This document shows, one piece after another, positions 1-64,000 of a stretch of 64,000 nucleotides of DNA. Both the position numbers and the translations under genes were made by a program. Location: assembly GCF_056712565.1 (NCBI RefSeq), contig NZ_CM160072.1; one strand, written 5' to 3'. The notes under the pieces are model-generated. The model was not told where the DNA came from. It was given only the letters and a program-made list of their open reading frames with translations, and did no database searches. The number at the start of each line of letters is the position of its first letter. Position 1 is the first letter of the stretch.

Positions 1-357
1 ACCGTCTTTCCGGTTTTCTTCCGACAGACCGAACTGATGCACGCTGGCAATTTTCGGTGACTTCCCGCCGTAAAACTCCATTGATGCCTGTTCCGGGCTG
101 GCGCGGATATGCAAAAAACGACTGGTGATAAGTTTCGCAAACATTTTTCGCTTAACGCGACCGGTCTTTTTTCTGGCGCTCTGCTGCTGGCGTGGTGCGT
201 AGGGTGTGCCGTCCGGGGCTTTCTGTGCCATCACCCGGCGCTGCTGACTCTGCCGCAGACGTTTCGCCAGTTCGGAGCTCAGTCGCCGACGCCCTGACGG
301 TGACAGCGATTCAGTCAGTCCGGTCAGCCGGTCTTCAAAACGCTTAAACTCATTCAT
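1..357 (-). CDS. S: P2 tail completion protein S, N-terminal 119 codons only (3' end lies beyond window start)
   Basis: Own translation of minus strand from ATG at 357-355: MNEFKRFEDRLTGLTESLSPSG...; ATGAATGA overlap with stop of R; not in ORF track because truncated. Confidence 0.7.
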   Translation of the reverse strand, partial: MNEFKRFEDRLTGLTESLSPSGRRRLSSELAKRLRQSQQRRVMAQKAPDGTPYAPRQQQSARKKTGRVKRKMFAKLITSRFLHIRASPEQASMEFYGGKSPKIASVHQFGLSEENRKDG

Positions 358-817
358 CCCACTTACTCACCAGTTCGCCATTGATATAAAGCTCCATCGG
401 GCGGGTGACCGGCTCCGGCGGCGGAGGTTCCGGGATATTCTTCACATGCAGCGCACCGTCAACCTCACTGACCAGCGTGCGCTCGGTCAGCATCAGGCTG
501 ATGCTGATATCAAAGCTGCTGTCATTGTTGATGTCCGCATAAAACGTGAAGCCCTTTTTCTGGCCTTCGTCGGTGGTCATGATGTCGGGCTGATTTTCCC
601 GCAGCCACGCCAGCACCGGCACGATGAGCAGGTCAAAATCACCGGTAAAGTCGGTCACAATGACATTGAGCGTGTAACGCTTTTCGAATGACAGCGACGT
701 CGCCAGTGTGGAGGCAATACTCCCGTTATCCACGAATATCCGCAGCATATCGGGGTTAGTTTTCAGCACCGTGACGGCATCAGTCAGCGCCCTGCGCAGG
801 CTGTCGGGTTTGAGCAT
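350..817 (-). CDS. R: P2 tail completion protein R
   Basis: 155-aa ORF, position between lysis genes and S as in P2. Confidence 0.85.
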   Translation of the reverse strand: MLKPDSLRRALTDAVTVLKTNPDMLRIFVDNGSIASTLATSLSFEKRYTLNVIVTDFTGDFDLLIVPVLAWLRENQPDIMTTDEGQKKGFTFYADINNDSSFDISISLMLTERTLVSEVDGALHVKNIPEPPPPEPVTRPMELYINGELVSKWDE

Positions 818-1070
818 CGTTTTCGTCCTGACAGTGTTTAATCATTTTTACCTGGCTGGCACAGCGTGCCAGCGCGTTCTCAAGCTGCCGGATATCGGCA
901 CTTAAATCGCCGTTCGTCTGCGGGTCACTGCCCGGCATCGGGCAAAGGCTCACTTTCGGGCAGGCGTTGGCGACAATCACTGGCGTCAGTGCAGGCCGGA
1001 CGCTGGTGCAACCGGCGCACAGCATCAGGCAGGTCAGCGCCATACCAGCGGCGAAAATCCTCGTTTTCAT
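780..1070 (-). CDS. lysC: LysC, Rz1-like outer-membrane lipoprotein spanin, embedded out of frame in lysB
   Basis: Internal ATG at 1070 gives 96 aa MKTRIFAAGMALTCLMLCAGC... with lipobox LCAGC; nested in +1 frame within lysB. Confidence 0.6.
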   Translation of the reverse strand: MKTRIFAAGMALTCLMLCAGCTSVRPALTPVIVANACPKVSLCPMPGSDPQTNGDLSADIRQLENALARCASQVKMIKHCQDENDAQTRQPAQGAD

Positions 1071-1350
1071 TAAGTAACCTCGTGATGGTTTTCTCGCGCT
1101 GTGCTTCACGTTTCGCGGCGTTCTCCAGTTCCTGACGCAGTGCCACCTGCGCCAGCTCGTTTTTGTCTGCCCTGGTAAGGGCAACATGAAGCTGGTTTTT
1201 CAGCATGGTGATGGTCGTCTGCTGTTCACTGGCGACGTTGTTCGCCCTGTCCAGCGAGGCGCGCAGGCTGGCATTTTTATGTTTCACCAGAAACAGACCG
1301 GCCACCGCCAGCGATAACAACACGACCAGCACAATCATCAGCTTTGACAT
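925..1350 (-). CDS. lysB: LysB, Rz-like inner-membrane spanin
   Basis: 141 aa, N-terminal TM helix then coiled-coil-like region; P2 position. Confidence 0.8.
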   Translation of the reverse strand: MSKLMIVLVVLLSLAVAGLFLVKHKNASLRASLDRANNVASEQQTTITMLKNQLHVALTRADKNELAQVALRQELENAAKREAQREKTITRLLNENEDFRRWYGADLPDAVRRLHQRPACTDASDCRQRLPESEPLPDAGQ

Positions 1351-1763
1351 AGTTCCCGCCCCTCAAGACGCTGACGACAGGCTTTACGTATCAGCCGGAA
1401 AAACAGCGACGCCACAAGATAAATCAGCGCGGTAAAAATCCACCCGGCAGCGACCAGCGAGATAAACGTCGCCACCATCACCACCAGAGCCGCCGCCCGT
1501 CTGCGCCACGGCACCGGCTGCAAAAACAGCGACGTGACAATCTTCACGGCCAGCGATTCCGGCGGCAGCTCCCGCCCGTAGCGTTCCAGCACATACTCCG
1601 TGGCATACACGCCGACACCACCGGCAACCACACAGATAACCGTCGCCAGAATCGCCCAGGTGGCGACAAAACTGACGGCCACGCTCTGCGGGTAAATCAG
1701 GGACAGTGCCAGCATCAGCGCCAGCGACACGTTCAGCATCAGTGAAAGGGATAATTTCTTCAT
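1338..1763 (-). CDS. lysA: LysA lysis-timing membrane protein
   Basis: 141 aa polytopic hydrophobic protein directly downstream of endolysin K. Confidence 0.8.
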   Translation of the reverse strand: MKKLSLSLMLNVSLALMLALSLIYPQSVAVSFVATWAILATVICVVAGGVGVYATEYVLERYGRELPPESLAVKIVTSLFLQPVPWRRRAAALVVMVATFISLVAAGWIFTALIYLVASLFFRLIRKACRQRLEGRELCQS

Positions 1764-1777
1764 GGTGTTTACTCCGT

Positions 1778-2275
1778 TTAAGCCGGTACGCCGCCAGCGG
1801 TACGCCAGACGGTGACCAGTTTTTCCAGTGAATGCTCACGCTGACCGTAACCGGCACCCGGCAGGGACGCCCAGATATTGCGACAGCGTGAAATGGCGCG
1901 CTCAATACGTCCCGCCCGGACGTCATCCAGTGCACCGCGTTCGCGGATCAACTGAATGGCAAGTCTGTCCTGTGACAACGGACTGAAATCCGGCAGGGCA
2001 AGCTGTTTGCGGTAATGCGGCCAGAACAGGTAAAGCTGCTGATAGCGACCGGAGGCCGTGGATTTTTCACCGCGACGGTTAAACACCTTCGCCGGTCGGC
2101 CATGCGCGAACGGGTGGTCACTGTAGTCGGTGAAAATTTCCGGCTTTCCGTCCAGTCCGGTGACTATCACGTCATAGCCCCGGTTTTTCGTCAGCGGATG
2201 GTTCGCCGTCCCTTCGGACACTGCCAGCATGTCGAGAAAGGCGGCGATATTCTGATGCGTGTTAATTACCGGCAT
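1778..2275 (-). CDS. K: Endolysin (P2 gpK lysozyme-like)
   Basis: 165 aa, start overlaps holin stop (ATGA). Confidence 0.85.
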   Translation of the reverse strand: MPVINTHQNIAAFLDMLAVSEGTANHPLTKNRGYDVIVTGLDGKPEIFTDYSDHPFAHGRPAKVFNRRGEKSTASGRYQQLYLFWPHYRKQLALPDFSPLSQDRLAIQLIRERGALDDVRAGRIERAISRCRNIWASLPGAGYGQREHSLEKLVTVWRTAGGVPA

Positions 2276-2556
2276 TACGGTTTCCCCCTGCCCTTAAAGC
2301 GGCGCTGAATGGCAATCTCAATCACCTGATAACCGGCGATACCCAGCATGGAGCCGATGCCGCACACCGCAGGCAGTGACAGGTCAGGAAACTGCACCAG
2401 AACAACACCGGCAACCATCGAGACAAAACCACCGAGCAACATGCGCCCGATAAACAGACGCGGGGTGATGGGTTCACCACCGGCAAGCACCTTGCCGACA
2501 ACAATCAGCACCCCAATCATGAAAAGCGACAGGACGCTTTTTTCTTCTGCTGTCAT
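2275..2556 (-). CDS. Y: Holin (P2 gpY)
   Basis: 93 aa with hydrophobic TM segments, upstream of endolysin. Confidence 0.85.
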   Translation of the reverse strand: MTAEEKSVLSLFMIGVLIVVGKVLAGGEPITPRLFIGRMLLGGFVSMVAGVVLVQFPDLSLPAVCGIGSMLGIAGYQVIEIAIQRRFKGRGKP

Positions 2557-2559
2557 GCG

Positions 2560-2763
2560 TTACTCCCACAGATTGACAGTTTCAGCCACGGGCGCGGTCT
2601 GAACGTCGGGCAGTTCGACGGCGGAGCCATGTGGCAGCACCGCACCCAGTTCAGCCAGTCCCGGATTTGCGGCGAGCACGGTCTCAACCACGCCCTCAGT
2701 GCGCCCGTAATACCGGACACAAATGGCGTCGAGCGTGTCGCCCTGTAGCGCAAAGGTCTTCAT
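2560..2763 (-). CDS. X: P2 gpX tail protein
   Basis: 67 aa from ATG at 2763 (MKTFALQGDTLDAICVRYYG...), ATGA overlap with L stop. Confidence 0.75.
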   Translation of the reverse strand: MKTFALQGDTLDAICVRYYGRTEGVVETVLAANPGLAELGAVLPHGSAVELPDVQTAPVAETVNLWE

Positions 2764-3272
2764 CAGATTTGACTCACGATGCAGCGCGGCTTGTCCTGGA
2801 TGCGCGCCGCTGCCCAGCGCATATCCCGCCACAGCTCATCAATGGTGCTGTCAATGCTGTCGGCCTTCTTGTCTCCTTTCGCACTGGCATCCACGCCGCG
2901 GTAACGCTCATAAAGCGACGCGGTCGCCATCGCACACACGGCGCGCTCGTAGTAAAAAACTTTGATACTTTCACCGTCGATATCGTCCGCCGGAACGTCC
3001 GCCAGACGCGTAAAACCGGCGGCAATTTTCTGTTCGCGGTACTCGTACAGCTCCGCATTTGTTTCCGCCATGCCTGACTTGATGGCCTCACGCAGACGGG
3101 CGGGGGCGACGGTCTGCTCAAGGCGCATACGTTCCCGGACGCGCTTCGGGTCGATATCGGGAAAAAAGAACGTGTTTTTAATCACCGGCTCGTCGCCTGC
3201 CGGTTGCGGGATGACCACCGTACCCTCACCGGACACGGGAGCCTCCTTTCGCGGAATAATCAGCGTCATCAT
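2763..3272 (-). CDS. L: Head completion/stabilisation protein (P2 gpL)
   Basis: 169 aa from ATG at 3272 (MMTLIIPRKEAPVSGEG...). Confidence 0.85.
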   Translation of the reverse strand: MMTLIIPRKEAPVSGEGTVVIPQPAGDEPVIKNTFFFPDIDPKRVRERMRLEQTVAPARLREAIKSGMAETNAELYEYREQKIAAGFTRLADVPADDIDGESIKVFYYERAVCAMATASLYERYRGVDASAKGDKKADSIDSTIDELWRDMRWAAARIQDKPRCIVSQI

Positions 3273-3371
3273 GACTACCTCTGAAAAGTCGGGCGGTGGA
3301 CGCCGGTGCAGTGTCAGGTGATTCACCCTCACTGACCGGCGTGCCGCCCTGGCGCGGGGCGCATTCGGTTG

Positions 3372-4115
3372 TTAACTGGCTTTCTTTTTCGGGCGTCCAC
3401 GTTTTGCCGGTGTCACGCTCCGGGTCTTACGCGTGGCACGGGTGGCCGCTTTGGGTTGCGGCTCCGGCTTAGGTTTCAGCTCCCGCTCCAGTCGCTCAAT
3501 CTCTTTTTTGACGCCTGCCTGACAGTCGAGCTGTGTCGCACGTTGCAGGTGAGCCAGCGCACCGGCGGCATCACCACCGTCACGCAGAAACAGACCGGTG
3601 ATTTTGTGCAGCTTTGCGCGCACTTCATCAGGCATGTCAGCAGCGGCAGTCAGTTCAAGGGTCTCCGTCAGCAGGCGGGTATCCACAGACTCACCGGCCG
3701 CGTGGGCGCGCATGGCCGCGAGCGCGACCTCCTCGGTGAACATATACGGCGGGGTGCGGCGGTGTTTACCCGGCATGGTCAGACCGTATTTCAGGGCATA
3801 ACGGGCAATCTCCAGCGCACCGGCAATATCGCCGGTATCCAGACGCCACAGCATGACCGTCATCAGAATGTCATCCTGTGCGCCTTTGCCCTGCTCCAGC
3901 ACGCCGTTCACCCACGGCAACCAGAACGGCAGCAGTTCGCGCTTTTTCGCGGCCTTCAGCTCTTTTGAATAAATCGCTTTCAGTGTGCGCTGGTCTGCGG
4001 CCAGCTTGACCAGCATCTGCTCATAGACAGTTGCATGTCGCAGCGGGGCGGCTTCCCGCTGCGCGGTCATCGCTGCCGAGACCCGCATCATGTGGCGCTG
4101 TGCGGGACTCGTCAT
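3372..4115 (-). CDS. M: Terminase small (endonuclease) subunit (P2 gpM)
   Basis: 247 aa, between L and N as in P2. Confidence 0.85.
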   Translation of the reverse strand: MTSPAQRHMMRVSAAMTAQREAAPLRHATVYEQMLVKLAADQRTLKAIYSKELKAAKKRELLPFWLPWVNGVLEQGKGAQDDILMTVMLWRLDTGDIAGALEIARYALKYGLTMPGKHRRTPPYMFTEEVALAAMRAHAAGESVDTRLLTETLELTAAADMPDEVRAKLHKITGLFLRDGGDAAGALAHLQRATQLDCQAGVKKEIERLERELKPKPEPQPKAATRATRKTRSVTPAKRGRPKKKAS

Positions 4116-4118
4116 CGG

Positions 4119-5192
4119 TTACGCTCCCGGCTCTGCGGTCGCCTTAGCCGGTGTGGAGAAATCACCGACCTTAATTTTTTCCACCAGACAACCGGCGGCG
4201 TAGTCTTCCACCACGTAATCAATGTTCATTGACTCGTAGTTCTCCACGCGGTCGAGTTTCGGGTTTTCCACAATCACGCGGCGATGGCTGTCATCCATGT
4301 AGTAGATGGACAGGTTTTCCAGCTTCGTGATGAGCATCGCATCCGCCGGGAAGTACGGGACGCGTACCGCCGGCAGGTTACCGATGCGTTTCTGGCTGAT
4401 GATGACGTCAGCGGCCAGCATTTCGCTGTTGTCCTGCTCCTTGTTAACGATGGGGAAATACTTGTCCGCCAGTAGCTGACGCCCCACAATCACCACAAGG
4501 TCAGGGTCTTCCTGATACCACGGTTCAATCAGGTTGTTGGTCGCATCCATCACCAGTGCATCAAGGCTGGCATAATCACCGCCCTTACCCACGCGGATGA
4601 CCTCAGAGGTCGTGTGACCTTCCTCGTCAGTGACCTTGCTCATCACACGCGCCGGGGCTTCATTGCGGTATTTCTGCAGCCAGCCGACCGCCACATCCTG
4701 CAACATCGGATTACTGTTGCGGTCAGAGGTTTCTGCACGCTTCACGCCGTTAAAACCGGCCATGATGAAATCAAGGGACTGGCGTTTGATAATGGCGTTA
4801 CGGATACGGAGCTGGAAATCCTGATAACGCGCCCACAGGTCCAGCGTTTTGTAGCGGATATAAAAATCGAAGTTAATCTGGTCGCATTCGTACTTGTTAG
4901 ACGCCAGCTTCGAGAAGTCCTTCGGCTGACGCTCGGTGCCACCGGCGGTGTCGGTGGTGCTGGCGATGGAGCCGGTGACACCGATACCAATTTTTTCCCC
5001 TTTCATTTCGCTGACCGGCACAATGTTGATGCGGGTCAGAAAGTCAGAGGACTCCTGCATGGTGTTCATCAGGGTCTGGGTGACCGACGGTTCAACGGTG
5101 AATTTTTTCGACACATCACCGGCGTCGATGCCGTTCAGCTCGGCAACACGGGACAGGTAGGCATTAAATTTAAAGCGGGTTTCCTGGCGCAT
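4119..5192 (-). CDS. N: Major capsid protein (P2 gpN)
   Basis: 357 aa, P2 gpN length and position. Confidence 0.9.
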   Translation of the reverse strand: MRQETRFKFNAYLSRVAELNGIDAGDVSKKFTVEPSVTQTLMNTMQESSDFLTRINIVPVSEMKGEKIGIGVTGSIASTTDTAGGTERQPKDFSKLASNKYECDQINFDFYIRYKTLDLWARYQDFQLRIRNAIIKRQSLDFIMAGFNGVKRAETSDRNSNPMLQDVAVGWLQKYRNEAPARVMSKVTDEEGHTTSEVIRVGKGGDYASLDALVMDATNNLIEPWYQEDPDLVVIVGRQLLADKYFPIVNKEQDNSEMLAADVIISQKRIGNLPAVRVPYFPADAMLITKLENLSIYYMDDSHRRVIVENPKLDRVENYESMNIDYVVEDYAAGCLVEKIKVGDFSTPAKATAEPGA

Positions 5193-5250
5193 AGTTTTTC
5201 CTGAAATTAAGGGTTAATCGTGAAGGTTTTCCCGGACTGACTGACGCCGG

Positions 5251-6105
5251 TCAGCAGTTCGTCATCAGGGCGTCACCGCCACCACCGGTGGCCTTGCTGC
5301 GGCGCTGCTGGGTCAGACTTTCGGTGTGGTCGAGACTGTTTTTCAGGCGGGTGAATGCCTGGCTGGTTTCATCCGCCCTGTCAGTCACCTCCTGCTTAAG
5401 TGCGGAAAAGGCGGTTTCCATCTCAGCGAGGCGCTGCTCAGTGGCGCTCAGTTTTTCCTGCACATGTTCAGCAACAGCGGTCACCGCTTCATGCACGTCA
5501 TTCAGACGGGCATCATCGCTGGCCTGTTTGCGGCCAAAAATGGACTTCACCTTTTCGGTCAGGACGGTGAACACTGTTTCAGGCAGGTCTTCAAATTCCA
5601 GCTCAACAGGCGTTGCCACTGAAATCAGGTTTTCAGGGCTTAATTTGAAGCGGTTCAGGGGGTTGTGTTTTGCCGTGCGGCAGAATTCCAGGTATTCCGT
5701 GCCGAGGCTTGCCGGGTCATCGGTGACGGCCAGACCCACCAGATAACATTTGCCGGTGTTGGCAAAGTTCGGCTGAATTTCCATTGAGGTGTAGACCTTC
5801 TGCGCGGCCTTGTTCATCGCGATAAGGTCATCGGTCGGGGTGATTTTCGCAAACAGCGCCCATTTGCCTTTCAGCGCCGAATCATCGTCAATCTTTTCGG
5901 CCTTAAGTTCGGCCACATCGCCATAACGTTTAAAAATACCGTCAGGCAGGATGCCGCGCAGATGTTCCAGGTTAATGCGGCAACCGTAGACACGCGGGTC
6001 AAAGGTTTCAGCCATTTCCTGAATATCCTGCGCACTGATGACACGCCCGTCACAGGTGTCACCCTCAACGCCGATACGAAAGAATTTTGAGACTTTTTTT
6101 GCCAT
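5251..6105 (-). CDS. O: Capsid scaffolding protein (P2 gpO)
   Basis: 284 aa from ATG at 6105 (MAKKVSKFFRIGVEGDTCDGRV...); ORF track start is further upstream. Confidence 0.85.
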   Translation of the reverse strand: MAKKVSKFFRIGVEGDTCDGRVISAQDIQEMAETFDPRVYGCRINLEHLRGILPDGIFKRYGDVAELKAEKIDDDSALKGKWALFAKITPTDDLIAMNKAAQKVYTSMEIQPNFANTGKCYLVGLAVTDDPASLGTEYLEFCRTAKHNPLNRFKLSPENLISVATPVELEFEDLPETVFTVLTEKVKSIFGRKQASDDARLNDVHEAVTAVAEHVQEKLSATEQRLAEMETAFSALKQEVTDRADETSQAFTRLKNSLDHTESLTQQRRSKATGGGGDALMTNC

Positions 6106-6278
6106 TGTCAGGAGTCCTGAATAGTGATTAGAGGAGTCACATGTCGGCATCAGTTTCCCGACGATGCGCATCCTCCGCCATCAGTCCCGGATGGCTTATC
6201 ACTGACACAACAGCACCTTAGCGAATCGCAGGGCGCGACTCAGTAGCCTTGCCGTGTATTCATCACGGCGAGGTATTC
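6106..6278. promoter_or_regulatory. Divergent late-promoter region between O and P (P2 PO/PP, Ogr-activated in P2)
   Basis: Position only; a clean TGT-N12-ACA activator site could not be identified by eye. Confidence 0.35.
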
Positions 6279-8051
6279 ATGACCATCACCACAGACACCA
6301 CTCTTTTACACGACCCGCGTCGTCAGGCGGCGCTGCTGTACTGGCAGGGATTTTCCGTGCCGCAGATTGCCGCCATGTTGCAGATGAAACGCCCGACAGT
6401 GCAGAGCTGGAAACAGCGCGACGGCTGGGACAACGTTGCCCCCATCAGCCGTGTCGAAATGAGCCTGGAAGCGCGGCTGACCCAGCTCATCATCAAACCG
6501 CAGAAAACCGGCGGTGACTTCAAGGAAATTGACCTGCTGGGACGCCAGATTGAACGACTGGCACGGGTAAATCGTTACAGCCAGACCGGCAACGAGGCAG
6601 ACCTTAATCCGAACGTCGCTAACCGCAACAAAGGCGGGCGGCGCAAACCGAAAAAAAATTTTTTCAGTGACGAGGCCATCGAAAAGCTGGAGCAGATTTT
6701 CTTTGAGCAGTCTTTCGACTATCAGTTGCACTGGTATCGCGCCGGGCTTGAGCACCGCATCCGCGATATCCTGAAATCCCGCCAGATTGGCGCGACGTTT
6801 TATTTTTCCCGCGAGGCGCTGCTGCGCGCCCTGAAAACCGGCCATAACCAGATTTTTCTGTCGGCCAGTAAAACGCAGGCGTATGTGTTCCGCGAATACA
6901 TCATCGCCTTTGCCCGGCTGGTTGACGTTGACCTGACCGGTGACCCGATTGTCCTGGGCAATAACGGCGCAAAACTGATTTTTCTCGGCACCAACTCCAA
7001 CACCGCACAGAGCCATAACGGCGACCTGTACGTCGACGAGATTTTCTGGATCCCGAATTTTCAGGTACTGCGTAAGGTGGCATCAGGTATGGCCTCACAG
7101 AGTCACCTGCGCTCGACCTATTTCTCCACCCCGTCCACGCTGGCGCACGACGCCTACCCGTTCTGGTCAGGTGAACTGTTCAACCGGGGACGCGCCAGCG
7201 CCGCCGAACGCGTGGAAATCGACGTCAGTCATAACGCCCTTGCCGGTGGGCTTCTCTGTGCGGACGGCCAGTGGCGGCAGATTGTCACCATTGAGGACGC
7301 CCTGAAAGGTGGCTGCACGCTGTTCGACATTGAACAGCTCAAACGCGAAAACAGCGCCGACGATTTTAAAAACCTGTTCATGTGTGAATTTGTTGACGAC
7401 AAGGCGTCGGTGTTCCCGTTCGAGGAGCTGCAACGCTGCATGGTCGACACGCTGGAAGAATGGGAAGACTATGCGCCGTTTGCCGCCAATCCGTTCGGCT
7501 CCCGCCCGGTCTGGATTGGTTACGACCCGTCACACCGTGGCGACAGCGCCGGATGCGTGGTACTGGCACCGCCGGTGGTGGCCGGTGGCAAATTCAGAAT
7601 ACTTGAGCGTCACCAGTGGAAAGGCATGGACTTTGCCACTCAGGCGGAATCCATCCGCAAACTCACCGAAAAATACAACGTCGAATACATCGGTATTGAT
7701 GCCACCGGCCTCGGTGTCGGCGTGTTCCAGCTCGTGCGCTCGTTCTATCCCGCCGCGCGCGATATCCGCTACACGCCGGAAATGAAAACCGCAATGGTGC
7801 TCAAGGCAAAAGACGTCATCCGCCGTGGCTGTCTGGAATATGACGTCAGCGCCACCGACATCACCAGCTCGTTTATGGCTATCCGCAAGACCATGACCAG
7901 CAGCGGACGCAGCGCCACTTATGAGGCCAGCCGCAGCGAGGAAGCCAGCCACGCCGACCTCGCCTGGGCGACCATGCACGCCCTGTTAAATGAGCCACTC
8001 ACCGCCGGTATCAGCACCCCGCTGACATCCACCATTCTGGAGTTTTACTGA
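6279..8051 (+). CDS. P: Terminase large (ATPase) subunit (P2 gpP)
   Basis: 590 aa from ATG at 6279 preceded by GAGGT; MTITTDTTLLHDPRRQAALLYWQG... Confidence 0.9.
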   Translation: MTITTDTTLLHDPRRQAALLYWQGFSVPQIAAMLQMKRPTVQSWKQRDGWDNVAPISRVEMSLEARLTQLIIKPQKTGGDFKEIDLLGRQIERLARVNRYSQTGNEADLNPNVANRNKGGRRKPKKNFFSDEAIEKLEQIFFEQSFDYQLHWYRAGLEHRIRDILKSRQIGATFYFSREALLRALKTGHNQIFLSASKTQAYVFREYIIAFARLVDVDLTGDPIVLGNNGAKLIFLGTNSNTAQSHNGDLYVDEIFWIPNFQVLRKVASGMASQSHLRSTYFSTPSTLAHDAYPFWSGELFNRGRASAAERVEIDVSHNALAGGLLCADGQWRQIVTIEDALKGGCTLFDIEQLKRENSADDFKNLFMCEFVDDKASVFPFEELQRCMVDTLEEWEDYAPFAANPFGSRPVWIGYDPSHRGDSAGCVVLAPPVVAGGKFRILERHQWKGMDFATQAESIRKLTEKYNVEYIGIDATGLGVGVFQLVRSFYPAARDIRYTPEMKTAMVLKAKDVIRRGCLEYDVSATDITSSFMAIRKTMTSSGRSATYEASRSEEASHADLAWATMHALLNEPLTAGISTPLTSTILEFY

Positions 8052-9085
8052 TGAGCAAGAAAAAAGGGAAAACACCGCAACCTGCGGCAAAAAAAATGAC
8101 CGCCAGCGCCCCGAAAATGGAGGCATTCACCTTTGGTGAGCCGGTGCCGGTACTCGACCGCCGTGACATTCTGGATTACGTCGAGTGCATCAGTAACGGC
8201 AGATGGTATGAGCCGCCGGTCAGCTTTACCGGTCTGGCGAAAAGCCTGCGTGCTGCCGTGCATCACAGCTCACCGATTTACGTTAAACGCAATATTCTGG
8301 CCTCGACATTTATCCCGCATCCGTGGCTTTCGCAACAGGATTTCAGCCGCTTTGTGCTGGATTTTCTGGTGTTCGGTAATGCGTTTCTGGAAAAGCGTTA
8401 CAGCACCACCGGTAAGATCATCAGACTGGAAACCTCACCGGCAAAATATACCCGCCGTGGCGTGGAGGAGGATGTTTACTGGTGGGTGCCGTCCTTCAAC
8501 GAGCCGACACCTTTCGCGCCCGGTTCCGTGTTTCACCTGCTGGAGCCGGATATTAATCAGGAGCTGTACGGCCTGCCGGAATATCTCAGCGCCCTTAACT
8601 CTGCCTGGCTGAATGAGTCGGCCACGCTGTTCCGCCGCAAGTATTACGAAAACGGCGCGCATGCCGGATACATCATGTACGTCACCGATGCCGTGCAGGA
8701 CCGCAACGATATCGAAATGCTTCGCGAAAACATGGTGAAGTCGAAAGGCCGCAATAACTTTAAAAACCTGTTTCTCTATGCCCCACAGGGGAAAGCCGAC
8801 GGCATTAAAATTATCCCGCTCAGTGAAGTGGCGACGAAGGACGATTTTTTTAATATCAAAAAAGCCAGCGCCGTTGACCTGCTGGATGCGCACCGCATCC
8901 CCTTTCAGTTGATGGGCGGCAAGCCGGAAAACGTCGGGTCTCTGGGTGATATTGAGAAAGTGGCAAAGGTCTTTGTCCGCAATGAACTTATCCCGCTACA
9001 GGACAGGATTCGGGAAATAAACGGCTGGCTCGGTCAGGAGGTCATCCGCTTTAAAAACTACTCACTGGACACTGACAACGGCTGA
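8051..9085 (+). CDS. Q: Portal protein (P2 gpQ)
   Basis: 344 aa, ATGA overlap with P stop. Confidence 0.9.
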   Translation: MSKKKGKTPQPAAKKMTASAPKMEAFTFGEPVPVLDRRDILDYVECISNGRWYEPPVSFTGLAKSLRAAVHHSSPIYVKRNILASTFIPHPWLSQQDFSRFVLDFLVFGNAFLEKRYSTTGKIIRLETSPAKYTRRGVEEDVYWWVPSFNEPTPFAPGSVFHLLEPDINQELYGLPEYLSALNSAWLNESATLFRRKYYENGAHAGYIMYVTDAVQDRNDIEMLRENMVKSKGRNNFKNLFLYAPQGKADGIKIIPLSEVATKDDFFNIKKASAVDLLDAHRIPFQLMGGKPENVGSLGDIEKVAKVFVRNELIPLQDRIREINGWLGQEVIRFKNYSLDTDNG

Positions 9086-9090
9086 ACATC

Positions 9091-9112
9091 GCCGCCTGCG
9101 GGCGGCTTTTTT
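9091..9112 (+). terminator. Rho-independent terminator after Q
   Basis: GCCGCC-tgcg-GGCGGC hairpin followed by TTTTTT. Confidence 0.7.
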
Positions 9113-9254
9113 ACACCCCGTCATCACGCCCTCACACGCTCACCACCGCACAAAACACCCCGCAGACACACCAGCGCCTCAACGGGCAGACTAAGCGCCG
9201 TCACGACGCGCTGAGACGCTGAAAAAATAAAATCAGCACCACCGCCAGCGCGCA

Positions 9255-9273
9255 GTGCTTTCCCCGCCTCGCC
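9255..9273. other. P2 cos site (19-nt cohesive-end sequence)
   Basis: gtgctttccccgcctcgcc is the reverse complement of GGCGAGGCGGGGAAAGCAC, the P2 cohesive end as I recall it; about 170 nt downstream of Q as in P2. Confidence 0.6.
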
Positions 9274-9466
9274 CGCCCGCTTCATGGGGCGGTTTTAATG
9301 CAGTTGCATGATGAAACTGAAATCACATCAGCACTGACCGAAACTGACAAAAAGAATAGTATCTGACACATGCAAAAACACGCACTTAATATACGCCTAT
9401 CTATAGCTCCTACAGGATTGTCAAAAAACGACCAACTCGTCATAGCGTAAACACATTTGGCTCAAC

Positions 9467-9565
9467 GAACACTTACGTTATATGCCTCTTGAACATATCA
9501 AAGTCTTAAGGTAGATCTTTACCACTAAGTGGCTATATTAAGCTGCTTTTTTACATACAATAAAA
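9467..9565 (+). promoter_or_regulatory. Putative promoter region of the cargo gene (AT-rich; candidate -10 TATATT 9534-9539 or TACAAT 9556-9561)
   Basis: AT-rich upstream region with -10-like hexamers; no convincing -35; SD GAGG at 9578-9581. Confidence 0.25.
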
Positions 9566-9588
9566 GCTTTATCGTATGAGGCATAAAA

Positions 9589-11805
9589 ATGGAACTTAGA
9601 TTAAAAAATGTTACCAGTTATAAGAAAGACGCCTTCACAATACTGAATCTTGAAAAAAGAGTAAACATACTATACGGCCAAAATGGTTGTGGCAAATCTA
9701 CCATTTCAAATTATTTCTACGACTCTACACACACAGATTATAACGAGTGTGAATGTACCCTTCTTGACAATTACAAACCTCTTGTTTACAACACTAAATT
9801 TATTGAAGATAACTTCTATAATGCACAGGAACAAAAAGGTGTTTTTACATTAAGTAAAGAAAATGCAGATATTGAAAAACAATTAATTGAAAAAGAAGCA
9901 ATTAAACAGCAACTCACAGAGCAATATAGACAAAAAAAAGGAGTGTTATTGAAATTAGAAGCAGAAATGGAAAAAAAAGAAAATGAATACATCGAATCGA
10001 TCTGGAAAAAAACAGAACCAATCAGAAACTCTGTACTAAAAACCTTAATGAAAGGTAAAGTTGGCTATAAAAGACCTTTTTTTGAGATGATAAAATCATC
10101 CTCACCAATCACCTTTATTAATTTAAATGATATAGCAAAAGAATACTCTATACTATTAGAAAATAGAAACAATGAAACCGCATTAATAACTCCTTTACAT
10201 CCATATACCCCATCAATTGATGATGTAAATACATTAGCAACACCTATAATAGATACAAGCAATAGCTATTTATCAGAAACCATTAATAAACTTCATAATC
10301 TTGACTGGGTAAAAAAAGGTAAAGAACATTATTTAGACGGTTCTACATGTCCGTTTTGTCAGGAAAAAACTATTAGTCACGAATTTTTAAATGCCCTTAA
10401 ATCAATATTTGACGAAAGTTATTCAAAGAAAGTAAAACAGCTCTCAGATATAAAGTCAGTTTATGAGAAAAATACCATATATCATTTTAACGAAATACAA
10501 AACAATATATCATCATGTGCACTAATCAATGAGAAAGATAAAGAGAACATTATTTCCAATATTAAAATATTGCAAAACATTGCAGAAAAAAATTTAATAA
10601 ACATTATTGATAAGATCAACAATCCATCAACATGCGTTACATTAGAAATTGATAAAGAACTAGAAAATCATGTTCAGGAAAGCATAGGCGCTGTTAACAA
10701 GAAAATAAGAGACATAAATGATAAGGTTAAAAAACTCAAAGAGTATGAGAATAAAATCGGAAAACAAGTTTGGGGGGCTCTCCATGCTTTTTGCAGCGAT
10801 GATTTAGAGAATTTATCCAAACACAAAGAAAAATTCTTTGATATCAAAAAGAAAGTTCATGATGAATTAAATAATATTGAGCAACAAGGAAAAGAAAATA
10901 ATCTCACAATAAAAGCATTGCGAGATAAAATATCTAACATTGATTCTACGATAGACTCAATAAACACCCATTTAAAAAATCTAGGGATCTCTGGTTTTTG
11001 TATTGAAAAACATGCAGAAAGAAAAGATATGTACATTATATCTCGACCAGGGCATACAAAAAACCAAAATGTTTATAGATCTCTTAGCGAAGGTGAAAAA
11101 ACACTAATAACGTTTCTTTATTTTTTAGAGTGCTGTAAAGGTAAAACCGATAAAAATGATACCGATAGCAGGGATATTTTTATTGTTATTGACGATCCAA
11201 TATCTAGTCTATCGCAAAACTATGTCTACGACATCGCATCAATTATTCATCACCACATTATAAAAAATGAATTAACAAAGAAGGTATTAATCCTTACTCA
11301 CAATCTTTATTTCTTTCATGAACTTATTAAGCTATCTCCTAAAAGCAGAGAAGACAAACTATTTAAGAAAAACTATTATCTAGGTAGAGTAACGAAAAAT
11401 GATTTTAGTATAATTACTGAAATACAAAAAAACAGCATACAGAATGAATATCAATCTTTGTGGCAAATATTAAAAGATGCAAAAGATGGCAAAGCAAACA
11501 AAATCATAATACCGAATATTATGAGAAACATACTAGAATATTATTTTGCATTTGTTCATAGAACAGATGCTCTACAAGATGAATTAACAAAGTTGGCACG
11601 CGACGATAGCAACAGTGATTTCAAAGCATTCTACAGATACATTAACAGAGGTTCTCACTCTGATGCGGTAAATATTACTGATATGGGCGACATAGACCCA
11701 GATAAATACCTAAAACAATTGAGAACAATATTTTCAGCTACTGGTGACGAAATGCATTATTTAAAAATGATGGACGAACTAGAAGAGGAAAACGTTACCG
11801 CTTAG
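9589..11805 (+). CDS. ABC-type ATPase with coiled-coil/zinc-hook insertion and C-terminal effector-like domain; RloC/PrrC-like candidate anticodon nuclease (stand-alone defence gene)
   Basis: 738-aa ORF; Walker A GQNGCGKST, CPFC in a K/E/N-rich insert, LSEGEK signature, IFIVIDDP Walker B, LILTHN H-loop, C-terminal RNILE...H; strongly AT-rich relative to flanking prophage; sits in the P2 cos-A accessory position. Confidence 0.55.
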   Translation: MELRLKNVTSYKKDAFTILNLEKRVNILYGQNGCGKSTISNYFYDSTHTDYNECECTLLDNYKPLVYNTKFIEDNFYNAQEQKGVFTLSKENADIEKQLIEKEAIKQQLTEQYRQKKGVLLKLEAEMEKKENEYIESIWKKTEPIRNSVLKTLMKGKVGYKRPFFEMIKSSSPITFINLNDIAKEYSILLENRNNETALITPLHPYTPSIDDVNTLATPIIDTSNSYLSETINKLHNLDWVKKGKEHYLDGSTCPFCQEKTISHEFLNALKSIFDESYSKKVKQLSDIKSVYEKNTIYHFNEIQNNISSCALINEKDKENIISNIKILQNIAEKNLINIIDKINNPSTCVTLEIDKELENHVQESIGAVNKKIRDINDKVKKLKEYENKIGKQVWGALHAFCSDDLENLSKHKEKFFDIKKKVHDELNNIEQQGKENNLTIKALRDKISNIDSTIDSINTHLKNLGISGFCIEKHAERKDMYIISRPGHTKNQNVYRSLSEGEKTLITFLYFLECCKGKTDKNDTDSRDIFIVIDDPISSLSQNYVYDIASIIHHHIIKNELTKKVLILTHNLYFFHELIKLSPKSREDKLFKKNYYLGRVTKNDFSIITEIQKNSIQNEYQSLWQILKDAKDGKANKIIIPNIMRNILEYYFAFVHRTDALQDELTKLARDDSNSDFKAFYRYINRGSHSDAVNITDMGDIDPDKYLKQLRTIFSATGDEMHYLKMMDELEEENVTA

Positions 11806-11833
11806 GCCGCATATTATCGTTTTGGGTAAGAAC

Positions 11834-11853
11834 GACGGTGCTTACGCACCGTC
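11834..11853. terminator. Hairpin downstream of cargo gene (possible weak or bidirectional terminator)
   Basis: GACGGTGC-ttac-GCACCGTC perfect 8-bp stem; no clear T-run. Confidence 0.3.
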
Positions 11854-12028
11854 TCCCAACGCCCAAAGCGGTAGCGGTTGTACTGGCGTACATTCACTAG
11901 CTTTAACATGAGGCAATCTCCATGCCAGCACTATTGTTGCCAATAGCAGCCTTTATACCCTTTGTACAAAGCTAATACCAAGAGTAATGCAAAGTAGATG
12001 TCCCAAGCGGTAACGGGGCTATTCTATG

Positions 12029-14320
12029 TCAAACACAGAAAAAATCAAAGCGCCCTATGAATCCCCCCCAACCATCAGCGACCGGATACGTGAATTTTTT
12101 CCCGTCATAATTTACGGTCGCTCCACGCGCCAGCGCCTCAAGCTCCCATCGCTGCGGCATGATACCGTTCTGAGCAAGGTCAACGCGGATACGGGTGATT
12201 TGCAATCGTTCAGACCTGGTCAGTCTGGCAGATGGTGCAATTTCATGCGGTTTTAACGGGCTTCCGTTTCTTTGCTGACGGTTTGGCGTTCTCAGGTCGT
12301 ATTTTAATGCGCCCCTGAGCGCCCTCACGACCTCCGGTTCATTCCATTCAATAACACCGTCATCAACCAGATTAAGCACTGCTGCGGCGTGCTCAGAAGG
12401 TGTGGGAGCCGGTAACGAAGTATCACCACCGGTGAGCTTTCCACAGTTATTGACAGGACTCCGAGGCGCGGCGATGCCGCTTTTTAAAGTCAAAGGCTCA
12501 ACGACCGGAACTTTCGGCACAATGCGCCAGTCCGTCGTTCTGGTGATATGAATATGACGCGCGCCGAGATGCGGCGCGTAAATGCCGACCACTCTCTCGA
12601 CTTCTTCCTCGTACTCGTTAACGTCATCCGACGGGCTACGGGCAACCCTGACAGTCTGACAATCGCGCGGGACATTTGCCCCACCCTGCGCGCTGATATA
12701 CAACGCAAAATCACCACTGTCTGCGGCAGCGCGAGCAGCCTCGACGCGTTCGTCAAACTCATCAGCAATACTGACGCCGCGAGGCAATTTGCGTAGTTCA
12801 CGGTAAGCCCCCATTGTCGGCAGGCCAACCGTTTTAAATTGCGGAATTCGCCACGTTGACGCCCATGCGGTAACAGCCGCAGCAGTATCTTTCAGCGGCC
12901 TGCCGGTATCATTATCGAGCTGACCATCCAGTGCATAGCCATCGATGTTTTTTGAGATGTATTTTGCGATATACCCCGCAGCACCGCCCCGGTTAAGATG
13001 TTTTGCCTGAAAACGGTTTCGCGCGGCTCCTCTTTCGTCGCCATCCTCTTTGAGCGCATAGCGACGCATGATTTCGATAATCTGGTTACGCTGGCGTGGA
13101 TTACAAAAAAGCATCATATGCCAGTGCGGCGTTCCGTCGTGGTGTGGCTCGACGACACGCAAACCGTAGACCTGTAAATCATTATCCTTGAATGCCGTGC
13201 GCATCAGGCTCCAGATATGGCAGAGATAACGCTGCGCATCCTTTGGATTAAATGCCTCATCGTTCCAGCCGTGATTTAGCTGGACGGTTTTACTTTCGCC
13301 TTTTCCGACCTGACGTGTCGGGTGATACTTTGACGGCGCGGTAAGCGTGATAAACATCCCCACATCACCCTCTGCGGCGGCGTAACGCTCAATACCGGCA
13401 ATGGTGTTCATCAGCTCCATCCGGCGAATTTCAGGATTAGAAATACTGCCCATCACCTTACTGATAAGGTCGATGCGTTCGCCGGTTTCCCTGTTTTCAA
13501 GGTCACACGATTTAAGAAATTCCAGATTTGCCTGGCGGCGTGCACGCACATCACGAATGGCATGTTTACTGGCATAAGGTGAACGGTCTTTATTGACCTC
13601 CCCGACAGCAATCAGTAACGCCTCATGCCAGCGCATACGCTGGCCTTTAAGCTGACTAATCCACCACTCATCGTTAAACAGGCGGGCAATGGCAGAATAT
13701 GCCTGCCTCGTGGTCATCTGTCCTTTACGGTATTTTTTCCAGTAGAGCGGGGAAATATTGAAAGCACGTGCAGCGCCAGCAACATGACCATAGAGGTGAG
13801 CCTGCGCCTCATCCGTAAACAGCGATTCTTTTTCGCCATGCGCATCCACCCAGGCATCGCAGAGTTCCTCATACATCATGAAAAGCTGCGATGAGATACG
13901 GGCGGCAAACTTTTTCAGCTCCTTATCATTCATCCCCGGCAGACGCGCATAATGGTCACGCTCTGCCAGAAACAGCAACGACGCGTCGGTGTTCATTTCA
14001 TGGCGCTGATTCACACGCTCAATGCGCGGCCATAAACGACGCTGAAAAGTGGATGTGAGGAAATAAAACCCGTGCACCGGGCTTTTATTGCGCCGGATGT
14101 AGTCATAGCGTGAAGTAAACAGCGAGCGCAAAAAGTAAGGCAGGCGGTTAATCGTGGATAAAACACCTTGCACCTGACGCATCTCGTCACGTGTAAGGGG
14201 TCTTTCGCGCCCGACGGCCTCGCGTGGCGCGTTCCATGCATAAGCACCGGTAAACGTCTTACCGGTGCCTGCGGTAAATGCTGACGGAGGGACAAAACGC
14301 CCGGAGGCTTTAACGGCCAT
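12029..14320 (-). CDS. A: Replication initiation (rolling-circle nicking) protein (P2 gpA)
   Basis: Long ORF; start taken at ATG 14320 (MAVKASGRFVPPSAF...) rather than the ORF-track start at 14362. Confidence 0.9.
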   Translation of the reverse strand: MAVKASGRFVPPSAFTAGTGKTFTGAYAWNAPREAVGRERPLTRDEMRQVQGVLSTINRLPYFLRSLFTSRYDYIRRNKSPVHGFYFLTSTFQRRLWPRIERVNQRHEMNTDASLLFLAERDHYARLPGMNDKELKKFAARISSQLFMMYEELCDAWVDAHGEKESLFTDEAQAHLYGHVAGAARAFNISPLYWKKYRKGQMTTRQAYSAIARLFNDEWWISQLKGQRMRWHEALLIAVGEVNKDRSPYASKHAIRDVRARRQANLEFLKSCDLENRETGERIDLISKVMGSISNPEIRRMELMNTIAGIERYAAAEGDVGMFITLTAPSKYHPTRQVGKGESKTVQLNHGWNDEAFNPKDAQRYLCHIWSLMRTAFKDNDLQVYGLRVVEPHHDGTPHWHMMLFCNPRQRNQIIEIMRRYALKEDGDERGAARNRFQAKHLNRGGAAGYIAKYISKNIDGYALDGQLDNDTGRPLKDTAAAVTAWASTWRIPQFKTVGLPTMGAYRELRKLPRGVSIADEFDERVEAARAAADSGDFALYISAQGGANVPRDCQTVRVARSPSDDVNEYEEEVERVVGIYAPHLGARHIHITRTTDWRIVPKVPVVEPLTLKSGIAAPRSPVNNCGKLTGGDTSLPAPTPSEHAAAVLNLVDDGVIEWNEPEVVRALRGALKYDLRTPNRQQRNGSPLKPHEIAPSARLTRSERLQITRIRVDLAQNGIMPQRWELEALARGATVNYDGKKFTYPVADGWGGFIGRFDFFCV

Positions 14321-14585
14321 ATGAGCCAAAAGCCTCTGAACAACGCTTGCTGAGTTGCTCAACCTGCGCGTTTAAATCAGCAAAAGACTTTGCGCTTCCG
14401 GTCAGAATATCGTGATGCATCAGGCCGGAAACGAGCTGGCTTAATTTCGGGTAATAACCAACCACCGCCAGCCATTCCTGACCGGCGTTTTTACCGCTTT
14501 CCGCTCTCTTTTTCTCGTGGAGAATAAACTGAAAGCTGTCACTGGTAACGACATAACGTTCGCCAATTTCAATACGAATACTCAT
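14310..14585 (-). CDS. P2 early-operon small protein (orf80-83 family)
   Basis: 91-aa ORF immediately upstream of A. Confidence 0.6.
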   Translation of the reverse strand: MSIRIEIGERYVVTSDSFQFILHEKKRAESGKNAGQEWLAVVGYYPKLSQLVSGLMHHDILTGSAKSFADLNAQVEQLSKRCSEAFGSYGR

Positions 14586-14806
14586 GCCGTTCTCCGGTAA
14601 TGTTTGTTTTTTGCTTCAAAGACTGACTGACAGGAAACACAACGCGTGGCTGACGGATAAGCCGCACGACGGGCAGCAGGTATTGGCGCGTCACACTCTT
14701 CGCAAACCAGCGCAGAAGCACCGCAATGTTTTACCCTTGCCGCGTTAATCTGGCGCTCCAGTAATTCAGCCTGTTGTTCCTGAATAAAATCTACGTTGTC
14801 CGGCAT
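14582..14806 (-). CDS. TraR/DksA-type C4 zinc-finger protein of the P2 early operon
   Basis: 74 aa with C-x2-C ... C-x2-C (CEEC ... CVSC). Confidence 0.7.
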   Translation of the reverse strand: MPDNVDFIQEQQAELLERQINAARVKHCGASALVCEECDAPIPAARRAAYPSATRCVSCQSVFEAKNKHYRRTA

Positions 14807-14808
14807 TA

Positions 14809-15111
14809 TCAGCTCCTTTTATCGTTAAGTTTCCTGGATACATCAGCGCAATAACTGGCAAGTTCTGTCGTTAATTTTGTCAGTTCATCCACTGAGGAAA
14901 TTTGCTTGTGGAATACAGCGCGTTTAACAAGTAAATTGACCACATCAGACAGGAGGTTTAATTCATTCTGATAAATCGCGATAACAGATTCAGTGATGTC
15001 GCGTTTTTCTTTATCAAGACAAAGTTGAATAAGAGACAAATCGCCATTTTTCATAACGGCGATTTTTAAGGCGTTATTCAGTAATACAACTGAATGAGAA
15101 CAGGACATCAA
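14809..15111 (-). CDS. P2 early-operon small protein, hypothetical
   Basis: 100-aa ORF, tightly packed in early operon. Confidence 0.6.
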
Positions 15112-15332
15112 AGTACCTCCCCGCGAGACAATCCGATATTGTGAAATTTTTCCGACTCCTGACTGAGCAGCTCGACTATCTCCACGCGGGATAACTCCGC
15201 CTTTGTGATATGGCGAATCATGGCGTCAAGATGAGAAGAAAAGCGCGTCGCAGCGTCGGCCTGTGCTTCGGTTCTGGCCTGTTGCAGCAGTAATGCGTAT
15301 TTACCGCACTGATTTTCAGAAACTGTATGCAT
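15108..15332 (-). CDS. P2 early-operon small protein, hypothetical
   Basis: 74-aa ORF, overlapping stop/start with neighbour. Confidence 0.6.
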
Positions 15333-15395
15333 GACTTTCTCCGGGCAAAAAGAAGCCCCGCACGATTAAGCGCGTTAAAAACTCTGGTTAATTAC

Positions 15396-15902
15396 TTAAT
15401 GCAGATATTGCTCTGGTTTTACCGACGTCAGAATTGTCGGTGCATACTCAAACAGACTGAATAATTCACGTAATGCACGGAATAAAGCATCACGCCAGTA
15501 ACATGATTCCTCATTAATTCGCCAGTATGGCTGGTTAAATTCTTTTTCTGTCAGTCGTGCGTGCATAAATAAAGTGCGACGCTGACTGACTGTTAAAAAA
15601 CTAATATATGCATACTCACTTGCGCCAACCTGACGGCGTTTTGAGAATGCCCCACGCAACTCATCAATTGCACATACCAGTCGTTCACGTTCGACGTCGT
15701 TCATTTCTTCAAAACGCATCGTTGCGTGACGCTGTTTTAACTGCGCATGAAAGCAAACCGTTAGCCGTTCGCGCTCCATCATCTGATTATAATAATCACA
15801 TGTATCCTGCCAGCGAGGAACGGCAAGATGCTTACCAATTATCCGGCGCATAGCTGCTGGCTGTTTTTCAACGAGATTGAGCGTCATCACTGTCATTTCC
15901 AT
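15396..15902 (-). CDS. B: Replication protein B
   Basis: 168-aa ORF (possible real start at 15896, MTVMTLNL...); P2 position between cox and the small ORFs. Confidence 0.8.
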   Translation of the reverse strand: MEMTVMTLNLVEKQPAAMRRIIGKHLAVPRWQDTCDYYNQMMERERLTVCFHAQLKQRHATMRFEEMNDVERERLVCAIDELRGAFSKRRQVGASEYAYISFLTVSQRRTLFMHARLTEKEFNQPYWRINEESCYWRDALFRALRELFSLFEYAPTILTSVKPEQYLH

Positions 15903-16063
15903 ACCCTCCGGCTTTTCAGAAAGGTCAGAGCCTTTTTTAACGGACTCTGTTTTTTGGTGCGGATAATGATTCCCTTACGCCCCTTACCGTGGGTGATGGT
16001 GAAGTCAATCGCCCTGGGGCTTTCGTTACGCAATAACTGAGCAATACAACGAGGCTCGTTCAT
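15893..16063 (-). CDS. P2 orf78-like small protein
   Basis: 56 aa from ATG 16063 preceded by AAGGAG; lies between cox and B. Confidence 0.5.
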   Translation of the reverse strand: MNEPRCIAQLLRNESPRAIDFTITHGKGRKGIIIRTKKQSPLKKALTFLKSRRVWK

Positions 16064-16073
16064 ACGGTTCTCC

Positions 16074-16349
16074 TTAACGTGGTTCACCGAGACCTAACCA
16101 CATCAACCAGCCGTCACGAATCTCTTTAGGGCGGCTTTCATAAGCCAGTTTTAGTCCGTTATTCCATGCCGGAAGGTATACCCAATATTCACCTGCACGA
16201 CCTGAAGCTGATTGTGGATCGGTCATATCAATTACAGGCAGCTTTCCTTTATCGATCATCCGACGAACCGCTCCTGTCGATTTTCCTATTAGTTTTGCGA
16301 ACTCCTGATAAGGAATCGCATCAGTCATGAGTGTTACTTGCTTGCTCAT
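16074..16349 (-). CDS. cox: Cox (excisionase / transcriptional regulator)
   Basis: 91 aa, divergent from C. Confidence 0.85.
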   Translation of the reverse strand: MSKQVTLMTDAIPYQEFAKLIGKSTGAVRRMIDKGKLPVIDMTDPQSASGRAGEYWVYLPAWNNGLKLAYESRPKEIRDGWLMWLGLGEPR

Positions 16350-16463
16350 GTCGTCCCCCAGCCCTCATGAATTGCGTTTAATGCCTTATAATGCCTTTTA
16401 GTGCCCACATCCAAGCACTAAACAATCTACATCTAAACTAAATACCATTGAGATCTAAACACC
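16350..16463. promoter_or_regulatory. P2 immunity switch: Pe/Pc promoter region with two direct-repeat operator half-sites ATCTAAAC (16431-16438 and 16453-16460)
   Basis: Two identical 8-mers spaced 22 bp between divergent cox and C; TATAAT at 16386-16391. Confidence 0.5.
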
Positions 16464-16763
16464 ATGTCAAACACGATAAGCGAGAAGATAGTCTTAATGC
16501 GAAAATCAGAGTATTTGAGCAGACAACAACTTGCTGATTTAACAGGGGTTCCGTATGGCACGCTGAGTTACTATGAAAGTGGTCGTTCAACACCTCCAAC
16601 AGATGTCATGATGAACATCCTGCAGACCCCACAATTCACCAAATACACTTTATGGTTCATGACCAATCAGGTCGCTCCTGAGTCCGGGCAAATTGCGCCC
16701 GCTCTCGCACACTTTGGGCAAAACGAAACAACGTCGCCCCACTCCGGTCAAAAGACTGGTTAA
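16464..16763 (+). CDS. C: Immunity repressor C
   Basis: 99 aa MSNTISEKIVLMRKSEYLSRQQLADLTGVPYGTLSYYESG..., helix-turn-helix. Confidence 0.9.
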   Translation: MSNTISEKIVLMRKSEYLSRQQLADLTGVPYGTLSYYESGRSTPPTDVMMNILQTPQFTKYTLWFMTNQVAPESGQIAPALAHFGQNETTSPHSGQKTG

Positions 16764-16878
16764 CAATTTATCGTGAATATATTCATCACAAGTGCCTACT
16801 ATTGGTGGCTAAATTTCAGCCACCACGAAAAAAGCGATTAGTAGTAGCAAAAAAAAGTACCACTCGGAGGGTTTTCTG

Positions 16879-17892
16879 ATGGCAATCAAAAAACTCGATG
16901 ATGGTCGATATGAAGTGGACATCCGCCCTACTGGACGTAACGGAAAACGCATCCGTAGGAAGTTTGATAAGAAAAGCGAAGCTGTCGCTTTCGAAAAATA
17001 CACGTTGTACAACCACCACAATAAAGAATGGCTATCAAAACCAACAGACAAACGACGTCTGTCGGAACTGACACAGATCTGGTGGGATTTAAAGGGTAAA
17101 CACGAAGAGCATGGGAAATCTAATCTTGGAAAAATTGAAATCTTCACAAAAATAACGAATGACCCATGCGCATTTCAAATCACGAAATCCCTTATCAGCC
17201 AGTACTGCGCCACCCGAAGAAGCCAGGGTATTAAACCTTCGAGTATCAATCGTGATTTAACATGTATTAGCGGCATGTTTACAGCCCTGATTGAAGCGGA
17301 GTTATTCTTTGGTGAGCACCCTATCAGAGGGACAAAGAGGCTTAAGGAGGAAAAACCAGAAACAGGCTATCTCACACAGGAAGAAATTGCCTTACTGCTT
17401 GCAGCACTTGACGGCGACAATAAAAAGATTGCGATTCTTTGCCTGAGTACAGGAGCACGTTGGGGAGAAGCAGCTCGTTTGAAAGCAGAAAATATCATCC
17501 ATAACCGCGTCACGTTTGTTAAAACGAAAACAAACAAACCACGCACCGTCCCGATTTCAGAGGCTGTTGCCAAAATGATCGCGGATAACAAACGAGGTTT
17601 TTTATTCCCTGATGCTGATTACCCTCGCTTCAGACGAACAATGAAAGCAATAAAACCGGATTTGCCAATGGGGCAAGCCACACATGCACTAAGGCACAGC
17701 TTTGCCACTCATTTCATGATTAATGGAGGAAGTATTATCACGCTACAACGGATACTAGGTCACACGCGGATTGAGCAAACTATGGTTTACGCTCATTTTG
17801 CGCCAGAGTACCTTCAGGACGCCATTTCTCTTAATCCGCTAAGAGGTGGTACTGAGGCCGAGAGTGTCCACACAGTGTCCACAGTAGAGTAA
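16879..17892 (+). CDS. int: Tyrosine integrase
   Basis: 337 aa with C-terminal R...H-x-x-R...Y catalytic signature (HALRHSFATH ... MVYAHF). Confidence 0.95.
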   Translation: MAIKKLDDGRYEVDIRPTGRNGKRIRRKFDKKSEAVAFEKYTLYNHHNKEWLSKPTDKRRLSELTQIWWDLKGKHEEHGKSNLGKIEIFTKITNDPCAFQITKSLISQYCATRRSQGIKPSSINRDLTCISGMFTALIEAELFFGEHPIRGTKRLKEEKPETGYLTQEEIALLLAALDGDNKKIAILCLSTGARWGEAARLKAENIIHNRVTFVKTKTNKPRTVPISEAVAKMIADNKRGFLFPDADYPRFRRTMKAIKPDLPMGQATHALRHSFATHFMINGGSIITLQRILGHTRIEQTMVYAHFAPEYLQDAISLNPLRGGTEAESVHTVSTVE

Positions 17893-17971
17893 CGTTTAAG
17901 GGCTTTCAGTGGTAATTTATGCCGCTCAAACCCGCATTGTACCGTTGAAAGCCCCTACTGGTGACACCCTA

Positions 17972-17998
17972 AATCTCCCTTACACGGGCTTATTTTTT
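17972..17998. other. P2 att core (prophage end, int-proximal)
   Basis: aatctcccttacacgggcttatttttt is the reverse complement of the 27-nt P2 core AAAAAATAAGCCCGTGTAAGGGAGATT as I recall it; 80 nt downstream of int. Confidence 0.55.
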
Positions 17999-18326
17999 AT
18001 GCATAAGCCCTATCCCTGGTCACCGTCTTCCATTGACCACATCGATAGAATCCTCCTTCATAGCACGATGCTTTTCACTTATCGACATCGTGCTCGCACA
18101 GGTTCCGGTTACGCACAGCCAGAACGCGCATGTTTGACGCTTACCAAAAAATGAACCTAAAGCATTGGAACATTTTTGACATCATTTTCTGATGGCTGCA
18201 TAAAATAAAAATTCTGCTTTAGTTTCATCTATCTGTTTGTCATTATTACTCACATTCAATAATGGTGTTGAAGAATATCCCATCACAGATAAAATAAATA
18301 TGTGCATGGTAGTCTTGAATCTATTC

Positions 18327-18644
18327 TCACTCTCCACATTTGAATGTCAGACGAGCGACGCCATGTAATCCTGCACCTTCTGTCTTCAGGTCAACTATCT
18401 GCATTTTTTTGCCCTGAGTAACACAGAAATGAACTGCATCATTTTTTACTATATTTTCTGCACCAGATATTCTACCCCTGGCTAAAGAAGCTTCGGCTTC
18501 GGTGTAGTATTGGTTATCGAGTTTACGCTGAATATTACTTTTATATGCAAGACCAAATTTACCGATACTTGTCTCATCATTATGTACAGCACACCCAGAC
18601 ATAAGAAAAACACTAATTAATGATATAGCAGCTATCTTTTTCAT
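18327..18644 (-). CDS. yegR: Lipoprotein YegR
   Basis: 105 aa from ATG 18644 with SD; signal peptide and lipobox MSGC. Confidence 0.6.
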   Translation of the reverse strand: MKKIAAISLISVFLMSGCAVHNDETSIGKFGLAYKSNIQRKLDNQYYTEAEASLARGRISGAENIVKNDAVHFCVTQGKKMQIVDLKTEGAGLHGVARLTFKCGE

Positions 18645-19059
18645 CTCACCTTCCCCCATTAAATACCAACGACACTCTCTAGTGTTTAAATATAATAATG
18701 GCATGATTATTATAATTGAATAGGATTATAATAAATGTTCTGTACAACATTTCCTACATAAGTAGGAATTACAGACATGGTGGCCCTTCCGGGTAACCCT
18801 ATGGGGGGCTTAAATATATTTTGAATAGTATATTTAAGATGCCACTATTTAGTTGAATATTAGATATTTGCTCTTTTTTCAAATTTACTGGTGGCTACCG
18901 TTAATATTCGCTGTTCCCATTGCAAGCTCCTGGTGGTAACCACTGAATCCTCCATACTTGAACTGACTTTTTATCCTCCGACTTTCATCCTGTTCTGACT
19001 CCACCTTTTCTTTTCTGCTCTACACTATCTACAGACCAATCATAAAGGCACATACGATC

Positions 19060-19959
19060 ATGGCAGAATTTCCCGCCAGCTTACTGATTCTTAATGGCAA
19101 AAGTACTGACAATCTACCCTTGCGCGAAGCAATTATGCTGTTGCGTGAGGAAGGAATGACGATCCATGTGCGGGTCACCTGGGAGAAAGGCGATGCCGCA
19201 CGATATGTAGAGGAGGCACGGAAGTTGGGCGTCGCAACGGTGATTGCCGGTGGTGGCGATGGCACCATTAATGAAGTTTCTACGGCGTTGATTCAGTGTG
19301 AGGGGGATGACATACCCGCGCTGGGAATTTTACCATTAGGAACCGCCAATGATTTTGCCACCAGTGTAGGGATTCCTGAGGCACTGGATAAGGCGCTGAA
19401 ACTGGCAATTGCCGGTAACGCCATTGCGATAGATATGGCGCAGGTCAATAAACAAACCTGTTTTATTAATATGGCGACAGGCGGATTTGGGACGCGTATT
19501 ACCACAGAAACGCCGGAAAAATTAAAAGCCGCGCTGGGTGGCGTCTCTTACATCATTCATGGCTTAATGCGCATGGATACTCTGCAACCGGACCGTTGTG
19601 AGATCCGCGGTGAAAACTTTCACTGGCAAGGTGACGCCCTGGTCATTGGTATTGGTAACGGGCGTCAGGCCGGTGGCGGTCAACAATTGTGCCCGAACGC
19701 ATTAATTAACGATGGCTTGCTGCAACTGCGCATTTTTACCGGCGATGAAATTATTCCGACTCTCGTATCAACCTTAAAATCTGACGAAGATAACCCGAAT
19801 ATTATCGAAGGTGCTTCGTCGTGGTTTGATATACAAGCCCCACACGAAATCACTTTTAATCTTGATGGCGAACCGTTGAGTGGGCAAAACTTCCATATTG
19901 AAATACTTCCGGCGGCGTTGCGTTGTCGATTACCACCAGATTGTCCATTGTTGCGTTAA
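19060..19959 (+). CDS. yegS: Lipid kinase YegS
   Basis: 299 aa with DAG-kinase-like GGDGT motif. Confidence 0.9.
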
Positions 19960-19997
19960 TAAAACTATTCTCTGTTGAACCAGAGAGAATCCGTAAT

Positions 19998-20031
19998 GCC
20001 GGATGCGGTGTAAACACCTCATCCGGCATAC
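19998..20031. repeat. REP (repetitive extragenic palindrome) element
   Basis: gccggatgcggtgtaaacacctcatccggcatac between convergent yegS and gatR. Confidence 0.5.
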
Positions 20032-20040
20032 AGAACAATA

Positions 20041-20820
20041 CTACACCGTAATTAATTTTACCCGTGTCTTCTGCAATGCCAGTTTATCCACCTCAGACAC
20101 AGCATCATCGGTAATAATAATGTCAATTTTTTCGATTGGCAGTACCTGATTAAAACCGCGACGGTTAAATTTCGATGAATCGAGAACGGCAATCACTTTA
20201 TTCGCCGCTGTCACCATCGCACCGCTAACGGAATAACCTTCATTAAAGGTCGTAATACCATTAACCGCATCAATACCATCAGCACCGACAAACATTAAAT
20301 CGGCATTAATATCCTGCAGGGAACGTTCAGCAATAGATCCATGCATAGATCGCGTTTTATGGCGGACCGTGCCACCGCAGACGACCAGAGTAATGTCTTT
20401 ATTTTCGGAAAGGGCAAACGCCGCCGGGAGACTGTTGGTAATCACCGTGATATTTTTGGCGGTCATTAAACCTTCGGCGATAAGCATTGTGGTACTTCCG
20501 CTGTCGAGAATAACGGTCATCCCTTCGTGGATCATTTTGACTGCCGCCTGCGCTATTCTGTTTTTTGGCGCACTGGCGAGCTGAAATCGCTCTTTAAACC
20601 CAACTTCCTGGGTCTCGGTTTCACTATTACCGGACATTATTTTCGCCGCACCGCCATGAAAGCGCGTAACCACGCCTTTTTGTTCGAGAAAGCGCAAATC
20701 GGCACGGATTGTCGCTTCCGAGGCAGCAAATACTCCCGCCAGATCCTGAACAAGCACGGTTCCCTGTTCATTCACTAATTGGATGATCTTATTCCTTCGC
20801 TCGAATGAATTCATCGTCAT
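20041..20820 (-). CDS. gatR: DeoR-family galactitol operon repressor GatR (intact)
   Basis: 259-aa uninterrupted ORF upstream of the gat operon. Confidence 0.85.
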   Translation of the reverse strand: MTMNSFERRNKIIQLVNEQGTVLVQDLAGVFAASEATIRADLRFLEQKGVVTRFHGGAAKIMSGNSETETQEVGFKERFQLASAPKNRIAQAAVKMIHEGMTVILDSGSTTMLIAEGLMTAKNITVITNSLPAAFALSENKDITLVVCGGTVRHKTRSMHGSIAERSLQDINADLMFVGADGIDAVNGITTFNEGYSVSGAMVTAANKVIAVLDSSKFNRRGFNQVLPIEKIDIIITDDAVSEVDKLALQKTRVKLITV

Positions 20821-20919
20821 TTACCCATATTCAATTGTGGCTAGTGTAAACGAAGGGGGACCATTGGTGAATGATCTGTTTTGCACAATACCGGGCCAGC
20901 ATCACGCTGGCCCGCGGTT

Positions 20920-21960
20920 TCAGGGAATGAGCAACACTTTGCCCGGCATAGCATTACGAGCGATGTCACGCACCGCCTGGGCGAAGCTTTCAAAGCTTCC
21001 ACGGTGAGCGATTAATGGCTCCAGGCTTAACTTACGTTCTGTCAGCAACCGGCTCGCCGTTTCCCACTCCTGCCCCGGCCAAGGGCTGGAGTAGTTCATC
21101 CAACTGCCGATAACCGTCAGCTCTTTACGTAATATTTTGCCAAACGTTGTCGATGTTAAATGCAGATCCTGATGCAACGTGCCCACCAGCGCCAGCTGGG
21201 CATGAGGCCCGGCAATCTCTACCGCCAGTTCGACAGTTTGCGGGACGCCAGCCGTCTCGAGGATAAGCTGATTAAAGCGCAGCTCGCGTAAAACGCCCTG
21301 CATTTGCGGCGCGCTCATTTCAAGGCTGTTAAATGTTTGCATCGCACCGAAAGATTTTGCCAGTGCCAGTTTTTCTGAGCTAATGTCGATAGCCGTCACA
21401 CTCTTTGCTCCCAGCGCGACAGCGCACTGAATAGCCAGCAGGCCAATGGTTCCGGCACCAATAATAATAACGTTTTTATTCTCACAACCTTGCGCTAAAT
21501 GAAAAGCATGCAGGCCAACGGTAATCGGCTCAATAAAAGCCCCATCCTCAATAGGCATATCCGTGGGTAGAGCAAAGACATTTTTTCGCTTAACGACAAT
21601 ATATTCAGCAAGTCCACCATCACGCCGCGAGCCAATAAAATCATATTTTGCGCACTGGGAATAAAACCCTTTCAAACACTCTGGACAAGTAAAACAGGGT
21701 AATAACGGCACACAGGCAACCACATCGCCAGGGTGTAAATCATCAACACCGGATCCCACCGCATCAATATAGCCGCTAAATTCATGACCTAACGTTATTG
21801 GATAATAATGTGCACCATTTTTAAATATCCTGGGTAAATCGGAACCACATAAGCCCGAGCTGGCAATTTTTACCCGCACCTCATCCTGATGTTTAATTTC
21901 AGGAATGACGCTTTCTGCAACGCGCACGATACCATCAGTATCATTCACCACTGATTTCAT
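20920..21960 (-). CDS. gatD: Galactitol-1-phosphate 5-dehydrogenase
   Basis: 346 aa Zn-dependent MDR dehydrogenase; gat operon position. Confidence 0.9.
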   Translation of the reverse strand: MKSVVNDTDGIVRVAESVIPEIKHQDEVRVKIASSGLCGSDLPRIFKNGAHYYPITLGHEFSGYIDAVGSGVDDLHPGDVVACVPLLPCFTCPECLKGFYSQCAKYDFIGSRRDGGLAEYIVVKRKNVFALPTDMPIEDGAFIEPITVGLHAFHLAQGCENKNVIIIGAGTIGLLAIQCAVALGAKSVTAIDISSEKLALAKSFGAMQTFNSLEMSAPQMQGVLRELRFNQLILETAGVPQTVELAVEIAGPHAQLALVGTLHQDLHLTSTTFGKILRKELTVIGSWMNYSSPWPGQEWETASRLLTERKLSLEPLIAHRGSFESFAQAVRDIARNAMPGKVLLIP

Positions 21961-22007
21961 AAAAACTCCTGATTATTAAGGGGGATAACCTCCCCCTCAG
22001 GTAAAAA

Positions 22008-23363
22008 TTATTCTGCGAGAACGGCTTTCTCTTGTTTAATAAAGCCACGCGCTCTACGCCAGGTCATGAAAATACCGGTAAGATAAATGGCACCGATAAT
22101 AATGAAACCGGGAATATTTTGCGGGGAGAAAACCTGAATCAGTAACCAGGTAATGGGAGAACCGCCCTGATCCATTGAAGCCACCATGCCCCCGGCTTTT
22201 AACGCCCCAGCATTAGCCGCCAGTTGGGTGTGCAAACCAATAGTTTGCGTCGCGATCCACAGGGTGATGCTCATAATGATGACACCCGAGATTAAGGTGC
22301 GGAACAGATTTCCACGATGCACGGCAACTGCCATCGCCACAAAGAAGCCGATAGTTGCAAGATCGCCAAACGGCAGCACCTGATTACCCGGAACACAAAC
22401 AGCAATTAAAATGGTGAGAGGGATAAAAATCAGGCTTGCCGATACCACCGCCGTATGCCCCAGCAGCAACGCCGGATCAAGGCCAATCAGGAACTCCTGA
22501 CCGCCGAACTTCGCCTGTAAACGACTACGGGCCTGCTTAGCGATGGGCGTTAAACCATCCATGATGGGTTTAATCACCCGTGGCATCAGCAGCATAACTG
22601 CCGCCGTTTTTACCGCCAGCTGCAATACACCTTTGACATCGTAACCCGCGAGGATGCCGGTAATCAGCCCCATCACAAAGCCCACGGTGACAGGTTCGCC
22701 AAATGGGCCAAATTTGCGCTGAATATCGTCGGCGCTAAATTTAATACGGTTAACGCCTGGGATTTTCTCGATGATAGCATCCACCAGCACCGCAATTGGC
22801 CCCAGATACGCCGACGTACCGTGCGGAATAGCAATGCCTTCCAGCTCAAAGAAATTTCGAGTATCGCGGGCAAACCAGTCGCCGAGCTTATAAACAAACG
22901 CCGCGTGAATTACCACACCCGCCATCCCTATCATCCATGAACCGGTTGCCAGATGCAGCAATGCGCCGGTGAAGGTCATATGCCAGATATTCCAGATATC
23001 AACATTTACCACCCGCGTCATACGGGTCAGTAGCATCGCCACGTTAACCAGAATCGCAATCGGAATCGCCACCAGCGCAATTTGCGACGCCCAGGTCATT
23101 GGTGAAGAGCCCGGCCAACCGACATCGACCACATGCAGATTCAGGTCAAAATTTTCCGCCATCGCTTTCGCCGCCGGGCCAATGGAATCCAGCATTAAGC
23201 CAATCACAAGGCCAATACCAACAAAGCCAATCCCGATATGCAGACCTGCTTTAAAGCAATCGCCTGCCTTCATGCCTAATATTTTAGAAAAAATAATGAT
23301 GACAATCGGCAGCATCACCGTAGGGCCGAGGTCGAGAATATAACGCATGACTTCTGAAAACAT
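22008..23363 (-). CDS. gatC: PTS galactitol-specific EIIC
   Basis: 451 aa polytopic membrane protein. Confidence 0.9.
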   Translation of the reverse strand: MFSEVMRYILDLGPTVMLPIVIIIFSKILGMKAGDCFKAGLHIGIGFVGIGLVIGLMLDSIGPAAKAMAENFDLNLHVVDVGWPGSSPMTWASQIALVAIPIAILVNVAMLLTRMTRVVNVDIWNIWHMTFTGALLHLATGSWMIGMAGVVIHAAFVYKLGDWFARDTRNFFELEGIAIPHGTSAYLGPIAVLVDAIIEKIPGVNRIKFSADDIQRKFGPFGEPVTVGFVMGLITGILAGYDVKGVLQLAVKTAAVMLLMPRVIKPIMDGLTPIAKQARSRLQAKFGGQEFLIGLDPALLLGHTAVVSASLIFIPLTILIAVCVPGNQVLPFGDLATIGFFVAMAVAVHRGNLFRTLISGVIIMSITLWIATQTIGLHTQLAANAGALKAGGMVASMDQGGSPITWLLIQVFSPQNIPGFIIIGAIYLTGIFMTWRRARGFIKQEKAVLAE

Positions 23364-23366
23364 AGG

Positions 23367-23651
23367 TCACCCCTGTAAGATAGTCAGAATTTTATTTTGT
23401 AATGCTTCGATACCGACACCAGAAACAAAAGGCATGCCGTGAACTAACGGAATATTGCCAAAACTACGATCCACCCTGGCAGTGGTGCATATCAAATGCA
23501 CGCCATCCATATAGGTTTCTATTTCATTAACCCGACACTGGATTAATTCAACAGGAATATTATGACTCTGACACAACTCTTTAATTTCTTCCGCCGCCAT
23601 CGTAGAGGTCGCAACCGCGCCTCCGCAAGCGACAATAATTTTGCGTTTCAT
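23367..23651 (-). CDS. gatB: PTS galactitol-specific EIIB
   Basis: 94 aa. Confidence 0.9.
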
Positions 23652-23681
23652 AAATAGTCCTTTTTATTGTTACAGAGGGAT

Positions 23682-24134
23682 TTATTCGTCTGAATCTAAA
23701 ACATACTTTGTGAAGTATTCCTTTAACTGGGTTTCAGGAAGAGTGATTAGTGTCTCGACGATATCGGGCTGTTGTAACTTGCCAAATAAACAGCGTAAAA
23801 GTTTCAATTGCTGCTGCGGATTTTCCACAATCAACGCAATAACCAACGATACCGCCACGTCGTTATCATCATCCGCTTGCTGAAAATGAACTTTATTTGT
23901 TGGCCTTAACAGATAAATGGCTGACGACTTAGCATGAATCGCCTCACAATGCGGTATTGCAATGGCGTGCTGCTGAAGCATTATCCCGGTAGGGAATTCT
24001 GCTTCTCTGGTAATTAATGCCTGTGGCCAGGTATCATGAACCACACCTTTCGCGAGCATCTCATTACCGATATGGGTTAAAACTTCGCTACGATCGACAA
24101 AAGAAATTCCGCTACGAACAAACAGGTTAGTCAT
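23682..24134 (-). CDS. gatA: PTS galactitol-specific EIIA
   Basis: 150 aa. Confidence 0.9.
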   Translation of the reverse strand: MTNLFVRSGISFVDRSEVLTHIGNEMLAKGVVHDTWPQALITREAEFPTGIMLQQHAIAIPHCEAIHAKSSAIYLLRPTNKVHFQQADDDNDVAVSLVIALIVENPQQQLKLLRCLFGKLQQPDIVETLITLPETQLKEYFTKYVLDSDE

Positions 24135-24143
24135 ATACCGTCC

Positions 24144-26301
<2,158 letters not shown>

Positions 26302-26403
26302 TCATTTATTTTCGATTTCAAAACATAATGAAATTATTTGTTTTTAAATGTCGCGATAACGATCACAAAAACGACAATATGAAAATCAATCCAGGAATGA
26401 AAG

Positions 26404-26434
26404 GCAAAAAAAACGGCCTCCCGGGGGAAGCCGT
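26404..26434 (-). terminator. Rho-independent terminator downstream of fbaB
   Basis: Hairpin acggcctcccgggggaagccgt; on minus strand followed by a run of 8 T. Confidence 0.5.
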
Positions 26435-26456
26435 AACAAAGTACGCGTGGTTTTAT

Positions 26457-26490
26457 GCCGGATGTGGCGTTAACGCCTTTTCCGGCCTAC
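26457..26490. repeat. REP element
   Basis: gccggatgtggcgttaacgccttttccggcctac. Confidence 0.5.
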
Positions 26491-26517
26491 GGGGTAGTGC
26501 TGTTCGTATGAAGCGCA

Positions 26518-27570
26518 TCAGGCGATAGTAATTTTGCTATCGAGATAAACGTCCTGCACGGCGTTAATCAGTTTCACGCCGTCAGCCATCGATTTCTTGA
26601 ACGCCTTACGTCCAAGAATCAGCCCCATTCCGCCTGCGCGTTTGTTGATAACCGCAGTACGCACTGCATCGCTGAGGTCAGTTTCACCGCCTGCAGCACC
26701 GCCGGAGTTTATCAACCCGGCCCGGCCCATATAGCAGTTAGCTAACTGATAACGCACCAGGTCAATCGGGTTTTCGCTGGTCAACTTGCTGTACACTCGA
26801 TCGTCGGTATAACCGTAATTAATCGCTTTATAGCCGCCGTTATTTTCCGCCATTTTTTGTTTGACGATATCTGCACCTATGGTTGCCGCCAGATGGTTCG
26901 CCTGACCGGTCAGGTCGGCGGAAACATGGTAATCAACGCCATCTTTTTTAAAGGCGGAGTTACGCAAATAGGCCCACAGCACTGTCACCATGCCCAGCTC
27001 GTGCGCACGTTCAAAAGCCGCAGAAATTTCTTCAATCTGGCGACGTGACTCTTCCGAGCCAAAATAGATAGTCGCACCAACGGCCACCGCGCCCATATTG
27101 AACGCCTGCTCCACGCTGGCATACAGCGTTTGATCGTAGGTATTCGGGTAACTTAGCGTCTCGTTGTGATTAAGTTTGACGAGAAATGGGATGCGATGCG
27201 CGTAGCGCCGCGATACCGATGCCAGCACGCCGTAAGTTGACGCCACACAGTTACAGCCCGCTTCGATCGCCAGTTCAACAATGTTTTTCGGGTCAAAGTA
27301 GAGCGGGTTAGCGGCAAATGAAGCTCCGGCAGAGTGCTCAACGCCCTGGTCAACCGGCAGAATAGAAAGATATCCTGTGCCAGCCAGACGCCCGGTGTTG
27401 TACAACGTCTGCATATTACGTAACACCGCTGGCGGGCGATTATTGTCAATCATCACGCGGTCTACGTAGTCATGTCCGGGGAGATAAAGCTGGTCAGAAG
27501 GAATAGTCATACAACGGTGCTGTAAAAGGTTGTCGGCGTCTTTGCCAAGCAACTGCGCAATATCTGTCAT
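26518..27570 (-). CDS. fbaB: Fructose-bisphosphate aldolase class I
   Basis: 350 aa from ATG 27570 ([20 protein letters not shown]...). Confidence 0.9.
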
Positions 27571-27827
27571 TACTATGCTCCCGTAAATTCCGATTGGATA
27601 TCGGCTATGGATTGTCCTGGCCCGCCTTTTGCGGGCAATCATAATCCTGGTCGTTACGGGCGAGTTTTTCCATCTTTTGGATGTTTTTTCAGCGTTTTCT
27701 GTTGGCTCGATTCATCAGAAAAAATGTTACCGCGGTCAAGTTTTCACCGCAAAAGGTATTTAAAAGGTATTACTAAGTGGTATTGTCATCGCGTACCTTA
27801 CATTACCTGTCATGAAGGAATTAAAAG

Positions 27828-29105
27828 ATGAAAACAACAGCAAAGCTGTCGTTCATGATGTTTGTTGAATGGTTTATCTGGGGCGCGTGGTTTGTGCCAT
27901 TGTGGTTGTGGTTAAGTAAAAGCGGTTTTAGTGCCGGAGAAATTGGCTGGTCGTATGCCTGTACCGCCATTGCGGCGATCCTGTCGCCGATTCTGGTTGG
28001 CTCCATCACTGACCGCTTTTTCTCGGCGCAGAAAGTGCTGGCGGTATTGATGTTCGCTGGTGCGGTGCTGATGTATTTCGCCGCGCAACAGACCACTTTT
28101 GCCGGGTTCTTCCCGTTACTGCTGGCCTACTCGCTAACCTATATGCCGACCATTGCGCTGACTAACAGTATCGCTTTTGCCAACGTGCCGGATGTGGAGC
28201 GTGATTTCCCGCGCATTCGTGTGATGGGCACTATCGGCTGGATTGCCTCTGGTCTGGCATGTGGTTTCTTGCCGCAAATGCTGGGGTATGCCGATATCTC
28301 ACCGACGAACATCCCGCTGCTGATTACTGCCGGAAGTTCTGCTCTGCTTGGTGTGTTTGCATTTTTCCTGCCCGACACACCGCCAAAAAGCACCGGCAAA
28401 ATGGATATTAAAGTCATGCTCGGCCTGGATGCGCTGATCCTGCTGCGCGATAAGAACTTCCTCGTCTTTTTCTTCTGTTCATTCCTGTTTGCGATGCCAC
28501 TGGCGTTCTATTACATCTTTGCCAACGGTTATCTGACCGAAGTTGGCATGAAAAACGCCACTGGCTGGATGACGCTCGGCCAGTTCTCTGAAATCTTCTT
28601 TATGCTGGCATTGCCGTTTTTCACCAAACGCTTTGGTATCAAAAAGGTATTATTGCTTGGTCTGGTCACCGCCGCGATCCGTTATGGCTTCTTTATTTAC
28701 GGCAGTGCGGATGAATATTTCACTTACGCTCTCTTGTTCCTCGGCATTTTGCTGCACGGCGTAAGTTACGATTTTTACTACGTTACCGCTTACATCTATG
28801 TCGATAAAAAAGCCCCCGTGCATATGCGTACTGCCGCGCAGGGGCTGATCACGCTCTGCTGCCAGGGCTTCGGCAGTTTGCTCGGCTATCGTCTTGGCGG
28901 TGTGATGATGGAAAAGATGTTCGCTTATCAGGAACCGGTAAACGGACTGACTTTCAACTGGGCCGGGATGTGGACTTTCGGCGCGGTGATGATTGCCATT
29001 ATCGCCGTGCTGTTCATGATTTTTTTCCGCGAATCCGACAACGAAATTACGGCTATCAAGGTCGATGATCGCGATATTGCGTTGACACAAGGGGAAGTTA
29101 AATGA
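27828..29105 (+). CDS. yegT: MFS nucleoside transporter family protein YegT
   Basis: 425 aa polytopic. Confidence 0.85.
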   Translation: MKTTAKLSFMMFVEWFIWGAWFVPLWLWLSKSGFSAGEIGWSYACTAIAAILSPILVGSITDRFFSAQKVLAVLMFAGAVLMYFAAQQTTFAGFFPLLLAYSLTYMPTIALTNSIAFANVPDVERDFPRIRVMGTIGWIASGLACGFLPQMLGYADISPTNIPLLITAGSSALLGVFAFFLPDTPPKSTGKMDIKVMLGLDALILLRDKNFLVFFFCSFLFAMPLAFYYIFANGYLTEVGMKNATGWMTLGQFSEIFFMLALPFFTKRFGIKKVLLLGLVTAAIRYGFFIYGSADEYFTYALLFLGILLHGVSYDFYYVTAYIYVDKKAPVHMRTAAQGLITLCCQGFGSLLGYRLGGVMMEKMFAYQEPVNGLTFNWAGMWTFGAVMIAIIAVLFMIFFRESDNEITAIKVDDRDIALTQGEVK

Positions 29106-30106
29106 AAACAGAACGTATTCTCGGTGCTCTTTATGGGCAGGCGTTAGGGGATGCGATGGGGATGCCCTCCGAGCTTTGGCCGCGCAGTCGCGTCAAAGCA
29201 CACTTTGGCTGGATTGACCGTTTTCTGCCTGGGCCAAAGGAGAATAACGCAGCCTGTTATTTTAACCGCGCCGAATTCACCGACGATACCTCGATGGCGC
29301 TGTGTCTGGCGGATGCGTTACTGGAACGTGAAGGCAAGATCGATCCGGATCTGATTGGGCGTAATATTCTCGACTGGGCGCTGCGTTTCGACGCCTTTAA
29401 CAAAAACGTACTAGGTCCGACCTCGAAGATTGCGCTTAACGCCATTCGCGACGGTAAACCCGTTGCTGAACTGGAAAATAACGGCGTGACCAACGGCGCA
29501 GCGATGCGCATCTCGCCATTAGGTTGTTTGCTTCCGGCGCGTGATGTTGATTCCTTTATTGATGATGTGGCGCTGGCCTCCAGCCCGACACATAAATCCG
29601 ATCTGGCGGTTGCGGGGGCGGTAGTCATCGCATGGGCGATTTCTCGTGCCATTGACGGAGAAAGCTGGTCAGCAATTGTTAATTCACTGCCTTCAATTGC
29701 GCGACATGCTCAACAAAAACGCATCACTACCTTCAGCGCCTCACTGGCTGCTCGTCTGGAGATTGCGCTGAAAATTGTGCGCAATGCTGACGGCACCGAA
29801 TCCGCCAGCGAACAGCTTTACCAGGTCGTTGGCGCAGGTACCAGCACTATTGAGTCCGTTCCGTGCGCCATTGCGCTGGTTGAACTGGCACAAACCGACC
29901 CGAACCGTTGCGCCGTCCTGTGCGCTAACCTTGGCGGCGACACAGACACCATCGGTGCTATGGCGACGGCAATTTGCGGCGCGTTGCATGGCGTTAACGC
30001 TATCGATCCTGCGTTAAAGGCGGAACTGGATGCAGTAAATCAGCTTGATTTCAACCGCTATGCCACGGCGCTGGCGAAGTATCGCCAACAACGGGAGGCG
30101 ATATGA
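29102..30106 (+). CDS. yegU: ADP-ribosylglycohydrolase family protein YegU
   Basis: 334 aa, overlapping stop/start with yegT and yegV. Confidence 0.85.
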   Translation: MKTERILGALYGQALGDAMGMPSELWPRSRVKAHFGWIDRFLPGPKENNAACYFNRAEFTDDTSMALCLADALLEREGKIDPDLIGRNILDWALRFDAFNKNVLGPTSKIALNAIRDGKPVAELENNGVTNGAAMRISPLGCLLPARDVDSFIDDVALASSPTHKSDLAVAGAVVIAWAISRAIDGESWSAIVNSLPSIARHAQQKRITTFSASLAARLEIALKIVRNADGTESASEQLYQVVGAGTSTIESVPCAIALVELAQTDPNRCAVLCANLGGDTDTIGAMATAICGALHGVNAIDPALKAELDAVNQLDFNRYATALAKYRQQREAI

Positions 30107-31068
30107 GCGGCGCTCGATTACACACGCTGCTGCCTGAATTAGCCACGCATCAGCCGGTGATGGTCGTCGGCGCGGCGGTCATTGATGTGATCGCCGACGC
30201 TTATGCCCTCCCCTGGCGTGGGTGCGATATCGAACTGAAACAGCAGAGCGTTAACGTTGGCGGCTGCGCCCTGAATATTGCCGTGGCATTAAAGCGCCTC
30301 GGCATCGAAGCGGGTAATGCCTTGCCGCTCGGTCAGGGGGTGTGGGCGGAGATTATTCGCAACCGCATGGCAAAAGAGGACTTAATCAGCCTGATCGATA
30401 ACGCCGAAGGTGATAACGGCTGGTGTCTGGCGCTGGTTGAGCCGGATGGCGAACGCACTTTTATGTCATTCAGCGGTGTGGAAAATCAATGGAATCGCCA
30501 GTGGCTGGCGCGATTAACCGTTGCGCCTGGCAGCCTGCTCTATTTTTCCGGTTATCAACTGGCCTCGCCCTGCGGCGAATTGTTAGTGGAATGGCTGGAA
30601 AAGCTACAAGACGTGACGCCGTTTATCGATTTTGGCCCACGTATTGGCGATATCCCGGATGCATTACTGGCGCGGATCATGGCCTGTCGACCTTTAGTGT
30701 CACTCAATCGTCAAGAGGCTGAGATTGCCGCCGAACGTTTTGCTTTATCCGCAGAGATAACAACACTTGGCAAGCAATGGCAGGAGAAATTTGCCGCGCC
30801 GTTGATCGTTCGCCTCGATAAAGAAGGCGCATGGTATTTCAGCAACGACGCTTCTGGCTGCATTCCGGCATTTCCAACGCAAGTTGTAGACACCATTGGG
30901 GCGGGCGACAGTCATGCCGGTGGCGTACTTGCCGGGCTGGCCTCTGGTCTGCCACTGGCGGATGCCGTATTACTGGGCAATGCAGTGGCGTCGTGGGTTG
31001 TCGGGCATCGGGGCGGTGATTGTGCGCCAACGCGCGAGGAACTACTCCTCGCACACAAAAACGTATAG
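30103..31068 (+). CDS. yegV: PfkB-family sugar/nucleoside kinase YegV
   Basis: 321 aa with GAGD motif. Confidence 0.85.
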   Translation: MSGARLHTLLPELATHQPVMVVGAAVIDVIADAYALPWRGCDIELKQQSVNVGGCALNIAVALKRLGIEAGNALPLGQGVWAEIIRNRMAKEDLISLIDNAEGDNGWCLALVEPDGERTFMSFSGVENQWNRQWLARLTVAPGSLLYFSGYQLASPCGELLVEWLEKLQDVTPFIDFGPRIGDIPDALLARIMACRPLVSLNRQEAEIAAERFALSAEITTLGKQWQEKFAAPLIVRLDKEGAWYFSNDASGCIPAFPTQVVDTIGAGDSHAGGVLAGLASGLPLADAVLLGNAVASWVVGHRGGDCAPTREELLLAHKNV

Positions 31069-31788
31069 ATCGCTGCGACAGTGGCTGATGCTGTACTCAA
31101 TAGGCCGTTGCTGTTGGTCAAGCGCCACTTGCTTGATCACCAGCACCGGTATTTTGCTATCTAACTGAATATGTGACTGAAACTCGGCATCCGGCATCCG
31201 GGCGCTAACGCGGGAACGCGTACGTTGTGGGTAAATGTGCTGGCTGCGGAAGTAGTCATAAAGAGAAATCCCGATGGCATCAACATCATGAATTAAATGT
31301 GCCGGAACCCACGATTCCTCAATCGATACCGCCTCTTCATCGACATAGCGAATACGCTTAAGCAAAAAGACATCACTTCCCGCTTCGACCGCCAGCTGCT
31401 GCGCGACTTCTTCGGGACATTTCACGACACGCTTGTTAACCCATAACGTATCGGGCTTTTTCCCGCGCAATACCACCTGCTGAGAAAACCCCCGCGCTTC
31501 TTTCAGCGAGTATTCGAAGATGTTGTTGATCTGCGTGCCGTAACCACGCGAACGCGTCACCACGCCCTCTTCTTCCAGCGACTGCATCGCCTTGCGCACC
31601 GTAATGCGCGAAACGCCGGTTAACTGACTTAAATCACGCTCACCGGGCAAAATATTGCCATGCTCCAGCACCCCGCTGCGCACGGCATTTTTTACCGTTT
31701 CGGCAAACTTAATATAAAGCGGCGTGTTATCCGCCGCTAAAATACGCTCGTTCAGTTGGGCAATCAGCTGGGTATGCGCTTGTTCCAT
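31042..31788 (-). CDS. yegW: GntR-family transcriptional regulator YegW
   Basis: 248 aa; 3' end overlaps yegV 3' end by 27 nt (convergent). Confidence 0.85.
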   Translation of the reverse strand: MEQAHTQLIAQLNERILAADNTPLYIKFAETVKNAVRSGVLEHGNILPGERDLSQLTGVSRITVRKAMQSLEEEGVVTRSRGYGTQINNIFEYSLKEARGFSQQVVLRGKKPDTLWVNKRVVKCPEEVAQQLAVEAGSDVFLLKRIRYVDEEAVSIEESWVPAHLIHDVDAIGISLYDYFRSQHIYPQRTRSRVSARMPDAEFQSHIQLDSKIPVLVIKQVALDQQQRPIEYSISHCRSDLYVFVCEE

Positions 31789-31839
31789 TTGTCTTTTTCC
31801 TGCCGGGGAATCTGGTGGGAGTATATCACTGCTTCTTAT

Positions 31840-32658
31840 TTAAGGCGTTTCTTTAATCCCATCAACGAATGCCTGCAACTCCTCCACCGTGCCATTAAAC
31901 ACATTAAAATCCACCGGACCATTAATGCCATCGACCTGTCCACGGTCGGAATGCTGCCAGAAGCGCCAGGCCATGCCGTCATTGTCCGGGCGACGTTGAT
32001 AATAGTGAGCCACCCACCACGGATATTCATTGAAATAGCCCGCCAGATTGGTGTGATAAAAAACGGCTCCTGAGTAAATAATTGGCTTTTTACCCGTACG
32101 TTTTTCGACCATTTTTAGCCACTGACTTACCCGCTTGCGTAATTCTTTTGCCGATAATTTTCCCCGTTCTTCTACGTCCAGCACGGCAGGGAAATCGCCT
32201 TGTGAGAAATCCACCGTTTGCAGAAATAATCTCGCCTGAACTGAAGCAGATACCGACGGGGAAAAATAATGATACGCCCCGCGCAGCAGGCCATTTTCGC
32301 GGCTTAGTTGCCAGTTACGCGAAAAATAGGGGTCCACCAGCTTTTCGCCTTCCGTCGCCTTAATAAAAGCAAACTGTAAGCGGATACCGTTGTCGCGCAT
32401 TTTTGCCACACGCTGCCAGTCGATCCGCTCCTGCCAGCGTGAAACATCTATTCCGTGAATGGTGTAACTGGCAGGAATGCGAATAGCGAAAGATTTAACC
32501 GGGCGATAACCGTAGAAGTGGATGTAGTCTTTAATCTGAATTGCTGTCGAATAGAAAAAATTCACCGTCTGACGCGGATAAATTGCAACGATGGAAATTA
32601 GCCCAAGAGCGCATAATAAAACGGTGAATTTTTTTCGACTGGTGATTCTCAACTGCAT
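31840..32658 (-). CDS. yegX: Glycoside hydrolase family 25 (lysozyme-like) protein YegX
   Basis: 272 aa from ATG 32658; alternative start 32667. Confidence 0.75.
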   Translation of the reverse strand: MQLRITSRKKFTVLLCALGLISIVAIYPRQTVNFFYSTAIQIKDYIHFYGYRPVKSFAIRIPASYTIHGIDVSRWQERIDWQRVAKMRDNGIRLQFAFIKATEGEKLVDPYFSRNWQLSRENGLLRGAYHYFSPSVSASVQARLFLQTVDFSQGDFPAVLDVEERGKLSAKELRKRVSQWLKMVEKRTGKKPIIYSGAVFYHTNLAGYFNEYPWWVAHYYQRRPDNDGMAWRFWQHSDRGQVDGINGPVDFNVFNGTVEELQAFVDGIKETP

Positions 32659-32722
32659 TGGTTTCATCCCTGAATGTCAGCACCAAAGGCTGACAATAAC
32701 CAAAGCAGCTATAGTACGGTGC

Positions 32723-33523
32723 TCACCACCAGGCGTGGAAGTGGTGAACCGGACCAATACCGTGACCAACTTCCAGCGTGTCGGCCTGGGCTAATGCCGA
32801 TGAAAGCCAGCTTTTTGCCTCCTGTACGGTGTCAGCCCAGTTTGTATGGCGCGGGCGTAGTGCAGCCAACGCCGCAGAGAGCGTACAACCAGTGCCGTGG
32901 GTGTTTTTGGTCATAATGCGCGGTGCAGTAAATCGTTGTTCCCCCTCACGAGTAAACAGCCAGTCCGGGCTTTGCTCATCATCCAGATGACCACCTTTCA
33001 TTAGCACTGCGCCACAGCCCATCGCCAACAGCGATCGCCCTTGTTCCAGCATTTCCTGTTCGGTGCGCGCGTGTGGCGCGTCGAGCAAGGCGGCTGCTTC
33101 GGGCAAGTTTGGCGTTATTAATGAAACATGTGGCAATAATCGACTGCGCAGCGTAGCAACCGCCGATGGTGAAAGCAGCGGGTCGCCGCTTTTTGCCAGC
33201 ATAACGGTGTCGAGTACCACGTTTTGGATCTGATAACGTTGCAACCGTTCTGCCACCGCTTCAACAATATCGGTTTCCGCCAACATACCGATTTTAGTGG
33301 TGTCGATTCGCACATCACTGAACACCGAATCGAGCTGGGCGGCGACAAAATCAGGCTCAATGCGATACACCGACTGTACACCACGGGTATTTTGCGCCAC
33401 CAGTGCAGTAATAACTGAGCAACCATAAGCGCCAAGTGCCGAGAAGGTTTTAAGATCGGCCTGAATCCCCGCACCACCACTCGGATCAGTACCGGCAATC
33501 GTCAGAGCGTTAATTCGTTTCAT
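32723..33523 (-). CDS. thiD: Hydroxymethylpyrimidine/phosphomethylpyrimidine kinase
   Basis: 266 aa. Confidence 0.9.
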
Positions 33524-34308
33524 GCCTGCACCTCCTGCGTCAATTGCCAGAGCGCATCAAGGAAATGTGGAACAAAACTGCCTGGCCCCTCGCTTCTGGC
33601 AACTGCGCGTTCTCCGGCTTGTTTCATCCAGTGACAGGCAGATGCGATATTTTCCAGCGTATCGCCTGGTAGCGCACAACAGGCAGCGACAACCGCCGAT
33701 AGTGCACAGCCAGTTCCTACCACTTTGGTCATTAACGGATCGCCACCGTGAATGCCAATGATACGATGTCCATCGGTAACATAATCCACCTCGCCAGTGA
33801 CCACGACGATTGCGCCAGTTTCCCGTGCCAGTGTTTGTGCAGCGGGTATCGCGTTAGCTGCGGCATCAGTGGTATCCACTCCCCGTCCACCATTAGCAAC
33901 GCCAGCTAATGCCATGATTTCCGAAGCATTACCACGTATGGCGGTTGGCTTATGGGACAGAAGTTCCACACAAAAACGGCGGCGATAATCGAGCGCACCA
34001 ACCGCAACCGGATCAAGCGTCCAGGGCGTTTGTGATCGTGTTGCTTGCTCAACGGCAGCACTCATCGCTTGCGCTCGTGGCTGCGTCAGCGTGCCAACGT
34101 TAATCAACAAGGCACTGGCGATAGCCGCAAACTGACTGGCCTCTTCGGTTTCGATAACCATCGCTGGCGATGCGCCGAGCGCCAGCAAGGTATTGGCAGT
34201 AAAAGTTTGCACCACATCGTTGGTCATGCAGTGCACAAGAGGGGAATGTTGGTGAAAAAGGTGTAACGCGTGCGCAGATTGCGCTGAACTCAGCAGGTCG
34301 ACTTGCAT
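33520..34308 (-). CDS. thiM: Hydroxyethylthiazole kinase
   Basis: 262 aa. Confidence 0.9.
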
Positions 34309-34440
34309 AGTTTGCTCCTGCCATAACGTGAAGAAGCAATGACCTGGTGGTCCGTGACTTCCCTACGCTGGCATTATCCAGATCAGGTGATACGGGTATT
34401 TCTCAGCCTTCACAAAGAAGGGCACCCCGAGTCGTTTGGT
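34309..34440 (-). promoter_or_regulatory. TPP (THI-box) riboswitch in thiM 5' leader
   Basis: Minus strand reads CUCGGGGUGCCCUUCUUUGUGAAGGCUGAGAAAUACCCGUAUCACCUGAUCUGGAUAAUGCCAGCGUAGGGAAGUCACGGACC, then SD and AUG. Confidence 0.8.
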
Positions 34441-34530
34441 TGCGATAATAAATCGCAGAGGAGGATGGTAATGTCCAGCGCACGCGTTGTAAACGGGGAA
34501 AAACGGCAGTTTTACAATCGCGTTAATAAA

Positions 34531-34803
34531 TTATTTGATATAAGAATCCAGCACCTTCAGAACGACATCCAGATCTTCTTCTCGTTTTAGCTCATCCCCC
34601 TGGTGAACGATGTGTTCCGTCAGATGACCTTTAATCACTTCCCGCATCAGACCGTTTACCGCGCCACGGATAGCAGCAATCTGTTGTAAAACTGCAGCGC
34701 ATTCATGCGGTTCGTCGAGCATTTTCTTGAGCGCCACGACCTGGCCCTGAATCTTACTGGCACGCGCTTTCAGTTTCTGTTTATCACGGATTGTATGAGA
34801 CAT
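34531..34803 (-). CDS. rcnR: Ni/Co-responsive repressor RcnR
   Basis: 90 aa. Confidence 0.9.
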
Positions 34804-34851
34804 GGCAACACCTGGTTAACAAGAATATGAAAAATCATAGCACTATTAATC

Positions 34852-34886
34852 TACTGGGGGGTAGTATCAGGTACTGGGGGGGAGTA
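34852..34886. promoter_or_regulatory. Two RcnR operator sites (TACT-G6/7-N-AGTA) in the rcnR-rcnA intergenic region
   Basis: tactggggggtagta (34852-34866) and tactgggggggagta (34872-34886). Confidence 0.7.
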
Positions 34887-34923
34887 GAATCAGATTGCCG
34901 AATTAATACTAAGAATTATTATC

Positions 34924-35748
34924 ATGACCGAATTTACAACACTTCTTCAGCAAGGAAACGCCTGGTTCTTCATCCCCAGCGCCATCTTACTTGGTGCGCT
35001 TCATGGCCTGGAACCGGGGCACTCAAAAACGATGATGGCGGCGTTTATCATCGCCATCAAAGGCACCATTAAACAGGCGGTGATGCTCGGACTGGCAGCA
35101 ACTATTTCGCATACCGCAGTGGTCTGGTTAATTGCCTTTGGCGGGATGGTGATCAGCAAACGCTTTACTGCTCAATCAGCAGAACCGTGGCTCCAGTTGA
35201 TTTCCGCAGTGATCATTATTAGCACCGCGTTCTGGATGTTCTGGCGTACCTGGCGCGGCGAACGCAACTGGCTGGAGAATATGCACGAGCATGATCATGA
35301 GCATCATCACCACGATCACGAAGATCACCACGACCATGGACATCATCACCATCACGAACATGGCGAGTATCAGGATGCCCATGCACGAGCCCATGCCAAT
35401 GACATTAAACGACGCTTTGATGGTAGAGAGGTCACCAACTGGCAAATTTTGCTATTTGGCTTAACCGGTGGCCTTATCCCCTGCCCGGCAGCAATTACCG
35501 TGCTGTTGATTTGCATTCAGTTGAAAGCCCTGACACTGGGCGCAACACTGGTCGTCAGTTTCAGCCTCGGCCTGGCGTTAACGCTTGTCACCGTAGGCGT
35601 TGGCGCAGCAATCAGCGTTCAGCAGGTCGCAAAACGCTGGAGCGGATTTAACACTCTCGCTAAACGCGCTCCCTATTTTTCCAGTCTGTTGATTGGCTTA
35701 GTTGGTGTGTATATGGGCGTACATGGCTTCATGGGCATAATGCGATAA
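34924..35748 (+). CDS. rcnA: Ni/Co efflux protein RcnA
   Basis: 274 aa membrane protein with His-rich loop. Confidence 0.9.
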   Translation: MTEFTTLLQQGNAWFFIPSAILLGALHGLEPGHSKTMMAAFIIAIKGTIKQAVMLGLAATISHTAVVWLIAFGGMVISKRFTAQSAEPWLQLISAVIIISTAFWMFWRTWRGERNWLENMHEHDHEHHHHDHEDHHDHGHHHHHEHGEYQDAHARAHANDIKRRFDGREVTNWQILLFGLTGGLIPCPAAITVLLICIQLKALTLGATLVVSFSLGLALTLVTVGVGAAISVQQVAKRWSGFNTLAKRAPYFSSLLIGLVGVYMGVHGFMGIMR

Positions 35749-35966
35749 CTCAATCCTTTAGGCTTGCATGTTATCTTCAGCCCAGGATGATTCTTAAATC
35801 AGCTATTTCCGCTGACTCTCTGCTCGCTAAGGATGCTTTTAGGGCATCCTTTCATTTACACTTTTTACGAAATCATGGGATCACTAACAAAATATCGCTT
35901 GTCAGTTATATTGTATGGCAGGAAAGATATGCGACTGATATTACAGATCCCCAAAGTGGAGAGTTT

Positions 35967-36305
35967 ATGACCATTAAAAATAAGATGTTGCTGGGTGCGC
36001 TTTTGCTGGTTACCAGTGCCGCCTGGGCCGCACCAGCCACCGCGGGTTCGACCAATACCTCGGGAATTTCTAAGTATGAGTTAAGCAGTTTCATTGCTGA
36101 CTTTAAGCATTTCAAACCAGGTGACACCGTCCCAGAGATGTACCGCACCGATGAGTACAACATTAAGCAGTGGCAGTTACGTAACCTGCCCGCGCCTGAT
36201 GCCGGGACGCACTGGACCTATATGGGTGGCGCGTACGTGTTGATCAGCGACACCGACGGTAAAATCATTAAAGCCTACGACGGTGAGATTTTTTATCATC
36301 GCTAA
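35967..36305 (+). CDS. rcnB: Periplasmic protein RcnB (YohN)
   Basis: 112 aa from ATG 35967 (MTIKNKMLLGALLLVTSAAWA...), signal peptide. Confidence 0.8.
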   Translation: MTIKNKMLLGALLLVTSAAWAAPATAGSTNTSGISKYELSSFIADFKHFKPGDTVPEMYRTDEYNIKQWQLRNLPAPDAGTHWTYMGGAYVLISDTDGKIIKAYDGEIFYHR

Positions 36306-36331
36306 AAAAAAGCCCCCTCGGAGAGAGGGGG
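36304..36331 (-). terminator. Rho-independent terminator after yehA (possibly bidirectional with rcnB)
   Basis: CCCCCTC-ggaga-GAGGGGG stem; run of 8 T on minus strand. Confidence 0.6.
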
Positions 36332-36386
36332 GAATGCAGACACCTTAATATTTTTATTATTAGCCACTTGCTCGTCTTGCTTGTTA

Positions 36387-37421
36387 TTAGTCGTATTTCA
36401 CGTTGATTAATGCGGTTGCCTCCAGTGCGCCAGATTTAACTTTGTTTGTATCGTAGACGTAGTAACTGGCCGTTATCGGAATTGAAACCGTTGTATCTGT
36501 AAGTTTTGACTTTGCCGCAATTTCTTTTAAATTTGTATATCCTTTACTGCTGTTAGTGATATTTAAAAGTGTGACTGGCGTACCATTACTTTCAAGAATA
36601 AATCCTACGCCATTATCTTCCGCACCTTTCAGGATCGTGTTGCTGTTGGTTAACAAGTCAGAACTTGATAAATACACCTGCATTTTCCGTGATGTTTGAT
36701 TTTGTTGACCTAATAAATTTTTACAACGCAGAATAATATCCCCTTTTTTACTATTTATTGTTGTTTTGTTACCTGTGGCTGGTAATTGTGAAACGGGAAT
36801 ACTCTCTAACGTAATTAATAAATCGTCCGGTTTGCAGGTTGTGGTTATCGGGTTGTATGACAATGTCAGATTAAAGGAATAGACACCTGCATTTTGTGCC
36901 AATGCATTTCTGTAGCTATTTACACATGCATCCCATGACTTACCACCTAATAAACACAGTAGAAATTGTACTGCGGCACTCCCGCGTGTCGATGATGAAG
37001 CACTGGATAATGTCGCAACTCCATTAATCATCACTGAACCACCGCCCCCCGCAGAAACATTCACTTTTGCATTACTGGCCGCAGGTGTCACCGTCACCGA
37101 ATAACCACTGGTGAAACTGGTCTGATTATTTGACAACGTAATGTTGTTTTTATTGGTCCATTCAAAATGTAAATTTAATTTAATGGTATCGTTATAAAGT
37201 CCAACAATAATATCCGACGGGCTCATAGGTGTGATAGTATTTGTACTCACGCATGACGAATCATTAAAATTATGCTCATATGTCGCCATTTGTGTTTGAG
37301 TAAGTGCAAAATCCCCCTGAACAACCAAATTGTGCTGAACAGATAACTCACTATAACATGCCGCATAGCTCACAGGCATAACCATCATTATTACTATAAA
37401 TAGCATTATGCGAATTTCCAT
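36387..37421 (-). CDS. yehA: Fimbrial adhesin-like protein YehA
   Basis: 344 aa, last gene of chaperone-usher operon. Confidence 0.8.
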   Translation of the reverse strand: MEIRIMLFIVIMMVMPVSYAACYSELSVQHNLVVQGDFALTQTQMATYEHNFNDSSCVSTNTITPMSPSDIIVGLYNDTIKLNLHFEWTNKNNITLSNNQTSFTSGYSVTVTPAASNAKVNVSAGGGGSVMINGVATLSSASSSTRGSAAVQFLLCLLGGKSWDACVNSYRNALAQNAGVYSFNLTLSYNPITTTCKPDDLLITLESIPVSQLPATGNKTTINSKKGDIILRCKNLLGQQNQTSRKMQVYLSSSDLLTNSNTILKGAEDNGVGFILESNGTPVTLLNITNSSKGYTNLKEIAAKSKLTDTTVSIPITASYYVYDTNKVKSGALEATALINVKYD

Positions 37422-37436
37422 AGAACCACCTGACTA

Positions 37437-39917
37437 TTACTGGCAAATATAATTTCTACTTTCATCAATCTCTTTACCGAAGGTGATTGTGCATGAAAGC
37501 CCTTGTTGCTTATCAATTGCCACATTAACCGATGGCGGTACTTCATTGGTGCGAATAAATAACTGGCTTCCCTGGCCGACAACACCAATATTATGACCAT
37601 GGATATCATTGACTTCATAACCAAACGTTAATGGTTGCCCATCCGCTCTTAACGCTTTTATAAACCATGGCTTGCGCTGATCGGTATCAAAATTAACCAG
37701 TACAACCGCGCCGCGATAAGGGGCGGCAATTTTCCGGTTGCCACGTAATTCTGCTTCGCTATCGCTTTGTGACACATCCAACATCAGGTAATTTTCCCGA
37801 TAAGGTGTCATTCCGTCGTATACCACCACTCCATTACGGTTTGTTGTGCGATATTTTTGCCCATTGACATAAGCATCTTTAATTCCTGGCGCATTCATCA
37901 CAGCAAACGTTTCAGAAAGACGGTTTGCCAGATTAACGCCACCCGACCAAGCGACAATGCCCCCTGAAACACTGGCTCCAGCCTGTCGATAAGCACTCGA
38001 CTGACTATAACTGCCATTCACTGTCGCAACCGGCGCGTTCCAGGTTAAATTCGCCCCAGCTGTCGTTTCATTTCCCTGATACTGATAACTCAGGTTGACC
38101 CCATAGTTAAACTGATCCCGGCTTCCAACGGTTCCTGATAATCCCGTATTATTTGAGGCAACCCCCTGATCATCAAACGTCGTTGAGTTAGACATATATA
38201 TTTGCCGACGAGGCGTCGTAACGTCATCACCCCAATCAAAGGGAATCGATATAAAAATATTAAAACGTTTCTCTTCATGATGATTCTCGTCATAAGCATG
38301 GCTTGCCGCGAGGGTATAGCTTATCCTTCGCAGGTTGTTGGAATAACTCAACTGATAATCCTTACTGCTGCCGCTACGCCCCCAGTAATCTCGCCATAAC
38401 GTACTTAAGGACACAGAACCCCAGCCTTCTGGCAATGACTGACTCATATTGGCAGAGAAGCTATTTTTACGGCCAAAATCGTTCTGGTAATAATCGGCAA
38501 TGTCATAGATATCGTTTTCATCACGGCGATAATTATCTTTATTGTTTGCCCATACGTGATCATTAAATGTCCGATAATCACGCGACGAATAACGCCAGGC
38601 CGCCAGACCAAAACGTGTCGACGTTTGGCTCACAAATTTGTTGTAGGCAATTTGATAACTTTGCCCGTCAAACACATCGCCGTTGTCTTGTTTACTATGC
38701 GACTTCGTGGCATCGACGGAAATGGCACCAATGCGTGTATTCCAGCCAGTCCCCAAAGTGAACGCGTAATAATTATTCGCGACCATCGAGCCACCATACA
38801 GCGTTAATAAGTTATTAAAACCATACTGATGACCCACCTGGACAAAATCACTTTGTTTGCTCGCCCCTTCAATATGGCTACGACCCGCCGCAAAATCATA
38901 TTTCGACACGCCGGGTTGCAGCATATTTGGTACCGCTGCATAAGGCACCAGATAGGTGGTTACCGAACCGTCCGCCTCTTTCACGCTGACATCAAGATCC
39001 GCTCCACCACCGGCCAACTGCAAATCTGTAATCGCAAACGGGCCAGGAGGAACCTCTTTCTGATAAACCACAAAACCATTCTGTTCAATAGTTACCAGCG
39101 CGTTACTCTGAGCAATCCCCTGCACCCGTGGCGTAAAATTTTGTTTCGAGTTAGGCAACATCTGCATATCACGAAACAACCGCACACCGCTGAAGCGAAC
39201 AGAATCAAAAATATCGCTTGATGTGTACATATCACCCACACGAAGCGTGCCGAGAAGTTGGGCAAATCCACGTTCCAGATACAGGGTATTGCTTTTCCAC
39301 ACCCCTGGATTGTTATTTGTTTTACTGAAACTGGCATCAGAATGCAGTTGCCACCCCAATAAATTTAACCCGCTGTTAAAACGTACATATGTACTCTTGC
39401 TATTACCGGACGCTTTATAATCGCTGTAATACTGACTCATATAATAAGAGGTATAAAACGCATTAATACCCCGCTCCCAGTTTTCAGGTGGTACATAGCC
39501 ACTTTCCAGTTCTTCCACCCAGGCCTGCGGGACACTGAAATCGAGACGAAAAACTCCGATATCCCAGGTATAGCTCCCGCCCTGAATAAGTTGCTTAAAT
39601 GTTAAACATTGCTTACCGCTGGCAAAGCTATCGGTATTAATGCCTAACCGCTTGATCATTTCCCTTGATAAACATGTTTCTTGCGGGTTGTCTTTAACAA
39701 TGATCTCATATTTCCCACGCCATTGCTTATTGACATAAATATCGATGTCATACTGCCCCGGCAAGGGCTGATTATCTTCAAGACGAATATTTGAAACCTG
39801 CTGGTCTTTCATTCCACCTATCATGAAATGGGTATCAAAGGTTTCTTCAGCTGCATAAGCTTCAATGCCGATCAATAACGCTACGATTGCTGATGCAAGT
39901 GGGGGCATTCTCAACAT
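37437..39917 (-). CDS. yehB: Fimbrial outer-membrane usher YehB
   Basis: 826 aa from ATG 39917; ORF-track start 39932 is a TTG. Confidence 0.85.
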   Translation of the reverse strand: MLRMPPLASAIVALLIGIEAYAAEETFDTHFMIGGMKDQQVSNIRLEDNQPLPGQYDIDIYVNKQWRGKYEIIVKDNPQETCLSREMIKRLGINTDSFASGKQCLTFKQLIQGGSYTWDIGVFRLDFSVPQAWVEELESGYVPPENWERGINAFYTSYYMSQYYSDYKASGNSKSTYVRFNSGLNLLGWQLHSDASFSKTNNNPGVWKSNTLYLERGFAQLLGTLRVGDMYTSSDIFDSVRFSGVRLFRDMQMLPNSKQNFTPRVQGIAQSNALVTIEQNGFVVYQKEVPPGPFAITDLQLAGGGADLDVSVKEADGSVTTYLVPYAAVPNMLQPGVSKYDFAAGRSHIEGASKQSDFVQVGHQYGFNNLLTLYGGSMVANNYYAFTLGTGWNTRIGAISVDATKSHSKQDNGDVFDGQSYQIAYNKFVSQTSTRFGLAAWRYSSRDYRTFNDHVWANNKDNYRRDENDIYDIADYYQNDFGRKNSFSANMSQSLPEGWGSVSLSTLWRDYWGRSGSSKDYQLSYSNNLRRISYTLAASHAYDENHHEEKRFNIFISIPFDWGDDVTTPRRQIYMSNSTTFDDQGVASNNTGLSGTVGSRDQFNYGVNLSYQYQGNETTAGANLTWNAPVATVNGSYSQSSAYRQAGASVSGGIVAWSGGVNLANRLSETFAVMNAPGIKDAYVNGQKYRTTNRNGVVVYDGMTPYRENYLMLDVSQSDSEAELRGNRKIAAPYRGAVVLVNFDTDQRKPWFIKALRADGQPLTFGYEVNDIHGHNIGVVGQGSQLFIRTNEVPPSVNVAIDKQQGLSCTITFGKEIDESRNYICQ

Positions 39918-39932
39918 AGGCAGCTCCTGCAA

Positions 39933-40607
39933 TTAAATTTTGTCACTAATATAATTGCCATGGTCATCGATAATGGTCAGATGCCAGTTATTTGCATTAT
40001 TACTTTTGACATTAACACTCTGACTTTCTAAGGGGGCAATCATAATAGTTTCATAATTGACTTTGACATTATTAGCTTTGACATCCGAAATCGTCACCCA
40101 ATTAGCTGAGTCATTTTTTATCACCAATCCATTGCCACTGCGATTTACCAGTAACTTTTTAAAGGTCACTTTATTTACCGGAGCAATACCCGCTGGCCGG
40201 TAAAACAACTTAATTCTGTTTTGCATCGCAAACTTCAGTGCATTCTTACCTTCTTGTTCTGGACTATTTGGTGGAATATCCAGAACATTCAGATAAAAAA
40301 TACTCTCTTTATTAGTGGGGAGTTTATTCGGCATAATTTTAATTTTTACTTGCTGCCCGGAATTTGCCCCTATTTTTGCCACTGGTGGCGTTAACATGAA
40401 AGGAACCTGAATTTTTTCTGGTGGTAATGACGTATCGCCATCATCAATCCACGCCTGCATCAGCGAAGAACGGTTTCCCTGGTTCATCAACTGCACCATC
40501 ACTTCTTTGTGCTCTGCCGGGTAAATAATACGCGTCCCGTAGATAACAATACCGGCATGTGCAGGAAGGACCATAGAAGAAATGAGTAAAGCTAATAATC
40601 CTTTCAT
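39933..40607 (-). CDS. yehC: Fimbrial periplasmic chaperone YehC
   Basis: 224 aa with signal peptide; SD AAGAGG upstream. Confidence 0.8.
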   Translation of the reverse strand: MKGLLALLISSMVLPAHAGIVIYGTRIIYPAEHKEVMVQLMNQGNRSSLMQAWIDDGDTSLPPEKIQVPFMLTPPVAKIGANSGQQVKIKIMPNKLPTNKESIFYLNVLDIPPNSPEQEGKNALKFAMQNRIKLFYRPAGIAPVNKVTFKKLLVNRSGNGLVIKNDSANWVTISDVKANNVKVNYETIMIAPLESQSVNVKSNNANNWHLTIIDDHGNYISDKI

Positions 40608-40620
40608 CTTAATGCCTCTT

Positions 40621-40651
40621 AAATTAAAAGGCCGCCATGGAGATAGCGGCC
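40621..40651 (-). terminator. Intra-operon hairpin/attenuator between yehD and yehC
   Basis: GGCCGC...GCGGCC stem followed on minus strand by TTTTAATTT. Confidence 0.4.
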
Positions 40652-40687
40652 ATGTTAATTACCTGAAGAATCTTGCAATTTTATTTA

Positions 40688-41230
40688 TTAATCCTGCGCC
40701 ACACGCATAATCAGGGAAGATAACACATCACCTGAATTCACTGAGTTATCTGTCAGTTTCAGGTATTTTGCTTTAAACGGAATGGCATATTGACCGTCCG
40801 CTGTTTTATAACTCTCGATGTTGAAAGGTGCAGAAACATCCAGGACATCGCTGTTATCACCTAAATAGAGATAATAACCCACGGTATCGTTGCTACTGGC
40901 TATCGCCTTATCGTTTCCGGTTATTTTATCGTTGGTAATCAACGAGAGTTTTACACCAGCAACTTCTTTCGGACAGCTAATTTTTAACATGCTGCTGGTT
41001 ACACCGACTGCACCATCATAGGTCGAGTATTTAGCTTTACCTTCAAAGACCGTAGTTGGTACAGTTGGCATATTAATACTTAATGAATCGCCACCTGCTT
41101 CGAATTTACACGGAGATTCTGCAATATTCCCTTTAATGGTTAATGTTCCGGTATCAACGTCTGCGGCAAATACCCCAGCGCTCATAAAAAAAGAAGAAAA
41201 AACAGCGGCAGCAATAATTGAACGTTTCAT
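40688..41230 (-). CDS. yehD: Major fimbrial subunit YehD
   Basis: 180 aa with signal peptide. Confidence 0.8.
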   Translation of the reverse strand: MKRSIIAAAVFSSFFMSAGVFAADVDTGTLTIKGNIAESPCKFEAGGDSLSINMPTVPTTVFEGKAKYSTYDGAVGVTSSMLKISCPKEVAGVKLSLITNDKITGNDKAIASSNDTVGYYLYLGDNSDVLDVSAPFNIESYKTADGQYAIPFKAKYLKLTDNSVNSGDVLSSLIMRVAQD

Positions 41231-41523
41231 AATATGCTCCTTAATAAAATCTATTTTTGGTTGTTAAGAGTCTGTATCTCTTGGAAACAAATTTCTCACA
41301 CCAAAAAAAGTTGCCGCAATGTAAACACATTGTTTTATTGATTTAAAGCAAATTAACTATTGCAATATAAACACAACAAATACTTAAGCACATTAAATAT
41401 TTATCAAATCTATTAATTAATGTGGATTTCTATAAATGGTATTATTAATATCAATAAAAAAGCTTAAATCATTCATGTAAATGATTTAAGCTTTCTAAAT
41501 CCGATTAAAACCAGGGTGGCAAA

Positions 41524-62432: not shown

Positions 62433-64000
62433 GCCTCGTCCCTCCATGGTAGTCGTAACGTTATTCGGGTGTAACTATCAGGCTCACAGGCGACGCTTAT
62501 CCCATAGTCATCGCCAAACCGTTCACGTAAACGCTTATCCACCAGATTCATCCCCAGCCCACTGGCATTGGTTACCGGTTGATACAAACCGGCATTGTCT
62601 TCGATCTCCAGCATCAAATGTTGCCCCTCACGTCGGGCGCTGATTGCCACTCGCCCTGTATCCAACAGTTGTGATGTCCCATGTTTAATGGCGTTTTCCA
62701 CTATCGGTTGCAGGGTAAACGCGGGCAATTGCTGCTGGGATAATTCTTGCGGAATAGCAATGTTGACCTGCAACCGCGACTGGAAGCGCGCCTTTTCAAT
62801 TTGCAGATAAGCGTTCACATGTTCAATTTCGTCGGCGAGAGTAACAAACTCCGAAGGCCGCTTTAAGTTTTTGCGGAAAAAAGTAGAAAGATACTGCACC
62901 AGCTGGCTGGCCTGTTCGCTGTCGCGGCGGATCACCGCTTTAATGGTGTTAAGCGCATTAAACAAAAAATGGGGATTCACCTGGGCGTGAAGCAGTTTGA
63001 TCTCTGACTGGGTGAGCATCGCTTTTTGCCGCTCATATTGCCCGGCGAGGATCTGCGCCGAAAGCAGTTGCGCAATCCCCTCGCCCAGCGTGCGGTTGAT
63101 TGAACTGAATAAACGGTTTTTGGCTTCATACAATTTGATGGTACCCATCACTCGCTGATTTTCACCACGCAACGGAATGACCAGCGTCGACCCCAGTTTG
63201 CATTGCGGATGCAAAGAGCAACGGTAAGGCACTTCGTTGCCATCAGCGTAGACCACTTCACCGGTTTCAATCGCTTTTAAAGTATAAGTCGAAGAAATTG
63301 GTTTGCCGGGTAAATGGTGGTCGTCACCAATTCCGGTAAAGGCCAGCAATTTCTCTCGATCGGTAATCGCGACTGCACCAATATCCAGCTCCTGATACAG
63401 CACCTGTGCCACTTTCATGCTGTTCACTTCGTTAAACCCCTGGCGCAAAATGCCTTCCGTCGAGGCCGCCACTTTCAGCGCAGTGGCAGAAAAAGCCGAA
63501 GTGTATTTTTCAAACATCGCGCGTTTATCGAGCAATATACGCATAAACAGTGCCGCGCCGACGGTATTGGTGACCATCATTGGCGCAGCAATATTACTCA
63601 CCAGACGCACCGCATCTTCATAAGGTCGGGCGATCGCCAGGATGATCAACATTTGCACCATTTCAGCGACGAACGTGACGGCACCGGCGGTAATGGGGTT
63701 AAAGACTTTATCAGTGCGCCCGCGACGGATCAGGATGCTGTGTACCAGGCCGCCGAGCAATCCTTCAACGATGGTCGAGATCATGCAACTTAGCGCGGTC
63801 ATGCCCCCCATCGAATATCGATGTAACCCGCCGGTCAGACCAACCAGCCCACCGACGACCGGACCGCCGAGTAAGCCGCCCATTACCGCACCTATCGCAC
63901 GGGTATTGGCAATAGAATCGTCAATGTGCAACCCAAACCAGGTGCCCATGATGCAGAAGATGGAAAAGACGATGTAGCAGAGAAATTTATGCGGCAGACG
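62429..64000 (-). CDS. btsS: Sensor histidine kinase BtsS (YehU), 5' end beyond window
   Basis: Open reading frame continues in frame to window end; histidine-kinase motifs; overlaps btsR start. Confidence 0.85.

Follow-up and report, generated by a model that had tools for sequence, protein, structure and literature searches.

A canonical thiM TPP riboswitch in the 5' leader of thiM-thiD on a natural Escherichia coli chromosome

The window, by which we mean the whole 64,000-nucleotide stretch of DNA that was analyzed, carries thiM and thiD on its minus strand. The thiM ORF (hydroxyethylthiazole kinase; 33520..34308, start codon 34308-34306) is annotated in RefSeq, and its product is an equivalog by the NCBIfam models TIGR00694 (332.4 bits against a cut-off of 256.4) and NF006830 (328.6 against 180). 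The ORF of thiD, encoding HMP/HMP-P kinase, lies on the same strand at 32723..33523 (TIGR00097, 362 bits against a cut-off of 205), and because it overlaps thiM by 4 nt we take it to be co-regulated in a thiMD operon. Upstream, also on the minus strand, is rcnR (NF011613, 197 bits), and the gene order around the element is the standard one: yegW-yegX-thiD-thiM / rcnR / rcnA-rcnB / yehABCD. The leader itself, 34309-34440, extends from the 5' end of an aptamer to the base preceding the thiM start codon and so comprises aptamer plus expression platform; RefSeq places a "TPP riboswitch" feature at the coordinates of the aptamer (34343..34439) in identical genomes. An 83-aa plus-strand ORF antisense to it (34339-34590) is unannotated in all RefSeq records examined and was judged spurious.

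A consensus scan for sigma-70 promoters gave one candidate on the minus strand at 34465..34493 (TTTACA, 17 nt, TACCAT; 9/12 matches). In the region scanned there were 2 weak consensus matches against a shuffle expectation of 0.9 ± 1.0, which is not above chance, and the role of the candidate is uncertain because O157:H7 has unrelated DNA there, up to ~34442. In O157:H7 (our locus L005, Z1836, 500-745 compared with window 34442-34640) and in some other strains, homology to the leader starts abruptly at CAACCAAACGACU, at about window position 34442. There, unrelated DNA with an "HTH-like domain" gene stands in place of rcnR and of everything in the intergenic region upstream, the candidate promoter included. 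This replacement implies either that the riboswitch is under another promoter in those strains or that its transcription really starts very near the aptamer.

The first-pass annotation had proposed a thiM TPP riboswitch at 34309-34440 and had named in advance a covariance-model scan with the Rfam TPP model as the check. We ran cmscan with Rfam 15 (4227 families, gathering thresholds) over both strands of the full 64-kb window. Exactly two matches were returned, one of which is RF00059 (TPP) at 34439..34343 on the minus strand, with 71.2 bits against a gathering threshold of 54.3 and E=5e-12, far outside what chance would give. The alignment is untruncated, covering model positions 1-105 of 105, and it is the single RF00059 match in the window, so no other TPP riboswitch is found here. 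Together with the adjoining thiM and the RefSeq annotation, this full-length match bears the proposal out. The same annotation had pointed to the THI-box elements CUGAGA and GGGGUGCCC; both do lie inside the interval, but it left the strand unstated, and all of the signals are on the minus strand, with GGGGUGCCC at 34428..34420, CUGAGA at 34406..34401, and the Shine-Dalgarno (SD) motif GGAG at 34318..34315 followed by a 6-nt spacer and the thiM AUG at 34308..34306. On the plus strand of 34309-34440, CUGAGA, GGGGUGCCC, and the SD are absent and occur as reverse complements only. The element is thus the canonical thiM TPP riboswitch, the well-studied sensor of vitamin B1 (thiamine pyrophosphate) that precedes thiM-thiD on the minus strand.

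The aptamer (THI element; 34343..34439, minus strand) was delimited by the full RF00059 model, a pair-by-pair check, and the RefSeq feature. Its helices were taken from the Rfam alignment and each pair was checked base by base, and all 23 of the 23 pairs listed are canonical or G-U. They form a three-way junction closed by P1 (34433-34430 with 34359-34356, GACU/AGUC). The pyrimidine-sensor arm, with GGGGUGC and CUGAGA, consists of P2 (34429-34424 with 34399-34393, CGGG(.)U/A(..)CCCG) and P3 (34423-34417 with 34411-34406, GCC(C)UUC/GAAGGC, loop 34416-34412), and the pyrophosphate-sensor arm P4/P5 (34387-34378 with 34371-34362; P4 CCUG/UAGG, P5 CUGG/CCAG) carries ACCUGAUCUGGAUAAUGCCAGCGUAGGGAA. 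The score exceeds the curated threshold over the full model, and the aptamer sits in cis on the same strand as thiM-thiD, the kind of thiamine biosynthesis, salvage, or transport operon expected of the family, with the thiM start codon 34 nt beyond the Rfam match. The window aptamer probably binds TPP, as it is two apical-loop bases apart from the K-12 RNA that was solved and probed with this ligand (PMC1920254).

Those two bases, at 34414..34415, read UU here and GC in K-12 MG1655 by pairwise alignment. A decayed or chance THI-box-like sequence, functionless in this strain, would have nothing to point to beyond these loop substitutions, which fall in the most variable loop and produce the form that is commonest across Enterobacterales. 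Helices that are all intact, a full-length match at E=5e-12, and about 1000 E. coli genomes with the leader at ≥99% identity (at least 7 at 100%) make that reading vanishingly improbable.

Between the aptamer and the start codon lie three further elements, all on the minus strand. The linker hairpin GACC-ACCA-GGUC (34341..34352), which joins the aptamer to the anti-SD, appears in the free fold, and its loop corresponds to the published ACCA loop at nt 96-99. The anti-SD or switching sequence UUGCUUCU occupies 34332..34339, its core CUUC (34336-34333) being published nt 108-111, and the Shine-Dalgarno region AGGAGCAA occupies 34312..34319, with GGAG (34318-34315) at published nt 126-129. For the K-12 thiM RNA, Rentmeister et al. 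(2007, PMC1920254) give nt 96-99 for the ACCA loop, nt 108-111 for the anti-SD, and nt 126-130 for the SD. All of these landmarks fit the window through the single relation N = 34444 - coordinate.

To imitate the ligand-bound state, the 161-nt leader was folded with the aptamer pairs enforced. Under this constraint, the rest of the leader folds into a hairpin of UUGCUUCU (34339-34332) with AGGAGCAA (34319-34312), in which GGAG has a pairing probability of 1.0. Without the constraint, the value for GGAG in the ensemble is 0.26-0.41, so that the SD is mostly free, and in the free minimum-energy fold GGGAAG (34363-34358, from the 3' sides of P4 and P1) pairs with CUUCUU around the GACC-ACCA-GGUC hairpin. 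The pairings of the anti-SD with the SD and with the 3' side of the aptamer are mutually exclusive in silico, as a thiM-type platform has them. The whole-leader minimum free energy is not unusually stable (z = -0.58); such a weak score is what two competing folds would lead one to expect, and lends no support either. In the published probing model, nt 83-86 occupy the anti-SD as long as TPP is missing, and the SD becomes protected once TPP is added (PMC1920254); the claim that a downstream SD is positioned for sequestration agrees with this model as well as with our constrained fold. As modeled, the constrained and free folds reproduce the published thiM mechanism, and every testable defining trait of the TPP family and of a thiM-type translational platform is present.

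We regard it as almost certain that the leader of the thiM-thiD operon acts by TPP binding, SD sequestration, and thiM shut-off, with a secondary Rho-dependent layer; none of our results speaks against it. TPP bound by the aptamer (34439-34343) would lock helix P1 and the P4/P5 arm, and the locked aptamer would keep GGGAAG (34363-34358) from pairing with CUUCUUC further downstream. Once released in this way, the anti-SD (34339-34332) would pair with the SD (34319-34312), preventing initiation at the AUG at 34308 and turning thiM translation off. When TPP is scarce, GGGAAG and the anti-SD would instead form a longer helix that encloses the ACCA hairpin, so that the SD would be exposed and both thiM and thiD made. 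As a secondary effect, the untranslated early coding region would expose a C-rich rut site, leading to Rho termination in codons 20-34 and less thiMD mRNA.

TPP riboswitches of the RF00059 family in other phyla use terminator platforms, and intrinsic (Rho-independent) premature termination could be imagined as the main output here too, as in many Firmicute members. This is effectively refuted: a search of 34200-34900 on either strand found no terminator-like stem followed by a U-run, and the mere 34 nt between the aptamer match and the AUG are occupied by the anti-SD/SD hairpin. The K-12 literature likewise sees no apparent intrinsic terminator, and the lack of one is in line with translational plus Rho control (PMC5499598).

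A different possibility is that TPP binding acts first and directly through Rho termination or mRNA decay, with translational control coming second. In K-12, as shown by Bastet et al. 2017 (PMC5499598), thiMD mRNA drops with TPP, and the translation block exposes a rut near position 200, after which Rho stops transcription inside codons 20-34, at positions 231, 237, and 262. The equivalent of that zone in the window is the early thiM coding region at 34207..34283 (minus strand), where the C-rich, G-poor stretch is conserved: 34283-34224 contains 38% C and 10-12% G, codons 20-34 correspond to 34251-34207, and K-12 differs at 5 positions in the 161 nt that begin just ahead of the AUG. By homology, the window would thus share the Rho layer. 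However, a K-12 fusion with 6 thiM codons is still translationally repressed, whereas mRNA control needs codons 20-34, and the authors' conclusion is that the action of Rho results from repressed translation (PMC5499598). With the SD/anti-SD architecture also conserved, a primary role for Rho or decay is very unlikely. Sequestration of the SD as the primary event is the reading we keep; TPP-dependent translational repression occurs in vivo in K-12, whose platform is identical to that of the window (PMC5499598), and for ligand binding, translational repression, and the Rho layer alike we argue by analogy from the literature on this near-identical sequence.

Relatives of the leader were collected by scanning species-representative genomes with a degenerate aptamer-core pattern, which gave at least 120 loci; all of those listed come from Enterobacterales or from unnamed proteobacterial MAGs. 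A ThiM ortholog (58-95% identity) follows ~47-105 nt past the core, typically at ~50 nt, in 101 of the 120 loci listed, and among the listed loci without ThiM and with enough sequence, most (Photorhabdus, Xenorhabdus, Providencia, Proteus, Moellerella, and some Pantoea) have ThiD directly downstream. In Photorhabdus, Xenorhabdus, Moellerella, Proteus, and some Pantoea, no thiM separates the aptamer core from the ThiD-like ORF that comes next. ThiD-linked leaders (L021, L026, L041, L043, L052, L071, L102, and others in our numbering) have a platform of their own, of the CUUUUC / GGAAGGAG type.

The leader of the window and 64 non-identical leaders with a placeable start codon were aligned (65 sequences). 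Because the search pattern had fixed 41 of the core's bases, invariance of the aptamer core was not counted as evidence, and the informative regions of the alignment are P1, P3, and the expression platform. Run without constraints on the 65 leaders, RNAalifold returned a consensus of P1-P5 plus an anti-SD:SD hairpin, and 93% of the cells of the OFF structure are paired across the alignment, compared with 34-58% when the partners are slid. Double-sided changes are seen in P3 (3 pairs, 4 sequences) and, across genera, in the linker hairpin (helix 5 of the alignment). For the SD:anti-SD helix, they also occur in two outer P8 pairs, at columns 126-160 and 127-159 (CG in 16 and UA in 9 for the latter), and once at column 134-148; linker indels blur the alignment. 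Of the 65 leaders, 64-65 keep the core pairs CUUC:GGAG and the alternative pairs GGGAAG:CUUCUU, and these pairs hardly vary. The result is compatible with the model, but because the pairs are near-invariant, covariation support for the ON/OFF switching helices is weak. The comparison supports the conservation of a three-way complementarity, with little covariation proof.

Folded one by one with 15 nt of coding sequence and a crude listing of argmax partners, Escherichia-like leaders show a clear thermodynamic switch, with SD pairing rising from ~0.35 to 1.0, and many other genera give an ambiguous result; SD pairing exceeds 0.9 with the aptamer enforced in only 27 of the 65 leaders. By eye, many non-Escherichia thiM leaders (e.g., L122:3619-3776) can be seen to carry CCUGCCCGG, which spans the loop of the linker hairpin and its 5' arm and complements CCGGGCAGG over a perfect 9 nt. 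CCGGGCAGG runs into the SD, the pairing excludes the linker hairpin, and the complementarity is absent from E. coli. It could form an alternative SD-sequestering helix that uses the linker arm rather than CUUC, a variant platform in relatives and not in the window, and may lie behind the ambiguous switch test in other genera.

The alignment also bears on the P3 loop, since the form present in the window (UUCUUUGUGAA) is the commonest, occurring in 23 of the 65 enterobacterial thiM leaders, and the K-12 form occurs in 4. This distribution argues that the difference between the K-12 and window loops is probably functionally neutral.

Over its 64,000 bases, the window differs from the chromosome of the canine isolate Z0117EC0054 (NZ_CP098206.1) by 3 mismatches and 0 gaps, and ST95-type ExPEC/APEC strains, APEC O1 and SF-468 among them, match two of its sub-segments, of 20 and 22 kb, at 100% identity. 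On these identities, the window is a natural ST95-like chromosome. The first-pass annotation had spoken of "this backbone," suggesting something engineered; that description fails, and because the "backbone" is a natural E. coli chromosome, the preserved leader structure to which it drew attention carries no special meaning here. A 361-nt query spanning the leader matches 5424 of the 5426 complete E. coli genomes. The match reaches 100% identity in B2 strains, Nissle 1917, ATCC 11775, and NU14 among them, and there RefSeq marks "riboswitch / TPP riboswitch" at the corresponding bases.

The alignment to Nissle 1917 begins only at 17.97 kb of the window, at 98-99% identity, and the first 18 kb are missing from that strain. 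This part of the window (1 to ~17,950) is a P2-family prophage that extends past the left edge, with an integrase at ~16879-17892 (+) and with cox, replication endonuclease, portal, terminase, capsid, and lysis genes. Nissle 1917 is without this prophage, and homology to that strain resumes at window position 17972, beside yegR. Between the replication endonuclease and portal genes, at what we take to be the P2 variable hotspot, the prophage carries a 738-aa AAA_13 ATPase (9589-11805, +). The ATPase matches the PADLOC candidate defense family PDC-S06 (845 bits, E=1e-254), resembles PrrC and LmuB less strongly, and is probably phage-borne anti-phage cargo at that site.

On the far side of the thiamine genes, the yehK-yehL intergenic region holds a type I toxin-antitoxin pair (53549-53957), consisting of an OrzO-P antitoxin RNA (RF02083, 91.5 bits, 53884-53957, +) and a 29-aa hydrophobic ORF, MDTLTQKLTVLIAVLELLVALLRLIDLLK (53549-53638, -), which has no Pfam match and is presumably ZorO-like. 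Both are unannotated in the RefSeq records examined. Just upstream of this zorO/orzO locus, ~143 bp (53315-53458) have no counterpart in Nissle 1917. In the same part of the chromosome (window 50000-62000), RefSeq marks yehI, yehK, and yehM of Z0117EC0054 as frameshifted pseudogenes, and the same frameshifts are likely present in the window, given only 3 mismatches and no gaps.

The thiM TPP riboswitch described here is an already known, well-studied, and ordinary element. The value of the case is one of calibration, in that a textbook cis-regulatory RNA was picked out of raw sequence and its published mechanism recovered computationally, by Rfam, annotation transfer, constrained folding, and comparative alignment. 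It yields nothing new biologically beyond one small point: across Enterobacterales, the commonest P3 loop is that of the window and not that of K-12.

The closest characterized system is K-12 MG1655, which has the same locus in the same order (rcnR / leader / thiM / thiD), with 261 of 266 bases identical from the rcnR stop into thiM. Helices and junctions of the aptamer are all identical, as are the expression platform, SD, and AUG at 100%; the P3 apical pentaloop, UUUGU in the window and UGCGU in K-12 (34415-34414), is the sole aptamer difference. Two further substitutions lie upstream of the aptamer, at 34496 and 34447, and codon 7 of thiM encodes Ser in the window and Gly in K-12 (34290). 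One could suppose that the B2/ST95 allele is tuned differently from that of K-12 through the UUUGU loop and the changes at 34447 and 34496 beside the likely promoter or 5' end. We consider this improbable; if true, it might mean altered folding kinetics, TPP threshold, or promoter strength, and would be of small interest. Structures of the K-12 thiM aptamer with TPP are, we assume, PDB 2GDI and 2HOJ. The crystallization of that aptamer with TPP is cited in PMC1920254, and the landmark positions of the K-12 "165 thiM" RNA studied there map one-to-one to the window.

Compared with the RF00059 family as a whole, the aptamer in the window shows no difference of consequence: it shares P1-P5 and the conserved junctions and, like many members, is without the optional hairpin between CUGAGA and ACCC. 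The two non-canonical positions flagged by cmscan, a C.A in the outer P1 and a bulged C in P3, are both found in K-12 too. The thiC and thiB/tbpA TPP riboswitches of E. coli belong to the same ligand class and aptamer family but lie at other loci and use other expression platforms, and the reports on them (PMC5234074, PMC11487190, and PMC10578472) describe these as also acting translationally, with added control at the mRNA level.

Follow-up and report, generated by a model that had tools for sequence, protein, structure and literature searches.

The histidine-rich central loop of the nickel/cobalt efflux protein RcnA and its length variation across Escherichia coli

The efflux gene rcnA (yohM), the His-rich loop of its product and the length polymorphism of this loop are already documented, and typing schemes for E. 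coli O157, Salmonella and Klebsiella make use of the site. In Salmonella, the MLVA locus STTR5 is formed by a CACGAC repeat in yohM/rcnA with a median of 10 units and a maximum of 26, and single-unit changes have been recorded during passaging (PMC5183578, PMC1781188). Additionally, in vivo passage of Salmonella yielded a 54-nt deletion at nt 367 of rcnA that removes (HD)9 (PMC6760104). An MLVA scheme for Klebsiella pneumoniae includes a 6-bp repeat located in rcnA (PMC3948817), and the primer sequences for the VNTR-19 locus of E. coli O157 are printed in PMC8461963. As to function, the choice between an exporter role of RcnA and a chelator role via its loop has been described as unsettled (PMC11247825), and no direct experiments on metal binding or function of the E. 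coli RcnA loop were found in the literature searched.

An allele of this gene is carried by the stretch of DNA analyzed here (64,000 nt from contig NZ_CM160072.1 of assembly GCF_056712565.1; hereafter the window). A His-rich segment within it is very probably the central hydrophilic loop of RcnA, an RcnR-regulated Ni(II)/Co(II) efflux protein, with a composition that would serve metal capture and a length that would change by slippage. The feature is real but ordinary; apart from confirming the documented gene, loop and polymorphism, the analysis is of modest value, which lies in a picture of the loop across the species.

Gene context and composition of the segment

The gene and its immediate surroundings comprise the following features:

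34531 to 34803, minus strand: rcnR, the divergent Ni/Co-responsive repressor of rcnA, upstream of it (Pfam PF02583, 3.5e-21; NCBIfam RcnR equivalog, 4e-59)
34852 to 34866 and 34872 to 34886, plus strand: two RcnR operators, TACT-G6-N-AGTA, in the rcnR-rcnA intergenic region (exact matches, 0 expected by chance)
34924 to 35748, plus strand: rcnA (yohM) coding sequence from the open reading frame list, 274 aa, a NicO-family Ni/Co efflux protein
35967 to 36305, plus strand: rcnB, periplasmic accessory protein of the efflux system, downstream (Pfam PF11776 RcnB, 7.3e-19)

The rcnA product matches the Pfam NicO profile (PF03824) over residues 13-273 (3e-69, 233.9 bits against a cut-off of 27.7) and the NCBIfam nickel/cobalt efflux transporter profile (NF007454) over residues 1-274 (5.8e-169, 560.6 bits against a cut-off of 195). 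In a whole-gene search, rcnA is annotated at this gene in 5,365 of 5,426 complete E. coli genomes, several of which are 100% identical, and related genomes have rcnB annotated at the corresponding place. The two intergenic elements correspond to the motif published for the RcnR operator (PMC7055735). On these profile matches, the rcnR/rcnB synteny and the two operators, the gene is identified at the sequence level as rcnA; the original prediction had named it as such from the letters alone, and both the profile matches and the annotation of complete genomes bear this out.

On the far side of rcnR, a TPP riboswitch (Rfam RF00059, 71.2 bits) is located at 34343-34439 on the minus strand, upstream of thiM-thiD and adjoining rcnR. 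K-12-type strains (loci L004-L009) share this riboswitch with the window; at the same position upstream of rcnR, O157-type strains (positions 1-99 of loci L001-L003) carry a coding sequence annotated as an outer membrane protein, WP_000735648.1, which is a lineage-specific insertion adjoining the locus.

Within rcnA, two adjacent elements delimit the segment:

35284 to 35367, plus strand: variable His-rich tract, the low-complexity core of the RcnA central loop, in frame as rcnA codons 121-148 and encoding the 28-residue peptide HEHDHEHHHHDHEDHHDHGHHHHHEHGE
35374 to 35397, plus strand: conserved DAHARAHA motif, directly 3' of the variable tract (family consensus DAHxxAHAxxIxxRF)

The codons of the tract read CAC GAG CAT GAT CAT GAG CAT CAT CAC CAC GAT CAC GAA GAT CAC CAC GAC CAT GGA CAT CAT CAC CAT CAC GAA CAT GGC GAG. 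His accounts for 17 of the 27 residues in codons 121-147 (63%; 9 CAT and 8 CAC), accompanied by 4 Asp, 4 Glu and 2 Gly. The prediction of a His-rich low-complexity segment inside rcnA therefore holds exactly in frame and peptide (ORF 34924-35748, codons 121-148), and its description as a run of CAT/CAC codons is right in that 17 of 27 codons specify His, but the run is not pure, Asp, Glu and Gly codons being interspersed. The interval first assigned to it, 35281-35398, needs to be narrowed: position 35281 is base 1 of codon 120 (ATG), and the end lies 31 nt past the peptide and one base out of frame, within YQDAHARAHA, whereas the peptide itself occupies 35284-35367. The DAHARAHA motif is nearly invariant among the aligned E. 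coli alleles, the exception being locus L004, in which A158 is replaced by S.

The segment was also proposed to be coding and not an extragenic repeat, which is confirmed by its continuity in the rcnA frame with the full-length NicO match. The converse reading, that the His-rich stretch reflects chance composition or belongs to a gene on the opposite strand, has practically negligible probability. It can draw on an 89-aa, Met/Val-rich antisense ORF at 35176-35445 (minus strand), which overlaps the loop, and on other short overlapping ORFs in the ORF list; however, the Met/Val richness arises trivially from ATG and GTG complementing the His codons CAT and CAC, and the antisense ORF was rejected as a gene. 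Moreover, the sense frame is continuous through the full-length NicO match, indels among alleles keep that frame, and only 6 His are found among the 247 RcnA residues outside the tract, a background at which the binomial probability of at least 17 His in 27 is 2.4e-21.

At the nucleotide level, Tandem Repeats Finder reports only degenerate repeats in the tract of the window, with periods of 18 (3.2 copies, 74% match), 9 (3.1 copies, 78%) and 12 (1.9 copies, 90%). The longest perfect repeats extend over 8 nt for a unit of 3 and over 12 nt (two copies) for a unit of 6; an array of several perfect 6-bp units is absent from the window allele, and neither a (GACCAC) nor a (CACGAG) array occurs in its in-silico amplicon described below. 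Because all repeats are degenerate and no more than two copies are perfect, the window allele is, as judged from its letters, probably not very slippage-prone.

The loop across the RcnA family

In a search covering 1.84 billion representatives, 5,189 relatives were identified. The central loop is present in all 59 of the full-length homologues, in which it measures 18-254 residues, is mostly 24-54% His and has HD, HE or HG repeats. Its composition is conserved across the family and its sequence and length are not, because the loops of the homologues vary in length yet stay mostly His-rich; the constraint on the loop is accordingly compositional and not one of sequence. In an alignment of 40 sequences, the invariant residues are H27, E30, P31, G32, H33, K35, H63, G183, P186 and C187. 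They fall in the motifs H27-x2-E30-P-G-H33-x-K35, H63 and G183-x2-P186-C187 (HxxEPGHxK and GGLxPCP), which flank the hydrophilic loop and are all located in the membrane halves.

In RcnA, the loop is the link between the N-terminal membrane half and the C-terminal one. An AlphaFold2 model built from the 40-sequence alignment (mean pLDDT 81, pTM 0.71) has a helical membrane core, in which residues 122-148 form coil, with the mean pLDDT of 10-residue blocks falling to 49-54, and residues 149-165, with the DAHARAHA motif, form a helix; the loop is thus modelled as unstructured. From a hydropathy scan, the count of N-terminal helices is ambiguous. Eight Lys/Arg residues flank the loop in the region 106-172, and by the positive-inside rule, together with a published DeepTMHMM prediction that places the loop in the cytoplasm (PMC11247825), a cytoplasmic location is predicted.

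The original prediction called the segment a metal-binding loop, and this remains the accepted, if putative, reading, suggested by the composition of the loop and by statements in the literature. In mechanistic terms, the loop may capture cytoplasmic Ni2+ and Co2+ as a multivalent imidazole/carboxylate site of low specificity, and the captured metal may then be handed to the conserved membrane site, or be buffered.

In a subset of RcnA homologues (P0121, P0123, P0125, P0129, P0130, P0133, P0136, P0138, P0145, P0244 and P0268), about 100 additional residues are inserted into the central loop; P0121, with 371 aa, is 74% identical to the RcnA of the window. The insert is not His-rich and contains the conserved motifs IDTGHG..LE..FE..PP.FR and PEPH.F...H.GH.H.Y, and it looks like a folded domain within the His-rich loop.

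Neither a PDB sequence search nor Foldseek found a solved homologue of RcnA. With Foldseek, the AlphaFold2 model had no match in the PDB at E <= 0.001, and the best TM-score, 0.44/0.52 with CcdA (5vkv), was non-significant; this likeness to the CcdA fold may agree, if only loosely, with a weak Pfam match to DsbD_2. PDB sequence matches obtained with the translated gene (34924-35745) reached E-values down to 7.6e-05, and they were rejected as spurious: they involve only residues ~135-148 of the loop, which align with the His-tags of recombinant proteins and with a His-rich cobaltochelatase tail. Such spurious His-tag matches through the RcnA loop call for caution in automated annotation.

Length alleles in Escherichia coli

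The segment is bracketed by matches to published typing primers:

35206 to 35241, plus strand: match to the E. coli O157 MLVA VNTR-19 forward primer (1 mismatch, 0 expected by chance)
35459 to 35487, minus strand: match to the E. coli O157 MLVA VNTR-19 reverse primer (3 mismatches, 0 expected by chance)

The in-silico VNTR-19 amplicon of the window therefore spans 35206-35487 and measures 282 bp. On O157-type loci, the same primers have 0 and 1 mismatches and delimit products of 309-327 bp with 6-9 GACCAC units, a size inside the published range of 283-357 bp.

In an evenly spaced sample from the whole-gene search, rcnA spans 804, 822, 825, 840, 849, 852, 858 or 870 nt. Fourteen rcnA loci from other genomes were aligned with the window allele, giving 15 alleles read at the DNA level, and in this set all length differences lie between NWLENM and YQDAHARAH, while the membrane halves are nearly invariant. 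Four classes of allele can be distinguished. The first is the imperfect 27-residue form shared by the window and K-12; the second, O157-type, contains perfect (GACCAC)n, encoding (HD)n, in 4, 6, 7 or 9 copies together with a DNE insertion; the third contains (CACGAG)n, encoding (HE)n, with 4 or 5 units; and the fourth comprises loops enlarged by duplications of 9-24 nt. Units and indels among the alleles measure 3, 6, 9, 15, 18 or 24 nt.

The frequency of these forms was estimated with the window's 282-bp in-silico amplicon as the query against 5,363 complete E. coli genomes. Identity to the query is at least 99% in 1,806 genomes, 95-99% in 2,889, 90-95% in 260 and 80-90% in 408. In evenly spaced samples, full-coverage rows at 96.8% identity or more all measure 282 bp, and rows at 93.3% or less all have another length, 258-315 bp, with the exception of one IS-adjacent partial match. 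Since the identity bands match amplicon length in the sampled rows, ~87% of the 5,363 genomes are estimated to keep the 27-residue form and ~12% (about 668) to carry indels of at least 9 nt, these shares being derived from bands and evenly spaced samples and not from a full enumeration. The allele class to which the window belongs is constant in length at 282 bp. When an O157 amplicon was used as the query, 64, 213 and 84 genomes were found at identities of at least 99%, 95-99% and 90-95%, respectively, so that about 361 genomes carry O157-type alleles, in several copy numbers.

Among 120 protein-cluster representatives of E. coli/Shigella, 42 distinct loops of 21-54 residues occur, all with 50-65% His, and the His count correlates with loop length in the same set (r = 0.94). 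A comparison of amino-acid diversity inside and outside the loop was discarded for these representatives, the N-terminal flank being as variable as the loop, apparently due to singleton metagenome ORFs with aberrant N-termini in the set; complete-genome alleles were used for this comparison in their place.

The check across E. coli rcnA alleles thus revealed a clear polymorphism confined to the loop, in line with the suggestion that its length varies between strains. The accompanying view of the repeats as slippage-prone is apt for the (GACCAC)n and (CACGAG)n allele classes but not for the window allele, whose repeats are imperfect and whose length is common to ~87% of genomes. The His/Asp/Glu codon repeats of the loop very probably arose by in-frame duplication. 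In the window allele, they would have decayed, which would be the reason for its stable length; in Salmonella and other lineages of E. coli, the same position holds perfect 6-bp repeats, whose unit number would rise and fall through replication slippage. The locus would then represent a coding VNTR whose unit changes never alter the frame.

Phase variation, in which rcnA would be switched on and off by frameshifts in a contingency repeat, is very improbable here. Its one point of departure is the rcnA of E. coli FDN-24 (L010, 419-1269), an O157-type allele with (GACCAC)4 that is annotated as frameshifted owing to a 1-nt loss (CATCA-CACCAC) inside the loop; FDN-9 (H124), an isolate from the same source, has the same 308-bp in-silico amplicon. 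This lone frameshift is, however, a base loss in CATCATCAC and not a change in unit number, and it could be either a real pseudogene or an assembly error. Every repeat unit is a multiple of 3 nt, and 14 of the 15 alleles compared as DNA, as well as 120 of the 120 cluster representatives, remain in frame. A phase-variable contingency locus, for which the unit should not be divisible by three, was consequently rejected.

In a separate case, E. coli 81EVA (H120, NZ_CP138397.1), the amplicon matches only from position 114 on and an IS3-family transposase is annotated alongside, which suggests an IS insertion interrupting rcnA in or near the loop.

A further alternative, opposed to neutral drift of the loop within a compositional constraint, is that it serves as an evolvable tuning knob, with alleles of different length and composition being selected by lineage and setting Ni/Co efflux or buffering. 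The existence of distinct allele classes, the scaling of His content with loop length and the concentration of (HD)n alleles in O157-type strains are compatible with this proposal, as is the greatly expanded loop of cable bacteria (PMC11247825). In Salmonella, STTR5 alleles cluster at mid-range copy numbers, from which a stabilizing force has been inferred (PMC5183578); nevertheless, the same study argues that mid-range clustering can result from mutational bias alone. In addition, ~87% of E. coli genomes share one length, and a constant His fraction (50-65%) is what would be expected under neutral gain and loss of units. Selection of this kind is accordingly considered rather unlikely. The more specific proposition that (HD)n expansions and duplications giving loops of 45-54 residues quantitatively change Ni/Co buffering or efflux and are kept by niche-specific selection is doubtful as well, and should be regarded as a speculation with a slim chance of being correct. 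If it were true, the coding VNTR would be a heritable tuning knob for metal homeostasis and not a neutral typing marker.

The picture across the species is one in which most E. coli have a decayed, length-stable loop of 27 residues and a minority of lineages have active 6-bp arrays, with a His content of 50-65% whatever the length of the loop.

Comparison with known systems

CDF transporters (ZnT, CzcD) and ZIP transporters possess disordered His-rich loops between transmembrane helices, which are thought to capture or sense divalent metal. The likeness of the RcnA loop to them would be a functional analogy only, folds and families being unrelated. No Pfam match to a Cation_efflux or Zip domain was found in RcnA at E <= 0.01, the matches being NicO and, weakly, DsbD_2, and the Foldseek matches of the RcnA model to ZnT7 and BbZIP in the PDB were non-significant (E > 6).

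With RcnA of E. coli K-12 (YohM, b2106), the window shares the gene, its length of 274 aa, the rcnR-rcnA-rcnB context, the operators and 27 loop residues in register, and its amplicon is 98.2% identical to those of K-12-derived strains. The two differ by E122G, H125Y and D134H (relative to K-12) in the loop, as against one change outside it.

In the case of VNTR-19 of E. coli O157:H7 (PulseNet), the published primers bracket exactly this rcnA segment; the difference is that the window allele has 0 tandem GACCAC copies. For Salmonella STTR5, the correspondence is taken from the published position of its (HD)n tract, which starts at nt 367, equivalent to codon 123, or 35290 in the window. The gene is orthologous, the place is the same and gain or loss is by 6 bp in frame; however, the Salmonella locus consists of long perfect arrays with measurable slippage, whereas the window allele is decayed and imperfect.

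Follow-up and report, generated by a model that had tools for sequence, protein, structure and literature searches.

A pilus rod contains very many copies of its major pilin, up to ~3,000 FimA subunits per type 1 pilus, and far fewer copies of chaperone, usher and adhesin are needed. As pilin demand lies far above machinery demand, expression from one promoter calls for a device that sets the ratio, and the textbook solution is a hairpin placed behind the pilin gene. In fimbrial clusters, subunit genes have been described as generally carrying a rho-independent stem-loop at their 3' end (PMC3373541), and a partial terminator lies between papA and papH (PMC6524683). Protective 3' hairpins, for example at malE-malF, represent a mechanism that is widespread in E. 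coli operons (Dar and Sorek 2018, PMC5927463). The spacer after the major pilin gene can also yield a small RNA: RNase E releases FimR2 from the fimA-fimI spacer, and this RNA affects motility, biofilm formation and CsrA in trans. The strong primary fimA 3' end in K-12 Term-seq data (4543708) is the exact 3' end of annotated FimR2 (K-12 4543674-4543708; positions 775-809 of our fimA-fimI extract), whose hairpin carries no U-tract and gave z = 0.03 against shuffles when the spacer was folded.

We examined the yehDCBA operon within a 64-kb window, meaning the whole stretch of 64,000 nucleotides analysed, in which all positions are counted. The window shows 100% identity to E. coli ATCC 11775, in whose annotation the genes flanking the spacer of interest are yehD (fimbrial protein) and yehC (chaperone). 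Yeh pili are widespread in E. coli and have been implicated in gut colonisation and pectin binding. A 2026 structural paper (PMC12778044) assigns the major subunit to the first gene of the operon and the tip adhesin to the last, renames the genes in transcription order, so that yehD becomes YehA, and assigns Yeh to the gamma-4 clade together with its sister Yhl and Salmonella Stc. This assignment, together with annotation and Pfam, bears out the view of an earlier note on this DNA that yehD encodes the major subunit and yehC the chaperone. The features of the locus, with the evidence for each in brackets, are as follows.

41524-41805, minus strand: yehE, upstream of yehD
40688-41230, minus strand: yehD, major pilin subunit, 180 aa, first gene of yehDCBA (ORF, RefSeq, Pfam Fimbrial PF00419)
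40608-40687, minus strand: yehD-yehC spacer, 80 nt (sequence)
40652-40687, minus strand: AU-rich 36-nt spacer from the yehD stop to the hairpin, poorly conserved (sequence)
40630-40651, minus strand, which is the coding strand of yehDCBA: RNA hairpin GGCCGCUAU-CUCC-AUGGCGGCC, 9-bp stem and 4-nt loop (fold and covariation)
40651-40643, minus strand: 5' arm of the hairpin (sequence)
40642-40639, minus strand: loop CUCC (sequence)
40638-40630, minus strand: 3' arm of the hairpin (sequence)
40621-40629, minus strand: interrupted U-tract UUUUAAUUU, its first base abutting the stem, 7 of 9 bases U, broken by AA (sequence)
40615-40620, minus strand: yehC Shine-Dalgarno (SD) sequence AAGAGG, 7 nt from the ATG (sequence)
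40607-40605, minus strand: yehC ATG (sequence)
39933-40607, minus strand: yehC, periplasmic chaperone, 224 aa (ORF, RefSeq, Pfam PapD_N/PapD_C)
37437-39917, minus strand: yehB, outer-membrane usher, annotated start used (ORF, RefSeq, Pfam)
36387-37421, minus strand: yehA, two-domain tip adhesin, 344 aa (ORF, RefSeq, Pfam, PMC12778044)
36304-36331, minus strand: operon-end terminator-like hairpin CCCCCUC-UCUCC-GAGGGGG followed by CUUUUUUUU, -14.1 kcal/mol, unbroken 8-U run

The earlier note had described a GC stem with a T-run on the coding strand at 40621-40651, just upstream of the yehC ribosome-binding site, and these coordinates proved exact. A hairpin is present between yehD and yehC: read along the minus strand, the yehD stop is followed by 36 AU-rich nucleotides, the 9-bp stem-loop, UUUUAAUUU, the SD sequence AAGAGG beginning at 40620 next to the U-run, CAUUAAG and AUG, so that the stem ends 9 nt before the SD sequence and the U-tract reaches it. 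The stem comprises six G-C pairs, two A-U pairs and one U.G pair and has a predicted minimum free energy (MFE) of -15.7 kcal/mol (z = -4.5), a stability reached by none of 200 dinucleotide shuffles. In a 32-nt MFE scan of both strands of the 64-kb window, it was the 78th of 875 local minima by stem energy alone, a rank that reflects the many stronger stems supplied by GC-rich coding sequence, and it took first place among the stems that have six or more U in the next 9 nt, ahead of the metG, yehA-end and yehE-end sites. Both its GC-rich stem and loop, which fall within the ~5-14 bp and 3-8 nt usual for intrinsic terminators, and the U-rich tract directly 3' of the stem, which in such terminators covers ~7-9 nt, therefore have the expected anatomy in the window allele. 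A simple terminator-pattern scan of the region returned 7 sites against 7.7 expected and so showed no enrichment; the pattern class is uninformative here, and the argument is carried by the strength and conservation of the site. The hairpin sequence has a single match in the window even with three mismatches allowed, and an Rfam E-value scan of 36000-42500 gave only chance matches (E > 1) at the site, with no repeat family among them. A bidirectional terminator was considered and rejected, as the plus strand (ATGTTAATTACC) has no T-run after the stem and folds more weakly (-13.1 kcal/mol).

The organisation of the locus is that of papA-papH, with the major subunit gene followed by promoterless assembly genes in the order yehD-hairpin-yehC-yehB-yehA. 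A consensus scan of the spacer and its surroundings found no sigma-70-like promoter from which yehC could be expressed on its own, so the downstream genes would require read-through, and an excess of pilin mRNA would be expected. As at papA-papH, the hairpin directly follows the major-subunit gene and precedes the assembly genes, and a GC-rich stem and U-run lie on the coding strand. The two systems differ in that the next gene in yeh encodes a chaperone instead of a minor pilin, and in that the yeh U-run is interrupted and is missing in sister alleles; moreover, partial termination is documented at papA-papH and would be predicted at yeh. The likeness to the 3' stem-loops of malE-malF, of the Dar and Sorek set and of cfaAB is that of a stable, conserved hairpin at the 3' boundary of a cistron needed in excess. 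Such protective structures need no U-tract, in keeping with the O157-type, E. albertii, E. whittamii and Citrobacter werkmanii versions of the yeh spacer. Unlike the multi-copy REP element of malE-malF, however, the yeh hairpin is single-copy and locus-specific, and it is intergenic, whereas most of the Dar and Sorek structures lie within the downstream coding sequence. With the fimA 3' UTR and FimR2 it shares the position of a stem-loop in the spacer after the major pilin gene, but it is far more stable than the FimR2 hairpin, has a U-tract in the window allele and lacks the CsrA-binding GGA of the FimR2 loop. No sequence resemblance between the two was apparent by inspection of the unaligned sequences.

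Other structured elements were seen in the same window. An 18-bp AT-rich perfect hairpin (AGAAAGCUUAAAUCAUUU-ACAU-GAAUGAUUUAAGCUUU followed by UUUUAUUGA; 41457-41496, minus strand) lies ~28 nt past the yehE stop and ~230 nt upstream of yehD, and from its sequence looks like a terminator that would insulate the yehD promoter region from yehE transcription. At 61156-61193, a GC-rich 11-bp palindrome (GGCGGCCATG...CATGGCCGCC; ~-22 kcal/mol on either strand) fits exactly between the convergent ORFs 60682-61155 (plus) and 61196-61723 (minus) and has the appearance of a bidirectional terminator-type hairpin shared by the two. Among 32-nt folds, the most stable in the window are REP-like palindromes at 19996-20029 and 26455-26487 (GCCGGATG...CATCCGGC), which are unrelated in sequence to the yeh hairpin.

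To assess conservation across genera, one genome per species was scanned with YehC, which yielded 42 loci. Every enterobacterial locus features a GC-rich hairpin in the pilin-to-chaperone spacer, with differing sequences. The hairpin was found in all 31-33 yeh/yhl/stc-like spacers of Enterobacteriaceae, where it belongs to the top ~1% of all 32-nt windows in the respective locus (median fraction 0), and comparison with dinucleotide-shuffled spacers gives z = -2.9 to -9.3. A hairpin also follows the pilin gene in distant loci of Luteibacter, a Pasteurellaceae species and Bordetella, while the Acinetobacter rudis locus has none at this place. When 12 Escherichia spacers were aligned with MAFFT, 98% of the stem cells proved to be paired; two of the nine pairs have undergone compensatory G-C to A-U double changes and two pairs show one-sided compatible changes, and RNAalifold returns the identical nine pairs and no other helix. 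A second MAFFT alignment took in 20 spacers, from Salmonella, Citrobacter, Klebsiella, Superficieibacter and second Escherichia loci; here 93.9% of cells are paired (14-63% in slid controls), compensatory changes occur at seven of the nine pairs, none of 500 shuffles reaches the observed values and RNAalifold recovers the helix unaided. The sense strand gives the more stable fold in 16 loci and the antisense strand in 4, and there are 14 G.U cells versus 2 A.C cells, which together indicate that the structure is selected in the sense RNA and not in the DNA. By these comparisons of sequence, the hairpin is clearly under selection as an RNA structure, and it has the stability, boundary position and compensatory substitutions of a protective 3' stem-loop. 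The distance from the stop codon of the pilin gene to the start of the hairpin is 36-44 nt in Escherichia and often only 2-10 nt in other genera, and the hairpin-to-ATG distance ranges from 13 to 87 nt among the relatives.

Within E. coli, the region is single-copy (median one place per genome) in ~5,260 of 5,426 complete genomes, and the hairpin is kept in at least 5,255 of the 5,263 genomes that have the region. Among about a dozen sampled alleles, and setting aside two disrupted ones, variation is limited to the loop (CUCC, CCCC or CCC) or to G-C to G.U changes, and in some alleles such a change of the outermost pair lengthens the U-run. The SD-region block AAGAGGCATTAAGATG is nearly invariant across the 12 Escherichia sequences; the only exceptions are K-12, whose fourth-to-last base is A, and one strain with an A-to-T change upstream. 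A divergent allele occupies the same E. coli locus in ~360 genomes, comprising O157:H7 and its relatives; by our own reasoning this is probably the 'Yhl' type of PMC12778044. Its hairpin, UGGCCGCCAU-AUUC-AUGGCGGCCA, is a perfect 10-bp stem (-19.4 kcal/mol) followed by GCAUAAAUAUAAGAGG and thus by no U-tract, whereas the Yeh-type allele combines a weaker stem that includes a U.G pair with a U-tract. The hairpins of the two allele types are 86% identical, with the same base at 17 of 18 stem positions, while the upstream spacer is 65% identical, compared with 51-67% at third codon positions of the flanking genes; the proteins share 86% (YehD) and 88% (YehC) identity (O157:H7 extract 1534-1620 versus window 40608-40687).

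Two rare natural lesions of the hairpin were encountered. In E. coli TW10573 (NZ_CP127035.1; locus extract 1465-1535), a 15-nt deletion takes out exactly the hairpin (window 40630-40651), leaving ACAUGGCCGCCUUUUAAUUU, and both yehD and yehC are intact. In E. coli DETEC-P61 (NZ_CP116152.1; locus extract 2555-2640), an IS1 element is inserted in the 5' arm, at ATGGCCG|GGTAATGACTCC (window ~40645); the strain has lost yehC, yehB and most of yehA and carries a second IS1 upstream of yehD.

The hairpin also touches gene annotation. In K-12 MG1655, yehC (b2110) is annotated as 720 nt with a start at NC_000913.3 2191645, 45 nt upstream of the start used elsewhere; this ATG lies immediately 5' of the hairpin (window 40652-40654), its G overlapping the first stem base. 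The long frame is open only because the K-12 loop (CCC) is 1 nt shorter, and the same frame meets a TAA in the window allele. The downstream ATG has an SD sequence and a signal peptide and is picked by PGAP in all other strains, and the K-12 start at the hairpin is probably a mis-annotation. The mechanical yehB ORF in the window opens at TTG 39932, abutting the yehC stop, and the RefSeq start is ATG 39917.

The variable part of the element is the U-tract. It was ranked with a d'Aubenton-Carafa-type d-score, which serves for ranking only (d'Aubenton Carafa 1990), with the U count taken over the 8 nt after the GC core. The window hairpin scored +13.5, alongside the ends of metG (+20.5), yehE (+14.9) and yehA (+7.4), the last being the operon-end hairpin that serves as the internal comparison. 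Scores of the E. coli Yeh-type alleles ran from +2.6 to +16 (+13.5 to +16 in three of the four sampled), while the O157-type allele, E. albertii, E. whittamii and two other Escherichia scored about -38 to -46. Only 7 of the 33 related spacers had d > 0. At least 5 of the 8 bases were U in 15 spacers, against a rough expectation of ~3-4 at 35% U, and 2 or fewer in 8 spacers; the O157-type allele, E. albertii, E. whittamii, Escherichia spp., C. werkmanii and several Citrobacter lack the tract. The U-tract was thus retained in E. coli Yeh-type alleles and did not accompany the stem across orthologous loci. What is conserved is therefore the hairpin and not a canonical terminator, and given the variability of the U-run among the 33 spacers, selection acts on the hairpin and not demonstrably on termination.

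For the window allele we lean, on the strength of its sequence features, towards a leaky intrinsic terminator that also serves to cap the yehD mRNA at its 3' end. This reading is favoured because the U-run abuts the stem, scores like the real terminators of the window and is interrupted; the break in UUUUAAUUU, compared with eight consecutive U at the operon end, fits a lower efficiency at an internal site. In the proposed mechanism, the stem-loop would act on the sense transcript and raise yehD mRNA relative to yehC-yehB-yehA mRNA. A fraction of RNA polymerases would release the transcript at ~40622-40627, ahead of the yehC ribosome-binding site, and the others would read through. The short yehD transcript, or one cut downstream by an endonuclease, would then be capped at its 3' end by the hairpin and so shielded from 3'-to-5' exonucleases. 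Both termination and 3' protection would lead to more pilin mRNA than machinery mRNA, and in alleles without a U-tract the protective role alone would be expected, as at fimA-fimI. The suggestion of the earlier note that the element is a partial terminator favouring the major subunit thus holds in part: it agrees with the terminator anatomy after yehD, the documented fimbrial precedents and the selected structure, and it is weakened by a U-run that is not conserved (d > 0 in 7 of 33 spacers, none in the O157-type allele). Termination, its partial nature and an effect on mRNA/protein ratios are what we infer for this site.

RT-PCR in EHEC 86-24 detected the yeh locus as one transcript (PMC11287998), which indicates qualitatively that read-through past the hairpin occurs, in a strain carrying the U-less O157 allele. 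In K-12 the operon is silenced by H-NS within a static protein-occupied domain, and it is barely expressed in laboratory strains. The Term-seq tables of Adams 2021 list no 3' end for yehD, yehC or yehE, an absence that is uninformative because metG and rcnB are also missing. The supplements of Dar and Sorek (PLoS Genet) do not include yeh, and the fim operon is present there only as an operon name. A SlyA microarray gives a single fold-change for the whole yehDCBA operon and hence no per-gene ratio. Neither the Klebsiella mrk paper nor a 2022 review of chaperone-usher regulation mentions terminators or stem-loops, and a paper on riboswitch entropy includes yeh only as windows upstream and downstream of the operon, not the yehD-yehC spacer.

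The main alternative, which we consider possible but distinctly less probable, is a purely post-transcriptional role, in which no useful termination takes place and the hairpin is a 3' protective structure: RNase E would cut in the AU-rich stretch downstream or in yehCBA, exonucleases would stop at the hairpin and a long-lived yehD mRNA would result. The conservation pattern itself, with a hairpin that is kept and a U-tract that is not, agrees with this, as do the stronger stems of U-less alleles (-19.4 kcal/mol in O157 versus -15.7 kcal/mol in the window), and the mechanism is widely documented in E. coli by Dar and Sorek. In many genera the hairpin lies 2-10 nt past the stop codon, where a terminating ribosome would be expected to hinder co-transcriptional folding and not later protection, and the primary fimA 3' end of K-12 (4543708) follows a hairpin and then GUGCGAUA, which has no U-run. 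Against it, however, the window allele does have a U-run, which abuts the stem and scores like terminators of the same window, and the U-rich tails of 15 of the 33 spacers, above the rough expectation of ~3-4, suggest that termination contributes in many lineages. The U-less alleles probably rely on protection alone. The reading that the element is no functional RNA at all, but a palindrome arisen by chance, a REP-type repeat or a site at which a protein binds the DNA, is disfavoured and extremely unlikely; the unenriched terminator-pattern scan (7 sites versus 7.7 expected from shuffles) speaks for it, but compensatory changes extend across genera, the G.U pairs favour the sense RNA fold over an antisense fold or a DNA cruciform, and no Rfam repeat family was matched. 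A REP or BIME element was rejected on the grounds that the hairpin is single-copy both in the window, with three mismatches allowed, and in each E. coli genome.

The remaining readings give the hairpin a function beyond the yehD 3' end. That it serves as the stability module of a FimR2-like small RNA from the yehD 3' UTR is improbable, even though it occupies the same position as FimR2, in the spacer after the major pilin gene, a stem-loop is required for FimR2 stability, and deletion of the yeh locus in EHEC alters the expression of 130 genes although no regulator is encoded there (PMC11287998). The site matches no Rfam family, the spacer that would hold the seed is 65% identical between the allele types and so conserved only to the degree of synonymous sites, a GGA motif for CsrA is missing from the loop, and no small RNA has been reported at yeh, an operon barely expressed in laboratory strains. 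Control of yehC translation, or of the 5'-end stability of a processed yehCBA mRNA, by the hairpin or a larger fold around it is very unlikely. The end of the hairpin lies 9 nt from the SD sequence, single-sequence MFE folds pair the upstream spacer with the U-run and SD region, and papA mRNA is stabilised by 5' hairpins (PMC5927463); however, RNAalifold on the 12 Escherichia sequences keeps the 9-bp hairpin only and leaves the outer helix unsupported, the putative partner sequence varies freely, and the hairpin-to-ATG spacing changes from 13 to 87 nt in relatives. The larger fold, joining the upstream spacer to the U-run and SD region, was rejected as unsupported by the alignment fold.

A leaky terminator that also caps the yehD mRNA therefore remains the reading we prefer for the window allele. 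As a bolder proposal, and a long shot, the hairpin may be the 3' end of a trans-acting small RNA from the yehD 3' UTR or, in a milder form, the Yeh-type and O157-type alleles may represent two evolved settings of the pilin:machinery ratio, one based on termination and one on decay. If the small RNA existed, its loss would explain the ~130 genes altered in the EHEC yeh deletion, which include the LEE type III secretion genes.

Post-pilin hairpins have long been known as a kind, and the analysis shows that the little-studied Yeh pilus and its Yhl and Stc relatives carry a selected one; the pattern of a conserved stem with a variable U-tract is its modest added value. The TW10573 deletion and the DETEC-P61 IS1 insertion are natural mutants that can be used as test material. 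The gain and loss of the U-tract at one orthologous locus offers a natural comparison of termination-based and decay-based tuning.
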